Positions 1-64,000 of a DNA stretch of 64,000 nt are shown here, piece by piece. The translations under genes and the position numbers were made by a program. Origin of the DNA: Granulicella sp. GTDB taxonomy: Bacteria; Acidobacteriota; Terriglobia; Terriglobales; Acidobacteriaceae. Under the pieces are notes generated by a model that worked only from the letters and a program-made list of their open reading frames with translations, was not told the origin of the DNA and did no database searches. Within the stretch, counting starts at the first letter, position 1; the number at the start of each line of letters is the position of its first letter. The stretch is taken from contig DAHWNL010000070.1 of NCBI GenBank assembly GCA_027339965.1, forward strand, positions 27,565 through 91,564, written 5' to 3'.

Positions 1-145
1 TACCGCTGACCAGCGAAATCCCACGGGAAGCGGCGATGCAATAGAAGATACGGCGTTATGCTGGCTCACACGGATTACTTTATCAAGCGTTAAGAGTGGT
101 TGTTGAGGCGGGAATCACCGCAGTGGGCTGAGCCCTTCCGCATCG

Positions 146-2368
146 CTATTGGATGGGAGCTTCCAGCACCTCCGCCGCCCGATTCAGAGCTTTGGCGAGT
201 TCATTCAGTTGGCTCTGGGTGCGCTTGGGGTCGTTGGCGTCGATGCCCTCGTTCACGCCGGGTATCACTACGGCCGCATAGCCGGTGTATTCGCCCGGAG
301 CGTAGATGGTGTGCTTGTACCATGGCCGGTGGGGCAGGCCGGCGGGGTTCAGTAGAGACTCTTCGACCTGGCGGAGGGTGGCGTTAAGGCTGGTCGCTTC
401 GGCTCCCGAGGCAGCCTCCTGCTGCCACTGATACATTCTGGCTCCGGCGGCTGCAAAGCGCGCGGCTGCGGCCGTGGCGGCGGTGAAGTCGACATGCATC
501 CCGGCGGCTTGGGCGCTTTGCTGCGCATGGGCCAGATACCCCACCACCTCCTGCCCATAGGCGCGGTAGTCGTAGGGCAGAACATCCGCATCGGCCATAT
601 GCAGAATCTCCAGTCCAAAGACGCGCGCCATCTCCTGTTCGTAGACAAAGGTGGGGTCGGCGAAGCGGGTGAACCAGGTGAAGTCGTCAAAGGTGGAGTG
701 ATAAACCCCGTAGGGTCCATTGGATCCAATATCGGTGGAGGGTACGCCCAGATGCTGCAGGAAAGGTGTGTAGTCCGAGCCCGAACCCAGGTCGCCGATT
801 CGCACTCTGTTGGAGGCGACAGCGGTTTCCGTACGATCCGGGTGACCCGGGGAGGCGTGATGCTTCTGTTGGAGCTTGAGCCACTGCGTGTAGACCGTGC
901 CGCCCTGGGGACTGGAAACCTCCCTCGTCAACTGGCGCAAAAACTTCTTGAGCGAAGGTACAGCCGAGGCGTCAAAGTCCGGCCCGGAGACACCTACATC
1001 GGTATTGAAGTAGGCTACCGCGTGGGAAAGTTTCTGGGCGTGTAGCTCAGCCCACTCCGTTGACCCGATCAGCCCCTCCTCCTCCGCGTCCCAGGAGCAA
1101 AGAACGATTCTCCGCCGGGGACGCCACCCTTGCTTGAGCAAGACGCCCAAGCCCTGCGCTGCACCGAGCATGACGACGGTTCCGCTGTTCGGATCCACGG
1201 CTCCGTAGACCCAGGCATCCCGATGGTTGCCCGCGATCACCCAGTTGTCTCTCTGGATGGGGTCGGTTCCGTCGATGGTTCCGATGACGTCCCAGATGGT
1301 GCGCAGCCGGTAGTCCTGCACCAGATGCATATGAACTCTGACTGCTCCGGTGCCCCCCAGATGATATGGGAAGGGAAGACCCCCCTGCCAGGAGTGGGGA
1401 GATTGCGGCCCTTCCAGCGCCTTGAGGATAGGCGCGGCGTCTTGGTAGGAGAGCGGATTGGAGGGGATCGATGGCTGGTTCATCTTCTTCGGATTGGTGA
1501 TCCGTTGGGAGTTGGGGAGGTTGAGTGTGGAGGCGATGCCGGGCGTCTCGGGATCGCCGGGATAGAGCGGCAGAAACTGCACGCTGCCCCGTTGCACTCC
1601 GGTAGCAGGCCGCCATGGCCCCTCGGGATAGACCGTGCCCTTGCCATAACCATCATCGGCGGGGTCAGAGTAGATTAGAACGCCCGCCGCTCCATACTGC
1701 TGAGCGATGTACACCTTCACACCGCGAAAGTTCTTTCCGTAGCGCACGAGGACGATCTTGCCCTTGACGCTGACTCCCATGGAGGCGAGCCGCTTGAAGT
1801 CCGCCAGGGTTCCGTAGTTGGCATAGACCACATCAGCGGTGACGTTGCCGGAGGGTGAAGAGCCGTGAAACGGCGGCAGGATGCGGGGATCGTTTTGAAA
1901 AGGGTCGCCACCATCGAGACTGGGGTCGACATGCTCCGGCGTCGGTCCGGACATGATCCGTTTCCCTTTGCTGTCAAAGGCCTCGATCCGGATGCTGACA
2001 GGCTTATTCAGCAGTACGCGAAAGGGCTGGATGGTAACTTGCAATCCGGCTGCGCGGAACTTCTCGGCCACGTAGAGCGCGGTGGCGTGGTCCTCCGGGG
2101 AACTGGCCCAGTGGGGAGCCTTGGTCAGTGTTTCCAACTCTTCCCGGGCCAGTGTTGTGCTGGGTACGGCCATGAAGGCTTGGTCCCAGCCGGCCTGGGC
2201 GGAGAAGTCATGAAAGCCAAACACCTGGTCGGTTGAGGTTTGCGCCCACGCGGCGCGGGGGAAGCAGGCGCTCAGGGGCAGGAGAACAGCCACGGCGATG
2301 CCAGCGGAGATCTGAAAGAGGAGACAGGAAAGGACTGAAGCAGGGGGCCGGGCTGCGAATCGGCGCAT
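146..2368 (-). CDS. M28 family metallopeptidase (glutamate carboxypeptidase II / PA domain / transferrin-receptor dimerisation domain)
   Basis: PA-domain segment VVYANYG...VKGKIVLVRYG; zinc-ligand motifs GNHRDAW, GAVDPNSG, SWDAEEEGLIGSTEW, YHSTFD; signal peptide. Start placed at ATG 2368 (the ORF track starts at 2383). Confidence 0.9.
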   Translation of the reverse strand: MRRFAARPPASVLSCLLFQISAGIAVAVLLPLSACFPRAAWAQTSTDQVFGFHDFSAQAGWDQAFMAVPSTTLAREELETLTKAPHWASSPEDHATALYVAEKFRAAGLQVTIQPFRVLLNKPVSIRIEAFDSKGKRIMSGPTPEHVDPSLDGGDPFQNDPRILPPFHGSSPSGNVTADVVYANYGTLADFKRLASMGVSVKGKIVLVRYGKNFRGVKVYIAQQYGAAGVLIYSDPADDGYGKGTVYPEGPWRPATGVQRGSVQFLPLYPGDPETPGIASTLNLPNSQRITNPKKMNQPSIPSNPLSYQDAAPILKALEGPQSPHSWQGGLPFPYHLGGTGAVRVHMHLVQDYRLRTIWDVIGTIDGTDPIQRDNWVIAGNHRDAWVYGAVDPNSGTVVMLGAAQGLGVLLKQGWRPRRRIVLCSWDAEEEGLIGSTEWAELHAQKLSHAVAYFNTDVGVSGPDFDASAVPSLKKFLRQLTREVSSPQGGTVYTQWLKLQQKHHASPGHPDRTETAVASNRVRIGDLGSGSDYTPFLQHLGVPSTDIGSNGPYGVYHSTFDDFTWFTRFADPTFVYEQEMARVFGLEILHMADADVLPYDYRAYGQEVVGYLAHAQQSAQAAGMHVDFTAATAAAARFAAAGARMYQWQQEAASGAEATSLNATLRQVEESLLNPAGLPHRPWYKHTIYAPGEYTGYAAVVIPGVNEGIDANDPKRTQSQLNELAKALNRAAEVLEAPIQ

Positions 2369-2429
2369 GAAGCGATCCTCCAAAACAGTTCTGGGAGGAG
2401 TTTACGCCGAACCCTCATCTTGATTTCGG

Positions 2430-2834
2430 CTACACCTGCTGCGTGCAGTACTTGCAACGGGTGGCCGCCGCTGGAATATCGCTGAGGCACTGCGGGCAGG
2501 ACTTGAGCGCGGCGGGTACGGCAGGCGGAGCCGGGGGGTTGAACTTCTTCAGCAGGTACTGGGTTGGCACCACCAGGAAGAAGTAGATGACGGCGGCAAT
2601 CAGCAGGAAGTTGATGACCGCGGTGAGAAACGTTCCGTACTTGATCTCACCGCCGTGGAGGTGGGCTACCAGGTAATCGAAGTTGGGCTTGCCCACCACC
2701 GCCCCCAGGAGCGGGTTGATGATATTGGTGGTCAGCGCGGTGACGATGCTGGTGAAAGCCGCGCCAATGATAAAGGCAACGGCCAGGTCCATGACGTTGC
2801 CGCGCAGAATGAAATCGCGAAATCCCTTGAGCAT
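2430..2834 (-). CDS. mscL: Large-conductance mechanosensitive channel MscL
   Basis: FRDFILRGNVMDLAVAFIIGAAF signature; C-terminal CPQC...CKYC extension; GGAGG RBS upstream. Confidence 0.95.
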   Translation of the reverse strand: MLKGFRDFILRGNVMDLAVAFIIGAAFTSIVTALTTNIINPLLGAVVGKPNFDYLVAHLHGGEIKYGTFLTAVINFLLIAAVIYFFLVVPTQYLLKKFNPPAPPAVPAALKSCPQCLSDIPAAATRCKYCTQQV

Positions 2835-3060
2835 GTTTCCTCCAGTCCATCAAACTCCGTTGCTTGGATTGCTGCCTGAGTATACCCTTGAGAGCCAAAT
2901 TTGCGTGGAGCGCAGGCCGCGGGCGGGTCCGGGGGGAGCAGGGACGCGGGGTGGAAACTGTCCGGCCGCGAAGTATCTGACGCAGGATGATTGAGCAGAT
3001 TCCAGGAGTAACCGGAAGACGAAGTCCCGCTGAGGGCTCCATCCGCAGTATTTTAACAAG

Positions 3061-3795
3061 ATGATCTCGTCTTCCATGCGTATTCGCCTGCTGGCCTTCG
3101 GTCCCCTCGGTTCGCTGTTTCCCGGCGGTGGGGCGTGGCGCGAAGTTGCTCTGGGCGCCTCAGTGGCCGACGTGCTCACGGCTTTGTGCAGCGAGGGGTC
3201 ATTGGACCGGGCTGCGCTGGGCAGCGTGGCCGTTGCGGTTAACCAGGAGTACAGCCGGCGCTCGCGCGAGCTGAAGGATGGGGACGAGGTTGCCATCCTT
3301 CCTCCGGTCAGCGGAGGAAGGGATGATGTGTCTCTGGGTGCCGGCAAGCATCCTTCACTCGCTCTGGTGCGTGGTCCGATCGACGGCGCAAGTATCGAGA
3401 CGGCGCTGAAGACCGGCGCTGACGGCGCTCTGTGCGTCTTCGATGGCATCGTTCGCGATAACTCGCGTGGCCGCAGCACGCTGTACCTGGAGTACGAGGC
3501 CTATGAGGAGATGGCCCTGGGGCAGATCCAACTACTGCGTGCAGAAGCCATCCAGCGCTTCGGCGCGCGCGAGGCATCCATTGTCCATCGGTTGGGCCGC
3601 GTCGAGGTCGGAGAGACCAGTGTTTTCATCGCAGTCGCCTCTGCGCATCGTGCGGCCGCCTTCGATGCCTGCCGTTGGATCATCGATACCTTGAAGAAGA
3701 CTGTGCCGATCTGGAAGCGCGAGTACTTTGTCGATGGCGCGGTCTGGGCTGATGGCGAGCCGTTTCCTGATGGCCTGGGCCAAAACATGAGATAA
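3061..3795 (+). CDS. moaDE: Fused molybdopterin synthase MoaD(ThiS-like)-MoaE
   Basis: N-terminal VAVAVNQEY...LKDGDEVAILPPVSGG (MoaD); C-terminal GALCVFDGIVR, LEYEAY, HRLG, IDTLKKTVPIWKRE (MoaE). Start 3061 or 3076. Confidence 0.92.
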   Translation: MISSSMRIRLLAFGPLGSLFPGGGAWREVALGASVADVLTALCSEGSLDRAALGSVAVAVNQEYSRRSRELKDGDEVAILPPVSGGRDDVSLGAGKHPSLALVRGPIDGASIETALKTGADGALCVFDGIVRDNSRGRSTLYLEYEAYEEMALGQIQLLRAEAIQRFGAREASIVHRLGRVEVGETSVFIAVASAHRAAAFDACRWIIDTLKKTVPIWKREYFVDGAVWADGEPFPDGLGQNMR

Positions 3796-4034
3796 CGCCG
3801 AGGCTGGGCAGCGTTGCGCCTGTGGGCGAGGTTGTGTCCGGGCTTGTCGACTGGGCCGGCGTGAGGCTTGCCGCGGCATCTACAAGCTATGGCCCAGCGC
3901 GAGTTCAGGTCCAGGATGCAGAGCAAGCGGAGTTTAGCAGCCAGGCTGGATTGCGGCTTGTCCGGTTCGACGGCCTACGCTTTCAACGCGGATGAGGCGA
4001 GACATCCCCAAGGCGCTAACCGTACAATCAAAGC

Positions 4035-4361
4035 ATGACGACGAAGCGTCACAAAGGACCGCCTGCCGGAGAGACTGGACAGGAGGCTCTGTACCTCAAA
4101 TCGCTCAGTGAGCGCCAGGTTCCGGTGAGCATCAAGCTTCGCGACGGCGAGGTCGTGAGCGGATGGATTGAGTACTTTGACGACAAGATGGTTCGCCTGA
4201 CACGGGAGGGCAAGCCAAACCTTTTCATCTACAAAACGCAGATTCGGACCATCACAGAGGGTGGAGGTCCCCGTGCAAGCAACTTTACGATCCGTCCAGG
4301 CCGTCGCGGCTCAAGTTCCAGTGCGCCGTCGCCGGGCCAGCGGCCGGGCCTGACATCATGA
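4035..4361 (+). CDS. Hfq-like Sm-fold RNA chaperone (divergent)
   Basis: YLKSLSERQVPVSIKLRDGEVVSGWIEYFD resembles Hfq Sm1; FIYKTQI resembles Sm2 (YKHAI); disordered C-terminal tail. Confidence 0.75.
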   Translation: MTTKRHKGPPAGETGQEALYLKSLSERQVPVSIKLRDGEVVSGWIEYFDDKMVRLTREGKPNLFIYKTQIRTITEGGGPRASNFTIRPGRRGSSSSAPSPGQRPGLTS

Positions 4362-5227
4362 TGCAGCTCCTTTCCACCGCCGAATCCATCGCTCGGGAGG
4401 CAGGCGCGCTGCTGCGCGGCTTTTATCATCGCGGTGTCCGCACCGAATACAAGGGCGAGGTTGATCTGGTGACCGAAGCTGACCGGGCCAGCGAAGCCTT
4501 GATCGTTGACCGGCTGCGCGCGGCCTTTCCCAGCCACGGCATCTACGGCGAAGAGGGAACGCGCGAGGGACTGGAGTGCGAGTATCGCTGGTATGTGGAT
4601 CCGCTGGATGGCACCACCAACTTTGCGCATGGTTTTCCGGTCTTCTGCGTCGTGCTGGGTTGCGAGTATCGGCGGCCAGGACTGCTTGCCGAGGAAGATG
4701 GAGAGATGGCCGCGGGAGTCATTTACGACCCTCTGCGGGATGAGATGTTTTCCGCCTTGCGCGGAGGAGGAGCGACGCTAAACGGCGAGCCTGTTCACGT
4801 CTCCCGGGTCCGTTCGCTGGCTGAGTCGCTGATTGCCACAGGTTTTCCCAGCAAGAAGCGGCACAACAGCCCCAATGTGCATTTCTACCAGGAGTTCACG
4901 CTGCGCTCCCATGGGGTGCGCCGGGCTGGATCGGCGGCGCTAGACCTGGCTTACATCGCCTGTGGACGCCTGGATGGATACTGGGAGTTCCAGCTCAATC
5001 CCTGGGATACTTCGGCAGGGTATCTTCTGGTGGAAGAGGCTGGGGGCAAGGTGACGCGTTTTGACGGCAGCAAGTTCGCGTTGGACAGCCGCGAGATTCT
5101 GGCTTCCAATGGCCTGCTCCATCCCCCCATGCAAGAGCTCTTTGGCGATATGTTTGCCGGCCGCAACCTGGCGCCGATCCTTACCCCGGCGGAGTTTGCC
5201 GCGCGCCGCGCCGCCCATACGCTGTAA
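4358..5227 (+). CDS. suhB: Inositol monophosphatase family protein SuhB
   Basis: DLVTEAD, GEE, WYVDPLDGTTNFAHG, RRAGSAALDL and PWDTSAG motifs; ATGA overlap with the upstream stop. Confidence 0.92.
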   Translation: MMQLLSTAESIAREAGALLRGFYHRGVRTEYKGEVDLVTEADRASEALIVDRLRAAFPSHGIYGEEGTREGLECEYRWYVDPLDGTTNFAHGFPVFCVVLGCEYRRPGLLAEEDGEMAAGVIYDPLRDEMFSALRGGGATLNGEPVHVSRVRSLAESLIATGFPSKKRHNSPNVHFYQEFTLRSHGVRRAGSAALDLAYIACGRLDGYWEFQLNPWDTSAGYLLVEEAGGKVTRFDGSKFALDSREILASNGLLHPPMQELFGDMFAGRNLAPILTPAEFAARRAAHTL

Positions 5228-5383
5228 GGCCAGTTCAAGGGAAGGCCAGAGCAGGTTGACCTGGCCGGTGGAACGATTACCCGGATTTTGGCGTTGTTCT
5301 TCGGAGTTCACTGCAAGGTCCAGTCAAATTGGGTAATATATCGGTGAAGTTGTGATTCAAGGCAGCATCAAGGAGAAATTGAG

Positions 5384-5644
5384 ATGGCGGATGTAATTGC
5401 GGAACCCTGTATCGGCACCAAGGATCGTGCCTGCGTGGACGCTTGTCCGGTCGATTGTATTCATCCCAAGGCTGGTGAGCCCGGAGCGGACACCGACGAT
5501 CAGCTCTTTATTGATCCAGCCGAGTGCATCGACTGCGGCGCCTGTGTCCCGGTCTGCCCGGTTTCCGCAATCTTCGGCAGCGACGATCTTCCCGAGAAGT
5601 GGGAGAGCTTCCGGGAGAAGAACGCTGCCCACTACGGCCGCTAG
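5384..5644 (+). CDS. Dicluster (7Fe-type) ferredoxin
   Basis: CIGTKDRACVDACPVDC and CIDCGACVPVCPV; AAGGAG RBS. Confidence 0.92.
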   Translation: MADVIAEPCIGTKDRACVDACPVDCIHPKAGEPGADTDDQLFIDPAECIDCGACVPVCPVSAIFGSDDLPEKWESFREKNAAHYGR

Positions 5645-5778
5645 TCCAGGTTCTCTGCGAGTGGAGTCATCTCCTGGCCAGCCGTCCGGAGTTGACGCAA
5701 AGGCAGGATAGACCGCTTGGTAACGCTCCTCTGAGCGTCATGACTCTCCTGGACGCCCGCCAAAGGATGGCTCCAGAT

Positions 5779-5818
5779 CAAAGCAAAGCGCGCAGCAGAT
5801 GCTGTGCGCTTTGCTTTG
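5779..5818. terminator. 18-bp hairpin, probable (bidirectional) terminator
   Basis: CAAAGCAAAGCGCGCAGC-AGAT-GCTGTGCGCTTTGCTTTG, one G-U pair. Confidence 0.55.
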
Positions 5819-5993
5819 CGCGGCATCGCGTGGCGTGTAAGGTTGATCCAACCCGATCGGGAGTCTCACGAAGCCTGAATGATGGCTGGAGCATCGCGGG
5901 CCGGTTTCACGGTTTGGCCCGGTAGAGGTGGAATGGGTGCTTTGCAGAGGCGAAGCTCCCCGGGTCAGGCTCGATCCTCTACACTCACTCTTG

Positions 5994-6767
5994 ATGTCTT
6001 CAGGGCGCCAAATCTCGCATGAAGGGGAGGCGATTGTTCTCCGCACCTGGCCCTTCCGGGAGGCTGACCTGGTGGTTTCGCTCTTTACCCGCAACCAGGG
6101 CAAGGTAAAGGGTGTCGCGCGCCACGCTCTCAGCTCACGCAAGCGCTTTGGCGGGGCGCTGGAGCCGGCTACGCAGGTTCGCGCCTATTACATGGAGCGC
6201 CCCCATCAGGATCTGGTGCAGCTCAATCAGTTCGAGATTCTGTGGTCGCCGCTTCGCTGGCCGATCAGCGCTGCGCGTCTGGCTGCGCTTCAATTGGTCA
6301 CTGAGGTGTTGGAAGAGGCGCTCCCGGAGCAGGCCCCGGAGGACAACATCTTTCGCCTGGCATTGACCACACTGAAGTCCATCCAGACGGAGCCTTTGCT
6401 AGGAGAGGTGCGGCTGCCGGTCACCTACTACTGCCTGTGGATGAACCGTCTGCTGGGCTGGATGCCGGAGCTGAAGAGATGCGCGGTGTGCCGGGCGGAT
6501 CTGCGCGACCATGCTAGTTATTGGTGCGCGACCCGCGACGGGGTCACTTGCCATGACCATCGGCCTGCCAACGGGCGTGCTCTCGGCTTGGCATCTGCCG
6601 CTGGAGCCGAGTTGATTCTGCGCCATCCGTTGACCGATTTATTGCGGGAAGAGGCTCGGACCCTGATCTGCCCGGAGGGACTGCTGATCTTTGCGATCGC
6701 GACCTTGGAGCGCCACCTGGAGCGCCGTCTGCGCAGTGCTGCAGCACTGACCATGGCGGCGATTTAG
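5994..6767 (+). CDS. recO: DNA repair protein RecO
   Basis: EAIVLRTWPFREADLVVSLFTRNQGKVKGVA...KRFGGALEP; CAVC...C..C zinc finger; recO-glyQS synteny. Start uncertain (5991 or 5994). Confidence 0.92.
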   Translation: MSSGRQISHEGEAIVLRTWPFREADLVVSLFTRNQGKVKGVARHALSSRKRFGGALEPATQVRAYYMERPHQDLVQLNQFEILWSPLRWPISAARLAALQLVTEVLEEALPEQAPEDNIFRLALTTLKSIQTEPLLGEVRLPVTYYCLWMNRLLGWMPELKRCAVCRADLRDHASYWCATRDGVTCHDHRPANGRALGLASAAGAELILRHPLTDLLREEARTLICPEGLLIFAIATLERHLERRLRSAAALTMAAI

Positions 6768-6776
6768 AATCATTCC

Positions 6777-7796
6777 ATGCCCTCGGTTGTTGCGAACCAT
6801 CCCCTTACGTTTCAGGAGTTGCTCTTTAGCTTGCAGCGCTTCTGGTCCGAGCATGGCTGCGTCTTGCAGCAGCCTTATGATCTGGAGGTCGGCGCCGGCA
6901 CCATGTCGCCGGACACTTTTCTGCGCGTGTTGGGGCCGGAGCCCATCCATATCGCCTACGCTCAGCCCTCCCGCCGCCCCGCCGATGGCCGCTATGGGGA
7001 AAATCCCAACCGGCTGTTCCGGCATACGCAACTGCAGGTGATCCTGAAGCCGCCACCGGAGAACGTCCAGGAGCTCTACCTGCAATCGCTGGAGGCGATC
7101 GGCATCGACCTTGCCCAACACGACATCAAGTTCGAAGAGGATAATTGGGAGTGGCCGGTCGGAGGCGCCTGGGGCGTTGGCTGGCAGGTGATGCTGGACG
7201 GCCAGGAGATCACCCAGTTCACTTACTTTCAGCAGTGCGGCGGCATGGACCTTGATCCTATCTCCGGCGAGATCACTTATGGGCTGGAACGCATCGCCCA
7301 GTTCCTGCAGGATCTGGACAGCATCTACGATATCGTCTGGCTGCGAGACCCGGTGAACGGCCGCGAACTCACCTATGGCCAGGTGCGTTTGCACGAGGAG
7401 CAGCAGTTCTCTGCCTACAGCTTTGACTATGCGGACATCCCCAGTCTGTGGCAACACCTGGACCTTTACGAGGCGGAGTGCAAGGCGCTGCTGGAGCGCG
7501 CCGGGACCACTCTGGATGAGAAGAGACTGGCCGCCAGCGCGAACCCCCGGTCGGATCGCCTGGCGGTTCTGCGCTTTCCTACCCTGGGCGCCTACGAGCT
7601 GGCGCTCAAGTGCTCGCATGCCTTCAATCTTCTGGATGCCCGCGGCGCCATCTCGGTGACAGAGCGGGTCGGGGTGATGGCCCGGATTCGCAACCTGATC
7701 GTCGGGGTAGCCCGGATCTACGCCGAACAACAGCGTCTGAACCGAGTATTTGAGACTCCAACCGCCGCGCAGCCCGCGGCCCAGCCCGCTCAATGA
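6777..7796 (+). CDS. glyQ: Glycine--tRNA ligase alpha subunit
   Basis: [49 protein letters not shown]. Confidence 0.97.
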
Positions 7797-7929
7797 CACG
7801 CCGGGTCATGGAGCCCGGCGCGAGCGATCCAGCGCTGTGGCTCGGGGTGATTCCATAGCGCCCGCCGTGCCATCGGCTGTGGCCCAAGCATGAGACGCGC
7901 CCAACTTTTACCTAGACTTCAGGAAACCG

Positions 7930-10047
7930 ATGCCAGACCTTTTATTCGAGATTGGATTAGAAGAAGTTCCCGCCCGCATGATCGCCTCCGCCCAGGCTGA
8001 GTTGCTCAGGCGCACCCTGGCTCTTTTGGCTCGCGAGCATTTGCTGGGTGGGAGCGATGCGGAGGCTCCGGCTTCTGACCCCGCGGGGCGGTCTTACTCA
8101 ACGCCCCGCCGTCTGGCCGTGCTGGTCCAGGATGTTCTGGCGCAGCAGCCGGATTTCACCGAGGAGATCACCGGCCCCGCGGTCAATATCGCCTTCAAGG
8201 ATGGCAAGCCCACGGCGGCGGCCGAGGCCTTCGCTCGCAAATCTGGAGTTTCGGTTGCGGATCTGAAGACCATCACGACACCCAAGGGCGAGTATCTGAC
8301 GGCGGCAATCACCCGTAAGGGACGCAGCGCGGCGGAGGTTCTGGCCGTCGAGCTTCCCCGCGAGATCGCCGCTCTTTATTGGGCCAAGAACATGTACTGG
8401 CGGCCGGGTAAGCCCGAGCGCTTTGTCCGTCCCGTGCTGTGGCTGGTCTGTCTGCTGGGCGAAGAGATTGTTCCGGTGGAATTTGCCGGTCGCCGCGCCG
8501 GCCGGGTCACTTACGGCCACCGCGTCTTGCACGGGGAGGTCCCCGTGGTGATTGGTGCGCCGGCGACTTATGTCTCGCAGATGGAGTCGGCCTTTGTCTT
8601 CGTGGATGTCGAGGTGCGGCGGCAGAGGATTCGCAAGGCCCTGGACCGGGCAACGCGAGCGGTTCCGGCCATTGGGGGCGCTCGTTGGCGCGAGGATGAG
8701 GCGCTGGTGGACGCGGTGACCCACCTCTGCGAGTGGCCGGACGTACTGACGGGAAACTTCGAGCCCGCCTACCTCTCCCTTCCGGAGGAGGTTCTGGTGA
8801 CCGTCATGCGCGATCATCAGAAGTACTTTGCCATCGAAGGCGGAGACGGCAAGCTGACTGCGCACTTCCTGGCGGTGACCAATATCGCGCTGACTGAAGG
8901 AAATGCTCCGATCATCCGCCAGGGCAACGAGCGGGTGCTGCGGGCGAGGTTCAACGACGCGTGGTTTTTCTGGGAGTTCGACCAGCGCACTCCGCTTGCG
9001 GATCGAGTCGCTCTGCTGGCAAATGTAACGTTTCAGAAGGATCTGGGCAGCTATGCCAAGAAGTCCGAGCGCGTGCGGGCACTGGCAGCGGCGCTGATCG
9101 AGGTGGCTAAAATCGGCGCTCCGGCGCTGGATGCCGAGGCCGTCGATGAGGCAGCGCTGTTGGCCAAGACCGATCTGACCACCGAGCTGGTGAAGGAGTT
9201 CACCGAGCTGCAGGGCATCATCGGCGGCCTTTATGCAGCTTCGCAGGGGCTGAGCTCCACCGTAGCCCATGCGATCTACGACCAGTACCTGCCAGCCTCG
9301 GCGGGTGACGCCATTCCTCGCTCCGCGGAGGGTTGCATTCTTGGCCTGGCGGATCGCATGGACACCATCTCCAACATGTTCGCGCTCGGCATGGAGCCGA
9401 GCGGTTCCAAGGATCCCTTTGCTCTGCGCCGGGCGGGCAACGCCGTGGTGAGGATCCTGGCGGAGGCCAACCTTTGGCTGAGCCTCAAGGATCTTCTGAC
9501 GGCTTCGGCTCCCGGGGAAGAACTGCGGGCTCGCCTGCTGGCATTCTTCACGGAGCGCATCGAGTTCTACCTGCGCGAGGTGCGAGGTCAGGCCTACGAT
9601 GTGGTGCAAGCGGCGATGGCGGCGGGAGTGGGCGATCTTCGCGATCTTTGCGCCCGTTCCCAGGCGGTGAGCGAGGCTCGTGGCAGCGAGGACTTTCTGG
9701 CCGTGAGCGCCGCCTTCAAGCGCATGAAGAATATTCTTGCCCAGGCAGAGTTCGCCCCTTCGCGGACCGGGGAGCACAACTATGATCGCGGCACGCCCGA
9801 GGGCGACCTGCAGATCAAGTATGGAGAGGTGCTGAGCATCGTTGGCCGATGCCGCCAATTCCAGGACTATCGCAAGGCGCTGGAGGCGATCGCCACGATT
9901 CGGCCCCAGGTCGATGCGTTCTTCGAGAAGGTGATGGTGATGGACCCCAACCCCGAGATCCGTGAGCAACGCCTGTCACTGCTTGCGAAGATCGTCGGAG
10001 GTCTGGGCGCGATCGCCGACTTTTCCAAGATTGTCACGGCAGGCTGA
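7930..10047 (+). CDS. glyS: Glycine--tRNA ligase beta subunit
   Basis: LLFEIGLEEVP, STPRRLAV, MRDHQKYF, EFTELQG, GSKDPFALRR. Confidence 0.96.
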   Translation: MPDLLFEIGLEEVPARMIASAQAELLRRTLALLAREHLLGGSDAEAPASDPAGRSYSTPRRLAVLVQDVLAQQPDFTEEITGPAVNIAFKDGKPTAAAEAFARKSGVSVADLKTITTPKGEYLTAAITRKGRSAAEVLAVELPREIAALYWAKNMYWRPGKPERFVRPVLWLVCLLGEEIVPVEFAGRRAGRVTYGHRVLHGEVPVVIGAPATYVSQMESAFVFVDVEVRRQRIRKALDRATRAVPAIGGARWREDEALVDAVTHLCEWPDVLTGNFEPAYLSLPEEVLVTVMRDHQKYFAIEGGDGKLTAHFLAVTNIALTEGNAPIIRQGNERVLRARFNDAWFFWEFDQRTPLADRVALLANVTFQKDLGSYAKKSERVRALAAALIEVAKIGAPALDAEAVDEAALLAKTDLTTELVKEFTELQGIIGGLYAASQGLSSTVAHAIYDQYLPASAGDAIPRSAEGCILGLADRMDTISNMFALGMEPSGSKDPFALRRAGNAVVRILAEANLWLSLKDLLTASAPGEELRARLLAFFTERIEFYLREVRGQAYDVVQAAMAAGVGDLRDLCARSQAVSEARGSEDFLAVSAAFKRMKNILAQAEFAPSRTGEHNYDRGTPEGDLQIKYGEVLSIVGRCRQFQDYRKALEAIATIRPQVDAFFEKVMVMDPNPEIREQRLSLLAKIVGGLGAIADFSKIVTAG

Positions 10048-10187
10048 CAGGGCTTCCAGCCCGTCAGGCCTCCGTTTTGGCAGTCTTCGATTTGCGCCCC
10101 ATGGGCACAGGCCTTGCATCCATGTGTCCGCCGGTTCACTGCAAATCCTGGTAGCTGGCGCAACGCGATGGAGCGAAGGGATGGTCG

Positions 10188-10880
10188 TCAGTTCAGCCGC
10201 TGCAGCCGAGCGACCAGCTTTTCGGCCAGCGGTTCGCCGCTCTCGGTCCACAGCAGACGGCTGGAGATGCCGCAGTGCTTCTCCACGCTCAGGGTAAACG
10301 CGAGCAGCTTCTCCACGTTCTGCCGGATACGCTCCGCCGCGTCCTGGCCTAGGGATTGGTCTTCCAGGGTCCAGGGGGTGTCCAGCCCAAAGTCCACCCG
10401 GATATGGCCGTTCTGGTCATAGCTGGCGGCGTCGAACTCGGGTCCGAAGCCGGTGATCTTCACCCGCACTGGCTCCAGCCGCCAAGTAGCGTTCAGGCCG
10501 CCGGACGGCATCCACAGCAACCAGCACATCTCAAACTCAAAGGCCATGTCCTCATGGAGCTGCGCTGTGGCTTCGGTAACGGCGTTTTCAATGATGGAAC
10601 CGTCGGTATCAGCGGACGGCTGTGCGCGCTCATCATTGACGTAGATGCGTTGGAAGGTAGGCGACTCAGTCCAATCGATCGGATAGGCGCTGGCAGCCAG
10701 GATGCGCCCCAATGGAGCTGGTGCGGAGTTCTCGCCGGAAGCGGGCTGGTCTTGCTTGAGGGCGGCCTGATCCGCCTTGGCGATCCGGGCGAACTGTCGC
10801 AGGAGTCCGATGAGCGCTGCGGGCAGGGCCTCAAGACGAAAGTTCGGATACCAGAGACTGAGGTAGAGCTGATCGGCCAT
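10188..10880 (-). CDS. Hypothetical protein
   Basis: 230-aa ORF with protein-like composition filling the gap between glyS and the lpt cluster; TAGAAT lies 6 nt before the ATG. Confidence 0.75.
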   Translation of the reverse strand: MADQLYLSLWYPNFRLEALPAALIGLLRQFARIAKADQAALKQDQPASGENSAPAPLGRILAASAYPIDWTESPTFQRIYVNDERAQPSADTDGSIIENAVTEATAQLHEDMAFEFEMCWLLWMPSGGLNATWRLEPVRVKITGFGPEFDAASYDQNGHIRVDFGLDTPWTLEDQSLGQDAAERIRQNVEKLLAFTLSVEKHCGISSRLLWTESGEPLAEKLVARLQRLN

Positions 10881-11017
10881 AGCTTGATTCTAGCGGCCCG
10901 AAGCGGCCTGGGATCCAGTTCGTATGGGACGATGGCCTGAGTTGGAGAGGAGTGAAACACAAGGAAGGCGGCAACGAAGGCGCGCGTTGGTCAATGAGAA
11001 GATAGGACAGGAAAGCC

Positions 11018-13813
11018 ATGCGGTTGTCGATCCAAAGATTTCGGTGGGTGCTCCTGGCGGGAGCGGTGGTCCTGGTCATCGTGCTGGCCGCGTTCATCGG
11101 CTACGGACGCTATCGCGCTTTGCAGGCCTATCGTCAGGTAATCGCCCGCTCCGGGGTTTCCATCACTCATGACTCCAACGGCGTCACCTACTCCCAGTCG
11201 GTGAGGGGCAGGCAGGTATTTACCTTGCGGGCCAGGACGGAGAGCGATCTGGGTGCCGGCAAGTACGCTCTGCATGATGCTGAGCTGGTGCTGGACGATC
11301 ACTCCGGCAAGCCAGCCGAACGCATCTCCGGATCCGAGATCGAATACGACCAGAATGAAGGTGTGGCCCGCGCCGCGGGTGAGGTCTATATCGACATCGA
11401 ACCTCCCAAGGTGTTGACCAACAATGGGTCAAAGGCTGGGGGACCATCCAGCCCGGGGGGCAGCGCCAGTCAGCCAGCCGCGTTCAGCGACGCCACCCAT
11501 GTGATCCATGTTCGTACCAGCGGCCTGGTCTATGTGCGCAATCTAGGCACCGCCTCCACCGCGCAGAAGGCCCAGTTTTCCTTTGGCCAGATGCGCTGCA
11601 CCTCGCAGGGGGCGATCTTCAACGCCAACCGGAGCACCCTGGATCTGCTCTCCAACGTCCGCCTGGACGGCCTCGCGCACGGTCATCCGCTTCATGTGAC
11701 AGCCCTTCGGGCCAACCTGGACCGGAACACGAACATTGCCCATCTGAGCCAGCCGGTCGTTACCTCTGAAGGACGCGCTGCCCGGGCTGACAGAGCCACT
11801 CTGTTTTTGCGCAAAGATGGTTCCCTCCAGCAGGTTCAGGGATTCGACCATGTGATTTTGACCAAGGGTACAGAGACGATTACGGCGAGTGGGCTGAGTG
11901 CCTGGCTCAGCCCGCAGTCGGTCGTACGGTCAGCTAGGCTCTCCGGCAAGGTCTTTTTTGTGGATACGAATCCTCAACTGCCGCGCCAGGGATCTGCCCA
12001 GGTTGTGGATGCCGTCTTTGACGCCAAGGGCTTACCCACCCGGGTGGTTGGCTCCGGCGCGGTAAAGCTCTCCGAGATCGACCGCAGTGTCAGCCCGCGC
12101 GGCCTGGGGCGCTCGGCCGCCGGCGAAAGGATGGTGGTTCTCTTTGCCCCCGCTGAAAAAGAGGCGAGTCACGGCTCCTCCGCTGGCCACAAATCCGCGC
12201 AGGTTCGGGAGATTGACGCCAGCGGCGCTGCTTCAGCCAGCGGGGAGTCATTCGCGGCCAGGCCGACCCATGGATCGAGTTCGATGGGTGCGTCTCCGCA
12301 GATCGGTGTGTCTCCGCAGATCAAGGACAGCCACATCTGGGCCGATAGCCTCCGCTTGCTCTTCGTTACCCAGAATGGCCAGGCGGAGCCCAAATCGCTG
12401 CTTGGGACTGGGCATACGGTGCTGCGGCAAGATGCTCCGTTGGGAGCTCAGCAGATCAGCACGGGCGACACCTTGATGGTGGAGTTCGCTTCCGTTCCGC
12501 GGCCAGCCGGCAAAGTGGGAGCCAAGGTTGCAGCCGGTTCAGGAGCGAATTCAGGAGCCAAACCACGACCGGCTGAGACTGTCACCGTTGCCTTGGCTAC
12601 GCAGAGCGGTCACGTGACCGTCCGCAACCGCGCTGCGGATACCAAGCCCAAGCCGAAGGCGGGCGCGCAGGCTAGCCAGGGCATGCAGCCGGGGGCGATC
12701 TCTACGGGATCGGCCCAGCGCGCCAGCTACTTGGGCGCCAAGAACACCCTCACGTTAAGTGGGGAAGCTCACCTGTACGACGCCAACGGCTCGATTACAG
12801 CGCCCACGATCTCCCTGGACCAGCAGACGGGCAATGCTGATGCCAGCGGAGGGGTTCAGGGAGCCTTCCAGAATGCTTCCTCTGCGGGGGCTGCGCAGGC
12901 CGGAGACACAGCGGCTTCCGGTGCGGCGTTACAGCCTGTGACTCATGTGCTCGCTTCTACGGCTCATTTTGATCATGTCGCGCAGTTGGCCACCTTCTAT
13001 GGCAGCGACCAGGCGCCGGCGCGCATGTGGCAGCAGGCCTCACAGGTGCAAGCCGCGCGGCTGATCTTTGATGGCCGGCATCGAACCTTCAGTGCGCGGC
13101 CAGACCATGCCGGGGTGCTGATTCATGCGGTCTTTGCCTCGAACTCTACCACGCAAGGCCCTGCTCAGAGCCGGTCGGAGGCCGCCCACCCCAAGGCTTC
13201 CGCCTCCCCGACGCCTGGCGGCCCCCTCTCCCGGTCTGGAGATGCAGATCAGCGCGTTCCCGGCATCATGCGCGTCGCCAGCCCCAGAATGGACTACAAC
13301 GATCTACAGCGGGAGGCCGTCTTCTCGGATGGGGTGACGATCCGGAATGAGAGCGGTGAAGTTCGCGGAAGGCGCGCTGTGGTTTATCTTGTGCCGGCTA
13401 CCAACCCCCATCACGCGGCACCGCCAGCATCTTCCTCATCTTCTGCGCGAAGGAGCATGGCCTCCGGTGCAGGATCAACGTCGTCTCTGGCTGTCCAGCC
13501 GAATCCATTCGGCAACTCAGTCGACCATGTTGTCGTCAGCGGCGCCGTGCAGGTGGAACAGCCGGGGCGTCATGGCACGGGAGAGCAACTGCTCTACACC
13601 GCCGCCCAAGGCACCTACCTGCTTACCGGGACTGCAGAGGTCCCACCCCGCATTGTGGATGCGCAGCAGGGAAACATCACCGGGACCAGTCTGCTCTTCG
13701 GGGATGCAGGTAGTACGATTGTGGTAGCTGGGAAAGCCAGTGGCGGCAAAGGAAAGGGAACACGCGTGCGCACGGAGACGAATGTGAGTTCGGGGAGAGA
13801 GGAGATGCAGTAA
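11018..13813 (+). CDS. LptC/LptA(OstA)-like multi-beta-jellyroll LPS transport protein
   Basis: Single N-terminal TM helix, repeated beta-rich segments ([37 protein letters not shown]) separated by low-complexity linkers; directly upstream of lptB. Confidence 0.75.
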
Positions 13814-13817
13814 GCGC

Positions 13818-14546
13818 ATGAAAACCCTCGAGACCGAGGAACTGACCAAAGCCTATGGTGGGCGCCAGGTGGTGCGTGGAGTCAGTCTCCAGATTCATCA
13901 AGGGGAGGTGGTGGGGTTGTTGGGTCCCAATGGCGCGGGGAAGACAACCTCCTTTTACATGATCGTCGGCCTGGTGCGACCGGACTCGGGCATCATTCTG
14001 TCCGATGGAGTGGATATTACCCGGACGCCCATGTATCTTCGGGCGCGCGAGTATCGCATCAGCTACCTGCCGCAGGAGCCATCGGTCTTTCGTAACCTCT
14101 CGGTGGAGCAGAACATCCTTGCCGTGTTGGAGACCCAGCCGCTGACCTGGGAGGCGCGGCGGCAGCGCGCCGAGAGCCTGATGACGCAGTTGAACCTGGG
14201 GCACGTACGCAAAACCCAAGGTTATGCGCTCTCAGGCGGCGAGCGTCGCCGCGTGGAGATTGCACGCTGTCTGGCCATCAATCCGGCTTTCATTCTGCTC
14301 GATGAACCCTTCTCTGGTATTGATCCGATTGCGGTGCTGGAGTTGCAGCAGATCATCTTCGACCTGAAGGCCTCGGGAATCGGAGTTCTCATCACGGATC
14401 ATAACGTCCGGGAGACGCTTTCTGTGACTGACCGCGCGTACATCATCAACGAAGGCCGCATCTTCCGTGCCGGAACTCCGGGCGAGTTGGGCCGCGACCT
14501 GGACGTCAAGCGGGTCTATCTCGGAGAGGGATTTTCCTTGGTTTAG
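13818..14546 (+). CDS. lptB: LPS export ABC transporter ATP-binding protein LptB
   Basis: [61 protein letters not shown]. Confidence 0.96.
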
Positions 14547-14833
14547 CCTCCGGCGGGATCGGCTGGAAAGATTGCAGATTCAATGGTTTCAAGGCGCAAC
14601 AGAACGAAAGCGCCAAGGATTCCAGGCTCCATTGTGCTGGAAGGCAAGAAGCGGGCGATCCACGCCAGCACACCTACTTGTGCCACCTGGGGTTATCTCT
14701 CTTGATTCCTTTACTTTCGACGAAGTTCCAGGTTGGGCGATAAACTGGTCCTAAACTTGCTTCCGGCGATCTTTGGTGCGGTCTCCGGCCGGGTTTCTGA
14801 GTGGATAGAGCCATTTTCGCGAGGTAGTCCGCC

Positions 14834-16492
14834 GTGTTGCAGCCGCATCTCCATGTCAAGCTCTCGCAGCGCCAGATTCTGACCCCTGGATTAGTCCAGA
14901 TGGTGAGCGTTCTTGCGTTGAACAAGTTGGAGCTGAAGGACATGATCAACGGTGAATTGGTCGCGAATCCAGTTTTGGAGGAGATCGACGAGGCCACGGA
15001 GACGCTGGATGAGCGCGCTGCCAGGGAGAGATTGCTGGAGCAGAGCGTGGCAGAGACCTCGGGGGCTCAGGAGGCGGAAAAGAAGGATCCCTTTGACGAG
15101 ATTGACTTTGGGAGTTATTTCCAGGACTATCTCGATCCCGGGTATCGAACTTCATCCAGCTTTGAAGATCTGGACAAGCCCTCCTTTGAGCAATTTCTCT
15201 CCCGGCCTAGCACGCTGGCCGATCACCTGATGTGGCAGATCGGTTCCATGATCCTGAGCCAGGAGTTGCGCCTGGCCGTCGAGTTGATCATCGGGAACCT
15301 AGATGAGAACGGCTATCTGACGGCTAGTGATGAGGAGCTGGCCCGGTCTTTGGTGGAGATTCGGGGGGGTATTTCGGTCGAGTCAGGTGGTTTGGCGACA
15401 GCGGACGGCTTGAAGAGGCCTGAGCAGCCGGAGAAGGCGGAAAGATCCGACCCTCCGAGCCAAGGCGACGGTCGGTCGGAAGTTCTGGCTCTGGTGGAAA
15501 AGGCTCGCGCGGTGGTTGCCCGACTGGATCCGGTCGGTGTGGGAGCGCGCGACCTGCGCGAATGTCTTCTCGCTCAGACGCAAAGCCTTCGCCGTGACGT
15601 GGAGTTGGCGCTGTTGCGGCGGCGCAGAGTGGCCCAAGATTCAGGGAGGGGCAGGGAAGCCGCTGGACAGGATCTGGAGCAGCGATTGGCGCTGATTGAG
15701 ACGGCCAGCCTGATCATCAGCGACTCTCTCGCCCTCTTGCAGAAGAAAGATAACCGCGAGCTGGTCCGGCTCTGCCGCCGTCCGGTGGAGTGGGTTGAAG
15801 AGGCGGTGAATCTGATCCGTACCCTGGACCCGCGGCCTGGGCAGCGGTACATCCAGTCAGAGGCGAGGCTCATCGAACCGGATGTAGCCTTTGTGAAGCG
15901 GGATGATCAGTACGTGGTGGTGATGAACGATGAGGATATGCCGGCTCTGCGCCTGAACCGAAGCTACCGCCGGATGCTGCGTGAAAAAAACGCCGACCGA
16001 GAGGTTCGGGATTACGTCAAGGATCGCTACAAATCCGCGATTCAGTTGTTGCGCAACATCGAGCAGCGTAAAAACACGATTCTGCGCACATGCGAGGTGA
16101 TCGTTCGCCGTCAGCGCGAGTTTCTGGATCATGGGGTGGAGCATTTGCGTCCGATGATGATCAAAGAGGTGGCCGAGGAGATCGATGTTCATCCTTCCAC
16201 CGTCAGCCGGGCCGTGGCCAATAAATATGTACATACCGCACAGGGCGTTTTTGAGCTAAGATTCTTCTTTTCCGAGGGTGTAAGCGGACCCGAGGGGGGA
16301 GATCTTCCCCTGCTTCTCCTCAAGAGGCGGGTGAAGAAGTTGATCGAAGAGGAGGACCCGCGCAAGCCGTGGACAGACGAGTATCTGGCAGCGGAGCTGC
16401 AGCGGCAGGGGATACACGTCACGCGGAGAACAGTCGCCAAATATCGTGAAGATATGCAGATTCCCAGCACACACCAGAGACGCCGGCGCTAG
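14834..16492 (+). CDS. rpoN: RNA polymerase sigma-54 factor
   Basis: Region I LSQRQILTPGL, HPSTVSRA helix-turn-helix, RpoN box TRRTVAKYRE. Confidence 0.96.
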   Translation: MLQPHLHVKLSQRQILTPGLVQMVSVLALNKLELKDMINGELVANPVLEEIDEATETLDERAARERLLEQSVAETSGAQEAEKKDPFDEIDFGSYFQDYLDPGYRTSSSFEDLDKPSFEQFLSRPSTLADHLMWQIGSMILSQELRLAVELIIGNLDENGYLTASDEELARSLVEIRGGISVESGGLATADGLKRPEQPEKAERSDPPSQGDGRSEVLALVEKARAVVARLDPVGVGARDLRECLLAQTQSLRRDVELALLRRRRVAQDSGRGREAAGQDLEQRLALIETASLIISDSLALLQKKDNRELVRLCRRPVEWVEEAVNLIRTLDPRPGQRYIQSEARLIEPDVAFVKRDDQYVVVMNDEDMPALRLNRSYRRMLREKNADREVRDYVKDRYKSAIQLLRNIEQRKNTILRTCEVIVRRQREFLDHGVEHLRPMMIKEVAEEIDVHPSTVSRAVANKYVHTAQGVFELRFFFSEGVSGPEGGDLPLLLLKRRVKKLIEEEDPRKPWTDEYLAAELQRQGIHVTRRTVAKYREDMQIPSTHQRRRR

Positions 16493-16573
16493 GAGTTGAT
16501 TGGAACTGCCGGGCTGTCTGTGAAGCGGAGCAGATTCTGGATCGGTAAAGAAAGTTAAGCCGGGAAAACGCGG

Positions 16574-16640
16574 GCCCAAAAAGTGAGCCCAAAAAGTGAG
16601 CCCAAAGATGAGCTCAGGGTGGGCTCAGGGTGGGCTCAGG
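16574..16640. repeat. Two short tandem arrays in inverted arrangement
   Basis: (GCCCAAAAAGTGA)x2 plus GCCCAAAGATGA, then (GCTCAGGGTGG)x2 plus GCTCAGG. Confidence 0.85.
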
Positions 16641-16964
16641 ATCGGTTGCCTCCTGGCAAAACTCTTCCTTTCACCAACTCCCCAGGCAACTCGTCGAGCA
16701 AGCCTCCCTCGCCGCCAGACGGAATCGATTGCGGGCTTTCGAACCAAGAGTTTACCCCTTGCGACACAGGGCTGTTGTCCGCAGCCACTCTTCGTCAAGT
16801 AATTGCGGGCAGTGGGGTCCGCTACGAATTCGGGTCATGGAGTCAACGGAGAAGGAGGCTGCTGCGAGAGCATGCCGCCGGTTGTCGGGTTCGGCCAGCC
16901 AGGAAGCTCCAACCCGCATCTTATAGCACAAACCGCAGCGAAATCGCTGCAAGGAGGATGCTTC

Positions 16965-17306
16965 ATGACCATCGAATTTACGGGACGTCGCACGGCAGTC
17001 ACTCCAAAGTTGAGGTCCATCGCGGAGTCGGGTATGGAACGCCTGGCCCTGGTAACCAATCGCTGCACCAGCGCGCACTTCATCCTGAGCGAAGACAAGT
17101 ACCGAAAGATTGCGGAGGTCCGGCTGAACTGCCGGAATGAGAGCCTGGTGGCGGCCTGTGAGTCCACGGATATGGAGGCGGCGCTTCGCGAGGCGCTGCA
17201 GAAGGTGGAGATGCAGGCGATCCGTCACAAGGAGCGCTATGCGACCGTGCGGGCTCGTCCCCGGCCGGAAGTTCACCCGGATGCCCTCAGGGCGATCCCA
17301 GCGTAG
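16965..17306 (+). CDS. hpf: Ribosome hibernation promoting factor (HPF/RaiA, sigma-54 modulation protein)
   Basis: MTIEFTGRRTAVTPKLR...DMEAALREALQKVEMQ; AAGGAGG RBS; position after rpoN. Confidence 0.85.
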   Translation: MTIEFTGRRTAVTPKLRSIAESGMERLALVTNRCTSAHFILSEDKYRKIAEVRLNCRNESLVAACESTDMEAALREALQKVEMQAIRHKERYATVRARPRPEVHPDALRAIPA

Positions 17307-17740
17307 GACATTCGCTCCGGTTCTCGTCTGCCGGCGATAGCTTTTTCCGCGGTGGTGGGTTCTCCGAAGCGGGCTTGCTGTGGCATTTCAATCGGGGGAA
17401 GCGCCCAAAATCGTCAGGGCTATGGGATATCGACGCGAAAGGAGCGCCACTCTCCACGCTCTCAGAATCCGAACCCATTTGCCGAGACCTTCTTGTTGAC
17501 GGGCTCCGGCAAATGGGTTCTTGCTCTGTAAGGCTTGGGCAAACCCCGCAGCGGGGCTGGAGACGCCGAGCGCTTGATGATGGCTCCGCTCGCGCGCAAG
17601 AGCGCTACAGGGGAGCCGCGCAGCGGCATTCCGGCGCCGGCGCGTGCGGCGGGCCTTCTGAGGGCACAGGCTCGGGAGAAGGCTTGTGATGCCAAGCCGG
17701 CTGGATTCCGCCTGCATAGAAAATGCTATAGGATTCCCTC

Positions 17741-18721
17741 ATGGCCCCCGATTCTTCACCTGCCAAGGTCTCTGCCCAGGGAGCAAATGCGCCAAAGAAG
17801 AGATTCGTGAGGAGCGCGGTCCGTGCGGAGTCAGAACCTTCCGGGCGAGTGCAGGACGGTGAGCCGCGCGAGCTGGTTATCCTTACCGGGCTCTCCGGAT
17901 CGGGGAAGCTTTCGGCCCTGAAGGCCTTCGAGGATCTGGGATTCTATTCCGTCGATAACCTGCCTTTGGATCTGATACCGCGTTTTGCCGATCTGGTGGC
18001 CAAGTCTGCCGAGATCACGCATGCCGCGCTCGTGGTGGATGTGCGGGAGGGTAGTCGCCTGGAGCGCTTTCCGGCGATCCTGACGAAGGTGCGCAAGGTG
18101 CTTCCCACACGAGTGGTTTTTCTGGAAGCTTCTGAAGAGGTTCTGGTGCGGCGCTTTTCGGAGACCCGCCGTCCTCATCCGTTGGGACGTGGGGATAGAG
18201 TGATTGCCTCGATCCAGGCCGAGCGGAAGAGGCTGGATCCCGTACGCAACGTGGCGGACATCCTGCTGGACACCTCGCGCTTCAATGTGCATGAGCTCAG
18301 GGCGCATATCAACGCAGCCTTCAGCCGGGGAGTCGGCAAGAGCGACCGCAATTTAACTATCTCGGTGACCAGCTTCGGTTTCAAGAATGGGGTGCCCAGC
18401 GATGCGGATATGGTTTTTGACGTGAGATTTCTTCCCAATCCGCACTTCATTCCCGAGTTCCGCAACCTGACCGGAAAGCACCCCAAGGTGGCCAAGTACG
18501 TCCGCCAGTTTCCCCAGACGGCGGAGTTTCTCGGCAAGGTGACCGAGATGCTCACGTTTCTCCTTCCTCACTATATTCATGAAGGAAAGAGCTATCTGAC
18601 GATCGGCATCGGCTGCACGGGTGGGCAGCATCGTTCGGTGATGATCGCCGAGGAACTGAAGAAGCGCCTCGCCGCAGCGGGGTATCGGGCGAAGTCTTCG
18701 CACCGGGATATCCCCCGGTAG
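17741..18721 (+). CDS. rapZ: RNase adapter RapZ (P-loop protein)
   Basis: ILTGLSGSGK, FEDLGFYSVDNLP, RRFSETRRPHP, SFGFKNGVP, FDVRFLPNP, IGCTGGQHRSV. Confidence 0.95.
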   Translation: MAPDSSPAKVSAQGANAPKKRFVRSAVRAESEPSGRVQDGEPRELVILTGLSGSGKLSALKAFEDLGFYSVDNLPLDLIPRFADLVAKSAEITHAALVVDVREGSRLERFPAILTKVRKVLPTRVVFLEASEEVLVRRFSETRRPHPLGRGDRVIASIQAERKRLDPVRNVADILLDTSRFNVHELRAHINAAFSRGVGKSDRNLTISVTSFGFKNGVPSDADMVFDVRFLPNPHFIPEFRNLTGKHPKVAKYVRQFPQTAEFLGKVTEMLTFLLPHYIHEGKSYLTIGIGCTGGQHRSVMIAEELKKRLAAAGYRAKSSHRDIPR

Positions 18722-18812
18722 AAGTAGACTGATTCTGCATGAATACGGTGCCGGGCGTCGGGTTTGTAGTCCCGGAAGCGGGCGCCTTCGTCCAAGATTT
18801 CAGGAGAGTTGC

Positions 18813-20660
18813 GTGAAGCCCGTTCTACGTCTGCTGAGCTACATGCGGCCCTATGTTTTTTATTGGGTTTCTTCAGTGCTGCTGATGGCTTTGGTGGGGG
18901 CGCTGATGGCCTTCCGCGTCCTGCTGATCAAGCCCATCATCGACAACGTTCTCAGCGCCGCAGCCTCGCCGAGCCGGGTGCTGGACTTTGTGATTCCCCA
19001 CACCCGTTTTCATATCAATTTGCAGATTCTGCTACCGGCGCGCTTTCACAATGCGTGGACGGTCGTCGCGATTGCTCTGGTTGTTTCGGCAATGGTCAAG
19101 AACATCTGCGACTACCTGGGCACACTGCTGGCCAACCAAGCCGGATTCGGCATGATCACGGATCTGCGCAACGACCTATACAACTCACTTCTGGGCCGTT
19201 CCGCCGCCTTCTTCCAGCGCCATACCTCTGGCACGTTGATCTCCGCACTGATCAACGATGTAGAGCGAGTGCAGTCGGCGATGGCGCCCATCATGAGCGA
19301 CTTCCTGCAGCAGACGTTCACGCTGCTGTTTATGATCTGCACGGTTATCATCGCGGGTGGTTCGATGTCCTGGGTGCTGGTGATCTTTGTACCCATCATC
19401 GTTCTCTCCACCCGGCGGGTGGGAAGCAGCGTGCGCTCCACGACGCGCAGCGGACAGGACAAACTGGCCGAGATTCAGAACATCGTGCAGGAGACCATCA
19501 CCGGCCACGGAATCGTGAAGGCCTTTGGAATGGAACACTGGGAGATGAACCGCTTCCGGCGCGCGGCTGAACGCTTGTTCTCAGCCAATATGCGGCGAAT
19601 CGCCGTGCAGTCCATCTCTTCGCCGCTGATGGATGCGTTGGGAGCATTCGCCATCGCCCTCCTGCTCCTCTACGGAAGGGTGTTCATTCTGCATGGAGGC
19701 ACTGCCGGCGACTTCATCACCTTTCTGATCGCGGTGATTGCGCTGTATGACCCGGTGCGCAAGATGCCGACCTACTACAATGCCTTTCAGCAGGCGGTGG
19801 GCGCCAGCGAGGATATCTTCAAATTCATCGACGCGCAGGATGAGGTGGTGGAGCGCAAGAGGGCTCTGCCCCTCACGGAGTTCAAGGGGCTCATCGAGTT
19901 CCGGGATGTGCGCTTTGCCTATGAGCGAGATGACATGCACAGGGAGGTCTTGCACGGGATCAACCTGAGCGTCCGCCGCGGCGAGGTTGTGGCTCTGGTA
20001 GGCCCGAGCGGAGCGGGCAAATCGACTCTGGTGAACCTTCTGCCACGCTTCTATGATGTGACCGGTGGAGCGATCTTTCTCGATGAGCACGACATTCGAG
20101 ATCTGACGCTGGCCTCGCTGCGCAAGCAGATTGGCAAGGTGACGCAGGAGACGGTGCTGTTCAACGACACGGTGCGCCACAACATCGCCTATGGACAGCC
20201 CAACGTCCCAATGGACAGGATTGTGGCGGCGGCCAAGGCAGCCTTGGCGCATGGTTTCATAGAACATCTCCCCCAAGGCTATGACACGTTGATCGGGGAG
20301 GATGGCGCGCGGCTTTCGGGCGGAGAGCGGCAGCGGCTCGCGATTGCTCGCGCGTTGCTCAAGGATGCCCCGATCCTCATTCTGGATGAGGCCACCTCGT
20401 CCCTGGATGCGGAGAGTGAGGCTGCCGTGCAGGCGGCGCTGGCGAACCTGATGCAAGGGCGCACGGTCCTGGTGATTGCCCACCGGCTATCGACGGTTCG
20501 GCGCGCCGACCGCATCGCGGTGATGGAGGATGGCTGCATCACCGAACTTGGCTCGCATGAGAAACTGCTGGCGCTGGGAGGAACCTACAGCCGGCTTTAT
20601 CAGCTTCAGTTCGGCGCAGCGGAGAGCGAGATGGCGGAGGTGGGAGAGGGAACCGCGTGA
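18813..20660 (+). CDS. MsbA-like ABC exporter (fused permease/ATPase)
   Basis: N-terminal TM domain; GPSGAGKST, LSGGERQRLAIARA, ILDEATS, IAHRLST; lies in the LPS export neighbourhood. Confidence 0.88.
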   Translation: MKPVLRLLSYMRPYVFYWVSSVLLMALVGALMAFRVLLIKPIIDNVLSAAASPSRVLDFVIPHTRFHINLQILLPARFHNAWTVVAIALVVSAMVKNICDYLGTLLANQAGFGMITDLRNDLYNSLLGRSAAFFQRHTSGTLISALINDVERVQSAMAPIMSDFLQQTFTLLFMICTVIIAGGSMSWVLVIFVPIIVLSTRRVGSSVRSTTRSGQDKLAEIQNIVQETITGHGIVKAFGMEHWEMNRFRRAAERLFSANMRRIAVQSISSPLMDALGAFAIALLLLYGRVFILHGGTAGDFITFLIAVIALYDPVRKMPTYYNAFQQAVGASEDIFKFIDAQDEVVERKRALPLTEFKGLIEFRDVRFAYERDDMHREVLHGINLSVRRGEVVALVGPSGAGKSTLVNLLPRFYDVTGGAIFLDEHDIRDLTLASLRKQIGKVTQETVLFNDTVRHNIAYGQPNVPMDRIVAAAKAALAHGFIEHLPQGYDTLIGEDGARLSGGERQRLAIARALLKDAPILILDEATSSLDAESEAAVQAALANLMQGRTVLVIAHRLSTVRRADRIAVMEDGCITELGSHEKLLALGGTYSRLYQLQFGAAESEMAEVGEGTA

Positions 20661-20732
20661 ATTCGCATCGAGAGAGCGCAGCGGATGAGAGGGTAGGACG
20701 CAAGGTTTACACTATTCCCATCGCAACTGCCT

Positions 20733-21410
20733 ATGGCCGGAATTCTCTTTATCATCTCCGCTCCCAGCGGATCGGGTAAATCGACGCTGGTCAATGAGGT
20801 TCGCCGCCTGGTGGCCGGTCTGGAGTTTTCTGTTTCCTATACGACGCGCAGACCGCGCGGATCAGAGGAAGACGGGCGCGAGTATCACTTCATCACTCGC
20901 GAACGCTTCGAACGGATGATCGCCGCCGATGAGTTTCTGGAGTGGGCGGAGGTCTTCGGGAACTATTACGGGACCGCTCTCTCGGCGCTGGATACGGCTC
21001 GGGAACATGGGGCGGATCTGCTGCTGGACATCGATGTGCAAGGCGCGCTGCAGGTGATGGAGAAGATGCCCGAGGCAATCTCGATCTTCATTCTGCCTCC
21101 CAGCCCGGAGATCCTGGAGCGGAGGCTGCGCAATCGCAGTCAGGCCGAGGGTGTGACCCATGAATCCATCATCCAGACGAGGCTCTCGGAGGCTCGTACA
21201 GAACTGCAGAAGATTGATGAGTACCGCTATGCCTTGGTGAACGATCTTCTGGATCAGGCTGCGGCAGAGATGCGAGCCATCATCCTGGTGGCGCGAGGAG
21301 AGGCGAGTCCTGCCGAGGGCAATCTGGCTGCGCAATGCGTCACCGGCGCCAGGGCCCCAAGGCTGGAGGCAGCGCTGGCCAGTTTTGGGCTAACCCCCGC
21401 CAGCCTCTGA
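20733..21410 (+). CDS. gmk: Guanylate kinase
   Basis: SAPSGSGKST, SVSYTTRRPR, EYHF, FLEWAEVFGNYYGT, LDIDVQGA. Confidence 0.96.
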   Translation: MAGILFIISAPSGSGKSTLVNEVRRLVAGLEFSVSYTTRRPRGSEEDGREYHFITRERFERMIAADEFLEWAEVFGNYYGTALSALDTAREHGADLLLDIDVQGALQVMEKMPEAISIFILPPSPEILERRLRNRSQAEGVTHESIIQTRLSEARTELQKIDEYRYALVNDLLDQAAAEMRAIILVARGEASPAEGNLAAQCVTGARAPRLEAALASFGLTPASL

Positions 21411-21571
21411 ACCCAGGTGGATGAATCGGTGTAGAGATCCAAGACGCGCCCAGCGAACTTAATAGAAACTGCCGAGATTTCCACTGGAGACGAATCCGAG
21501 CAGAGACGATATTCGGGTTAAAGACGGTGCCATTCGGCGCTAAGATGAATCATCTCTCAGGAGGGTCATTA

Positions 21572-21778
21572 ATGTCATTCATGGAACCGCTCCAAAACAA
21601 GTACAGTCTTGTGAAGGGCGCCGCGAGGCGCGCACGCCAGTTGCAATCCGGCGCTCCCTCTCTGGGAGTCTCCAACTCCACCAAGGCGTGCCGCGTCGCT
21701 CAGGATGAGATCCGCGTAGGGAAGGTTACCTACACTGTTTCTTCCGCGCCGCGGCCGACGGTGGACGTTCCCAGATGA
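21572..21778 (+). CDS. rpoZ: RNA polymerase omega subunit
   Basis: NKYSLVKGAARRARQL motif; gmk-rpoZ synteny; GGAGG RBS. Confidence 0.85.
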   Translation: MSFMEPLQNKYSLVKGAARRARQLQSGAPSLGVSNSTKACRVAQDEIRVGKVTYTVSSAPRPTVDVPR

Positions 21779-22800
21779 GTGGTACTGAACCGATCTCCCA
21801 GCCGAGTTCCGTGGCTGTCCGCCAACAGTTGCACGCCTATCTGGACTTTCTGCGGGATATGGGGATCTACGATCTCTATCGCCGCAGGGATCCGACGATC
21901 ACAATTCCAGAATGGTTGCATTCGCGGCTGGTGAGGACTGCGCCGTCGCCGGAGGGGAAAGCAGATACGCCCGGAGGCTCCGGGCAGGCTGCGGCCATTA
22001 CACAGCGCCAAGTCTCAAACTCTCCAGCGACGGCTCTTGCCGGCGTTCAGGGTTTATCCAGCAGCCGGCAGACGCCGACGCAGGCTGTTGGCTCAGCGGG
22101 TGAGAGCCTTGGCATTGCGGCGGACGGCTCCTTTTCCAGGATCGAAGGCTCATCATTCATGGCAAAACCACCCTCGCTTGATGTTCTTGCGCCTATTCCT
22201 GTGCGTATCGTTCCTGCCGCGGAACGCCCAGCGGCTCTGCAGGCGGTGCGGGAGGCCATGGGTGAGTGTACGCGCTGCCCGCTGGCCTATGCGGGCCGAC
22301 ACACGATCGTGTTTGCAGACGGAGATCCGAACGCGCGGCTGATGTTTGTGGGCGAGGGTCCGGGAGCTGACGAAGATGCGTCCGGGGTGCCCTTTGTGGG
22401 CAAGGCCGGCCAGTTGTTGAACAACATGATTGCAGCGATGGGCCTGAAGCGCGAAGAGGTGTACATCGCGAATATCGTGAAGTGCCGTCCGCCGGGAAAC
22501 CGGACGCCGGAGTTCCTGGAGGCCACCACCTGCTCCCAGTTCCTGCTCCAGCAGATCGATATTGTGCATCCGGAGGTGATCGTCGCCCTGGGGTTGACGG
22601 CGGCGACCTATCTGCTGGGCGTCAAGCAGTCGCTGGCTTCGATGCGCGGCCGCTGGCAGAGCGTGCGCGGAGCCAAGGTAATGGTGACCTACCATCCTGC
22701 CTATTTGTTGCGCGATCCGCGTCAGAAGGCGGAGGCGTGGAAGGATCTGAAGATGGTGATGACGGAGATAGGGCTGACGCCTCCGCAGAGGCCCTCGTAA
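21775..22800 (+). CDS. Family-4 uracil-DNA glycosylase with long N-terminal extension
   Basis: CTRCPL Fe-S cysteines, FVGEGPG, PFVGKAGQLL, NIVKCRPPGNR, TYHPAYLLR. Confidence 0.92.
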   Translation: MSGTEPISQPSSVAVRQQLHAYLDFLRDMGIYDLYRRRDPTITIPEWLHSRLVRTAPSPEGKADTPGGSGQAAAITQRQVSNSPATALAGVQGLSSSRQTPTQAVGSAGESLGIAADGSFSRIEGSSFMAKPPSLDVLAPIPVRIVPAAERPAALQAVREAMGECTRCPLAYAGRHTIVFADGDPNARLMFVGEGPGADEDASGVPFVGKAGQLLNNMIAAMGLKREEVYIANIVKCRPPGNRTPEFLEATTCSQFLLQQIDIVHPEVIVALGLTAATYLLGVKQSLASMRGRWQSVRGAKVMVTYHPAYLLRDPRQKAEAWKDLKMVMTEIGLTPPQRPS

Positions 22801-22900
22801 GCGTGCCGATCGCCTGGGGTTGGGGGCTTGGGCAGAGGATCTGGAATCGTTTGGTGGCAGCGGCCTCCCCCTGCTAAACTGAGTCTGCTTTCAATGGTGT

Positions 22901-22976
22901 GGGGCTGTAGCTCAGCTGGGAGAGCGCCTCGTTCGCAACGAGGAGGTCAGCGGTTCGATCCCGCTCAGCTCCACCA
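22901..22976 (+). tRNA. tRNA-Ala(CGC)
   Basis: GGGGCTG/CAGCTCC acceptor with G3:U70; anticodon arm CCTCG-TT-CGC-AA-CGAGG; GTTCGA T-loop; encoded CCA. Confidence 0.97.
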
Positions 22977-23058
22977 AAAGACTGCTCCGAAGGACGTTGC
23001 AGAGCGTGCGCGCGTTCGAGCGCAGCCTCTGGGGGTCGATCTCCCTATCCCGCTGGAT

Positions 23059-23378
23059 TCAGCTGATGACCGTTGAATCCAGGGAATGCCTTGCCGTGAC
23101 GATGCGGAGGCCGCAATGCTCCCGGAGTGAAAGCAAGTCTCTATCGCCCGTGACGATCCGTTGCGCTCGGCCTTCAGCGCGCATTCCACAATGCAGTCGT
23201 CCTTTGAATCGCGACAAGCCTCTTCCATCTCTCCGGTGACTTTGCCTCGGACGGCCTCTTTCCATAAGGTTCCAAGCCGCCTCTGCATCATCTGAGGGTT
23301 GCGGCCGAATTTATCATGCAAGATGCGGAGAACTTCGTCCTCGATCTCAAGACGGATGGCGAGATCACCTCGAAGCAT
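23059..23378 (-). pseudogene. PIN-domain (putative TA toxin) pseudogene, N-terminally truncated and frameshifted
   Basis: CRDSKDDCIVECALKA in one frame continues as AQRIVTGDRDLLSL in another (1-nt loss near 23168); no N-terminal D-T-N motif found. Confidence 0.75.
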
Positions 23379-23525
23379 CTGATCGGCAAGCGTTGCGAGC
23401 TTCCCGCCACAGCCGGCTGCTGGCAGCAGCGGCGCGCCGTCAGACGGAAGCTGACCGGAGGCGGCGCACTGGGTTTGCAGCTCTTCCGGGTTGGATCTCG
23501 CGCTCGCTTTTCGGCTCGCATCCTC

Positions 23526-23607
23526 GGTCGGTCGTGGTTTGGTCGGTCTTGGTTCGGTCGGTCTTGGTTTGGTCGGTCTTGGTTTGGTCTTGGTTCGGTC
23601 CGTCTTA
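23526..23607. repeat. 15-bp tandem repeat, 4 near-perfect units plus degenerate tail
   Basis: GGTCGGTC(T/G)TGGTT(T/C) repeated with no spacers. Confidence 0.9.
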
Positions 23608-23812
23608 GTTTTGGGAGGGATCTCAAATGGCCGGCGACGTTTGGATGGGGTGTTTTCCGCGCAGGGAGATCGTGATATTCTTTTCGAGGTGTGGTGAGTA
23701 CCCCCGCATCTCCCTTGGCGATCTACATGCAGTCTGCTTGTAGGGCGCGCTTTGCCCGCCAGTCATCCTCCGCAGATCTCGGGGAGGATCTCCCAGGCGA
23801 AGTCTAAGGTCT

Positions 23813-23888
23813 GGACGCGTAGCTCAGCTGGTAGAGCATTCGACTCTTAATCGACTGGTCGTAGGTTCGATCCCTACCGCGTCCACCA
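23813..23888 (+). tRNA. tRNA-Lys(CTT)
   Basis: GGACGCG/CGCGTCC acceptor; anticodon loop CT-CTT-AA; GTTCGA T-loop; CCA. Confidence 0.96.
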
Positions 23889-24077
23889 TTTTTCAGCAAC
23901 CTATTGGACGGAAACAAGGACAGGCTGCGGTTCTTTCGCTGGCTGCAACGTCTTTGCCGCCAACGATCCCAGTTCAGGTAGCCACCCGGCGATGGATCGA
24001 CGATCGCCTGGATCGGGGCCCTGCTGCGGCCCGAGGCATGCGGACGTGCAGGTGACATCTTCTCCAATTGCTGCTAC

Positions 24078-24118
24078 TATATAAGAAATATAGAATATTC
24101 TGATGTATATTTTACTGT
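24078..24118 (+). promoter_or_regulatory. AT-rich promoter/operator of the arsR-ehr operon
   Basis: AT-rich tract in a GC-rich background containing the palindrome AGAATATTCT (24092-24101) and TATATT 7 nt before the ATG. Confidence 0.55.
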
Positions 24119-24505
24119 ATGCAGAATGCTCTTCGCCGTTTCAAGGCTGACATCTTCCAGGCGCTGGCACATCCCACGCGGATCGCCATCATCGAGCTGC
24201 TATCTGGCGGAGAACTCTCCGCCGGTGAGCTGATTGAGAGGTTGGGGATGGAGCAGGCGAACGTCTCCCAGCATCTGGCCGTTCTGCGCGCCAAGCACCT
24301 GGTGGCCAATCGCAAGGCAGGAAACCAGGTCTTCTATGTGGTCCGGGATCCGGTCATCTTTGAGGTGCTGGCGCTGATGCGCCTTTACTTCCAGAAGAAC
24401 ATTCAGGAGGCCATGGAGATGCTCGATGAGATGGATAAGACGGTGCGCCTTGCAGGGCCTGGCGAAGATTCAGGGTCCTCGGTGATCCAGGGAGGCGAGA
24501 TCTGA
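24119..24505 (+). CDS. ArsR/SmtB family transcriptional regulator (Rv0081-like)
   Basis: FKADIFQALAHPTRIAIIELL, ANVSQHLAVLR, RKAGNQVFY; no cysteines. Confidence 0.92.
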   Translation: MQNALRRFKADIFQALAHPTRIAIIELLSGGELSAGELIERLGMEQANVSQHLAVLRAKHLVANRKAGNQVFYVVRDPVIFEVLALMRLYFQKNIQEAMEMLDEMDKTVRLAGPGEDSGSSVIQGGEI

Positions 24506-26580
24506 CCTTATCCATCCTTCACGCCATCCTTGCCTTCAGCCCTTTCAGAGCAGCTGGTCCGGACGGTGCTCTGCACCGTCTGCTGTGGCTGATTGCCGCC
24601 TGGTTGCTGATTGGAGTCGCCTGCATGTTGCGCCCCCGCAGTCTGCGCTATGTGGCTCATTGGTTATTTCCGTTGGGAGCGTTGGTTGCGCTGGGCATCG
24701 CACTGATTGCGGGCCGATTTCTGGCCGCGGCGCCGATGGCGCCTCACGCCGCCGGCATGGCGGCGCAGACGCAGATTCTTCCTCTGGGTTTGCCCGATCT
24801 GCCCTTCCATCTGCGCCTGGATGCGCTCTCTGGATTCTTTCTGTTACTGCTGGGTCTGGCCGGCGCTGGCATCTCCACGTTTGCGGCGGGCTACTTTCGA
24901 TCCGGCACGGGTTCGGCGCCGGGCCTGCTTGGTCTGCAGTATCACCTCTTCCTTGTCGGCATGGCCCTGGTGATTCTGGCGGATGACGCCTATCTCTTCA
25001 TGGTGGCCTGGGAGACGATGGCGCTCAGCTCCTATTTTCTGGTCACCAGCCAGCACCGCATTCCAGAGATCCGCCGCGCCGGCTTTCTCTATCTGGTGAT
25101 GGCTCATGTGGGGGCGATCTCCATTCTGCTTTGCTTCGGCGTGATGCAAGGGGGGAGTTGGCAGTTCAGCTTCCAGGCCATGCGCAGCGCCAGACTTACC
25201 CCGTTCTGGGCCAGTGCGGCCTTTCTGCTAGCGCTGTTGGGGTTTGGCGCCAAGGCTGGACTGGTTCCGATGCACGTTTGGCTGCCGGAGGCGCATCCTG
25301 CGGCGCCCTCGCCGGTGTCGGCCATGATGAGCGGTCTGATGTTGAAGACGGCGATCTACGGAGTGTTGCGGGTGAGCTTCGATCTACTGCAAGTTCGCTT
25401 GTGGCAGTGGGGAGCCTTGACCCTGGCGCTGGGGCTTTTTTCGGCCATCTTTGGGGCGATCTTTGCCGCGGTGCAGACGGATATGAAGCGGCTGCTGGCT
25501 TACTCCTCGATTGAGAACGTCGGACTGATCTTTACTGGCATCGGTCTGGCCATTCTCTTTGATGCCTCCGGAATGCCTCTGTTCGCTGCGCTCGCGCTTA
25601 CAGCCGCTCTGGTTCATGCTCTGAACCACGCGTTCTTCAAGAGCCTGCTGTTTCTGGCTACCGGCTCGGTGCTGCATTCCACTCAGCAGAGGCTGCTGGG
25701 CAAGCTGGGGGGCCTGATCCGCTCCATGCCCTGGGTGGCGATTCTCACCCTGGTGGGAACGTTGGCCATCGCCGGCCTGCCGCCGCTGAACGGATTTGTT
25801 TCCGAGTGGCTGCTGCTGCAGTCCTTCCTGTTCACGCCGCAGATCCCGCACGCATTTCTCAATATGCTGATTCCCACAGGCGCTGCGGCGCTGGCGCTGA
25901 TCCTGGCGCTGGCGGCCTATGTGATGGTGAAGTTCTATGGCGTGATCTTTCTGGGCCAGCCGCGTGAACCCTCCCTGACCCAGGCGCATGACGCCAACTG
26001 GATGGAGCGGCTGGGACTGGGCTGGCTGGCCCTGGGTTGCATCCTGATTGGAGTTTTGCCCCGGCTGGCGTTGCGGGCTTCGAACGCGGTCACCGGCAGC
26101 CTGCTGGGAGCCAGGGTTCACGATGGCTCTTTTCCCTGGACCATTGCCCCGGTCGCCGCGGAGCAGGCCTCTTACAGCGGATTGATCTTCTTCGTTGTCA
26201 TCGTTGCCGTGGTGGGCGTCACCTTCCTTCTGGTGCGGCTGCTGGCCCATGGACGCGTTCGCCGCACCCCGGCCTGGGACTGCGGATATCCGTGGCAGAC
26301 CTCGCGCATGCAGGATACGGCGGAGGGGTTTGGGCAGCCGATACGGCATATGTTTGGGGCCTTCTTCCATATGGAGCGCGAATTGCCGTCTCCCTCCGAT
26401 CCTGCTCCGCAGTACCGCATTCACGTCGAGGACAGGCTTTGGCGCGCGATCTATCAGCCCATTGCCCGCACGGTGCAATGGCTGGCAGACAAGATCGGCG
26501 TTTTGCAGGGCGGCAGGCTCGCCATCTATCTGCTGTACAGCTTTTTGACCCTTCTGGTGCTGCTGGTGTTTGTGCTATGA
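24502..26580 (+). CDS. hyfB: HyfB-like antiporter-type membrane subunit (Ehr / hydrogenase-4-like complex)
   Basis: VAWETMALSS, GAKAGLVPMHVWLPEAHPAAP, KRLLAYSSIEN, NHAFFKSLLFL, PPLNGFVSEW, WDCGY. Start uncertain: CTG 24502 (with RBS) or TTG 24604. Confidence 0.9.
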   Translation: MTLSILHAILAFSPFRAAGPDGALHRLLWLIAAWLLIGVACMLRPRSLRYVAHWLFPLGALVALGIALIAGRFLAAAPMAPHAAGMAAQTQILPLGLPDLPFHLRLDALSGFFLLLLGLAGAGISTFAAGYFRSGTGSAPGLLGLQYHLFLVGMALVILADDAYLFMVAWETMALSSYFLVTSQHRIPEIRRAGFLYLVMAHVGAISILLCFGVMQGGSWQFSFQAMRSARLTPFWASAAFLLALLGFGAKAGLVPMHVWLPEAHPAAPSPVSAMMSGLMLKTAIYGVLRVSFDLLQVRLWQWGALTLALGLFSAIFGAIFAAVQTDMKRLLAYSSIENVGLIFTGIGLAILFDASGMPLFAALALTAALVHALNHAFFKSLLFLATGSVLHSTQQRLLGKLGGLIRSMPWVAILTLVGTLAIAGLPPLNGFVSEWLLLQSFLFTPQIPHAFLNMLIPTGAAALALILALAAYVMVKFYGVIFLGQPREPSLTQAHDANWMERLGLGWLALGCILIGVLPRLALRASNAVTGSLLGARVHDGSFPWTIAPVAAEQASYSGLIFFVVIVAVVGVTFLLVRLLAHGRVRRTPAWDCGYPWQTSRMQDTAEGFGQPIRHMFGAFFHMERELPSPSDPAPQYRIHVEDRLWRAIYQPIARTVQWLADKIGVLQGGRLAIYLLYSFLTLLVLLVFVL

Positions 26581-27554
26581 GGATGATCTCCTTTATCTGG
26601 CAGTTCGGAGAGGTTGCGCTGGCGGTGGCTATTGCCCCCTTGTTCACTGGGTGGATTGCGCAGTGCCGAGCCTGGATGCAGAATCGGTCGGCGCCGCCAC
26701 TAACGCTCCCCTACCAGGTGCTGGGCAAGCTGTTTCGCAAGGATGCGGCCTTGGCCACCGACGCCTCGGGGCTATTTCGCACCACCCCCTACATCCTGTT
26801 TGGGACCATGGTGCTGGCCGCGGCGATCATTCCTTCACTGGCTACCGATCTGCCCTTCGCCCGGGCGGCCGATGCGATCGCCCTGGTCGGGCTCTTTGCT
26901 ACCTCGCGGGTCTTCCTTTCATTAGCGGCGATGGATGTTGGCACGGCTTTTGGAAGCATGGGCGCACGGCGCGAGATGATGATCGGATTCCTGGCCGAAC
27001 CCGCGCTGCTGATGGTTCTCTTCAACGCGTTTTTGCTCTATCGGACAACGGCCTTACCGAGTCTGGTAGACGAGTACGCAACTCACCACCAGGGGATGGA
27101 CCCCAGCGTGATCTTTGCCGCGGTGGCTTTTCTGATGGTGCTGCTGGCCGAGAACGGACGCATTCCCATCGACAACCCGGCGACCCATCTGGAACTGACG
27201 ATGATCCACGAAGCCATGCTGCTGGAGTACTCGGCGCGGCATCTGGCGCTGGTGGAGTGGGCCTCCAGTCTCAAGCTCTTGAACTACGCCTGCATCGGAT
27301 TCGCACTGTTTGTGCCCTGGGGCATTGCAACCCACGGAGCTACGCCGGGATTGGGTGGAGCGGCCATGCTGCTGATCGCCATTCTCGCGCTGGGGGTCAA
27401 GTTGGTTATCAGCGGAGCTGTGTTGGCACTCATCGAATCACTTTCGGCCAAACTGCGCCTCTTCCGCGCGCCGGAGTATATGGCCACCGCTTTTCTGGTG
27501 GCCGTGCTGGGGCTGCTGGTCCATCTTCTTTTGGGGGCCAATGTCCATGGTTAG
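26577..27554 (+). CDS. hyfC: HyfC/HycD (NuoH-like) membrane subunit
   Basis: FGSMGARREM, AENGRIPIDNP, THLELTMIHEAMLLEYS; ATGA overlap at 26577. Confidence 0.9.
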   Translation: MRMISFIWQFGEVALAVAIAPLFTGWIAQCRAWMQNRSAPPLTLPYQVLGKLFRKDAALATDASGLFRTTPYILFGTMVLAAAIIPSLATDLPFARAADAIALVGLFATSRVFLSLAAMDVGTAFGSMGARREMMIGFLAEPALLMVLFNAFLLYRTTALPSLVDEYATHHQGMDPSVIFAAVAFLMVLLAENGRIPIDNPATHLELTMIHEAMLLEYSARHLALVEWASSLKLLNYACIGFALFVPWGIATHGATPGLGGAAMLLIAILALGVKLVISGAVLALIESLSAKLRLFRAPEYMATAFLVAVLGLLVHLLLGANVHG

Positions 27555-28212
27555 ATCGCACCTGATCGCTGAGCTTTTGAATCTGCTGGCGGCCGGCCTG
27601 CTGCTGCTCTCGTTTTCCATGCTCTCCCGCCGCCGGACCCAACGTCTGATCAATCTCTATGCCTGGCAGGGCTCTATTCTCTTCCTCTCTACGTGCCTGG
27701 TGGCCTATGATGCCGGTCTCAAGGAGCTTTGGTACTCGGCTATGCTCACGCTGCTACTCAAGGTGATTCTTCTGCCGGTGATTCTGCATCGACTGATCCA
27801 GCGGCTGCGAGCGCAGTGGGACACGGAGCCGGTGGTCAATATTCCTGTCACCATGCTGGCCGGGCTGGGGTTGGTCATCTTCGCCTTTGGGCTGGCGGAG
27901 CCGATCAGCCATCTGGCCACCACCATTACACGCAATACTCTCGGCATTGCGCTGGCGGTAATTTTGCTCTCGTTTCTGATGATGATCACGCGCCGCAAGG
28001 CCATCACGCAGGTCATCGGATTCCTGGCCATGGAGAATGGCCTGTTCTTTGCGGCGACCAGCGCAACGTACGGCATGCCTATGGTGATTGAACTGGGGAT
28101 CGCGCTGGATGTGCTGGTTGGCGTCTTCATTCTCGGTATCTTCTTCTTCCAGATTCGGGAGCAATTTGACAGCCTGGACCTACACCACCTGGAGTCGCTG
28201 AAGGACGAATAA
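27541..28212 (+). CDS. hyfE: HyfE membrane subunit
   Basis: QVIGFLAMENGLFF, GMPMVIELGIALDV; operon position. Confidence 0.88.
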   Translation: MSMVRSHLIAELLNLLAAGLLLLSFSMLSRRRTQRLINLYAWQGSILFLSTCLVAYDAGLKELWYSAMLTLLLKVILLPVILHRLIQRLRAQWDTEPVVNIPVTMLAGLGLVIFAFGLAEPISHLATTITRNTLGIALAVILLSFLMMITRRKAITQVIGFLAMENGLFFAATSATYGMPMVIELGIALDVLVGVFILGIFFFQIREQFDSLDLHHLESLKDE

Positions 28213-28227
28213 GTTGGGAGACCTCCA

Positions 28228-29682
28228 TTGGAACTTTTGCTGATTCTCGGATTGCCGTTGCTGGGAACGCTCCTTCTGGCGCTGGTCGGAGCTCGGCGCT
28301 ATGCGGCAGAGCTGAACGTCGTCATCAGCCTGGCCACCCTGCTTGCGGCCGGTTTTCTGGTACTGCGCGTGATCCGTTTCGGCCCTCTGCTGGTTTGGCA
28401 TGAGCAGTTTCTGGTGGACCCCTTCAACGTGTTTCTGGTCGCGCTCACTGCCTTTGTGGGTTTCACCACGGCAATCTTCTCGCGGCCCTACATGCGCATT
28501 GAGCAACATCACGGACGCCTGAATCCCCTCCGCCTGCGCCTTTATCACAGCATGTACCAGCTCTTCATGGCGGCCATGCTGCTGGCCCTGCTCACCAACA
28601 ACATGGGCCTGCTCTGGGTCGCGATGGAGGCGGCTACGCTCTCCACGGTGCTGCTGGTCTCGCTCTACCGCACCAAGGCCAGCCTGGAGGCGGCCTGGAA
28701 GTACTTCATCCTCTGCGGCGTAGGGATTGCGCAGGCTCTGTTCGGCACCATCCTGCTCTACTTTGCCGCCGAGCAGACGCTGGGCCGCGAGGGCATGACT
28801 GCCCTGCTGTGGACCCATTTGAATGCAGTCAAAGGGCACCTGGAGCCCCGGGTGCTGGCGCTTGCCATGGTCTTTTTGCTGGTAGGCTACGGCACCAAGG
28901 TCGGCCTGGTTCCGTTGCATAGCTGGCTGCCGGATGCTCACGCCGAGGGACCGACGCCTGTCTCGGCGGTTCTCTCCGGCCTTCTGTTGAACGTAGCTCT
29001 GTACGCCGTGGTTCGCTGCAAGGTGCTGGTGGAGGGTGCGATCGGCCCCACCCTTCCGGGGCGCATGCTGATGGGTTTTGGGCTGGTCACCGCGCTGCTG
29101 GCTGCATTCTTTCTATGGAGGCAGCGCGATATCAAGCGCCTCTTCGCCTACTCTTCCATCGAGCACATGGGCATTATCACCTTCGCCTTTGGAATCGGCG
29201 GCCCTATTGCGAACTTCGCGGCCCTGCTGCATATGACGGTACACTCGCTGACCAAGAGCTCGATCTTCTTTACCGCAGGACACGCCACGCAGACCGCCGG
29301 TACGCAGCGGATGGAAGAGATCCGCGGGATGGTGAACATCAGTCCGACCATCGGGTGGGGCCTGATGCTGGGATCGATTGCCATTCTCGGAGTGCCTCCC
29401 TTTGGCGTGTTTGCCAGCGAGTTTTTGATTCTTACTACCGCCATGCGCGAATATCCCTGGACCACGCCGCTTCTGCTCATCGCCCTGGCCATGGCGTTTG
29501 CAGCCATCTTCAGCAAGGTGCAACCGATGGTCTTTGGAGAGAGTGACTCGCCGCCGCTGCCGCACTCCCCGGCCCTGACCCCGGTGTTTGTTCATCTGGG
29601 CATGGTGCTGATGCTGGGGCTGTTCATGCCTCATGCGCTGGCATCCTGGTATCGGTCCGCAGCGCGGCTGATCGGAGGTTGA
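28228..29682 (+). CDS. hyfF: HyfF antiporter-type membrane subunit
   Basis: WVAMEAATL, EAAWKYFILC, GYGTKVGLVPLHSWLPDAHAEGP, KRLFAYSSIEHMG, PPFGVFASE. Confidence 0.9.
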   Translation: MELLLILGLPLLGTLLLALVGARRYAAELNVVISLATLLAAGFLVLRVIRFGPLLVWHEQFLVDPFNVFLVALTAFVGFTTAIFSRPYMRIEQHHGRLNPLRLRLYHSMYQLFMAAMLLALLTNNMGLLWVAMEAATLSTVLLVSLYRTKASLEAAWKYFILCGVGIAQALFGTILLYFAAEQTLGREGMTALLWTHLNAVKGHLEPRVLALAMVFLLVGYGTKVGLVPLHSWLPDAHAEGPTPVSAVLSGLLLNVALYAVVRCKVLVEGAIGPTLPGRMLMGFGLVTALLAAFFLWRQRDIKRLFAYSSIEHMGIITFAFGIGGPIANFAALLHMTVHSLTKSSIFFTAGHATQTAGTQRMEEIRGMVNISPTIGWGLMLGSIAILGVPPFGVFASEFLILTTAMREYPWTTPLLLIALAMAFAAIFSKVQPMVFGESDSPPLPHSPALTPVFVHLGMVLMLGLFMPHALASWYRSAARLIGG

Positions 29683-31355
29683 GCACAGGATGGGCCGGGC
29701 TTCCGGGCCGGCGAGGGGCAACGAAGTATGGAGAGATTATGGAGCAGGAAGAGTTAAGGCTGCGAGGCACGGATCTATCCTCGAACGTCGAGTGCCGTAG
29801 GCTGTGCGTGGACCGGGAGCAGTGGCTTCAGACGGTGAAGGAACTGAGCGGTTCCGCGGCTCGGCTGCTGTCCCTATGGGGAGCCGATGATCGCGACTGC
29901 GATGGCTGCTTCCGCACCTATGCCGCCTGGCTTCTGCCCGGCAGCGTGCTGGTGTTGGAGCATCCGATCCACGCCGGCGGACTGGACGCCGCGACGGCTC
30001 CGAGCTACCCCGGTCTGGCCCGATTTTTCCCCTCGGCCCGGCGAATGCAGCGTGCTTTGCACGATCTGCTGGGAGTGGTGGCCGAAGAAGAAGTGAATGA
30101 CGAGCGAGGCTGGCTTCGCCATGGAGGCTGGCCGGAAGATCTATATCCCCTGCGCCGCGACGTCGATGGCCATCAGTCTTATCCGGTTGTCTCCGCGGCG
30201 TATCCCTTCACCATCGTGCAGGGTGATGGAGTGCATGAGATCGCGGTGGGTCCGGTGCATGCGGGGACCATTGAGCCAGGACACTTCCGGTTCTCAGTGG
30301 TGGGAGAAAAGATGCTGCGGCTTGAGGAGCGGCTGGGCTATACCCACAAGGGCGTGGCCCGGCGCTTTGCGGAGCTGCCGCAACAGGAGGGCCACCGCCT
30401 GGCGGCACGCCTCTCTGGAGACTCTGCCGTCGCCTTCTCCTGGGCTTACTGCGCGGCTTTAGAGTCCATCACCGAAACGCCGTGTCCTGCCCGGGCGACC
30501 CTGTTGCGCGCCCTGGCCCTTGAGCATGAGCGCGTGGCCAATCATCTGGGTGACATTGGAGCCATCGGCAACGACGCCGGCTTTGCCTTTGGCCTCACCC
30601 AGTTCTCCCGGCTGAAGGAAGATCTTCTGCGGGCGAACCGCTCCGTGTTCGGAGCGCGTTACCTGATGGATTATATTTTGCCGGGCGGTGTGGCGGCAGA
30701 CCTGCCGCAGCAGGCTCACAGCCTGCTGCTGAATGTGTATCGCAGTCTTGAGGAGGGAGTTCTGGGCATGCGCGCCATCTATGGTGAGCATGCGGGCCTC
30801 CGGGATCGCTTGCACGAGACGGGACGTCTGGACCGCGAGATTGCGGAACGCATGGGAGCGCTCGGGCTCTCGGCACGAGCATCCGGCATCGCCTGCGATC
30901 TGCGCGGGGACCATCCCTGGGCGCCTTATGACAAGATTCTCCAGAAGCTACCTGACAAGGCGCCTCTTTGGCCGATCACGAATCCTGACGGCGACGTCGC
31001 CGCCCGGGTGCAGGTGCGGTTCGAGGAGACCCTGCAAAGCCTCGAGTTGTGCCGTGTGCTTCTGGAAGAGATCTCTTCCCCTGCGCTATCCGGTCCGGCG
31101 CAGAGATCGGTGCAGGCGGCCCTGCCCGTCGCCGCGCCTTACCGTCTGGGGTTGGGTTTGATTGAAGCCTGGAGAGGGCCGGTGATGGTCGCTCTGAAGA
31201 CCGGTCCAGACGGCTCCATCCGGCGTTGCCACGCGCATGATTCCTCCTGGCAGAATTGGCCGTTTCTGGAGTTTGCGATTTTGGGCAACATTGTGCCCGA
31301 CTTTCCCTTGATCAACAAATCTTTCAATTTGTCCTATAGCGGACAAGACGGGTGA
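29679..31355 (+). CDS. HyfG/HycE-like large subunit lacking NiFe cysteines (EhrL)
   Basis: NuoC-like N-domain then VGPVHAGTIEPGHFRF and RLGYTHKG; RLSGDS and NLSYSGQD occupy the two CxxC positions. Start 29679 or 29739. Confidence 0.88.
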   Translation: MSTGWAGLPGRRGATKYGEIMEQEELRLRGTDLSSNVECRRLCVDREQWLQTVKELSGSAARLLSLWGADDRDCDGCFRTYAAWLLPGSVLVLEHPIHAGGLDAATAPSYPGLARFFPSARRMQRALHDLLGVVAEEEVNDERGWLRHGGWPEDLYPLRRDVDGHQSYPVVSAAYPFTIVQGDGVHEIAVGPVHAGTIEPGHFRFSVVGEKMLRLEERLGYTHKGVARRFAELPQQEGHRLAARLSGDSAVAFSWAYCAALESITETPCPARATLLRALALEHERVANHLGDIGAIGNDAGFAFGLTQFSRLKEDLLRANRSVFGARYLMDYILPGGVAADLPQQAHSLLLNVYRSLEEGVLGMRAIYGEHAGLRDRLHETGRLDREIAERMGALGLSARASGIACDLRGDHPWAPYDKILQKLPDKAPLWPITNPDGDVAARVQVRFEETLQSLELCRVLLEEISSPALSGPAQRSVQAALPVAAPYRLGLGLIEAWRGPVMVALKTGPDGSIRRCHAHDSSWQNWPFLEFAILGNIVPDFPLINKSFNLSYSGQDG

Positions 31356-31362
31356 GGCGACG

Positions 31363-31881
31363 ATGATCGATGTTCTGACGCGCATGCTGCGCACGGGAGT
31401 CCTGGCCGAGCCTGGAATCAGCCCAGAAGAAGCGGCATCTACGGCTGAAATCCTGCAGGGCAGCCTTTATGGTCTGTTGGGACGCGCACTCTCGATCCGG
31501 CATGTGGACGCGGGCTCCTGCAACGGCTGCGAGTTGGAGATCGCAGCTTTGCATAACCCCTACTACAATCTGGAGGGGAAGGGAGTTCATTTTGTCGCCA
31601 GCCCTCGTCACGCTGATCTGCTGTTGGTGACCGGACCGGTTTCGGTCAATATGGAAGAGGCGCTGAAGCGCACCTATGCGGCTGTTCCCGATCCCAAGCT
31701 GGTGATCGCCTTGGGAGATTGCGCCTCCTGTGGCGGAGTCTTCGGGCAGAATTATGCCAGCCGTGGCGCGATCGCCAACGTGATCCCTGTGCATCTCACC
31801 ATTCCCGGCTGCCCACCGGATCCTGTCGCCATCCTGGCGGGCATCCTGAAGGCGGTTCGCACCATCCGGCTTACCGCTTGA
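31363..31881 (+). CDS. HyfI/NuoB-like Fe-S small subunit (EhrS)
   Basis: GSCNGCELE, ASPRHAD, ALGDCA, IPGCPP. Confidence 0.9.
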   Translation: MIDVLTRMLRTGVLAEPGISPEEAASTAEILQGSLYGLLGRALSIRHVDAGSCNGCELEIAALHNPYYNLEGKGVHFVASPRHADLLLVTGPVSVNMEEALKRTYAAVPDPKLVIALGDCASCGGVFGQNYASRGAIANVIPVHLTIPGCPPDPVAILAGILKAVRTIRLTA

Positions 31882-32157
31882 AGCTGAAGAGTTGCGTGCT
31901 GAAGCTCAGGGTTTGTTGCAGGTTTCCTGAAGAATGCCCTGCGGCGGGTCCAGTCCAGGTTGAGACAAAAAGGGTGCGGAACTATGCGGCCATTCGCCGA
32001 CGGGCTCGGCGTCGTTCCGCTGCATGGTCTCCTCCTGCTTGACCAGACGAAGCCCGCCAGCAGACGTCCTTCGGGCCGGGCGCTCTGCGACAGAACAAAA
32101 ACCTGTAGCCAGCCAGTTGCCGAACAAACCACGCGCTCTGGGAGGTACAATTCCACC

Positions 32158-32532
32158 ATGCCGCTAAGCGCAAGCATAGAGAACCTTCCCAAAGGGATTG
32201 CCGTCGTCTCCCTCTCCGGGCGCCTGACGCTGGGGAACTCCCTGAAGATCGCAGACTCGCAGATTCAGGCTACGATTGAAGATGGTGTGAGCCGGTTGGT
32301 GATGGACCTGACCGACGTCGAATATATGGATAGCGCCGGCCTGGGTATGCTGATGGTGGCCTATGGCCTGGTGAATGAAAAGAAAGGCTCGCTTCGCCTT
32401 TGTGGCGTGGCGCCCCGCGTGATGTCTCTGTTTCAGATGACTCGTACCGATGGGCTCCTGCCCATTGATCAAACCCGTGAGGATAGTCTCGCAGTGCTGC
32501 GTGGACAGAGCGATTCGCCGATCCATAATTAG
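32158..32532 (+). CDS. STAS-domain anti-sigma factor antagonist
   Basis: VVSLSGRL, LVMDLTDVEYMDSAGLG, LRLCGV. Confidence 0.88.
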   Translation: MPLSASIENLPKGIAVVSLSGRLTLGNSLKIADSQIQATIEDGVSRLVMDLTDVEYMDSAGLGMLMVAYGLVNEKKGSLRLCGVAPRVMSLFQMTRTDGLLPIDQTREDSLAVLRGQSDSPIHN

Positions 32533-32861
32533 ACACGCAGGCGGGTCTACCGCATTCTCAGTGCAGGTGTAGCCCGATGCGGGCCATGGAAGATGGTGGA
32601 TGGCGTCAGCAACGTGGCTGGACATCAAGAAGCAAGTGGGCAGCGGCATCTTCCATTCACTCCAGCAGCCAAGCCCTCCGGGGCGCTTAAGTTGGAGATG
32701 ACCCTCATCAAGGTTCAGGCTTTGGGCTACATCTCTTCTGAAAACTCTCTATAGCATTTTCAGTGTTGATGGGCGTCCCGAAGAGGGCTTACAGTGGCGT
32801 TTTCATTGGGGAAAACGCCCATAGAAGTCGAAGCATTGTGTACACCTACACTGAAACTGCT

Positions 32862-33854
32862 CTAGCGTTGCGGTCGATGGCGATACTCCGCGCGCTGGGC
32901 TTTCCATCTCTCGTTTCGCGCTGTCTTTCCCTGGCGTGCCGCCGCGGCCGCGTCATTGTTGGCGTTGTGTTTGTTGTTATAGATGGAGCGGCTAAGATTG
33001 TTTTGGCGCTGGTTAATCTGCTGACGCTGCTGTCCAGTCAAGTAGCCTCCATTCGCCCTGCGATCGAACTGCGCCTGGCGATTGATGCTTGACGCGCGAT
33101 TCTCCAGATTTCGTGTTTCACCCGGGGTGAGCTGACCGGATCGGACCCCTTGCGTGATGCGCTGCTGCTGGTTGCCTTGGCGGCTATTGACTTGATTTCC
33201 GTGGCCAAAGAAGTCGCGCGAGTTCTGGGTCGCACGATTCATTCCGGCAACCTGCGCGGAGGTTGGAGGAAAGTGTCGCTCGTTCATCGCCATACGTTCC
33301 TGCGCTGTGGGGCGCGCAATCACCCCTCCAGGTCCGTTGAAGCTGGCATGATTGAAGTTCCGCTGAACAACCACGGTCCGATCGACATAGGTGTTGTGAA
33401 TGACAGCGGTGTTTACATTCACGACGGCCGTGTTGTATCGGAAGACTCCTCCCCGCCACATGCCGCCTACAAAGCCAACCCCGCCGTAGCCGAAGCCGTA
33501 GTTCACGCCGCCATAGAAGCCAACGTGCGGTCCCCAGTAGCCAACATGCCAGCTATACACGCCGCCGGCGAAGCCCCAGTACCCAGGCGTCCACAGGAGC
33601 CCAGGATGAGGGGGTGCGACCCAGACCCCTTGCACCCAATAGTACCCGGCGGGACCATAGGCCCAATAGCCAGGTGTCCACAAGTATCCGGGCGTGGGGC
33701 AAGGCGGCTGCACGTAGACGGGTAGCGGTGGTGGTGGAACATGCACCGAGACTCCTATGCCGATTCCGACGCCGATCTGCGCGAAGGAGGTTATCGGTGG
33801 GGCACACAAGAGTAAGGCGAGCAGGGACTTATGGATGATACGCATCTTCTTCAT
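32862..33854 (-). CDS. Secreted YXWGXW-repeat protein
   Basis: Signal peptide; PPPPLPVYVQPPCP, YLWTPGYW, YYWVQGVW, LLWTPGYW; Q/N/R-rich C-terminal helices; GGAG RBS before MKKMR. Confidence 0.85.
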   Translation of the reverse strand: MKKMRIIHKSLLALLLCAPPITSFAQIGVGIGIGVSVHVPPPPLPVYVQPPCPTPGYLWTPGYWAYGPAGYYWVQGVWVAPPHPGLLWTPGYWGFAGGVYSWHVGYWGPHVGFYGGVNYGFGYGGVGFVGGMWRGGVFRYNTAVVNVNTAVIHNTYVDRTVVVQRNFNHASFNGPGGVIARPTAQERMAMNERHFPPTSAQVAGMNRATQNSRDFFGHGNQVNSRQGNQQQRITQGVRSGQLTPGETRNLENRASSINRQAQFDRRANGGYLTGQQRQQINQRQNNLSRSIYNNKHNANNDAAAAARQGKTARNERWKAQRAEYRHRPQR

Positions 33855-33865
33855 AAAAATCTCCG

Positions 33866-33912
33866 TTGCCGTGGTCATAGTTGCCATGGTCATAGTTGCC
33901 ATGGTCATAGTT
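33866..33912. repeat. 15-bp tandem repeat x3 upstream of the YXWGXW gene
   Basis: GTTGCC(G/A)TGGTCATA repeated; reads MTMAT in frame on the minus strand. Confidence 0.85.
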
Positions 33913-34045
33913 CTGAAGCCTCTTAAAGTCTTTTTTGCAAGGGTTTGTCCAATGCAAAGCTGCGGACAAACGACCGCTCGATCCGGGCAGGTCTTAAGCG
34001 GCCAATTTACGATCTGGCTTGCTGCTTGGGCTCTTCCATTAACTT

Positions 34046-34594
34046 CTAATTCATGAGAGAAGCGCCCATCTGTTGCTGTTGTCTCTGCTGTTGCATCTTT
34101 CGCTGGCGGGCGAGGCGCTCGCGGATGATCTGTTGGTATCGGGGTAGCTGTGGCCCGCTCAGCATCGTCTCAATCTCGCTGTCGCTATCACGAAAGACCT
34201 TCTCGACCTTCACCCTCTTTTGCCAGGGAACCAGAGCCGGATTGTGGCGGATGGCCGCAATCAGGCTCTGACGATTCGCCAGAATGGCTTCAATCTGGGA
34301 TTGCTGTCCGGGCGTCAGTCCCAGCCTTCTGGTCAGCATGGCGGTCTGCCGCTCGGCCTGCCGCTGGGGAGGCGGAAGATTCTCTGGCTGCGCTGGCCCT
34401 GGCTGCCCGTATGCCGGCTGCGGTAGATTGGCTGCCGGCGCGGGAGCCGCGGGGGCTCCGGTCGGCGGAGTCTGGGAAGCTGCGCCGGGAGGGGGCGCCC
34501 CAGCCGCGGGTTGTTCCTGCGCGCGAAGAGCGCTGGCGGATAGCACGCAGATCAACGCCGCGCCAAGGGTTAGCGAGAGAGAAGACAGTCTCAT
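34046..34594 (-). CDS. Secreted helical protein, Spy/CpxP-like
   Basis: Signal peptide, Pro/Ala linker, LGLTPGQQSQI and LSGPQ (LTxxQ-like) motifs; CAGGAG RBS. Confidence 0.6.
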   Translation of the reverse strand: MRLSSLSLTLGAALICVLSASALRAQEQPAAGAPPPGAASQTPPTGAPAAPAPAANLPQPAYGQPGPAQPENLPPPQRQAERQTAMLTRRLGLTPGQQSQIEAILANRQSLIAAIRHNPALVPWQKRVKVEKVFRDSDSEIETMLSGPQLPRYQQIIRERLARQRKMQQQRQQQQMGASLMN

Positions 34595-35032
34595 GAAGAT
34601 GCTCCTGGTGATCGATTCGAGGTCTTCGGTCGTCTTTGAACCTTAGATTACCCTCGCAGATACAGACACTGAAGTCGCCGCCAAGTTTCGGTGGTTTCTT
34701 TTCCTGAACGATAGCAGGAACATGGCGCAACGCCAAAACCATTCCTGCAAAGAGCTCGAGGCCGGGGTTGCTCTCTGCGGTGAGACAGAAGGCATATCGA
34801 AGAGTTTCTTTTGCCCGTCAGCTTCGCTCTTCCGGCACGGGTCATCCAGCCATGTCCCAGCCAAAATCCAAGTTGCGAAGGAATTCGTACGTTAGCGAAG
34901 CGTCATCCACAGGAGACGAAGGGAGAGACGAGAGATGTCCCAACAACAGTCCGTCAGTCGGTCTCCAGCCGCGGCACAGCGAGCAGGCGTCATCCCAGCA
35001 CCGCTCGGCTTTCCGCAATGGCATGCATCCCG

Positions 35033-35587
35033 CTACTGTTTGTGCCAGGTTGCGTCTACATGGACCGGAATTTCATTCTTGATAGGCACGGTCAAAAACG
35101 ATGGCCGCGTAATCTTGAAGTCGGAGCAGGTAGACGGAACCGTTCCCTGAATGCGCACTTGGTTGCCCTGCTGCGTGCGCTGGAAGGGGATGTTCGCGTA
35201 CTGGGCAGTCTGGCCGGCAAACTGAACCTGGAGATTGGCGTGAATCCATGGCTGGTTTAGCTCTGACTCCGGAAACTGCGCGCGCACCACTACCATGGGA
35301 AAATCGGCTCCGCGCACCACTTCCATCATATGCAGGTCTCGATTGGAGTCACCCGACTCGAAGGTCTTCACCGGAACGGCGATCAGAAAGTTGCAGCTTC
35401 CGCTCTGGCAAATGCCCTTTCCCTTCGCCGCATGGCTGACGCCGTCTACCTCGTGCATGGGATGCGACATGTGGTAGCTCAGCGTGGACTGGTCCAGAAT
35501 CCACTGAGAGCTGTCTTGGGCCAAGAGAGAGGGCGCAACCCAAACAACTGCGCTCAGGAGCATAATGGAAAAAACTCCTCTGGTCAT
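35033..35587 (-). CDS. YceI family periplasmic protein
   Basis: W.LD..STLSY, HPMHEVDG, FESGDSNRDLHM, DFKITRP; signal peptide. Alternative start at 35611. Confidence 0.8.
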   Translation of the reverse strand: MTRGVFSIMLLSAVVWVAPSLLAQDSSQWILDQSTLSYHMSHPMHEVDGVSHAAKGKGICQSGSCNFLIAVPVKTFESGDSNRDLHMMEVVRGADFPMVVVRAQFPESELNQPWIHANLQVQFAGQTAQYANIPFQRTQQGNQVRIQGTVPSTCSDFKITRPSFLTVPIKNEIPVHVDATWHKQ

Positions 35588-35631
35588 TTCTTCTCCGAGT
35601 CTTCTCTTCATTTCTTCTCCCGGTCTTGTCG

Positions 35632-36558
35632 TTATTTCTTCTTCCAAAATCTGAGGTGGATTGGCCACGAAACGGCGATGATCGAGGCGGTATAGGCAAT
35701 CACGGTGGTGTACGCCACGAATCCGTGAGCTGCGGCAATGCCATGCACCTTTTCGCCGGCCTGCTCCTGGCTGAATGCCATTGAGCCCAGGATCGGAGTG
35801 AGGATCATGCCGGGTCCGTGCACAAATGCCAATGCCTCATGCACGCGAATGGCCCCGCGTCTCTTCACCCCAGAGATTTTGGGGGCGAAGATGGCAAAAG
35901 AGGCCGTCGAGACATAAAGCGCGGCGGTCGTGCTGCCCAGGGCTGCATGGAGGTCAAGATTGGTTTGCGTGGGCTCGCTGATCAACCGCCCGTTCCTGCC
36001 TTTGGCCTTGGCCATAGGTCCGGTGACCAGATCCGCCGCCATCGGTAACAAGGTAATGACGCCGAGCTTTTGATGAATCTTCAGCATCTCTGTGCGCCGG
36101 TTCAGACGGGCCTGCAGTTGCGGGTTGCCCTGCATCTGCTGCGGGCTAAACCCGAGGTCTTGCAGGGATGGCTCTTGCAAAGAGGTTGATGGGGCGTTGG
36201 GCAACTCCCGACTTTTTGGGGGTGCAGTCAGCGTAAACTGAAGCGCAGGCGCCTTGTTGGCAGTGACCGAAACTTTCTTCGTTTGGCTGTCAAATCCAGT
36301 CGCCGACACGTTCACATCGTAGGTTCCCGCAGCTAGCCGGAGGCTGAAGCTTCCAGAGGCATCGGTAACGGTCCGCGCAGACGGCCCGGATGTTACGCCT
36401 TTTACAGTTACCTGCGCGCCGGCCACGGGGCCGGCCGAACCATTTCTAACGGTTCCGGCGAGGAGGGCTGCCTGTTGGCCAAATCCGGCGCGCGGGAAGG
36501 CAAGAAGAAGCGCTATGCAGCAGAGCCAAAGCCATGGCCTCTTGCGGTCTACGTCCAT
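35632..36558 (-). CDS. Carboxypeptidase-regulatory-like domain fused to a His-rich multi-helix membrane domain
   Basis: LAGTVRNGSAGPVAGAQVTV...TDASGSF...GTYDVNVSATGF, then about four hydrophobic segments each with His. Confidence 0.75.
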   Translation of the reverse strand: MDVDRKRPWLWLCCIALLLAFPRAGFGQQAALLAGTVRNGSAGPVAGAQVTVKGVTSGPSARTVTDASGSFSLRLAAGTYDVNVSATGFDSQTKKVSVTANKAPALQFTLTAPPKSRELPNAPSTSLQEPSLQDLGFSPQQMQGNPQLQARLNRRTEMLKIHQKLGVITLLPMAADLVTGPMAKAKGRNGRLISEPTQTNLDLHAALGSTTAALYVSTASFAIFAPKISGVKRRGAIRVHEALAFVHGPGMILTPILGSMAFSQEQAGEKVHGIAAAHGFVAYTTVIAYTASIIAVSWPIHLRFWKKK

Positions 36559-36907
36559 GCTAGCACTCTCCTATTGGCAGTGTATCGTGTCCCGAAAAAG
36601 CGAATAATCTCTCGCCACAAGCAGAAAAGATGGGCTGCGTGCGCGCAAACATGCTTGTTCTGGTCTCGCAGGCCGGCGATCCTGCGGCGATGGGCAGAGC
36701 ATTTCTCCATCGACTGCCGCAAAAGCGAACAACCGTAACAGGAGCTATGCCTCTCCCGCCAGTCGAATTCCTGCGTGGCTCTCCTCGCTCTGCCCAGGTT
36801 GCCTGCCAATTCAATCGATTCTTCACTTCTCCTCTTTCGGAGATGAACGGTATCCTTATATTGATTGAAGGAGTCCAATTTCAAGGACTTTGAGGAGTTC
36901 AACTCGC

Positions 36908-37903
36908 ATGACCCGATCGCATACCTTCCGCATCCTGACTGTTCCATTCCTCCTTGCCGGACTCGTCTCCCCGCCTGCACACGCCGCCAACAAGGACATC
37001 ATTCAGCTCCAGACTCAGGTCCAGCAGCTTCAGGACGCTCTGGCCAACCTGCAGAAGTCCGAAGACGAGAACATGGGCATGCTCAAGGTACTCGTCCAGC
37101 AGACCGCCGATGCCGTGAACAGCATGACAACCACCGTGAACGGTCTCAAGCTCAGCATGCAGAATCAGCAGAGCGCCGCGAGCACGACCGACCAACAACT
37201 CTCCGGCCAGGTGCAGGCTCTGAACGACTCTCTGGATGCGCTCTCAGCTCGTTTGGACCGTATGTCCAAGAAGCTTACCGCCATCCAAGGCCAGCAGCAG
37301 ATCGCCAACGCCGCTCTCAGCAATCTGCCTCAGGCCGCTTCGGCTACCGCCGGCGCCCCCGCGCCAGGCGGCGCAGCCGCTGGAACTGTCCCGGCCGGCG
37401 CGAATCCGAACCTGGATACATCCAGCGCTCCAACGGATAGCAACCCCAACGGAGCCTTGGGATCGAGTGCTCAACCGGTTCCCGCAGGAAGTGAGCCCGT
37501 AGCGGTTCCTGCACCCACAATGCCCTCTGCCGGCGATATGTACCGTGGCGCTTATGCGGACTACATCTCCGCTCGCTATGCTTTGGCCACCACGGAGTTC
37601 GATGCGCTGATTAAGGCTCATCCTCAGGACAATCTTTCTGGCAACGCGTACTTCTATCTGGGAGAGATGGAGATGCGCAATCACAAACCCTCAGCCGCCA
37701 TCAAGAGCTACGATCAGGTGATCGTCAATTATCCAGCCAACGCAAAGCTCCCGGCCGCCGAGCTCCACAAGGCTTATGCGCTGGTCGATGAGCGTGAGAT
37801 TTCAGCGGCCGAGCGTGAATTGCGCGAGTTGATCCAGCGCTTCCCGGTATCGCCGGAAGCATCCCAGGCGCGAATCAAGCTCAACGCCCTTCGCCGCCAG
37901 TAG
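36908..37903 (+). CDS. Cell division coordinator CpoB/YbgF-like (coiled coil + TPR)
   Basis: Signal peptide, coiled coil, then YRGAY...Y.LA, NAYFYLGE, YDQVIVNYP, LIQRFPVSPEA; GAGGAG RBS. Confidence 0.8.
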   Translation: MTRSHTFRILTVPFLLAGLVSPPAHAANKDIIQLQTQVQQLQDALANLQKSEDENMGMLKVLVQQTADAVNSMTTTVNGLKLSMQNQQSAASTTDQQLSGQVQALNDSLDALSARLDRMSKKLTAIQGQQQIANAALSNLPQAASATAGAPAPGGAAAGTVPAGANPNLDTSSAPTDSNPNGALGSSAQPVPAGSEPVAVPAPTMPSAGDMYRGAYADYISARYALATTEFDALIKAHPQDNLSGNAYFYLGEMEMRNHKPSAAIKSYDQVIVNYPANAKLPAAELHKAYALVDEREISAAERELRELIQRFPVSPEASQARIKLNALRRQ

Positions 37904-38440
37904 CTCTTGGCGCAGGCCTCTTCGGGTGGGTTGGTCGGCGCCACGCCGCCAAGGCACCCCGCCAGAGCGGGAGTTCTTTGTCAGTGGTCGAGAGCGGAAG
38001 CTAGACAGAGCTGAGGCTGGCTGCGCCGAAGCTTTCGGCGGCGCACAGAGATTCGCGAGTTTCCGCTTCTGGTTGCACAGGGTGAAAGGAATCTCATCTT
38101 CCTCGTGCCGGCTATTCCAGAGAGGGCCTTCTGTGGCGCTTTTCCGGGGGCAAGCGCCCCTGGAGGCCGGGGCATCGGGATACACATCGACACGGGGAAA
38201 GCTCTGGTTCTGTTTGCTGCTGGCGGATAGATGACGCTAAGGCTTACAGCATCGAGATCTGCCTTCCCCGGGGCTCGAAGAGGCCGAAGAAGCGAATCTC
38301 TATGCAGAGATGGAGTCGGTTTGCTCCGGAACAGCCTCTCTGTTCAACGATGAACGATGTGCCTCTTCTTGCCCGAGGTTTCGCTTTGTGGACTCTTTGA
38401 CGGCACGCTCACTGGACAAAAACTCCCCCTGCGGCGAGCT

Positions 38441-39826
38441 TCAGGAGACGGTTGACCCTGCCGTCGGAAGATCTTGATTCGAGCCGTTCCGTTGCAGGGC
38501 CCGGCGCAGCACCAGTTCAAGGGCTGCCTTGGCTTGCAGATAGCTCGCCTCATCGATGCGCTCCTGAAGGCGGTCGGTCTCCAGCAGGAAAAGTTCGTCC
38601 TTCAATGCGGCCATGATCTGTGCCGGTCCAACCTGGGATGCGATCGCCGTGGGCAGGGAAGTGATTCTTTCGGCCCTTCGTCCAGCCAGAGGAGCGTCTG
38701 CGGCAGGTCTGGAAGCCGCCACCGGCGCCACCGCTGGTTTGCGCAGCAGAACTCCGGCTGCGGCTACAAGCAACAGTCCCAGACCGCCCAGGATCCACCA
38801 CTTGTACTTGGTCGAAAGCGGCTCATGCGTGCCATTCGGGTCCAAAGGAGCGCCCAGTCCGCGACCCGGGGCATCATCCGCTCCTCCCTGGTCGCCCATA
38901 GCTGTCTCTCCCTGGTCGGATTGTCCGCTCTGGTCGCCGGCCTGATTCTGAGGAAACTGTCCGGATCCTGCAACGGTAAGATTGATTACCTGCCCCGGTT
39001 GCAAACCCTTCACCAGGTAGGTCGAAGCGTTTGGATCGCCATTGGCTGGGGTAAACTTCCCGCTCCCATCAAAGGTCATCCCCTTAGGTACACTTACCGC
39101 GAACATATCGGTTGGTCCTGCGATCTTCACGGCCAGATTTTCACTGCCCGAATAGGGCAGGTGGTAGGCAACCTCGATCTGCGTCTCGCCCGGCTTGATC
39201 GGGAACATGACGCTGTAAAGCCCCTTTTCGGACTGCGGCTGCAGATCCTCTGAGGTGGGCATGCCATTGGGCCCCTTGGCCGCAGCCCCATCCACTACCG
39301 CGCCGTCCGGCAGATACAGATCAAACGGGGCCTTGGAGTACTGGGTCATGGGGGGCTTGGAGGCATTGCTGACCACCAGGTCCTCGGTCATATTCAGGGT
39401 CGAGCCACTGCTATCGGTCTGCGCGCGGAGCATCAACACCTCAGTCTTCACGCCAGCCACATGCGCGCCGGCGTTGTAGACATCGATGGTCACCGGCTGC
39501 GAGCCGTCCGGGACTGCCTGATAGTAACTGGCCATGTCGTGGGTAACCCGCAGCAGATACTGCCCGCCCTGCGGCATGTTCAGCGAGAACTGTCCCTGAG
39601 GGTTGGTGGTGGTCTCCGTCACCTCCTGCATGCCCTGTTGCGGGCTCATGAGCGCGACCTGGTCGCCGGCCGCAGGCTGATTCGTGGTGCGATTGATCAC
39701 CGTTCCAGTGACGGTCGTTGCCAGGGCGGCCACGGGCAGAATCATGGCTGCGGAGAGAACCTTCGTCATCGAGCAGAGGCTGCGGAAGATCATTCGATAG
39801 GAGTACACACCAAAAGAATACTGCAC
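38441..39826 (-). CDS. Secreted/membrane protein with carboxypeptidase-regulatory-like N-domain, C-terminal TM and short helical tail
   Basis: TVTGTVINRTTNQPAAGDQV...TNPQGQF; TM WWILGGLGLLLVAAAGVLL; start at GTG 39826 (GGAGG RBS) or ATG 39793. Confidence 0.75.
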   Translation of the reverse strand: MQYSFGVYSYRMIFRSLCSMTKVLSAAMILPVAALATTVTGTVINRTTNQPAAGDQVALMSPQQGMQEVTETTTNPQGQFSLNMPQGGQYLLRVTHDMASYYQAVPDGSQPVTIDVYNAGAHVAGVKTEVLMLRAQTDSSGSTLNMTEDLVVSNASKPPMTQYSKAPFDLYLPDGAVVDGAAAKGPNGMPTSEDLQPQSEKGLYSVMFPIKPGETQIEVAYHLPYSGSENLAVKIAGPTDMFAVSVPKGMTFDGSGKFTPANGDPNASTYLVKGLQPGQVINLTVAGSGQFPQNQAGDQSGQSDQGETAMGDQGGADDAPGRGLGAPLDPNGTHEPLSTKYKWWILGGLGLLLVAAAGVLLRKPAVAPVAASRPAADAPLAGRRAERITSLPTAIASQVGPAQIMAALKDELFLLETDRLQERIDEASYLQAKAALELVLRRALQRNGSNQDLPTAGSTVS

Positions 39827-39953
39827 AATTTCCTCCTCCATTGTGACGGCCGCCACCCTGCTCACCCCCCTGCGCTCTGACAAAATGCCGAAGGGAAGAA
39901 GAGGCGCCGGCAAGTGGGCACAGAAGCTCCGGGGCAAAGTTTTGGTCAACGGC

Positions 39954-39995
39954 GGCGTCTGGATTGGGTGGAAAGGCGTCTGGATTGGGTGGAAA
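39954..39995. repeat. 21-bp direct repeat x2
   Basis: GGCGTCTGGATTGGGTGGAAA twice in tandem, intergenic. Confidence 0.85.
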
Positions 39996-40063
39996 ATGGA
40001 GCGCGGCAGTGAAAAAAACTGCCGGCCATACGGCGGTTCTGTGCTGCCTTCGGGCCGGGTCCA

Positions 40064-40336
40064 TCAGCCGCCCAGGGATTCCATCTCGCCAACAACCCGG
40101 GCAGCTTCCGCTTCCAGGTCTCCGCGCTGCCGTTCATAGTCTTCTTCGGGAAACTTGCCCGCACGAAACTCGAAGTTCAGATCGCGGAGGTTGTCATAGA
40201 TCACCGACTTCCGCTCGCGCAGATAATCCAGGCGGGTCTTTTCCACCGGGGCCAGGACCCGCTGCTGCGGCCAGAAGATGTAGGCAAGGCAGCCAATGGT
40301 CAACGCCACCAGTGGCAGTACGGTTTGCAGATCCAT
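40064..40336 (-). CDS. Small membrane-anchored protein resembling the CcmI N-terminal helical region
   Basis: N-terminal TM helix then IYDNLRDLNFEFRAGKFPEEDYERQR; GGAGG RBS. Confidence 0.65.
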   Translation of the reverse strand: MDLQTVLPLVALTIGCLAYIFWPQQRVLAPVEKTRLDYLRERKSVIYDNLRDLNFEFRAGKFPEEDYERQRGDLEAEAARVVGEMESLGG

Positions 40337-40614
40337 CACACCTCCGGAGATGGAGAAACTGTCTCCCATGAAAATCCTACTCCCTGACGCGGAGAGCTCT
40401 TGTGATTCTGGTTACACAGCGCGAGTGGGGGAGGCGAGCCGGAAGGCGGTTGACCGCAACGGCCTTCTCGCCCGGACACGTGGTTTCATCCGGCTTTGTC
40501 GCATTATCCCCCGGCTGGGGACAAGGTATAGTCTATCTTCGTCGGCCAATCGGCTGTCGTCCGGGAGGAGTCATCTCTTTGTCTTTGAAACTCTGGAATC
40601 CGCGTGCCCGCCGC

Positions 40615-41817
40615 ATGCTGCTTTCCGTCCTTCTTCTGGCTTTGCTGCTCCTGCCGCCGTCTTCCTGGGCTGTTTCGCCTGTTCTTCATACCGATCCCAT
40701 TGACCTGACCCCACCCGTCCGGGAGTCCTTGCAACTGTTCTACAACCTGAACTTTGACGCTGCCTTGAAGATCCAGCAGCAGGTGGCCCTGGAGCATCCC
40801 AGCGACCCGATGGCGTGGGACTTCGTGTTGACCACCATCATCTTTCGAGAGCTGTACAACCAGGATCTGCTGGACACAACCTACTATGCTCATAACAGCT
40901 TCCTTACCGTCAAGCGCGAGGTGGAAGTGCCCCAGGCAACTCGCGACCATATCGAGTACCTGACGGCCAAGGTGCTTCAGCTTGCTGACGCTGAGATTTC
41001 CGCCAACCCCAGGGATGCCAACGCTTACTTTGCCCGCAGCTACGCCAAGGGGATGCACGCCGTCTTCATCACGCTGGTGAATCACGCCTTTGCTGCCGCC
41101 GCCCGACAGGGCTACTCGGCGCGCAACGACGCAGAGACCTGTCTCAAGATCGACCCTGCATATGCGGATGCCTGGATGGCCATCGGCATTCAGCGGTTTG
41201 CAGTTGCCAGTCTTCCCGGTTGGCTGCGGGTCATCGTCGGCTTCATGGGCATGGGCGGCAACAAGCAGGAGGGTCTCAATGACCTATGGAAGGCGGCCGA
41301 CCAGGGCATCGTGACTCCGATCGAATCCAGGACGATTCTTTCCCTGTTTTTGCGTCACGACCGCCGTTATCCGGACGCCCTGCGGGTGGAGCGCGGTCTG
41401 GCCAAGGAGTATCCGCATAACTACCTTTTCTGCCTCGAAGTCGCCAACCTTCTCAAGGATCAGGGCCAGGGGCTGGACGCCATCGCCGCCTATAAACAGG
41501 TGATCGCGGATGCCCACAGACCCAAGTACTTCGTCGATCCCCGCCTGGAGTTGGCCTGGTTCGGTCTGGCTGATACCGAGCGTGGTTACAACATGATAGA
41601 GGCAGCGGCCTTCGGCTACACCGAGGCGGCATCGCAACCAGACTCCAGCGATTGGCTGCGCAAGCGCGCTGAACTTGCCGCCGGCCAGATGGACGATCTG
41701 CTCCATCGGCGCCAGCAGGCCATCCAGATGTATCGGGCCGTGCTGACACCAGGGGGCGACCAGACCAAGGCGGCCGCTGCACGCGCTTATCTCCAATTCC
41801 CTTACGTGGGAAGATAA
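40615..41817 (+). CDS. Secreted TPR-like protein
   Basis: Signal peptide and helical repeats (NPRDANAYF, LKIDPAYADAW). Start uncertain. Confidence 0.7.
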   Translation: MLLSVLLLALLLLPPSSWAVSPVLHTDPIDLTPPVRESLQLFYNLNFDAALKIQQQVALEHPSDPMAWDFVLTTIIFRELYNQDLLDTTYYAHNSFLTVKREVEVPQATRDHIEYLTAKVLQLADAEISANPRDANAYFARSYAKGMHAVFITLVNHAFAAAARQGYSARNDAETCLKIDPAYADAWMAIGIQRFAVASLPGWLRVIVGFMGMGGNKQEGLNDLWKAADQGIVTPIESRTILSLFLRHDRRYPDALRVERGLAKEYPHNYLFCLEVANLLKDQGQGLDAIAAYKQVIADAHRPKYFVDPRLELAWFGLADTERGYNMIEAAAFGYTEAASQPDSSDWLRKRAELAAGQMDDLLHRRQQAIQMYRAVLTPGGDQTKAAAARAYLQFPYVGR

Positions 41818-42019
41818 ATTTGCTTCCCCGGGGTCGCCCGACGGTAAAGCTTTCCAGCGTCCTGTTTTGCAGGGCCGAGCCACGCGATTGGCTTCGGGAG
41901 GGCTGGTGCCCGACTTGGGAATCCTTGATCTGGGAGGGCGTTGGCTCCTACGGAACCGGTTCGCGGTTTGCAACGTAGAATAAAGCAGATTTGCGGTTCC
42001 AGCCGGAAGGAGGCGTCCG

Positions 42020-42358
42020 ATGCACTGCACCGCATGTGGCCAGGAGTTGAATCTGGGGGCAAGATTCTGCAGTAGCTGTGGACAGGTGGTCTCCAGTCCG
42101 GCCTGGTCGCCACCCCCGGCGCCGCGTCTGGTCCGTCCCCTCTACGGACGCATGTTGGCTGGCGTCTGCGCGGGTGTGGCGCAGCACTTTGGCTGGGATG
42201 TTACCCCGGTCCGCCTGATTGTACTGCTCGTCGTGCTCTGTGGCTTCGGATCTCCGCTGATCGCTTACATCATCGCCTGGATCGTCATCCCCAACGAGCC
42301 GCTGCCGTTGCCTTATGCGGCGCCGGCGCCTCCTGGTCCTCCTTCAGATCACCTCTAA
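42020..42358 (+). CDS. PspC-domain protein with N-terminal zinc ribbon
   Basis: CTACG...FCSSCG; RLVRP..GRMLAGVCAGVAQHFGWD...YIIAWIVIP; AAGGAGG RBS. Confidence 0.9.
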   Translation: MHCTACGQELNLGARFCSSCGQVVSSPAWSPPPAPRLVRPLYGRMLAGVCAGVAQHFGWDVTPVRLIVLLVVLCGFGSPLIAYIIAWIVIPNEPLPLPYAAPAPPGPPSDHL

Positions 42359-42603
42359 TCGGTAAGCATCCGCGCGGGGTTCTCAGGTCCTGCCGTGCAC
42401 AGGCTCCGGCGAGTCTGCGCTCCAGCGGCTTCCGTGGCGTTGCTTGCAACGGGGGAGGGTTGCCAGATCAAGACACGATCGTCACACCGCGTCCTCGAGG
42501 TTATGGGGTCGGGCCTGCAGGGCGGAGCAGCCTGGTGGAAGCGTATGGCGGGAGAAATCCTCAGCCAGGAGCCATTGGAGGGCTGAGGCGATACGATAGC
42601 AAG

Positions 42604-43887
42604 GTGAACCCTTCCGCTTGTCCCCGCCCTTTTGTCTACGCCGATCACCGCCTGACCTGCTCTGGCATGGACCTGGCCGAGCTTGCTGAAGAGTTTGGAA
42701 CTCCGCTTTACGTCTACTCGGCGGACGCCATTCGAGAGCGCGTCGAGTTGCTGCAAAGGGAGTTCGCGGGCACGCCGCATACTCTTTGTTATGCGGTCAA
42801 GGCCAACTCTGCGCTGGCCGTTCTCAAAGTGCTGGCCGGTCTCGGCTGCGGCTTCGATATCGTCTCCGGAGGTGAGTTGGAGCGTGTACGCCGTTCGGCC
42901 CCGGCAGCGCTTCATGAGGTGGTCTTCGCCGGCGTGGGGAAGCAGGCCTGGGAGATCGATGCTGCACTGCAAAGCGACATCCTGATGTTCAACGTGGAGA
43001 GTGAGGCGGAGTTGGATGTGATCAGCCAGCGTGCCAGCCGGGCAGGTAAGTCGGCTCGGATAGCACTCCGCGTCAATCCAGACGTCTTTGCCGAGACTCA
43101 TCCCTACATCTCCACAGGTCTGCGTGAGCATAAGTTCGGCATTGCCATTGAGCGCGCGCGCCACGCGTATCTTCGCGCCGCCAAACTTCCCGGCATCGAA
43201 CCTGTCGGCGTAAGTGTCCACATCGGATCGCAGATCCGCTCCGTCGAGCCCTTCGCTCAGGCGCTGCAACGTGTTCGCAGCCTGGTGGAAGAGCTTCGCG
43301 CCGATGGACTTTCCATTCGCTATGTCGATGGCGGAGGCGGCTTCGGAATCGAGTACGGCAATCAAGCTTTTGATCCCGCGGCGAGCGCCGCTGCTTATGC
43401 TGCTGCGATCCGCTCGGTGCTGAACGGCTTGGGTGTTCACCTGCTGCTTGAGCCCGGCCGCTTCCTGGTGGCTCAGGCCGGCGCCCTGCTCACTCGTATC
43501 CTCTATACCAAGCAGAATGGCGCCAAACACTTTGTGGTCGCGGATGCGGCGATGAACGACCTTATCCGCCCGGCTCTCTACCAGGCCCACCATGAGATTC
43601 TGCCCGTTCTGGGCGGGTTTCCAGAGAGCGAGCGCCCGCTGGTGACCGTGGATGTGGTGGGTCCGGTCTGCGAGAGCGGAGACTTCTTCGCCCGCGACCG
43701 CACTCTTCCCGAGCTCCGTTCCGGCGAACTGGCGGCGCTGCTGGACGCCGGCGCTTATGGGTTCTCCCTGGCCTCTCACTACAACACCCGAGTGAACCCC
43801 GCCGAAGTCCTGATCGATCATGGCCAGGCTCGTCTGATCCGCCGCCGCGAGACCCTCGAGGACCTGTTCGCCCCCGAAGTTGTATAG
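42604..43887 (+). CDS. lysA: Diaminopimelate decarboxylase
   Basis: FGTPLYVYS, YAVKANS (PLP Lys), FDIVSGGE, HIGSQI, EPGR, VVGPVCESGD, GAYG. Confidence 0.95.
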   Translation: MNPSACPRPFVYADHRLTCSGMDLAELAEEFGTPLYVYSADAIRERVELLQREFAGTPHTLCYAVKANSALAVLKVLAGLGCGFDIVSGGELERVRRSAPAALHEVVFAGVGKQAWEIDAALQSDILMFNVESEAELDVISQRASRAGKSARIALRVNPDVFAETHPYISTGLREHKFGIAIERARHAYLRAAKLPGIEPVGVSVHIGSQIRSVEPFAQALQRVRSLVEELRADGLSIRYVDGGGGFGIEYGNQAFDPAASAAAYAAAIRSVLNGLGVHLLLEPGRFLVAQAGALLTRILYTKQNGAKHFVVADAAMNDLIRPALYQAHHEILPVLGGFPESERPLVTVDVVGPVCESGDFFARDRTLPELRSGELAALLDAGAYGFSLASHYNTRVNPAEVLIDHGQARLIRRRETLEDLFAPEVV

Positions 43888-44067
43888 CACAGAGAGGTTC
43901 GGATCGGTTCGAAGGGCTGCCGGCGGCAGTGCTTGCAGGTCAGCCGGGACGAGCAGGCTGCATGCTACAATCGTTGTTGTCGATGACGCCCACAAGGTCT
44001 GGTTTGCGGCTTGTTTGGGGCGAATTTCATCTTTTGACACGATCTTCTGCGGCAGAGGTTTCATTCG

Positions 44068-44808
44068 ATGTCCGGCCACTCAAAATGGGCGACAATCAAG
44101 CATAAGAAAGGCGCGCTGGACGCCAAGCGCGGTAAGATCTTCACTCGTCTGATCAAAGAGATTACCGTCGCGGCCAAGGCTGGAGGCGGCGACCCGGATG
44201 GCAATCCCCGGCTGCGGACCGCGATTGCCGCGGCTAAGGCGGAAAATATGCCCGCCGATAACATCAAGCGCGCCATCCAAAAGGGAACTGGAGAGCTGGA
44301 GGGCGCAAGTTACGAAGAGATCAACTTCGAGGGCTATGGTCCGGGCGGTGTCGCCATCCTTGTCGAGACTTTGACGGATAACCGCAATCGTGCGGTCTCG
44401 GAGATTCGGCATGCCTTCTCAAAGAACGGCGGAAACCTTGGCGAATCGGGCTCCGTGAGCTACATGTTCTCCAAGAGAGGTGTCATCGTGGTGGCAAAGT
44501 CCGCCTCGAATGAAGACAAACTGACTGAGATTGCCCTTGAGGCCGGCGCCGAAGATCTGGGTGATGAGGGCGATAACTGGGAGATTACCTGCTCGCCCAA
44601 GGATTATGAAGCAGTTCTCAGCGCGATCAAGGCCGCAGGAATCCCGACGGAGGTCGCCGAGGTGACCATGGTCCCTTCAACCTACACCAAGCTGGAGGGG
44701 GCCTCGGCCAGCGCCATGATGCGACTGCTGGAGGCTATCGAAGATCTGGACGACACGCAAAATGTCTACTCGAACTTTGACATGGATGAGGAATCCGTTC
44801 CTGCCTAG
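44068..44808 (+). CDS. yebC: YebC/PmpR family protein
   Basis: [37 protein letters not shown]. Confidence 0.95.
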
Positions 44809-44838
44809 GGTGAGGAACGTTACAAGATCAGGAGATAC

Positions 44839-44866
44839 GAAAGCCGCCACTGATTGGCGGTTTTCT
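44839..44866 (+). terminator. Intrinsic terminator after yebC
   Basis: GAAAGCCGCCA-CTGAT-TGGCGGTTTTCT. Confidence 0.65.
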
Positions 44867-44903
44867 ATTGCAAGAAAGCCGGGAGAGGAAGATTGAGTTG
44901 AAG

Positions 44904-45674
44904 ATGTTAAGAGTACCCGAATTTTGCTTTGGCGGGACGCGGTGGAACGCATCCGTAAAGCTGATGGCGATCGTTCTAGGCCTGGGAGGGTTCGCCAACC
45001 CGCTCCTTGCCCAGACTACCGTCCCTGCAGCCAAAGTCTTCTCTCCTGTAACGACTTTCGCCAACGCGAAACCGTGGGAGTTTGGAGGGCTCTTACAGGG
45101 AGGAGTTGGGTTGGAGCAGCGAACCAACTTCAACTTCATCCTCTTCGGAGGCCACCTTGGCAGAGTCCTTACGCCGCAGCTTGGGAGTGGACTCTTTCGC
45201 GGTAACTTCGAGTACGCCGTTGAGGTCTTTCCCTTTTGGCAGGCTCATACGCCGACCTTCCAGCGTTTGATGTGCTCCGGCATCAACACTGGATGCAGCG
45301 CGCCTTACACAGTCGGCGGAACGTTTACGGGCGTTAGTATCACGCCGATCATTCTGCGCTGGAACTTTACCCGGGGGCGGAGGATCATGCCCTGGGTGCA
45401 AGCGGCCGGAGGTTCCCTTTGGACCAATCACAAGTTCCCCGCGGTGGGTGATCTGAACCCGTCGGATCCAACCCAGACCGGACCTCATGCCGACACCAGC
45501 GTGTGGAACTTTACGCCCCAGGGAGGGATCGGTTTCCACTACTTTTTGAAGCCAAAGCGTTCGCTGGACTTCAGCGTGAACGGGGTTCATATCTCCAGCG
45601 CCAGCCTGGGCGACAAGAATCCCGGCGTGAACGTGAGCTTGCAGATGTCGATTGGCTACACATGGTGGAAGTAG
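44904..45674 (+). CDS. Acyloxyacyl hydrolase / PagL-like outer-membrane beta-barrel
   Basis: Signal peptide, alternating beta strands, WNFTPQGGIG, HISSASLGDKNPGVN (PagL-type His-x-Ser), aromatic C-terminus. Confidence 0.75.
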   Translation: MLRVPEFCFGGTRWNASVKLMAIVLGLGGFANPLLAQTTVPAAKVFSPVTTFANAKPWEFGGLLQGGVGLEQRTNFNFILFGGHLGRVLTPQLGSGLFRGNFEYAVEVFPFWQAHTPTFQRLMCSGINTGCSAPYTVGGTFTGVSITPIILRWNFTRGRRIMPWVQAAGGSLWTNHKFPAVGDLNPSDPTQTGPHADTSVWNFTPQGGIGFHYFLKPKRSLDFSVNGVHISSASLGDKNPGVNVSLQMSIGYTWWK

Positions 45675-45705
45675 AATAGGGACCGTCGAGAGATGGGACG
45701 AGAGG

Positions 45706-46719
45706 GTGAGCCAACTGTTGAACCGAAGTGCTGACCATGGAGCGGGAGCGGAGGCTGAATCAGCCGCTGCTGCTGTGAGTGAGACATCCAACGGGGCGAG
45801 TGACGCCATCGTAGAGTGCGTTCCGAACTTCTCCGAGGGGGCCGATCGGGCCAAGGTCACGGAGATCATGCGCGCCATGCGTGTCCCTGGAGTCCGTCTT
45901 TTGGACTACTCCCTGGATGCGGATCATAATCGCTCCGTGGTGACCATCGCCGGCACCCCGGAGGCGGTGGTGGAAGCGGCTGTGCGCGGTGCGGGCAAGG
46001 CAGCGCAGCTGATCGATCTGACGCGCCAGAGCGGGGTCCATCCCAGAATCGGCGCGGCTGATGTCATCCCGTTTGTCCCAGTGAGCGGAATCTCTCTGGT
46101 ACAGTGCGCTGTACTTGCCCGGCATGCAGGGCTGGCAATCTGGCGGAGGTTCGGCGTTCCTGTGTACTTCTATGAGGCAGCCGCTTCCAGACCAGATCGG
46201 GTCAACCTGGAGGATGTGCGGAGGGGACAGTTCGAGGGTCTGAGGAAAGATGTTCTGAAGGATACGCGTCGGCAGCCCGATGTGGGTGGTCCAGAGCTTC
46301 ATCCAAGCGCTGGGGCCAGCGCCGTTGGAGCGCGTAAGTTCCTTATTGCCTATAATCTATACTTGGCCGCAGAGGGAACGGCGGAGGCCGTCAGCCGCGC
46401 GAGAGCCATTGCCAAGGAGATTCGCGCCTCAGGCGGCGGGCTGTTTGGCGTCAAAGCAATGGGGGTTCTGGCAAATGGCCGAGCTCAGGTCAGCATGAAT
46501 ATTACGGATTTCCAGAGAACACCCATGACGCGGTTGCATGGCGCCGTTCAGGAGATAGCCGCGCGTCACGGGGCCGAGATCGCCGAAGGAGAGGTGATTG
46601 GGCTGATTCCGGAACTAGCCTATGAGCCGAATGCGGATTGGGTGCGTCAAATAAAGCAGTTCGATGCGGAGGAGAAGGTGTTGGAGCGTCGCTTGCGCAG
46701 GCCGCTGGACTGGCCGTGA
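45706..46719 (+). CDS. Glutamate formimidoyltransferase
   Basis: VECVPNFSEG, DADHNRSVVT, GVHPRIGAADVIPF, VGARKFLIAYN, AQVSMNITD. Start uncertain. Confidence 0.92.
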   Translation: MSQLLNRSADHGAGAEAESAAAAVSETSNGASDAIVECVPNFSEGADRAKVTEIMRAMRVPGVRLLDYSLDADHNRSVVTIAGTPEAVVEAAVRGAGKAAQLIDLTRQSGVHPRIGAADVIPFVPVSGISLVQCAVLARHAGLAIWRRFGVPVYFYEAAASRPDRVNLEDVRRGQFEGLRKDVLKDTRRQPDVGGPELHPSAGASAVGARKFLIAYNLYLAAEGTAEAVSRARAIAKEIRASGGGLFGVKAMGVLANGRAQVSMNITDFQRTPMTRLHGAVQEIAARHGAEIAEGEVIGLIPELAYEPNADWVRQIKQFDAEEKVLERRLRRPLDWP

Positions 46720-46892
46720 AATCTGGCTGCGGTTCCAGAATCTCGGTCCTCGGTCTCCACCTCCAGGTTGTAAAGCCTGGACAGAGGAGCTCCGGAACGT
46801 CCAAGCGCGTCAGATGAATTCTGATTCATGCGGCAGAATCAAAAGAGAATGGAATCGGCAATTCGATGATCAACTTACCAGGGAGTTCAGAC

Positions 46893-47897
46893 GTGAAGAA
46901 CCTAAACAGATGGCAGGCTGCGGCGACCGTGACGGTCTCCATGGCGTTAGCGGTGGTGATGGCATTTGATCCGGCGGCGATGCAAGCAGCGCAGTTGAAC
47001 ACTGATGCTCGTGCCTCGATTCCCGAGAACATCCAACAAATTATCGTTGTCGACTACCGCGCCATGCAGAACTCCCCTGCGGCGATGCAGCTCAAGAATA
47101 AGGTTCTTCCGCCAGAGTTGAAGAGTCTGGAGCAAACCCTGAAGAACTCCGGGTTGCAGGTGGACCAGGACGCCGACACACTGGCCTTTGCCGCATTTCG
47201 GATATCGGACTCTTCCGGTTCGAGTGACGCATCGAGCGATGCCGACTCAAGAATCCTGGGCGTGGCTCAGGGCCAGTTTGACACCCAGGCCATTATGGCG
47301 CAGTTCGCGAAGAGGAAGACCAAGCCTATCATGGTCCGCAACAACGCCATCTACCCTATGGGCTCTGGCGGCATGAGCGTCTCGTTTCTGAATGAAACGA
47401 CCATGGTCTTCGGATCTCGAGACGCGGTGGAGGCTGCACTGGACGCGCGCGATGGCCTGCAACCGAACTTTCTGCAGAATAGCCAGATGATGAATGAGAT
47501 GACGGCAATCGACTCCGAGGCCGTGTGGAGCATCCTGGACCAAAAAGGCACCCAGACCATGATGAAGGGCGTGCTGGGAGAGGCATCCGGCCTGGAGGAT
47601 TTCGATACCGTGAAGAACCAGATGAAGGACGCCAACTACACGATGGACTTCAGCAATGGCGTCCGATTCAATTTGACCGTGGACATGGGCAGCACGATGA
47701 CGGCGGCCACAGCCGCCACCATTTTGAAGGGTGTGGCTTTGATGAAAGAAACTTCGGGATCTTCCCAGGAAAAAGACGCCCTGAACAACACAACGATTGA
47801 TTCCGCCGGTGGAGTTTTGACTGTCTCCTACGCTTCCTCCGATAGCCAGTTTGCCGGGCTTTTGCAGTCTCCGCTCTTCCAGCAAGTCGTGAAGTAG
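46893..47897 (+). CDS. Secreted hypothetical protein
   Basis: GGGAG RBS with GTG start, signal peptide, about 330-aa ORF with protein-like composition. Confidence 0.75.
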   Translation: MKNLNRWQAAATVTVSMALAVVMAFDPAAMQAAQLNTDARASIPENIQQIIVVDYRAMQNSPAAMQLKNKVLPPELKSLEQTLKNSGLQVDQDADTLAFAAFRISDSSGSSDASSDADSRILGVAQGQFDTQAIMAQFAKRKTKPIMVRNNAIYPMGSGGMSVSFLNETTMVFGSRDAVEAALDARDGLQPNFLQNSQMMNEMTAIDSEAVWSILDQKGTQTMMKGVLGEASGLEDFDTVKNQMKDANYTMDFSNGVRFNLTVDMGSTMTAATAATILKGVALMKETSGSSQEKDALNNTTIDSAGGVLTVSYASSDSQFAGLLQSPLFQQVVK

Positions 47898-48162
47898 CCG
47901 CCTGGATTGGAGTGATCTTTCTGTAGCTGCTTTACGGCACAGCGAGCAGAGTTGGCAATCGGCTGCTTGTCCGGCAAAAAAGGCTGTCGGCCTATGGCCT
48001 GGAAGATGCCTTGCCGAAAGAAAGAAGAAATCAGCATCCTGGAAGCCGGATCGAGAGATTGGCTCTCCGGTAGGGGAAGACTTCCCCAAGGATCTGTCCC
48101 GGCGATCAAAGAGCAAAGCTTGGGCCCGACCTCCTGCTTCCAGATCTAGCCAACCGTTGCCG

Positions 48163-48423
48163 TCACTTTGTCTTGATGTCAGGAAGCTTGCCGGTGGCGC
48201 GGCAACGTTCCATCACCGCTGCGCGCAGCCGGTCGGCAAGTTCCTGCGGGAACTCGTAGGCGGCAGCTCCACGATAAACGTCGATGGTCTTTCGAGTGGT
48301 ATCCACCACCACCTCACAGTGATGGCATGTTCCCAGATGTGCTTTCACCTCGGCCAGAAGAGAGGGATCGATCTGCCCATCAAAGTAGTCGGTGAGTTTG
48401 GAGAGAAATTCCGTGCAGTTCAC
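48163..48423 (-). CDS. Zinc-binding anti-sigma factor (zf-HC2/ZAS), soluble
   Basis: MNC...LTDYFDG...HLGTCHHC (HxxxCxxC); overlaps the sigma factor stop; no TM helix. Confidence 0.88.
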   Translation of the reverse strand: MNCTEFLSKLTDYFDGQIDPSLLAEVKAHLGTCHHCEVVVDTTRKTIDVYRGAAAYEFPQELADRLRAAVMERCRATGKLPDIKTK

Positions 48424-49088
48424 TCTGATGCCTCATTTCGCCGAAAGTACCGGCTGAGACGTTCACGCAACTGCAGGCGCGCACGCAGCAACCTGGATTT
48501 GACAGCCGGTACGCTCAGCCCGAGCGCCGCGGCTGTCTCTTCCGTAGACAAATTTTCGATGTCACGGAGGGTGAAAACGGTTCGAAAACCTGGGGGAAGC
48601 CCAGCGATGGTCCTGCGCAGGATCTCAGCGAGCTGGGCTTGGGAGTAGTTTTGCTCCGGATTGGGCCGCCACTCGGCAAAATCGCGGGGGATGGAGCCCC
48701 CATCGGTCTCGACGTCCTGATCGATGGAGACGGTCTTGGATGATCTGCGTTTGCGGAGCCGCATCAGGCTCTCATTGACCGCGATGCGCACCAGCCAGGT
48801 GGAGAACTTGGAGTTGCCCTGGAATTGATTCAGTTTCTGGAAGGCTTTGAAGAAGACATCCTGCGTGATATCTTCGGCATCCTCTCGATTTTGGGTAATA
48901 TGCAGAGCGGTACGGAAGATCTGGCGCTCATATTGCATGACGAGCTGCTCAAAGGCTCCTGAGTCGCCGGCCCTGGCCTGTTCGACCAGCATAAGGTCCG
49001 GGCTGACCTCTGGCTGCGGCACAGCGCCAGCGGCAGGGTCGATGGGGTGTTGCGGATCTTTGGCAACGGTGGTCGTCTGGAGCGCCAT
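48420..49088 (-). CDS. ECF sigma-70 factor
   Basis: DAEDITQDVF, FSTWLVRIAVN, LSTEETA..LGLSVPAVKSRLLRAR; GGAGG RBS before ATG 49088. Confidence 0.93.
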   Translation of the reverse strand: MALQTTTVAKDPQHPIDPAAGAVPQPEVSPDLMLVEQARAGDSGAFEQLVMQYERQIFRTALHITQNREDAEDITQDVFFKAFQKLNQFQGNSKFSTWLVRIAVNESLMRLRKRRSSKTVSIDQDVETDGGSIPRDFAEWRPNPEQNYSQAQLAEILRRTIAGLPPGFRTVFTLRDIENLSTEETAAALGLSVPAVKSRLLRARLQLRERLSRYFRRNEASE

Positions 49089-49272
49089 ATGCCTCCAGTT
49101 TACAGGAGCAGAATGGCCGCCAACTTCCGCAAGCCGGTTCTTCTTCCAAGCCGGCTCTTCTAAACAGAAGGCACAGGGTGGCTCTCCTTTCCGCAACCAG
49201 TTATCTCCATTGGTTCGCCCCATCGGAGGGGTGTGCAAACCGCAGGGTTTGAACCGCCTTAAACTGGCCTTG

Positions 49273-51798
49273 ATGGAACTTGGCATGAGCAAGTTGAGTC
49301 GGGGTTGGCTAGCGGTCTCTCTGTTGAGCGGGTGGATCACCTTGGCGGTTTTTACTGCACGGAGTGCGGCGGAAGGATCTGCGCTGGCCACCCAAGCGGC
49401 CAGCGCGGCGGACTCCGCATCTGGATTGCCCCAGAGCTCAACTGCTGATTCTTCTCAAAGTCCATCTTCCCACGCCTCGACCAGCGCGCCGGCCCTGCGC
49501 AGGCGGGGCATTTCCAGATCCACGAAAGGCAAGCCGGCAAGCAGAAAGAGACGCTCTTCCGCGGCTGTGTCCCATGCCGCGCGACGGCCCATCCACAACA
49601 GGCAAGGAAGCAGGCGCAGGGAGCATCTGCGTCCGCCCGGGCCTACGCCAAAGAGCCGCAGGCTGCACCGCGCCTTTCTTGCCTCGGCCGAGCTGCGCCC
49701 CATGGCGCAGCAGTTGATGATGGATCCCACCCCCGCAGCGATCGCCGGCGTGGAGCACTATGCGGCCTCACACCGGGGAGAAGCGGCAGCCTCGGCCGAG
49801 CTGGCCGTTGGGCATGCTTGGATGGTGAACCAGCGCTATGTCCTGGCCGAAGATGCTTTTCGCAAGGCGAGTCTGGATGGAGCGGCGCTTCAGGATTATG
49901 CAGAGTTCCTGGAGGCGCAAGCCGCCGTCGCGGCACACCGTACCCAGGATGCAATTCCGTTGCTGGCCGGCTTTGCGGCTCGCCACCCCGATAGCATCTT
50001 CGACCAGCAAGCTCCTATTCTGTTAGCCAAGGCTTATCTGACCGGCGGTGGCGCTCCAGGGGCGATCCGAGTGTTGCAGCCCCTCTCCGCAGGCGCTACT
50101 GGCCGGCTGGTCAAGTTTCGCATGACTTTGGCCAAGGCATATCAGGCCAATGGCCAATTGCAGCAGGCTGCAGCCCTCTATCGAGGCATCTTTCTGGGGG
50201 ACCCGCTCAGCCCTGAGGCCGCCGATGCCAGGACACAGATGGCGCTGATGAACGCTCCGTTCTCCCCCGCCGAGCGCAAAGAGCACGCGGATGCGCTGTT
50301 CAACGCCGGACGATATGAGCAAGCGGAGACGGAGTACAAGCAACTGCAAAGCAACGGCGCGGGACTGAGCCAGTCCGATCGCGATGCTCTGGACATCTAC
50401 ATCGCAGTCTGCGACCTGCGCCTGAGAAGGCTTACTCCAAGCCGGGTGGAACGTCTGCCGGTTACCGGGGATGACAGTGCGGCTTTGAAGATCTATCTTG
50501 AGTCCGAGTTGGCCCGGGGAGATGGGAATACCGCGCAGCAGGACGCTCTGGTGCAGTTATTGGAGTCGCAATATCCCCATAGCCGCTGGCTGGAAGAGGC
50601 CCTTCACTCCGGCGGAAACATGTTCCTGCTGCATCAGCAGGATCTTCAGGCGATCCAGGATGACCTTACGCTGCTGCAGCGATTTCCTAATAGCATCTAT
50701 GCTCCCAGCGCTCACTGGCAAGCAGCTTGGCTGAGCTACCTTCTGCACCGCTATAACGATGCGGGTCGGCTGATGGATGAGCAGATCATGCATTATCCGG
50801 CAGCCCCCCAGGCGGTAGCGGCCTTGTACTGGAGAGGCCGTCTGTACGAAGAGGTGGAGCACGACCCCGGCCAGGCGTTGAACTACTTCAAAAGGCTGAG
50901 CGCTTGCTATGTGAACAGCTACTACGCGCTTCTTGCCAAAGAACGAATTCAGCGGCTGGCTGTTGCGGCGGGCGCGCAGAGAACGCAGGCAGCTCCAGCA
51001 CCTGCTCTGGCCTATGTCCGTGTGGTGGATCGTCCGGATCTGACGGACGCTCTCCCAGAGAATGATCCGCATCTGATCAAAGCAAGACTGCTGGCAAATG
51101 CGGCATTAAATGAGTACATCCGGCCGGAGATACAGCTTAGCTCAACCTCCGCCCAATGGGGAACCTTGGCGGAGGCGGAGATCTACGCCAGTTTTGGCGA
51201 AAGCGATCAGGCCCTGCGAGCGATGAAGCGAAGTGGTATTCCTTTCTTCTTTCTTCCGGTGCAGGACGTTCCGATGATCTACTGGCACCTCCTTTTGCCG
51301 CGGCCGTTTTGGACGACGCTGCAGAGCGATGCGATTGCCGAAGGTCTGGATCCTTACCTTGTGGCTGCTCTGATCCGTCAGGAGTCGGAGTTCAACCCGG
51401 ATGCGGTCAGTCCCATGAAGGCTTACGGCCTCATGCAGTTGCTTCCATCTGTAGGCAGATCCCTGGCCAGAAAAGACGGCGAGCGTCGCTTTTCGACGAG
51501 CGAACTTCTGAATCCGGATATCAATTTGAAGCTGGGGACACAGGATCTGCGCCGCTCGATCAACGAGTACGGAGGACAGATTGAATACGCTCTGGCTGCG
51601 TATGATGCGGGAGACACTCCCGTGCGCCGCTGGATTGCGCTGGGCAACTACCACGATGTCGCTGAATGGGTAGAGTCGATTCCCTACAGTGAGACACGGA
51701 ACTACGTCGAGGCCATTGTGCGCAACCGCGCTCTCTACCGCCAAGTTTACGATGCTACTGAGCAGAACTCTTCCGTCGTGGTGGATCCTCGTCGCTAA
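49273..51798 (+). CDS. Soluble lytic transglycosylase (TPR superhelix + SLT domain)
   Basis: LIRQESEFNPDAVS, AYGLMQLLP, ALAAYDAG, IPYSETRNYV; start 49273 or 49285. Confidence 0.9.
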   Translation: MELGMSKLSRGWLAVSLLSGWITLAVFTARSAAEGSALATQAASAADSASGLPQSSTADSSQSPSSHASTSAPALRRRGISRSTKGKPASRKRRSSAAVSHAARRPIHNRQGSRRREHLRPPGPTPKSRRLHRAFLASAELRPMAQQLMMDPTPAAIAGVEHYAASHRGEAAASAELAVGHAWMVNQRYVLAEDAFRKASLDGAALQDYAEFLEAQAAVAAHRTQDAIPLLAGFAARHPDSIFDQQAPILLAKAYLTGGGAPGAIRVLQPLSAGATGRLVKFRMTLAKAYQANGQLQQAAALYRGIFLGDPLSPEAADARTQMALMNAPFSPAERKEHADALFNAGRYEQAETEYKQLQSNGAGLSQSDRDALDIYIAVCDLRLRRLTPSRVERLPVTGDDSAALKIYLESELARGDGNTAQQDALVQLLESQYPHSRWLEEALHSGGNMFLLHQQDLQAIQDDLTLLQRFPNSIYAPSAHWQAAWLSYLLHRYNDAGRLMDEQIMHYPAAPQAVAALYWRGRLYEEVEHDPGQALNYFKRLSACYVNSYYALLAKERIQRLAVAAGAQRTQAAPAPALAYVRVVDRPDLTDALPENDPHLIKARLLANAALNEYIRPEIQLSSTSAQWGTLAEAEIYASFGESDQALRAMKRSGIPFFFLPVQDVPMIYWHLLLPRPFWTTLQSDAIAEGLDPYLVAALIRQESEFNPDAVSPMKAYGLMQLLPSVGRSLARKDGERRFSTSELLNPDINLKLGTQDLRRSINEYGGQIEYALAAYDAGDTPVRRWIALGNYHDVAEWVESIPYSETRNYVEAIVRNRALYRQVYDATEQNSSVVVDPRR

Positions 51799-52088
51799 AG
51801 AGCGGCCGTTGCCGCTTCCCGCTCAGCCCTCGTGACGTAGGAGCCACACCCCTGCACGAACGCAGGCGTCACGCCTTTACCCATCCTCAACCCTCGTGGC
51901 GCAGCGCCAGCCTGGCTGCAGGCTCCAGATTTCTTGTCTTGCGTTCGACCGCCAGCGTGTTTGGCCGCCTGGACCAAGCCGTCCAGGTAGACTTGCAGCT
52001 GCTCCGGCATAGGCAAGGGGTCTGGCTTCTGGCGATGCCTCATCGCGCTCAACCTAACGCCGCGCCACCAACAACACCAGGAAAATCA

Positions 52089-52268
52089 TTAAGAAGGTAT
52101 CCACTGCTTAACACGGTCATAGTAGGTTTCGGCGTCCAGAAAACTGGTCATTTCCGCTTCCAATATCTGCTGCACCTCCCGCTGGAGAAGTTGGCGGAGA
52201 AAGTTCTTGCCGCCGATGCCGCCTTGCCATCCTGACAATATCTGAATACCCTGTCCTTTGCGAGCCAT
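52089..52268 (-). pseudogene. IS256-type transposase N-terminal fragment
   Basis: Manual translation MARKGQG...FLRQLLQREVQQILEAEMTSFLDAE (LEAEM motif) stops after 59 aa; AAGGAGG RBS. Confidence 0.55.
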
Positions 52269-52411
52269 TCGTTCCTCCTTGGAAATGTCGTCTCGTTAAC
52301 AACATCCTAAGGAATCGGATCGGTGGCTCGCTTCAGCTCACCGGAAAACCGCTTCTGCAGAGCTTTACGGACTCAATCTTAGACGCCTCTTGCCGCTCAT
52401 TGTTTAGTAAG

Positions 52412-53875
52412 TTAATGACTCATGACACTAGCACGACCACGCACCTCAGAAATGTCGTGGAGATTGGTTTTGAGAAGGAACTTCACTTGGCTTATGCTAG
52501 GATCCGCAGCCAGGTTCCGCTGCTCCATAGGATCGGTTCGATAGTCATACAATTCCTCTCCAGCTTTCCCGTCTTGCCACGATGTGTAACGGTATCGCTC
52601 ATTACGGATGGAGTATCCCATGAGACTAGGATTTTGATGCGTGGCGTACCGCTGCACCTGGCTCACCGCCGGCTTGCTCCACAGCCCCCCGGGATCGCGG
52701 AGCAGTCGGGAAAGGCTTTCTCCCTGAAGGTTGTGAGGTTCTCCTGCCAACCCACAGATCTCGGCGATGGTTGGATATAGATCAAGAAGCTCGATGGTTC
52801 GATGACATGTACCCCCTCTTATGGGAACTCCGGCCCCCGCAAAAATGACTGGTACTCTCGTTGCACCTTCAAAGAGAGTCTGCTTCATCCATTGCTCGTG
52901 CTCTCCCAGCAGCCATCCATGATCGGACCAAAAGACGACGAGTGTATTTTCGGCCAGACCGAGCGTTTCCAAAGCATTGAGAACCCGGCCCACCTGCGCA
53001 TCCATGAAGGTGGTGGAAGCGTGGTAAGCCTGGATTGCCTGCCTCTGCTGTAAGTCATCCATGCCAAAGTTTGGAGGATATGTCCAATACGCAGGAGGCG
53101 GGGCAATTTGTGTTTCTCCGGGATGGCGCGGTACGGCTCGAATTCGATCCAGAGGATGACGCTCGAAATATGCTTCGGGAACAATCCAGGGCACATGAGG
53201 TCGATAGAGCCCGTATGCAATGAAAAATGGCTCCGTGCGATACTGCCGCAACAGTTGAATGACGTGATCTGCGCCGATTCCGTCCGTCATTTCATGATCC
53301 GTTGCCTTCGAGCGATAGAAAGCAATCGCGCTACCCAGACCTCGCGTTGGAGTGAAATCGGTAAGAAACTTTTCCTCCTCAGTATGATCGACGCCGTTCG
53401 GATCGTAGGTCCAGTCCCAGGTCTCCGGATCATCCAGCCCGTCGGTTCCTATTTGCTCCGGATTGGCATAGTGATAAATCTTGCCCACGCGTGCAGAAAA
53501 ATAACCGCTTTCGCGGAACAACTGCCCAATCGTTACCACATTGGGCAGAGCTTGACGAAAATGAGTCTTCAAATCGTAAACGCGAGTTGTATCCGGAGCG
53601 AGACCGGTCATCAACGAACTTCGTGAAGGACTGCACCATGGATATTGACAGTACGCCGCATCGAAGCGCACGCCCTTTCCTGCAAGCCGGTCCAGATTTG
53701 GCGTATGCGCAAGCGGATGGCCATAGCAGCCTAAGGACGCATTTTGATCATCGGTAGCGATGAAGAGCACATTCTTGCGGCGCTGCCCATTGGCAAGCGC
53801 CTGAGAAGGGATTGCAGTGGCCATAGCGGCACATGCGCCACTCTGTAGGAAAGTCCGGCGAGATAATTGTGGCAT
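52412..53875 (-). CDS. Tat-exported sulfatase (iduronate-2-sulfatase-like)
   Basis: SRRTFL Tat motif; NVLFIATDD; CSPSRSSLMTG (CxPxR); GKIYH; RPHVP; SDHG. Confidence 0.9.
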   Translation of the reverse strand: MPQLSRRTFLQSGACAAMATAIPSQALANGQRRKNVLFIATDDQNASLGCYGHPLAHTPNLDRLAGKGVRFDAAYCQYPWCSPSRSSLMTGLAPDTTRVYDLKTHFRQALPNVVTIGQLFRESGYFSARVGKIYHYANPEQIGTDGLDDPETWDWTYDPNGVDHTEEEKFLTDFTPTRGLGSAIAFYRSKATDHEMTDGIGADHVIQLLRQYRTEPFFIAYGLYRPHVPWIVPEAYFERHPLDRIRAVPRHPGETQIAPPPAYWTYPPNFGMDDLQQRQAIQAYHASTTFMDAQVGRVLNALETLGLAENTLVVFWSDHGWLLGEHEQWMKQTLFEGATRVPVIFAGAGVPIRGGTCHRTIELLDLYPTIAEICGLAGEPHNLQGESLSRLLRDPGGLWSKPAVSQVQRYATHQNPSLMGYSIRNERYRYTSWQDGKAGEELYDYRTDPMEQRNLAADPSISQVKFLLKTNLHDISEVRGRASVMSH

Positions 53876-54401
53876 TTGGAATATCCTTTGGAAAGAGAAT
53901 TTCCCTCTGTAGGAGGATGTCCCGCGTGTAGTTGAAAGTGGCGGGCGGCGGATAGGTTGATGTTACTACCCCGCTTTTTGGCTGGCGGTCGCAGACGGGT
54001 CGAGGACCGTTTCCAGGGCCCAGAGATCGCGATAGCCCATGATCTTGTTGAAATGCTTCTCGGTTCGGAGAAACGCCGAGGCCATCCAGCGCAGAACTAG
54101 CTTGCCGTTCTGCCTGTGGTAACGCGGCGGGTCTGGATGCGCACGCCAGCGTGCGGGCTCTGGATGATGTTGGTCGTCGCCAGGCAACGATGCAGAGAAG
54201 GCGGCAAAACCAGCCGGTTGATGGTAAAGCATTCCTGCCGGCCTTCGATCAGGCTTGCCGCTGCCGAGGGATATTGTGGGTCCAGCCATGCGGCCAGCTT
54301 CTTGAGGCGCGCCAAGCCCTCTTTCGGTCCCAGCTTCCAGGCCGCGCGCAGCACGCACTTGGTCTGAGCTGCTGGTCCCTGGGCAGATAATCGAGCACAT
54401 T

Positions 54402-54438
54402 CCATCCCACGGACAAAGACCCGTCCGTGGGGACCCGG
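54402..54438. mobile_element. 37-bp hairpin insertion element, copy 1
   Basis: CCATCCCACGGACAAAGACCCGTCCGTGGGGACCCGG flanked by CATT on both sides; removing it restores HKLRNVLDYLP. Confidence 0.8.
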
Positions 54439-54617
54439 CATTGCGCAGCTTGTGGGCGCTGCACCGGCTGCTGAGCGCCGAAGACTGCGTTGATCGCTGC
54501 TTTGAGCGCGTTTGAGCCGTCGATGACGAACAACATCTTGCGCTTCGGGTCGACACCGCCCGAGACGATGTCTCTAAACCGTTCGGTGATCACCGTGTAG
54601 TTCTCCGTGGCTCCTTC

Positions 54618-54656
54618 CCACCCCGGCGACGAAGACCTGTCGCCGGGGACCCCAGT
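54618..54656. mobile_element. 39-bp hairpin insertion element, copy 2
   Basis: CCACCCCGGCGACGAAGACCTGTCGCCGGGGACCCCAGT flanked by CTTC on both sides; removing it restores KHVLGIGEGATEN. Confidence 0.8.
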
Positions 54657-55432
54657 CTTCGCCGATGCCCAGCACATGCTTGTTGCTCTCCGCATCTACG
54701 CCCACCGCGCCGATCATGGCGTAGTCGCCGAAGACGAGTCCGTCGATGTAGATCACCAGCAGCTTCAGGTCGTCGAAACGCCGCGACAGCAGCGCTTCCA
54801 CCTCCGCTTCCGAAGCTTCGGTCACCTGGCGACCGACGGCGGAACGCGAAACTCCCACCGTCTCGACCATCGCCGGAATGACTTCCTCGTAGTTGCGCGT
54901 AGAGACGCCGCGCATCAGAATCTCCAGTATCCGCGCTCCCATGGCTCCGCGGTTTTGCATGGCGGCATAAGCGGGGACTTCGACCTCCTGGCTCACGGCT
55001 CCCTTCTTGCGCGAGCGTGGCCGGGCTACTTCCAGCTTGCGATCGCTCAGAAACACCTGCCCTCGCTGACGGCCATAGAAAACTACCTCTGAGTTGCGCC
55101 GTCGCCTTGCTGCGGTGGACCTCCCGCAGCCTCAATCGCCGACACTTGCAATACGGTCTGGATGGCCGACCGACCGGTCACTTCGATCAGCTCGTCGCAG
55201 GCCAGCCGGCATTGCGCCATCATCCACCACGGGCAGAGGAGCCTGCCCGTACTTGACCAGGAAGTTGGTCAGCTCTCGTTCGATGCATTTCCCTTGCTTA
55301 CAGATGGTGCGATAAGCTCTTTTCTCGGCGGTTCTCCTTGTAAAAGGTTCGCGACCCGATTCTTTCTGAACCGGGTCGAACCGCCGCTCAACTTTCAACG
55401 AAATCGGGGACACCCTAGGAGGATCTATATCC

Positions 55433-57316
55433 ATGCTAACCAGGAGGTCGTTTCTTGGAGCGTTTCCAGCTCTTTATACCTTGACCAAGTGTGACACGAT
55501 TGGGCAACCAGCCTCTACGGGCAACCGCGCCTATCATGTCAGCAAGCAGGGGAACGATCGGAATGACGGATCACCATCTCGTCCTTTGCTCACCATCTCC
55601 GCTGCGGCTGCTCTGGCACAGCCTGGAGATGTCATCACCGTGCACGCGGGCATCTATCGCGAACGCGTCACGCCACCCCGCGGAGGAACATCCGATGCAA
55701 GGCGGATCGTGTATCAGGCTGCTCCCGGTGAACGGGTCAAGATCACCGGGGCGGAGTCGGTCAAAAACTGGACTAGGGTGAATCAGATTGTTTGGAAAAT
55801 CGTCCTGCCGAACAGTTTCTTCGGTCACTTTAATCCTTACAGCGACGTCATCCATGGAGACTGGTTCGACCCCAAAGGACGAAAGCATCACAGCGGGGCC
55901 GTTTATCTCAACGGTGACTGGTTCGTCGAAGCGGCAACTCTCGACGATATTTTTAAGACAGTCGGAGAAACGCCACTCTGGTTCGGACAAGTCGATGATA
56001 ACTTCACCACTATTTGGTCCCAGTTCAAGGGTAGCGATCCGAACAGTGAGGACGTAGAGATCAATACAAGACAGACAGTATTTTATCCTGACAAAACCGG
56101 CATCAACTATCTCACGGTCCGCGGCTTCATCCTCAGTCAGGCCGCCACTCCATGGGCGCCTCCCACAGCCGAGCAGATCGGTATCATCGGAACCCACTGG
56201 AGCAAAGGTTGGATCATCGAAAACAACGTTGTCAGCTACTCCACCTGCTCCGGTATAGCTCTTGGAAAATATGGCGATCGCTGGGATAATACCTCAGGAA
56301 ATTCAGCCAAAGGCTACGTCAGGACTATCGAGCGTGCAACGCAGGCTGGTTGGTCCAAAGAAAACGTTGGCCATCATCTGGTCCAGAACAATACCGTCTC
56401 GCATTGCGAGCAGGCAGGCATCGTAGGCAGCCTTGGGGCCGTATTCTGCGTAGTCACTCGCAATACCATTCACGACATTCACGTCCGGCGTCTCTTCTCA
56501 GGCTCTGAAATGGCAGGCATCAAATTTCACGCTGCTATCGACACGGAGATTAGCCGTAACCACATTCATCGAACCTGCCTCGGCCTTTGGCTTGACTGGA
56601 TGGCGCAGGGTACCCACGTCTACGGGAATTTGTTTCACGACAATCTGAAAGAGGACCTGATGGTCGAGGTCGACCACGGTCCCTTCGTCGTCGACAACAA
56701 CATCTTCCTTTCCGGCACTTCGCAGCGCATCCTCTCGCAAGGCGGAGCCTACCTGCACAATCTTTTTTGTGGCGGTATCAATCTCACTCAGTTTGACGGC
56801 AGGATGACTCCTTACATGAAGCCTCACTCCACCCAGGTGGCCGGATACCACAATAATCCCAGTGGCGACATGCGTTTCTACAACAACATCTTCGCGCAGA
56901 ACGGTGACCTCACGCCGTACAACGAAGCGTACCTGCCCATGTATTGTGACGGCAACGTCTTTTTGAAGGGAACGCAGCCATGCTCCAAGGAAGCATCACC
57001 GCTCCTGCAACCTGAATTCAATCCATCCATCCAACTAGTCGAATCCGCCAACAGTCTTGATCTCGAAATCAATCTCGACAGCGCGTGGCTCACCGCGAAA
57101 CATCGCCGCCTGGTTACGACTGCCCTGCTGGGCAAAGCCATTATCCCTGACCTTCCCTTTGAACGCGCCGACGGAGCATCTCTCAGCATCGACGCCGACT
57201 ACACAGGCCGCCGACGCAACCCGTTGAACCCATTCCCCGGTCCCTTCGAATCTCCCGGTGGAGGCCGGCAAACAATCAAAGTCTGGCCCGCAATACGAAA
57301 TCCGAAATCCGAGTAA
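55433..57316 (+). CDS. Tat-exported beta-helix glycoside hydrolase, GH120 beta-xylosidase-like
   Basis: TRRSFL; TISAAAALAQPGDVITVHAGIYRE; WAPPTAEQIG; HWSKGWIIENN; GIKFHAAID; WLDWMAQG. Confidence 0.8.
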   Translation: MLTRRSFLGAFPALYTLTKCDTIGQPASTGNRAYHVSKQGNDRNDGSPSRPLLTISAAAALAQPGDVITVHAGIYRERVTPPRGGTSDARRIVYQAAPGERVKITGAESVKNWTRVNQIVWKIVLPNSFFGHFNPYSDVIHGDWFDPKGRKHHSGAVYLNGDWFVEAATLDDIFKTVGETPLWFGQVDDNFTTIWSQFKGSDPNSEDVEINTRQTVFYPDKTGINYLTVRGFILSQAATPWAPPTAEQIGIIGTHWSKGWIIENNVVSYSTCSGIALGKYGDRWDNTSGNSAKGYVRTIERATQAGWSKENVGHHLVQNNTVSHCEQAGIVGSLGAVFCVVTRNTIHDIHVRRLFSGSEMAGIKFHAAIDTEISRNHIHRTCLGLWLDWMAQGTHVYGNLFHDNLKEDLMVEVDHGPFVVDNNIFLSGTSQRILSQGGAYLHNLFCGGINLTQFDGRMTPYMKPHSTQVAGYHNNPSGDMRFYNNIFAQNGDLTPYNEAYLPMYCDGNVFLKGTQPCSKEASPLLQPEFNPSIQLVESANSLDLEINLDSAWLTAKHRRLVTTALLGKAIIPDLPFERADGASLSIDADYTGRRRNPLNPFPGPFESPGGGRQTIKVWPAIRNPKSE

Positions 57317-57499
57317 CAGAATTCCGGCAGCTCAAGGTAACCGGCACAACCGGACGGCCCTCCTCCGCAGCACCTGTTGCCTTCCTCCGCTGAGCCCTTC
57401 GACCTGGCCGAAGTCAACTATCTGCGCGTCGACTAGCCGGGTTGCGCGAAGGTCAAGCGCGTGGTCTGGGCTGTTCTTATGTGTAAGGGCAGGAGTTGT

Positions 57500-57836
57500 G
57501 CATGCACATAAACTTATACGGAAGCAACGGGGTCTATTGGATGCCTGTCTGGGTGGTGCTGCAGAATGAATTCGAACAGATGCTGGTCAACTCTCAACAT
57601 CAAGGCGGTTCCGGGGCGAAGGACCGATACCAGGGACTGCGAGTGGAGCCGTCCTGCTGCAACACGGTCTGCGCAAAGGCAGCTTGGTTCCACCGACGCC
57701 CATTCAGGGGTTGCTCGACCGAACCCGGTATCGGCCGTAGTTGAGGAAGAGACAGGGGCGGCCCGCCAACCGCATTCAAAGGATGGAGCAAGCGAATCAA
57801 GTGGTCCGCAATGCTCGGATGTGCAGACGCTACTAG
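57500..57836 (+). pseudogene. IS110-family transposase remnant
   Basis: SNGVYWMPVW...LVNSQH and, in another frame, IKAVPGRRTDTRDCEW (IS110 STGxYW and KTDxxD motifs). Boundaries approximate. Confidence 0.7.
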
Positions 57837-59133
57837 GAGCTCGTTGAAAATCGGCGGATCGCGGCGGATTTTCTGGTGATTTTGTTGTTTGCCGGGTCGG
57901 AATCTGTTTGAACCGCTGTTTTGGGCGGTATTTATCGGGTGTTTTGGGCTTCGGGAATCATCCCCGAGGCCCAAAGCCGAAGTTCAGGCACACTGCCGCC
58001 TGAGTCTTGCTTGAGCTTGGGCGATCAGCTTTGGCAAACGAAGCAGGTTGTGCGCGGCGCAACTGAAGACAAACAGCCAGTCCACCTTCTCGATCCCTCG
58101 CAGTTTGACCTGGCGCAGCGGGCCGGTTTCCTTCAGCCATCCAAAGCCCTTCTCCACCAGCCATCGCCGGCTCAGGCTGACGGCATAGCCGGGCTGGCGA
58201 GTCGTTCGGCGATCCAGATTACTCTTGCGTCCTTTATCGTTCCTAGTCACGTGCGGCGTCACGTTCAACTCCCGCGCCGTGCGCACAAAATCCTTGGTGT
58301 CGTAGGCCTTGTCGGCGCCCACGGTAATGCGGCGCGAGCGGTTCTGCTGCTTCTGTTGAAGCATCAACAACGCGGCATCGCGCTCGGCGTATCCATCCGC
58401 GCGCGTTACCATCGCCGCGGCGATCAACCCGTTCCGGTTCTCCACCAGCGCATGACCCAGATAGCTCAACCGAGACTCCTTGCCGTAGCTCTTCTTATAT
58501 AACCGCGCATCCGTTTCGGTGGTGGACTCATGCGTCTTGTTACTCCGCTTCTGGCCATGGAAATTCGTGCCGTCGCCATCGTCGGATCCGTCCTTCGAAC
58601 GGAAGCTCTTCTGCGAGGCCCACGCCTGAATCAGCGTCCCGTCCACCGTGAAATGCTCATCCGACATGAACCGCCTGGCCTGCCGGTTCACTTCGGCAAA
58701 GAACTGCTGCGCCACATCGGAAGTCAGCAGACGGTCGCGGTTCTTCGAGGACACCGCATGGTTCCACATCGCATCGTCCATGCCCAGGCCGACAAACCAG
58801 CGAAACAAAAGGTTGTAGTCGATCTGCTCCACCAGCAACCGCTCCGAGCGAACCGAGTAAAACACCTGCAACAACAGCGCCCGCAGAATGTACTCCGGCG
58901 CAATCGAAGGCCGACCCGAATCCGCATACAGCACATCGAACTCCGGGCTTAAAGTCCGCAACACCGCGTCCGTCAGCTTGCGAACCGCGCGCAGCGGATG
59001 ATCCTGTGGCACCCGCTGCTCCAATGAAACATAGCTGAACATCCCGTCCTGATCCCGCTCGTCTCCACGCATGCCTGTTAGACGATCTAACCCCCTCCCC
59101 GCGACCACGCAAGGTGCCTATTTCAACAAGTTC
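57837..59133 (-). mobile_element. IS5-family insertion sequence, apparently intact
   Basis: Terminal IRs GAGCTCGTTGAAA / TTTCAACAAGTTC (11 of 13 match); CTAG target duplication at 57833-57836 and 59134-59137. Confidence 0.9.
57984..59072 (-). CDS. IS5-family DDE transposase
   Basis: MFSYVSLEQRVPQDHPLR, GRPSIAPE, FTVDGTLI, GADKAYD, RWLVEKGFGWLK. Confidence 0.92.
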   Translation of the reverse strand: MRGDERDQDGMFSYVSLEQRVPQDHPLRAVRKLTDAVLRTLSPEFDVLYADSGRPSIAPEYILRALLLQVFYSVRSERLLVEQIDYNLLFRWFVGLGMDDAMWNHAVSSKNRDRLLTSDVAQQFFAEVNRQARRFMSDEHFTVDGTLIQAWASQKSFRSKDGSDDGDGTNFHGQKRSNKTHESTTETDARLYKKSYGKESRLSYLGHALVENRNGLIAAAMVTRADGYAERDAALLMLQQKQQNRSRRITVGADKAYDTKDFVRTARELNVTPHVTRNDKGRKSNLDRRTTRQPGYAVSLSRRWLVEKGFGWLKETGPLRQVKLRGIEKVDWLFVFSCAAHNLLRLPKLIAQAQARLRRQCA

Positions 59134-59963
59134 CTAGGCCGCATCACCGATCGGGTGAGTAACTGGTCATAGATGGTCATCACCGGGAGCGGCCGTTGGT
59201 AGCGGGCCAGTGCGCCGATCTCGATACCTGCGATCACAGGCGGCTGAGCTATTCTGTAGTGCGCAAGTCATGGATCGCGGCACAATCATGATAGCCAATC
59301 GACAGCGACTGCTCGACGGCAACTCGCAATGGGTCCGAGCCATGGCCGGTGCCAAGGTTGAGCAGATCGATCATCTGTAGTGTGCCTTCGGATCGGCCAT
59401 GCCGCCGGTTCAACGCCTGCCACGATTGATCGAAGCATGCCGGCCAATTGCCCCGCCCACTGCATCCGGCTTCTTACGCAGCCCATCCAAATGGCGCTTC
59501 CAATCGAGGATCTTCAGCTGTGGCCTTTATCAGCGTTTATGCCAAGCAACACGCTTGCCTCCGTGACACAGCTCGACTACAGCGGCATGAACTCTGGCTT
59601 CTACCTTGGCGCCCTGTAGCAACGGAAACTGAGTAGCGGTTGGTTCGCACCAGCACGCAAGGCAGGCTATATTGACAGTGGCTAAGTTGATCTCAGGCAG
59701 CTCAAACGGCTGAGCAGTCAGTGGCGACAGGTGCGGCTGCTCGTTCAGCGTCGCCTAAGGTCTATGTCCGCCCGCTCAGAATGCGTCGCCGGTTTCGGTT
59801 CGAGCAACGTTGCAAATATACCTTCAGTTCATCGAGGTTGGTCGCTGCCGGAACCAGCACCTAGTAGTCGTGGCGGAGGTATCCGCCTTCGCCTTCGGAA
59901 ACGCTCTTTTCCCCCGCCCCTTGACAATCCAAAAATACCATACAGGAATGGTGCCCTGCGTGT

Positions 59964-61433
59964 TTATCCACTGAAGTGATAGGGTCCGCCCGCGTACTTG
60001 GCAGGGCGGGACGCAGCGCCTGCTGGCGTTGTCGTGCTAGCTGGACTCTGCTTGAGCCGGGCATATGCCTGCACGATTTTCTCAGGAAAAGTAGGGATCA
60101 TATCCTCCACCTTCTGCTGCATCTGCGTCACAATCTCCGGATGGAGGCTAGCCACGTCGTAGCTTTCGCCCGGATCTTCCTCCAGATCATAAAGCTCTGG
60201 CCTTTCCAACAGCAGGTTGTCTCCTGGAGGGCCTCCAAGCACATAAGTCTCGTGGGTGTACTGTGCCAGGCGCATTTTCCACTTGCCCTGGCGGGCACAC
60301 TGCAGATCCGAGCCACCACGCATGCCCGCAAAGTAAAGAATCGGATCAAGGCGTTCAGGTATCTGCCCGCCAGCGAGCGCCGCGGAAATGTCAACACCGT
60401 CGATCGGCTTGGTCGGTAACTTGGCCGCGCAGATCGAGGCCACGGTTGGAAGCACGTCGAGGTTCGAGGTCCACTCGTGGCTGACGTGGCCGGCAGGCAG
60501 CGTGCCCTTCCAGTACGCAACAAACGGGACACGGAAGCCCCCCTCATACGTTGTGCCCTTGCGGCCGCGATGCACCCCGGGACTGCCTTGGAACCATGGG
60601 CCATGATCACCGGTAAAAATTACCAGGGTATTCTCCTCTAGATTGTTCTGCTCCAGCGTGCTCAGAACTTGGCCTACGCTCCAGTCAATCTCCTCCACCG
60701 CATCGCCATAGACGCCGTTCGGCGATTTACCCTTAAAGCGCGGTGACGCGTCAATGGGGATGTGCGGATAAGAAAAAGCCATATAGAGAAAGAAGGGCTG
60801 CGTTGAACTTGACTCGATAAAGTGGACGGCTGCCTCGGTATAGCGAGGAGTCAGCATGGATCGGTCGGTATGCTCTTCAATGATTCTGTCACCCTCGATC
60901 ATGGGTAGGGGCCGCATGTCAACACTGTAAGGCACACCGAAGTAGGAATTGAATCCGCGGCGCGTGGGCAAATACTGCGGTGCGCTACCCAGGTGCCACT
61001 TGCCAACGCACATCGTTCGGTAATCACATGCATGCAGCAGGTTCGCAAGAGTCTGCTCGTCCAGTGCTAGCCCGTCCGTATCCTGGGGAAAATACACCGG
61101 CTTGGCGCCGCTGCGCGTAGCGTAGCGGCCGGTGAGTAGCGCGGCGCGCGAAGCCGAGCAGATCGGATGCCCAGCATCGAAGCAGGTCAGGCGTACACCC
61201 TCACCGGCCATGCGATCCAGATTTGGGGTACGCAGATTGGAACCGTAGCAGCCAAGGTCTGCCCAACCGATATCGTCGCAGATCATCACCACCACATTGG
61301 GTCTTCGGCCCGCCAGATTGGCGTGTGCGGTCACCGCCCTTCCCTCTTTACGCTGTGGTTCAGCGTATAACGCCATCTGCCCAAGGGATGCCCCCAAAGA
61401 TATAACAAAATTGCGTCTGCTCAATTCGCTCAT
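59964..61433 (-). CDS. Tat-exported arylsulfatase A-like sulfatase
   Basis: SRRNFV; PNVVVMICDDIG; CSASRAALLTGR (CxAxR); GKWHLG; PHIP; TGDHG; YEGGFRVP. Confidence 0.92.
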   Translation of the reverse strand: MSELSRRNFVISLGASLGQMALYAEPQRKEGRAVTAHANLAGRRPNVVVMICDDIGWADLGCYGSNLRTPNLDRMAGEGVRLTCFDAGHPICSASRAALLTGRYATRSGAKPVYFPQDTDGLALDEQTLANLLHACDYRTMCVGKWHLGSAPQYLPTRRGFNSYFGVPYSVDMRPLPMIEGDRIIEEHTDRSMLTPRYTEAAVHFIESSSTQPFFLYMAFSYPHIPIDASPRFKGKSPNGVYGDAVEEIDWSVGQVLSTLEQNNLEENTLVIFTGDHGPWFQGSPGVHRGRKGTTYEGGFRVPFVAYWKGTLPAGHVSHEWTSNLDVLPTVASICAAKLPTKPIDGVDISAALAGGQIPERLDPILYFAGMRGGSDLQCARQGKWKMRLAQYTHETYVLGGPPGDNLLLERPELYDLEEDPGESYDVASLHPEIVTQMQQKVEDMIPTFPEKIVQAYARLKQSPASTTTPAGAASRPAKYAGGPYHFSG

Positions 61434-61531
61434 TGAAACTCTCCTGCAGCAATAGAGAAGATTAGCACATTCCTGTGTGAGCTTGGCCCCGGAAAACGTA
61501 CTCCTTAGCAGAGTGATTAAACTGCGAAGGG

Positions 61532-61858
61532 ATGACGAAGATGGGGAAGATAGCGCGGAGGGCCTACACGCTTGAGTTCAAGCAGGAGGAGGTGCGTCTG
61601 GTGGAGTCGAGCCAGCGCGTTTCAGAGGCTGCGCGCTCGTTGGGCGTAGTCGAGCAGACATTGGCAAACTGGATGAAGGCCCATCGTGCCGGCAAGCTGC
61701 GCGGCTCCGGGCGGAACGGCGAGTTGAGCGCGGAGCAGATGGAGATCCGGCGCTTGCGCGCGGAGTTGGCGCGGGTGACGATGGAGCGCGACATCCTGGG
61801 AAAAGCCACGGCGTTCTTTGCAAAGGGTCAGAAGTGGGGTTCGCCTTTCCTTTATTGA
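61532..61858 (+). CDS. IS3 transposase OrfA (HTH)
   Basis: RRAYTLEFKQE, AARSLGV, EIRRLRAEL...ERDILGKATAFFA. Confidence 0.85.
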   Translation: MTKMGKIARRAYTLEFKQEEVRLVESSQRVSEAARSLGVVEQTLANWMKAHRAGKLRGSGRNGELSAEQMEIRRLRAELARVTMERDILGKATAFFAKGQKWGSPFLY

Positions 61859-62732
61859 TCAGCATCGTTTTGTCTGGCCGGTCTGTGTGCAGTGCCGCGT
61901 GCTCGGCGTCAGCACCACGGGCGATCACCGACATCGATTGCGGCGGGCGCAGATTGTGCGACGGCGTCACATGACGGATGAGGCGCTGCTGGTGCACATC
62001 CGCGCGGAGCATGCCGAGACGCGCGGCGCTTATGGCTGGCCGCGCATCTGGCGCGAGCTTGGCAGCCGAGGCCTGCGCGTGGGCAAGCAACGGGTGCAGC
62101 GGCTGATGCAGGCGCATGGCATTCGTGCCCGCGGCAAGCGGCGCTTTCGCGTGGCCACCACGGACAGTCGCCACGGTCTGCCCGTGGCGCCGAACCGGCT
62201 CGATCGCAACTTCTCGCCGCCGCGCCCGAACACGGCCTGGGCCCGCGATATCACCTGCATCGCAACCGACGAAGGCTGGCTGTTTCTGGCCGTGGTCATC
62301 GATCTGTTCAGCCGTCGCGTGGTGGGCTGGAGCCTGCAGCCGCACATGGAACGCAGCCTGGTCATCGACGCACTGGAGATGGCCTGGCAGCAGCGTCGGC
62401 CTAAGCGTGGCGAGCTGCTGTTTCATAGCGACCGTGGCAGTCTGTATGCCAGTCAGGACTTCGCGCAGCTGCTCTACCAGCCCGGGATCACGCCGTCGAT
62501 GAGTCGCAAGGGCAACTGCTGGGATAACGCCTGCTCGGAGACATTGTTCGGTTCCCTGAAGGTGGAGTGGCTCGACGGGCAGCGCTTCGCCACCATCCGC
62601 GAAGCGAAAGATGCGGTGCTTGCCTGGCTGCGCTGGTACGACCGCCGCCGTACGCACTCCACGCTTGATTACCCCAGCCCAGCCGACTATGAACGGAACT
62701 GGATCCAACAAAAACAGCAGGCCGCCGCATGA
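61818..62732 (+). CDS. IS3 transposase OrfB (DDE)
   Basis: YGWPRI, WARDIT, DLFSRRVVGW, FHSDRGS, GNCWDNACSE. Junction with orfA looks altered. Confidence 0.85.
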   Translation: MQRVRSGVRLSFIDQHRFVWPVCVQCRVLGVSTTGDHRHRLRRAQIVRRRHMTDEALLVHIRAEHAETRGAYGWPRIWRELGSRGLRVGKQRVQRLMQAHGIRARGKRRFRVATTDSRHGLPVAPNRLDRNFSPPRPNTAWARDITCIATDEGWLFLAVVIDLFSRRVVGWSLQPHMERSLVIDALEMAWQQRRPKRGELLFHSDRGSLYASQDFAQLLYQPGITPSMSRKGNCWDNACSETLFGSLKVEWLDGQRFATIREAKDAVLAWLRWYDRRRTHSTLDYPSPADYERNWIQQKQQAAA

Positions 62733-63039
62733 GTTCCGCGGCCACCGAGGCCACGACGACTACGACGAGATGAGGTAACCCCGTAAAACCAACCCGCTAA
62801 GGTGTACGCGTTCTGAGGGTAGGGTCAGACAGATAGTAGAATGATGCGTAGCGCGCTCTTCGAACGTGTGAGTGTCTGTTAGCCGAACCACAGGCTCAAA
62901 GCGCATCATGGGGGAGTGAGAAGAGCCGCTCAAAATCTGAGAACTTGTCACACTTTCCTGCACGCTCCTAACTTTTCTGCTTCTCCGATAATCGAGGACA
63001 TCGTAATGAGCGTTTTATGATCAGTGGCTTGAAAGTATG

Positions 63040-63128
63040 GCCCGGATGGCGAAATCGGCAGACGCAGCGGACTTAAAATCCGCAGGAGCTTACCCTCCGT
63101 GGGGGGTCAAGTCCCCCTCCGGGCACCA
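63040..63128 (+). tRNA. tRNA-Leu(TAA)
   Basis: GCCCGGA/TCCGGGC acceptor; GCGGA-CT-TAA-AA-TCCGC anticodon arm; long variable arm; CCA; atypical G at T-loop position 54. Confidence 0.92.
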
Positions 63129-63189
63129 CAGATAAATCAATAATTTACTTCGGTTTTCCCCGCCTGTCCTCAGGCCGCATTTTGACGCG

Positions 63190-63228
63190 GTGATACTAAA
63201 AGTGATACTTTGGCCTCGCAGTGGTACT
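63190..63228. promoter_or_regulatory. Putative integrase arm-type binding repeats (att region)
   Basis: GTGATACT-AAAA-GTGATACT...GTGGTACT between the tRNA 3' end and the integrase start. Confidence 0.5.
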
Positions 63229-63239
63229 GGGAGGGCAAT

Positions 63240-64000
63240 TTGGCGCGCAAGGAAGAGGTGAAGGTCCGGGGCGTTTGGGAACGTGAACCTGGTTCGGGCG
63301 TTTGGTGGATTCGCTATCGTGACACCGATGGGAAGTTGCACCGCGAGAAAGTGGGACGAAAGAGTGATGCAGAAGCCCTTCTCAACAAAAGGCGGAACGA
63401 GCGTCGTGTTGGCAAGAAGATGCCGGAGAATATTCGTACTTCCCCTATCAAATTCGCCGAACTTGCCGACTACATTACGGATGATTATTCGAAGACACAT
63501 CATTCAGACTCGCGCAACGTCACGCAGCGCCTTGGAAGGCTGAAGGAGTACTTCGGCGATTTCCCAGCTGAGACTATCAAGCCCGCAGAGATTGACAACT
63601 GGCTTTCGAAGAACACGAAAACAGGTAGCACCGCGAACCGTTATCGGGCGGCGATGAGTCTCGCGTACCGTGAAGGTATTCGTAACGGCAAATTGACGAA
63701 CAATCCTGTTCGGCTGGTCAAACAGCGGAAAGAGGGTGGCAATGTCATTCGCTTTTTGCGCGAACACGAGGAGGTTGCGCTTCGTGCAGTCATCGCAGAG
63801 AAGTATTCAGACAAGATGTGTGAGTTGGACATTTCTCTTGGAACAGGAATGCGGCTTTCCGAGCAATATGGAAGCCGGTTACGCTGGCAAAATGTTGACT
63901 TTCAACGTCGAGAGGTGGACCTCTCGAAGACTAAGAATTACACGGCTAGGATTATCCCCATGAACGCCTCGGTATTTGCAGCCTTCGAAGCGCGCAAAGC
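63240..64000 (+). CDS. Tyrosine recombinase/integrase (partial, runs off the window)
   Basis: Not in the ORF track because it has no stop in the window. Manual translation: MARKEEVKVRGVWEREPGSGVWWIRYRD (arm-binding domain)...TANRYRAAMS...NNPV...LGTGMRLSE (catalytic Arg)...KTKN. Confidence 0.9.
   Translation, partial: MARKEEVKVRGVWEREPGSGVWWIRYRDTDGKLHREKVGRKSDAEALLNKRRNERRVGKKMPENIRTSPIKFAELADYITDDYSKTHHSDSRNVTQRLGRLKEYFGDFPAETIKPAEIDNWLSKNTKTGSTANRYRAAMSLAYREGIRNGKLTNNPVRLVKQRKEGGNVIRFLREHEEVALRAVIAEKYSDKMCELDISLGTGMRLSEQYGSRLRWQNVDFQRREVDLSKTKNYTARIIPMNASVFAAFEARK

What the first reader, a model, noticed from the sequence alone, without database searches (positions are those of the whole stretch)
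54398..54660. Two related 37-39 bp hairpin elements with 4-bp target duplications inserted independently into one IS256 transposase: candidate family of minimal mobile elements
Seen in sequence: copy 1 (54402-54438) is CCA-T-CCCACGGAC-AAAGACCC-GTCCGTGGG-GACCCGG; copy 2 (54618-54656) is CCA-C-CCCGGCGAC-GAAGACCT-GTCGCCGGG-GACCCCAGT. They share the 5' CCAYCCC, the 8-nt loop RAAGACCY and the 3' GGGGACCC. Their 9-bp stems differ at three fully compensatory pairs (ACG/CGT versus GGC/GCC). Each has its own 4-bp direct repeat (CATT...CATT; CTTC...CTTC) and both are in the same orientation. Removing insert plus one repeat (41 and 43 nt) restores the transposase peptides HKLRNVLDYLP and KHVLGIGEGATEN and accounts for the frame changes in the ORF track. 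Inference: these are non-autonomous elements selected for structure, shorter than typical MITEs and without terminal inverted repeats, so REP-like, yet with a target duplication implying a staggered cut. No mobilising enzyme is evident in the window. Two hits about 220 bp apart and none seen elsewhere in 64 kb could reflect targeting of IS DNA or simply tolerance in a dead gene. I cannot confirm from here that the family is undescribed.
Basis: partly seen in the sequence, partly recalled or inferred. Interest (0 to 1): 0.9.

Follow-up and report, generated by a model that had tools for sequence, protein, structure and literature searches.

The report
Tiny mobile hairpin DNA inserts
Two 37-39-base hairpin snippets that broke a jumping-gene enzyme are old copies of a very small mobile DNA family, widespread in soil Acidobacteria, that also sits inside essential genes as an extra 14-amino-acid loop; the enzyme that moves it is unknown.

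Summary
Both inserts are at the stated coordinates and fold as hairpins. Each is flanked by a 4-bp direct repeat. Homologous IS256-type transposase genes lack both inserts; one of them is an intact copy in the same genome.

The inserts belong to a real family with conserved asymmetric ends, CCACCCC...GGGGACCCCGG, and a freely co-varying inner stem. At least one copy was found in 55 of 121 genomes of the same family and 18 of 201 across the phylum, with up to 292 copies per genome. Virus-labelled contigs carry it too.

The commonest unit is 38 bp plus a 4-bp duplication, 42 bp in all. It lies in 33 non-transposase genes with a Pfam match, including LeuRS, UvrA, UvrC, RibD and GlmU, in several frames and both orientations. 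Other copies sit in loops of other hairpin repeats.

The two window copies are not recent hits on a dead gene. They predate the split of this IS lineage, because a second genome has them at the same two sites. They now travel as passengers.

No mobilising enzyme was identified. RAYT-type, IS1380 and a parent IS with these ends were tested without support. A link to small GIY-YIG (Ssn-like) genes is probably indirect.

The scan has noted similar tiny in-frame hairpins in other phyla, but not this family.

The parts
54402..54438 (+). Hairpin element copy 1, 37 nt: the 38-nt unit with one base lost from the 3' tail (CGG instead of CCGG)
   Evidence: Sequence; motif match; hairpin -10.6 kcal/mol; absent from insert-free homologues
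54398..54401 (+). Left copy of the 4-bp target duplication CATT of copy 1
   Evidence: the empty sites have this 4-mer once (AATG or AACG on the coding strand)
54439..54442 (+). Right copy of the target duplication CATT of copy 1
54618..54656 (+). Hairpin element copy 2, 39 nt. Together with one repeat it adds 43 nt, a frameshift shared with the G007 copies
   Evidence: 43-column gap in insert-free homologues
54614..54617 (+). Left copy of the target duplication CTTC of copy 2
54657..54660 (+). Right copy of the target duplication CTTC of copy 2
53950..55400 (-). Decayed IS256-family (Mutator-type) insertion sequence that carries both hairpins. The transposase gene is broken by the two inserts and by further frameshifts
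   Evidence: PF00872 matches; fragmented frames; full-length DNA homologues, aligned; intact paralogue G000:C29

Best explanation
The two inserts are fossil copies of a very small non-autonomous transposable element. It has conserved asymmetric ends (5' CCACCCC, 3' GGGGACCCCGG) around a hairpin whose inner stem only has to pair. Shown: each copy entered the transposase gene of an IS256-family element at a T-rich 4-mer and duplicated it. This happened before the IS lineage split between this genome and a relative. Since then the inserts have been carried along as passengers, and the window copy has decayed further. Shown for the family: it inserts precisely, with a 3-6 bp (mostly 4 bp) target duplication. 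It enters protein-coding genes, where the 38+4 = 42-bp unit reads as 14 extra residues. It also enters the loops of other hairpin repeats, and it sometimes lands repeatedly beside itself to form tandem arrays. Inferred: an enzyme encoded elsewhere recognises the conserved ends and joins the element to target cuts staggered by about 4 bp, as a DDE-type transposase or a comparable strand-transfer enzyme would. The free variation of the inner stem with compensatory changes suggests that a folded single strand, or symmetric binding to two arms, matters at some step. The enzyme itself is not identified.
For: Empty sites: three homologous transposase genes lack both inserts, leaving one copy of each 4-mer; one is an intact 452-aa frame in the same genome. 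Old age: G007:C113 and C114 have inserts at the same two sites and C106 at the site-1 position; site 2 adds 43 nt in both genomes.

Family size: 8 of 41 relatives match the strict motif, and the reversed-pattern control found 0. The end-only pattern matches 55 of 121 genomes of the family, with 0-292 copies each and controls of at most 1, and 18 of 201 genomes across the phylum.

Duplication: at the 42-bp register, 28 of 155 copies have a perfect 4-nt repeat and 40 have 3 of 4; at a control offset the numbers are 0 and 6.

Insertion at the DNA level rather than a protein motif: 39 ORFs that span a copy have a Pfam match (126 ORFs submitted). They fall into frame classes of 18, 9, 7, 4 and 1 on both strands. 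33 of the 39 are non-transposase genes. Orthologues in this genome lack exactly the unit in LeuRS, GlmU, PNP, Lhr, an NtrC-like regulator, an AMP-binding enzyme and an ABC transporter (7 of 20 compared).

Structure: in 96 distinct 38-mers, 93.2% of cells pair against 81.0% shuffled; 109 cells have changes on both sides against 40.9; 0 of 500 shuffles reach this; slid controls pair at 37-46%.

Repeated landing: adjacent units of one array have different stems (L025 and L094).
Against: No enzyme was found. No insertion sequence with these ends turned up among the orphan left ends in two complete genomes. About 56% of copies (87 of 155) show no clear duplication, so some copies may be old, or may be amplified as part of larger composite repeats rather than inserted on their own. 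Duplication length varies from 3 to 6 nt, and array periods of 39, 42, 45 and 49 bp occur, which is looser than most DDE transposases. Two observations fit a single-strand mechanism better than a classic double-strand cut-and-paste. The weaker pair is A.C on one strand (G.T on the other) in 46 of 96 sequences. In two complete genomes the elements point with the replication fork in 41 of 55 cases.
Confidence: 0.8

Rival explanations
1. The elements are REP-like repeats moved by a tyrosine HUH transposase (RAYT/TIRYT type) through a single-stranded hairpin intermediate at the replication fork. The short flanking repeats would be by-products of target choice or repair.
For: They are hairpins of REP size with a conserved tag at the ends. 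There is strand asymmetry: A.C mismatches 81 against G.T 42, and the reverse strand is more stable in 90 of 115 distinct sequences. In two complete genomes 41 of 55 copies point with fork movement, taking dnaA as the origin. Y1_Tnp genes are in 113 of 121 genomes of the family. A copy lies within 60-330 bp of 3 of the 5 RAYT-like genes looked at. REPs inside genes are known (PMC3733652, abstract).
Against: The flanking 4-mers differ from site to site and are single in the empty sites, so they are true duplications; single-strand HUH insertion does not make these (established knowledge of IS200/IS605, recalled). The RAYT-like genes are bracketed by their own, different inverted repeats, and the nearby hairpin is nested in one of those. 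G093 has 41 copies and no Y1_Tnp match at 97% completeness. None of 12 strong Y1_Tnp loci held a copy. The orientation counts are confounded by composite repeats and by an assumed terminus.
Confidence: 0.15
2. Insertion depends on small GIY-YIG single-strand nucleases of the Ssn type. The nuclease nicks hairpin loops (its SRM repeats and similar sites), and the element is captured at those breaks.
For: 15 small GIY-YIG genes in five copy-rich genomes were inspected. 4 of them have the element nested in the loop of the flanking SRM-like hairpin: 3 of 3 in G069, which has 292 copies, and 1 of 1 in G093. The loop of that hairpin (GAAG, CTTC on the element's strand) is the commonest duplication: 5 of 18 non-tandem perfect cases. 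Ssn proteins cut single-stranded DNA next to their hairpin repeats (PMC11893778, abstract and sections 7 and 10).
Against: The repeat that brackets these genes is the SRM-like hairpin, not this element. The element is only nested in it, as it is in other hairpin families, so the link may just reflect a liking for hairpin loops. 11 of the 15 small genes have no copy nearby. How often SRM loops are occupied genome-wide was not measured. Many insertions lie in ordinary coding sequence without a hairpin: only 27 of 231 junctions have a perfect flanking stem of 6 bp or more, against 13 of 461 controls.
Confidence: 0.1
3. In this IS256 lineage the hairpins have a function. The 43-nt insert would act as a programmed frameshift or ribosome-bypass site that throttles transposase synthesis, which would explain why an IS with a frameshift persisted and multiplied.
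For: The frameshifting 43-nt insert is shared by copies that are only 83-84% identical. G007:C113 has no defect other than that one shift: two long overlapping frames of 352 and 252 aa. The insert is a stable hairpin flanked by identical 4-mers that could serve as take-off and landing codons.
Against: G007:C114 and the window copy carry extra stops and frameshifts, as expected for dead copies. Intact insert-free paralogues exist that could move defective copies in trans. The same element sits in frame in 33 non-transposase genes, where no recoding is needed. No expression data were examined.
Confidence: 0.03
4. It is not mobile DNA at all: a recurrent peptide-coding motif or a slippage-generated tandem repeat.
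For: The unit is 14 codons. Tandem arrays of 2-6 units occur inside ORFs, for example six in a CoaE-type gene. One reading frame (GVPxDxSSSxGW) dominates: 18 of 39.
Against: Copies occur in at least four other frames and on both strands (21 of 39). They also occur in intergenic hairpin loops, at the apex of a MITE, and in non-coding parts of insertion sequences. Conservation is at the nucleotide level, with compensatory stem changes, and there are precise empty sites.
Confidence: 0.01

Closest known systems
Rickettsia palindromic elements (RPE; Ogata et al. 2000, recalled; mentioned in PMC3733652)
   Same: Palindromic selfish DNA that sits in frame inside functional protein-coding genes, including housekeeping genes, and adds a short peptide. 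There are several subfamilies and no transposase of its own.
   Different: RPEs are about 100-150 bp and confined to Rickettsia (recalled). These units are 34-43 bp, have conserved asymmetric ends and a clear 3-6 bp target duplication, also form tandem arrays and nest in other repeats, and live in Acidobacteriota.
REP / REPIN elements with RAYT or TIRYT tyrosine transposases (Di Nocera et al. 2013, PMC3733652; passages read)
   Same: Stem-loops of 20-40 nt with a conserved tag at one end and a variable stem. Copy number varies widely between relatives. Some copies lie inside genes, notably repair genes. Acidobacteria carry many Y1 transposase genes.
   Different: The tag is neither GTAG nor CGTC. 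Copies are usually single rather than inverted pairs. They make target duplications. The Y1 genes examined here are flanked by other repeats.
[quoted passage not shown]
   Same: Non-autonomous, with inverted-repeat arms and a target duplication of fixed approximate length. Presumably moved in trans.
   Different: Far below the usual 50-500 bp. The arms vary freely as long as they pair, which a sequence-specific transposase would not tolerate in true terminal repeats. No parent IS with these ends was found.
Small dispersed repeats SDR1-8 of Nostoc (Elhai et al. 2008; recalled, and named in an earlier scan note)
   Same: Very small (tens of bp) mobile palindromes that nest inside other repeats and genes, with no known enzyme.
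   Different: Reported without target duplication and in cyanobacteria (recalled, not checked here).
SRM/NTS hairpin repeats with Ssn GIY-YIG nucleases (Chenal et al. 2025, PMC11893778; abstract and sections 7 and 10 read)
   Same: Abundant hairpin repeats tied to a small nuclease acting on single-stranded DNA. Acidobacterial homologues of both exist beside many copies of this element.
   Different: This element is not the repeat that brackets the nuclease genes. It is nested inside that repeat's loop.

Membership tests
REP/REPIN-RAYT system | Short (20-40 nt) imperfect palindrome present in many copies | tested here: met
   34-43 nt units; 0-292 copies per genome; hairpin covariation
REP/REPIN-RAYT system | Conserved GTAG or CGTC tetranucleotide tag at one end (PMC3733652) | tested here: not met
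   The ends are CCACCCC and GGGGACCCCGG in 96 of 96 aligned units; no GTAG or CGTC tag
REP/REPIN-RAYT system | A RAYT gene bracketed by the same repeat (REPtron) | tested here: not met
   5 RAYT-like genes are bracketed by a different inverted repeat. 0 of 12 strong Y1_Tnp loci hold a copy. G093 has 41 copies and no Y1_Tnp match
REP/REPIN-RAYT system | Insertion without target duplication (recalled for HUH single-strand transposition) | tested here: not met
   True duplications at empty-site comparisons and at the 42-bp register
MITE | Terminal inverted repeats and a target-site duplication | tested here: met
   10-bp arms pair in 93.2% of cells; 4-nt duplication in 28 perfect plus 40 near-perfect of 155
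MITE | A parent insertion sequence with the same ends | tested here: not met
   21 left ends without a full match in G018 and G020 were degenerate copies, another hairpin family or chance matches in genes. IS1380 ends differ. Only two genomes were searched this way
MITE | Length of roughly 50-500 bp | tested here: not met
   34-43 bp
Rickettsia palindromic elements (works-like comparison) | In-frame presence inside genes that keep an open frame | tested here: met
   33 non-transposase ORFs with Pfam domains on both sides of or around the unit; orthologues lacking the unit
Rickettsia palindromic elements (works-like comparison) | Sequence relatedness to RPE families | not tested
Different phylum and length make membership unlikely
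SRM repeats of Ssn nucleases | The repeat flanks the ssn (small GIY-YIG) gene on one or both sides | tested here: not met
   The flanking repeat is a different hairpin. This element is nested in it at 4 of 15 small GIY-YIG genes
Rfam RNA families | Match to a curated covariance model | tested here: not met
   0 matches at E up to 1 over window 53900-55450
IS256 family (the host gene) | Mutator-type transposase domain PF00872 | tested here: met
   E 1.6e-6 for window:54577-55131 and 1.2e-8 for the G007 homologue; intact 452-aa paralogue

The most novel reading that the evidence does not exclude
These hairpins are the smallest transposable elements known to make a target duplication: 34-43 bp of DNA whose only fixed parts are two short asymmetric ends. 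They would be moved by a host- or phage-encoded enzyme of a kind not yet linked to transposition, one that prefers T-rich 4-mers exposed in hairpin loops or at the replication fork. One dominant subfamily would be tuned (38 + 4 = 42 bp, open in all six frames) so that it can colonise essential genes as a harmless 14-residue loop. If so, Acidobacteriota would offer a tractable system for finding the long-sought mobiliser of 'orphan' palindromic repeats.
Probability: 0.35. Interest if true: 0.8.

Novelty: new variant of a known kind. Interest (0 to 1): 0.6.

Why it matters
Small palindromic repeats fill many bacterial genomes, yet for most of them nobody knows how they spread.

This family gives unusually clean evidence of movement. 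It has exact empty sites, a measurable target duplication, insertions into essential genes and nesting in other repeats. It occurs in a dominant but little-studied soil phylum with cultured members.

It shows that an element of under 40 bp can behave like a transposon, and that protein-coding genes tolerate it as a 14-residue loop.

For annotation, these units explain odd in-frame inserts, short tandem peptide repeats and frameshifts in acidobacterial genes and insertion sequences.

For this window in particular, the two inserts date the decay of one IS256 lineage. They also show that hairpins can hitch-hike between genomes inside insertion sequences and virus-labelled DNA.

Tried and rejected
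1. RAYT/TIRYT as mobiliser. Y1_Tnp is nearly universal (113 of 121), so presence or absence says little. The genes examined have their own flanking repeats.

2. IS1380 family, chosen from memory for its CC ends and 4-5 bp duplication. It is present in only 20 of 121 genomes and is missing from the copy-rich G043 and G093. Its inverted repeats are unlike the element's ends.

3. A parent IS with these ends. Orphan left ends in G018 and G020 gave none.

4. The IS5/IS1182-type transposase in the window (57987-59117). No matching inverted repeats.

5. GIY-YIG genes flanked by the element. The flanks are SRM-like hairpins, and the element is only nested in them.

6. The region between three close copies in G069:C22. 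No telling ORF.

7. 'All units are multiples of three'. Array periods of 39, 42 and 45 bp fit, but a 49-bp period exists, so in-frame length is a result of selection in genes, not a rule.

8. GC3 alone to pick the reading frame. It cannot separate mirror frames, so Pfam was used instead.

9. Rfam gave no match.

10. Literature. Motif strings matched 259 papers; none of the 20 listed concerns bacterial repeats. Word searches gave no description of this family.

11. One Pfam call failed because a reference contained a stop codon. The question was answered later with other references.
Full report
**The observation**

The + strand of the window reads CATT, a 37-nt insert (54402-54438), then CATT. 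About 175 nt further on it reads CTTC, a 39-nt insert (54618-54656), then CTTC. As single-stranded DNA both fold into a 9-10 bp stem with an 8-nt loop: -10.6 and -14.3 kcal/mol, z -2.66 and -5.20. The two stems differ at three positions, each compensated.

The inserts lie in a minus-strand IS256-family (Mutator-type) transposase gene (PF00872). That gene is split over several frames.

**Empty sites and age of the two inserts**

I searched 41 related genomes with the IS sequence and aligned the best matches.
- Three homologues lack both inserts: G000:C29 (the same genome, 73% identical), G009:C65 and G005:C25. The gaps are 43 columns at site 2 and 42 at site 1 (41 nt in the window), and each 4-mer is present once.
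- G000:C29 has an uninterrupted 452-residue frame that reads ...KHVLGIREGATEN... and ...HKLRNVLDYLP....
- G007 carries inserts at exactly the same two sites in C113 and C114, and at the site-1 position in the partial copy C106. Its stems are somewhat different.
- Site 2 adds 43 nt, a frameshift, in both genomes. Site 1 adds 42 nt in G007 and 41 in the window.

The two insertions therefore happened in an ancestor of this IS lineage (copies now 83-84% identical). They have been inherited or spread with the IS since. G007:C113 has only that one frameshift. C114 and the window copy have further stops and shifts, so the window copy is a dead IS.

**Copies in the window's own genome**

The genome has 3.8 Mb in 88 contigs. 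It holds one more copy of this subtype at C60:2292-2329, about 280 bp upstream of an IS110-type transposase gene. The same arrangement occurs in G007:C85. A fourth copy, of a 34-nt subtype, lies at C38:11703-11736. Three of the four copies thus sit inside insertion sequences.

**The family**
- The strict motif occurs in 8 of 41 relatives. The control, the pattern read backwards, found none.
Of the 80 loci shown with titles, 79 are labelled Acidobacteriaceae, Terracidiphilus, Silvibacterium or Acidobacteriota MAGs, and one is labelled as a gammaproteobacterial MAG.
- Looking at variants showed that only the ends are fixed. CCACCCC and GGGGACCCCGG enclose hairpins of many sequences and several lengths, 31-41 nt between the cores.
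- With an end-only pattern, 55 of 121 genomes of the same family (about one per genus, at least 90% complete) have at least one copy. Counts reach 292 (G069), 52 and 41. Controls never exceeded 1.
- Across the phylum, 18 of 201 genomes have a copy with the fuller ends. These include a second family with 37 and 23 copies of a 35-nt subtype.
- IMG/VR virus-labelled contigs hold 83 stretches, several of them on one 134-kb contig.
- No Rfam family matches.

**Structure**

I aligned 96 distinct 38-nt units (one row comes from the unpublished genome G036).
- The ten stem pairs form a standard pair in 93.2% of cells, against 81.0% after shuffling.
- 109 cells have changes on both sides, against 40.9 after shuffling. 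None of 500 shuffles reaches these values.
- Sliding the partner by 1-3 columns drops pairing to 37-46%.
- Two central pairs take GC, CG, AU and UA freely.
- One pair is A.C in 46 of 96 units. That is G.T on the opposite strand, which is the more stable strand in 90 of 115 distinct sequences.

Related sequences are not independent, so I read these numbers as strong support for pairing but only weak support for a particular strand.

**Target duplication**
- At the register that gives a 42-bp period, the 4 nt before and after the unit match perfectly in 28 of 155 copies and at 3 of 4 positions in 40. At an offset control the numbers are 0 and 6.
- Among 18 non-tandem perfect cases the duplicated 4-mer is T-rich: CTTC five times, then CATT, CCTT, ATTT, TTGA and others. 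It is flanked by G or C.
- Because the T-rich strand is nearly always the element's forward strand, orientation is tied to the target.
- In other subtypes the repeat is 3-6 nt, and array periods are 39, 42, 45 and 49 bp.
- Tandem arrays of 2-6 units share the duplicated bases between units. In two arrays, neighbouring units have different stems (L025 and L094). This suggests repeated landing at the regenerated target rather than slippage alone.

**Where the copies sit: protein-coding genes**

I submitted 126 stop-free frames that span a copy. I had dropped frames shorter than 150 aa, frames with under 40 aa on either side, and frames containing N. Of the 126, 39 have a Pfam match at E up to 1e-5. 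Of those, 33 are non-transposase genes. They include leucyl-tRNA synthetase, UvrA (three loci), UvrC, RNase R, QueC, GcvP, RibD (two), CoaE, NadA, a GlmU-like enzyme, dihydropteroate synthase, Lhr helicase and ABC transporters.

| Reading of the unit | Strand relative to the element | ORFs |
|---|---|---|
| GVPxDxSSSxGW | reverse | 18 |
| HPxDEDLSxGTP | forward | 9 |
| GSPxTGLxxWGG | reverse | 7 |
| GPxxQVFVxGV | reverse | 4 |
| other | forward | 1 |

The unit is open in all six frames. I compared 20 of these genes with the window's genome. In 7 of them the orthologue lacks exactly the unit, or two units: LeuRS, GlmU-like, PNP, Lhr, an NtrC-like regulator, an AMP-binding enzyme and an ABC transporter. 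The rest were too variable at the site, or the match did not span it. So this is DNA-level insertion that selection then filters, as with Rickettsia palindromic elements.

**Where the copies sit: other repeats**

Copies also lie in:
- the loop of a CCCAGGTCCC...GGGACCTGGG hairpin;
- a CCCACCCT...AGGGTGGGG hairpin;
- a GGCACGAC...GTCGTGCC hairpin, where the whole 5-nt loop is duplicated;
- the apex of a roughly 170-bp MITE;
- above all, in G018 and G020, the loop of a GTCATCC...GGATCTGC hairpin.

An empty copy of that last hairpin shows the insertion point and a 4-nt duplication. A perfect stem of at least 6 bp brackets 27 of 231 junctions, against 13 of 461 control positions. Some composites are themselves amplified, with identical copies in G069. 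Copy number therefore overstates the number of independent insertions.

**The search for the enzyme**

None of these tests identified a mobiliser.
- Tyrosine HUH transposases: Y1_Tnp is in 113 of 121 genomes. G093, with 41 copies, has none. None of 12 strong Y1 loci held a copy. Five RAYT-like genes are bracketed by their own distinct inverted repeats, and the hairpin seen near three of them is nested in that repeat field. Di Nocera et al. had already described acidobacterial tyrosine transposases with their own terminal repeats (PMC3733652, passages).
- IS1380: present in 20 of 121 genomes, absent from two copy-rich ones, and its ends are unlike the element's.
- A parent IS: orphan left ends in two complete genomes were degenerate copies, another hairpin family or chance matches.
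- Small GIY-YIG genes: they are flanked by the GTCATCC...GGATCTGC hairpin. From memory, that hairpin resembles the SRM repeats of Ssn single-strand nucleases (Chenal et al. 2025, PMC11893778; abstract and sections 7 and 10 read, no repeat sequence seen). The element sits in that hairpin's loop beside 4 of 15 such genes, including 3 of 3 in the copy-richest genome. This may mean only that the element likes that loop, whose GAAG is the commonest duplicated 4-mer.

**Orientation relative to replication**

I took dnaA as the origin and its antipode as the terminus. On that basis the forward reading points with fork movement in 21 of 27 copies in G020 and 20 of 28 in G018, counting each array once. 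Most of these copies are composites and the terminus is assumed. I therefore report this as an unexplained bias, not as proof of a single-strand mechanism.

**Conclusion and comparison**

What is shown:
- precise insertion with a short target duplication;
- conserved ends and a stem constrained only to pair;
- tolerance inside genes;
- nesting in hairpin loops;
- patchy, sometimes explosive copy numbers;
- carriage by insertion sequences and virus-labelled DNA.

What is inferred is a trans-acting enzyme that recognises the ends and makes cuts staggered by about 4 bp.

The family works like an RPE in genes and looks like a REP or a minimal MITE, but it fails defining tests of each. It has no GTAG or CGTC tag and no RAYT bracket. 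It is far shorter than MITEs, and no parent IS was found.

I found no description in the held literature. The motif-string search matched 259 papers, and none of the 20 listed concerns bacterial repeats. The word searches gave nothing either. RepRanger lists only a repeat count for one Granulicella genome in its main text, and its supplements were not read.

Earlier notes of this scan describe similar tiny in-frame hairpins in CPR bacteria, DPANN archaea and a giant virus. None shares sequence with this one. That makes the general phenomenon less surprising and the open question of the mobiliser more pressing.

Claims that lean on unpublished genomes: one of the eight positive relatives (G036), one row of the alignment, and four genomes in the tallies.

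Noticed in passing
L306-L324 (G057, G069, G043, G093, G139); e.g. L313:1300-1900: Small GIY-YIG genes (81-154 aa) are bracketed by inverted copies of a GTCATCC...GGATCTGC hairpin. From memory this looks like the Ssn nuclease / SRM repeat system; no SRM sequence was seen in the paper. The hairpin's apex often carries other nested hairpins.
   Followed up: partly
L214, L216, L217, L218, L219: RAYT/TIRYT-like Y1 transposase genes (about 150-215 aa) are bracketed by their own inverted repeat (GAGCCCCGGAGGGGCGACAC type upstream, its complement just after the stop). Further REP-like hairpins lie alongside.
   Followed up: partly
L024, L031, L034, L039, L057, L058, L068, L130, L135, L138: A MITE-like element of about 170 bp with terminal inverted repeats (TAGAGCGGTTCTCCAATT type) and a central GTGGCTTTT...AAAAGCCAC hairpin carries the 38-nt element at its apex. 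Two inverted copies lie 2.6 kb apart on one contig (L057/L058).
   Followed up: no
L030, L044, L054, L055, L117, L124, L142: A second hairpin repeat (CCCAGGTCCC-loop-GGGACCTGGGGCACCC) also lies inside genes such as UvrA, UvrC and GcvP. It serves as a landing site for the 38-nt element, so some genes carry nested double insertions.
   Followed up: no
G000:C60:900-2420 and G000:C10:2735-4316: There are two copies (83.5% identical) of an IS110-family element. The C60 copy has the third hairpin in its 5' non-coding region, where the C10 copy has unrelated sequence.
   Followed up: partly
window 57987-59117 (-), 61779-62729 (+), 63186-63998 (+): The right end of the window is rich in mobile genes: a DUF772/DDE_Tnp_1 transposase, an IS3-type integrase-core transposase and a phage-integrase-family gene. 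They lie among sulfatase and GH120-type genes.
   Followed up: partly
G007:C113 (L145:1350-3115): An IS256 copy whose only defect is the +1 shift at the 43-nt hairpin insert. It has two long overlapping frames (352 and 252 aa), and the second hairpin is read in frame as GVPSDRSSLLGW.
   Followed up: partly
L330, L345 (IMGVR_UViG_3300047160_036057) and L336-L408 (IMGVR_UViG_3300035696_000011): Two virus-labelled contigs carry many copies: at least 6 matches on the 29-kb one and at least 11 on the 134-kb one. Several sit in a repeated composite context at about 1.1-kb spacing.
   Followed up: no
L098:1001-1240: Six tandem 42-bp units lie inside a CoaE-type ORF. They add 84 residues of (GVPGDRSSSLGWxA)x6 near its C-terminal part.
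   Followed up: no
G018 and G020, whole chromosomes: The elements point with presumed fork movement in 41 of 55 cases. Yet in genes the opposite strand is the sense strand in 29 of 39 cases. The two biases are not reconciled.
   Followed up: partly
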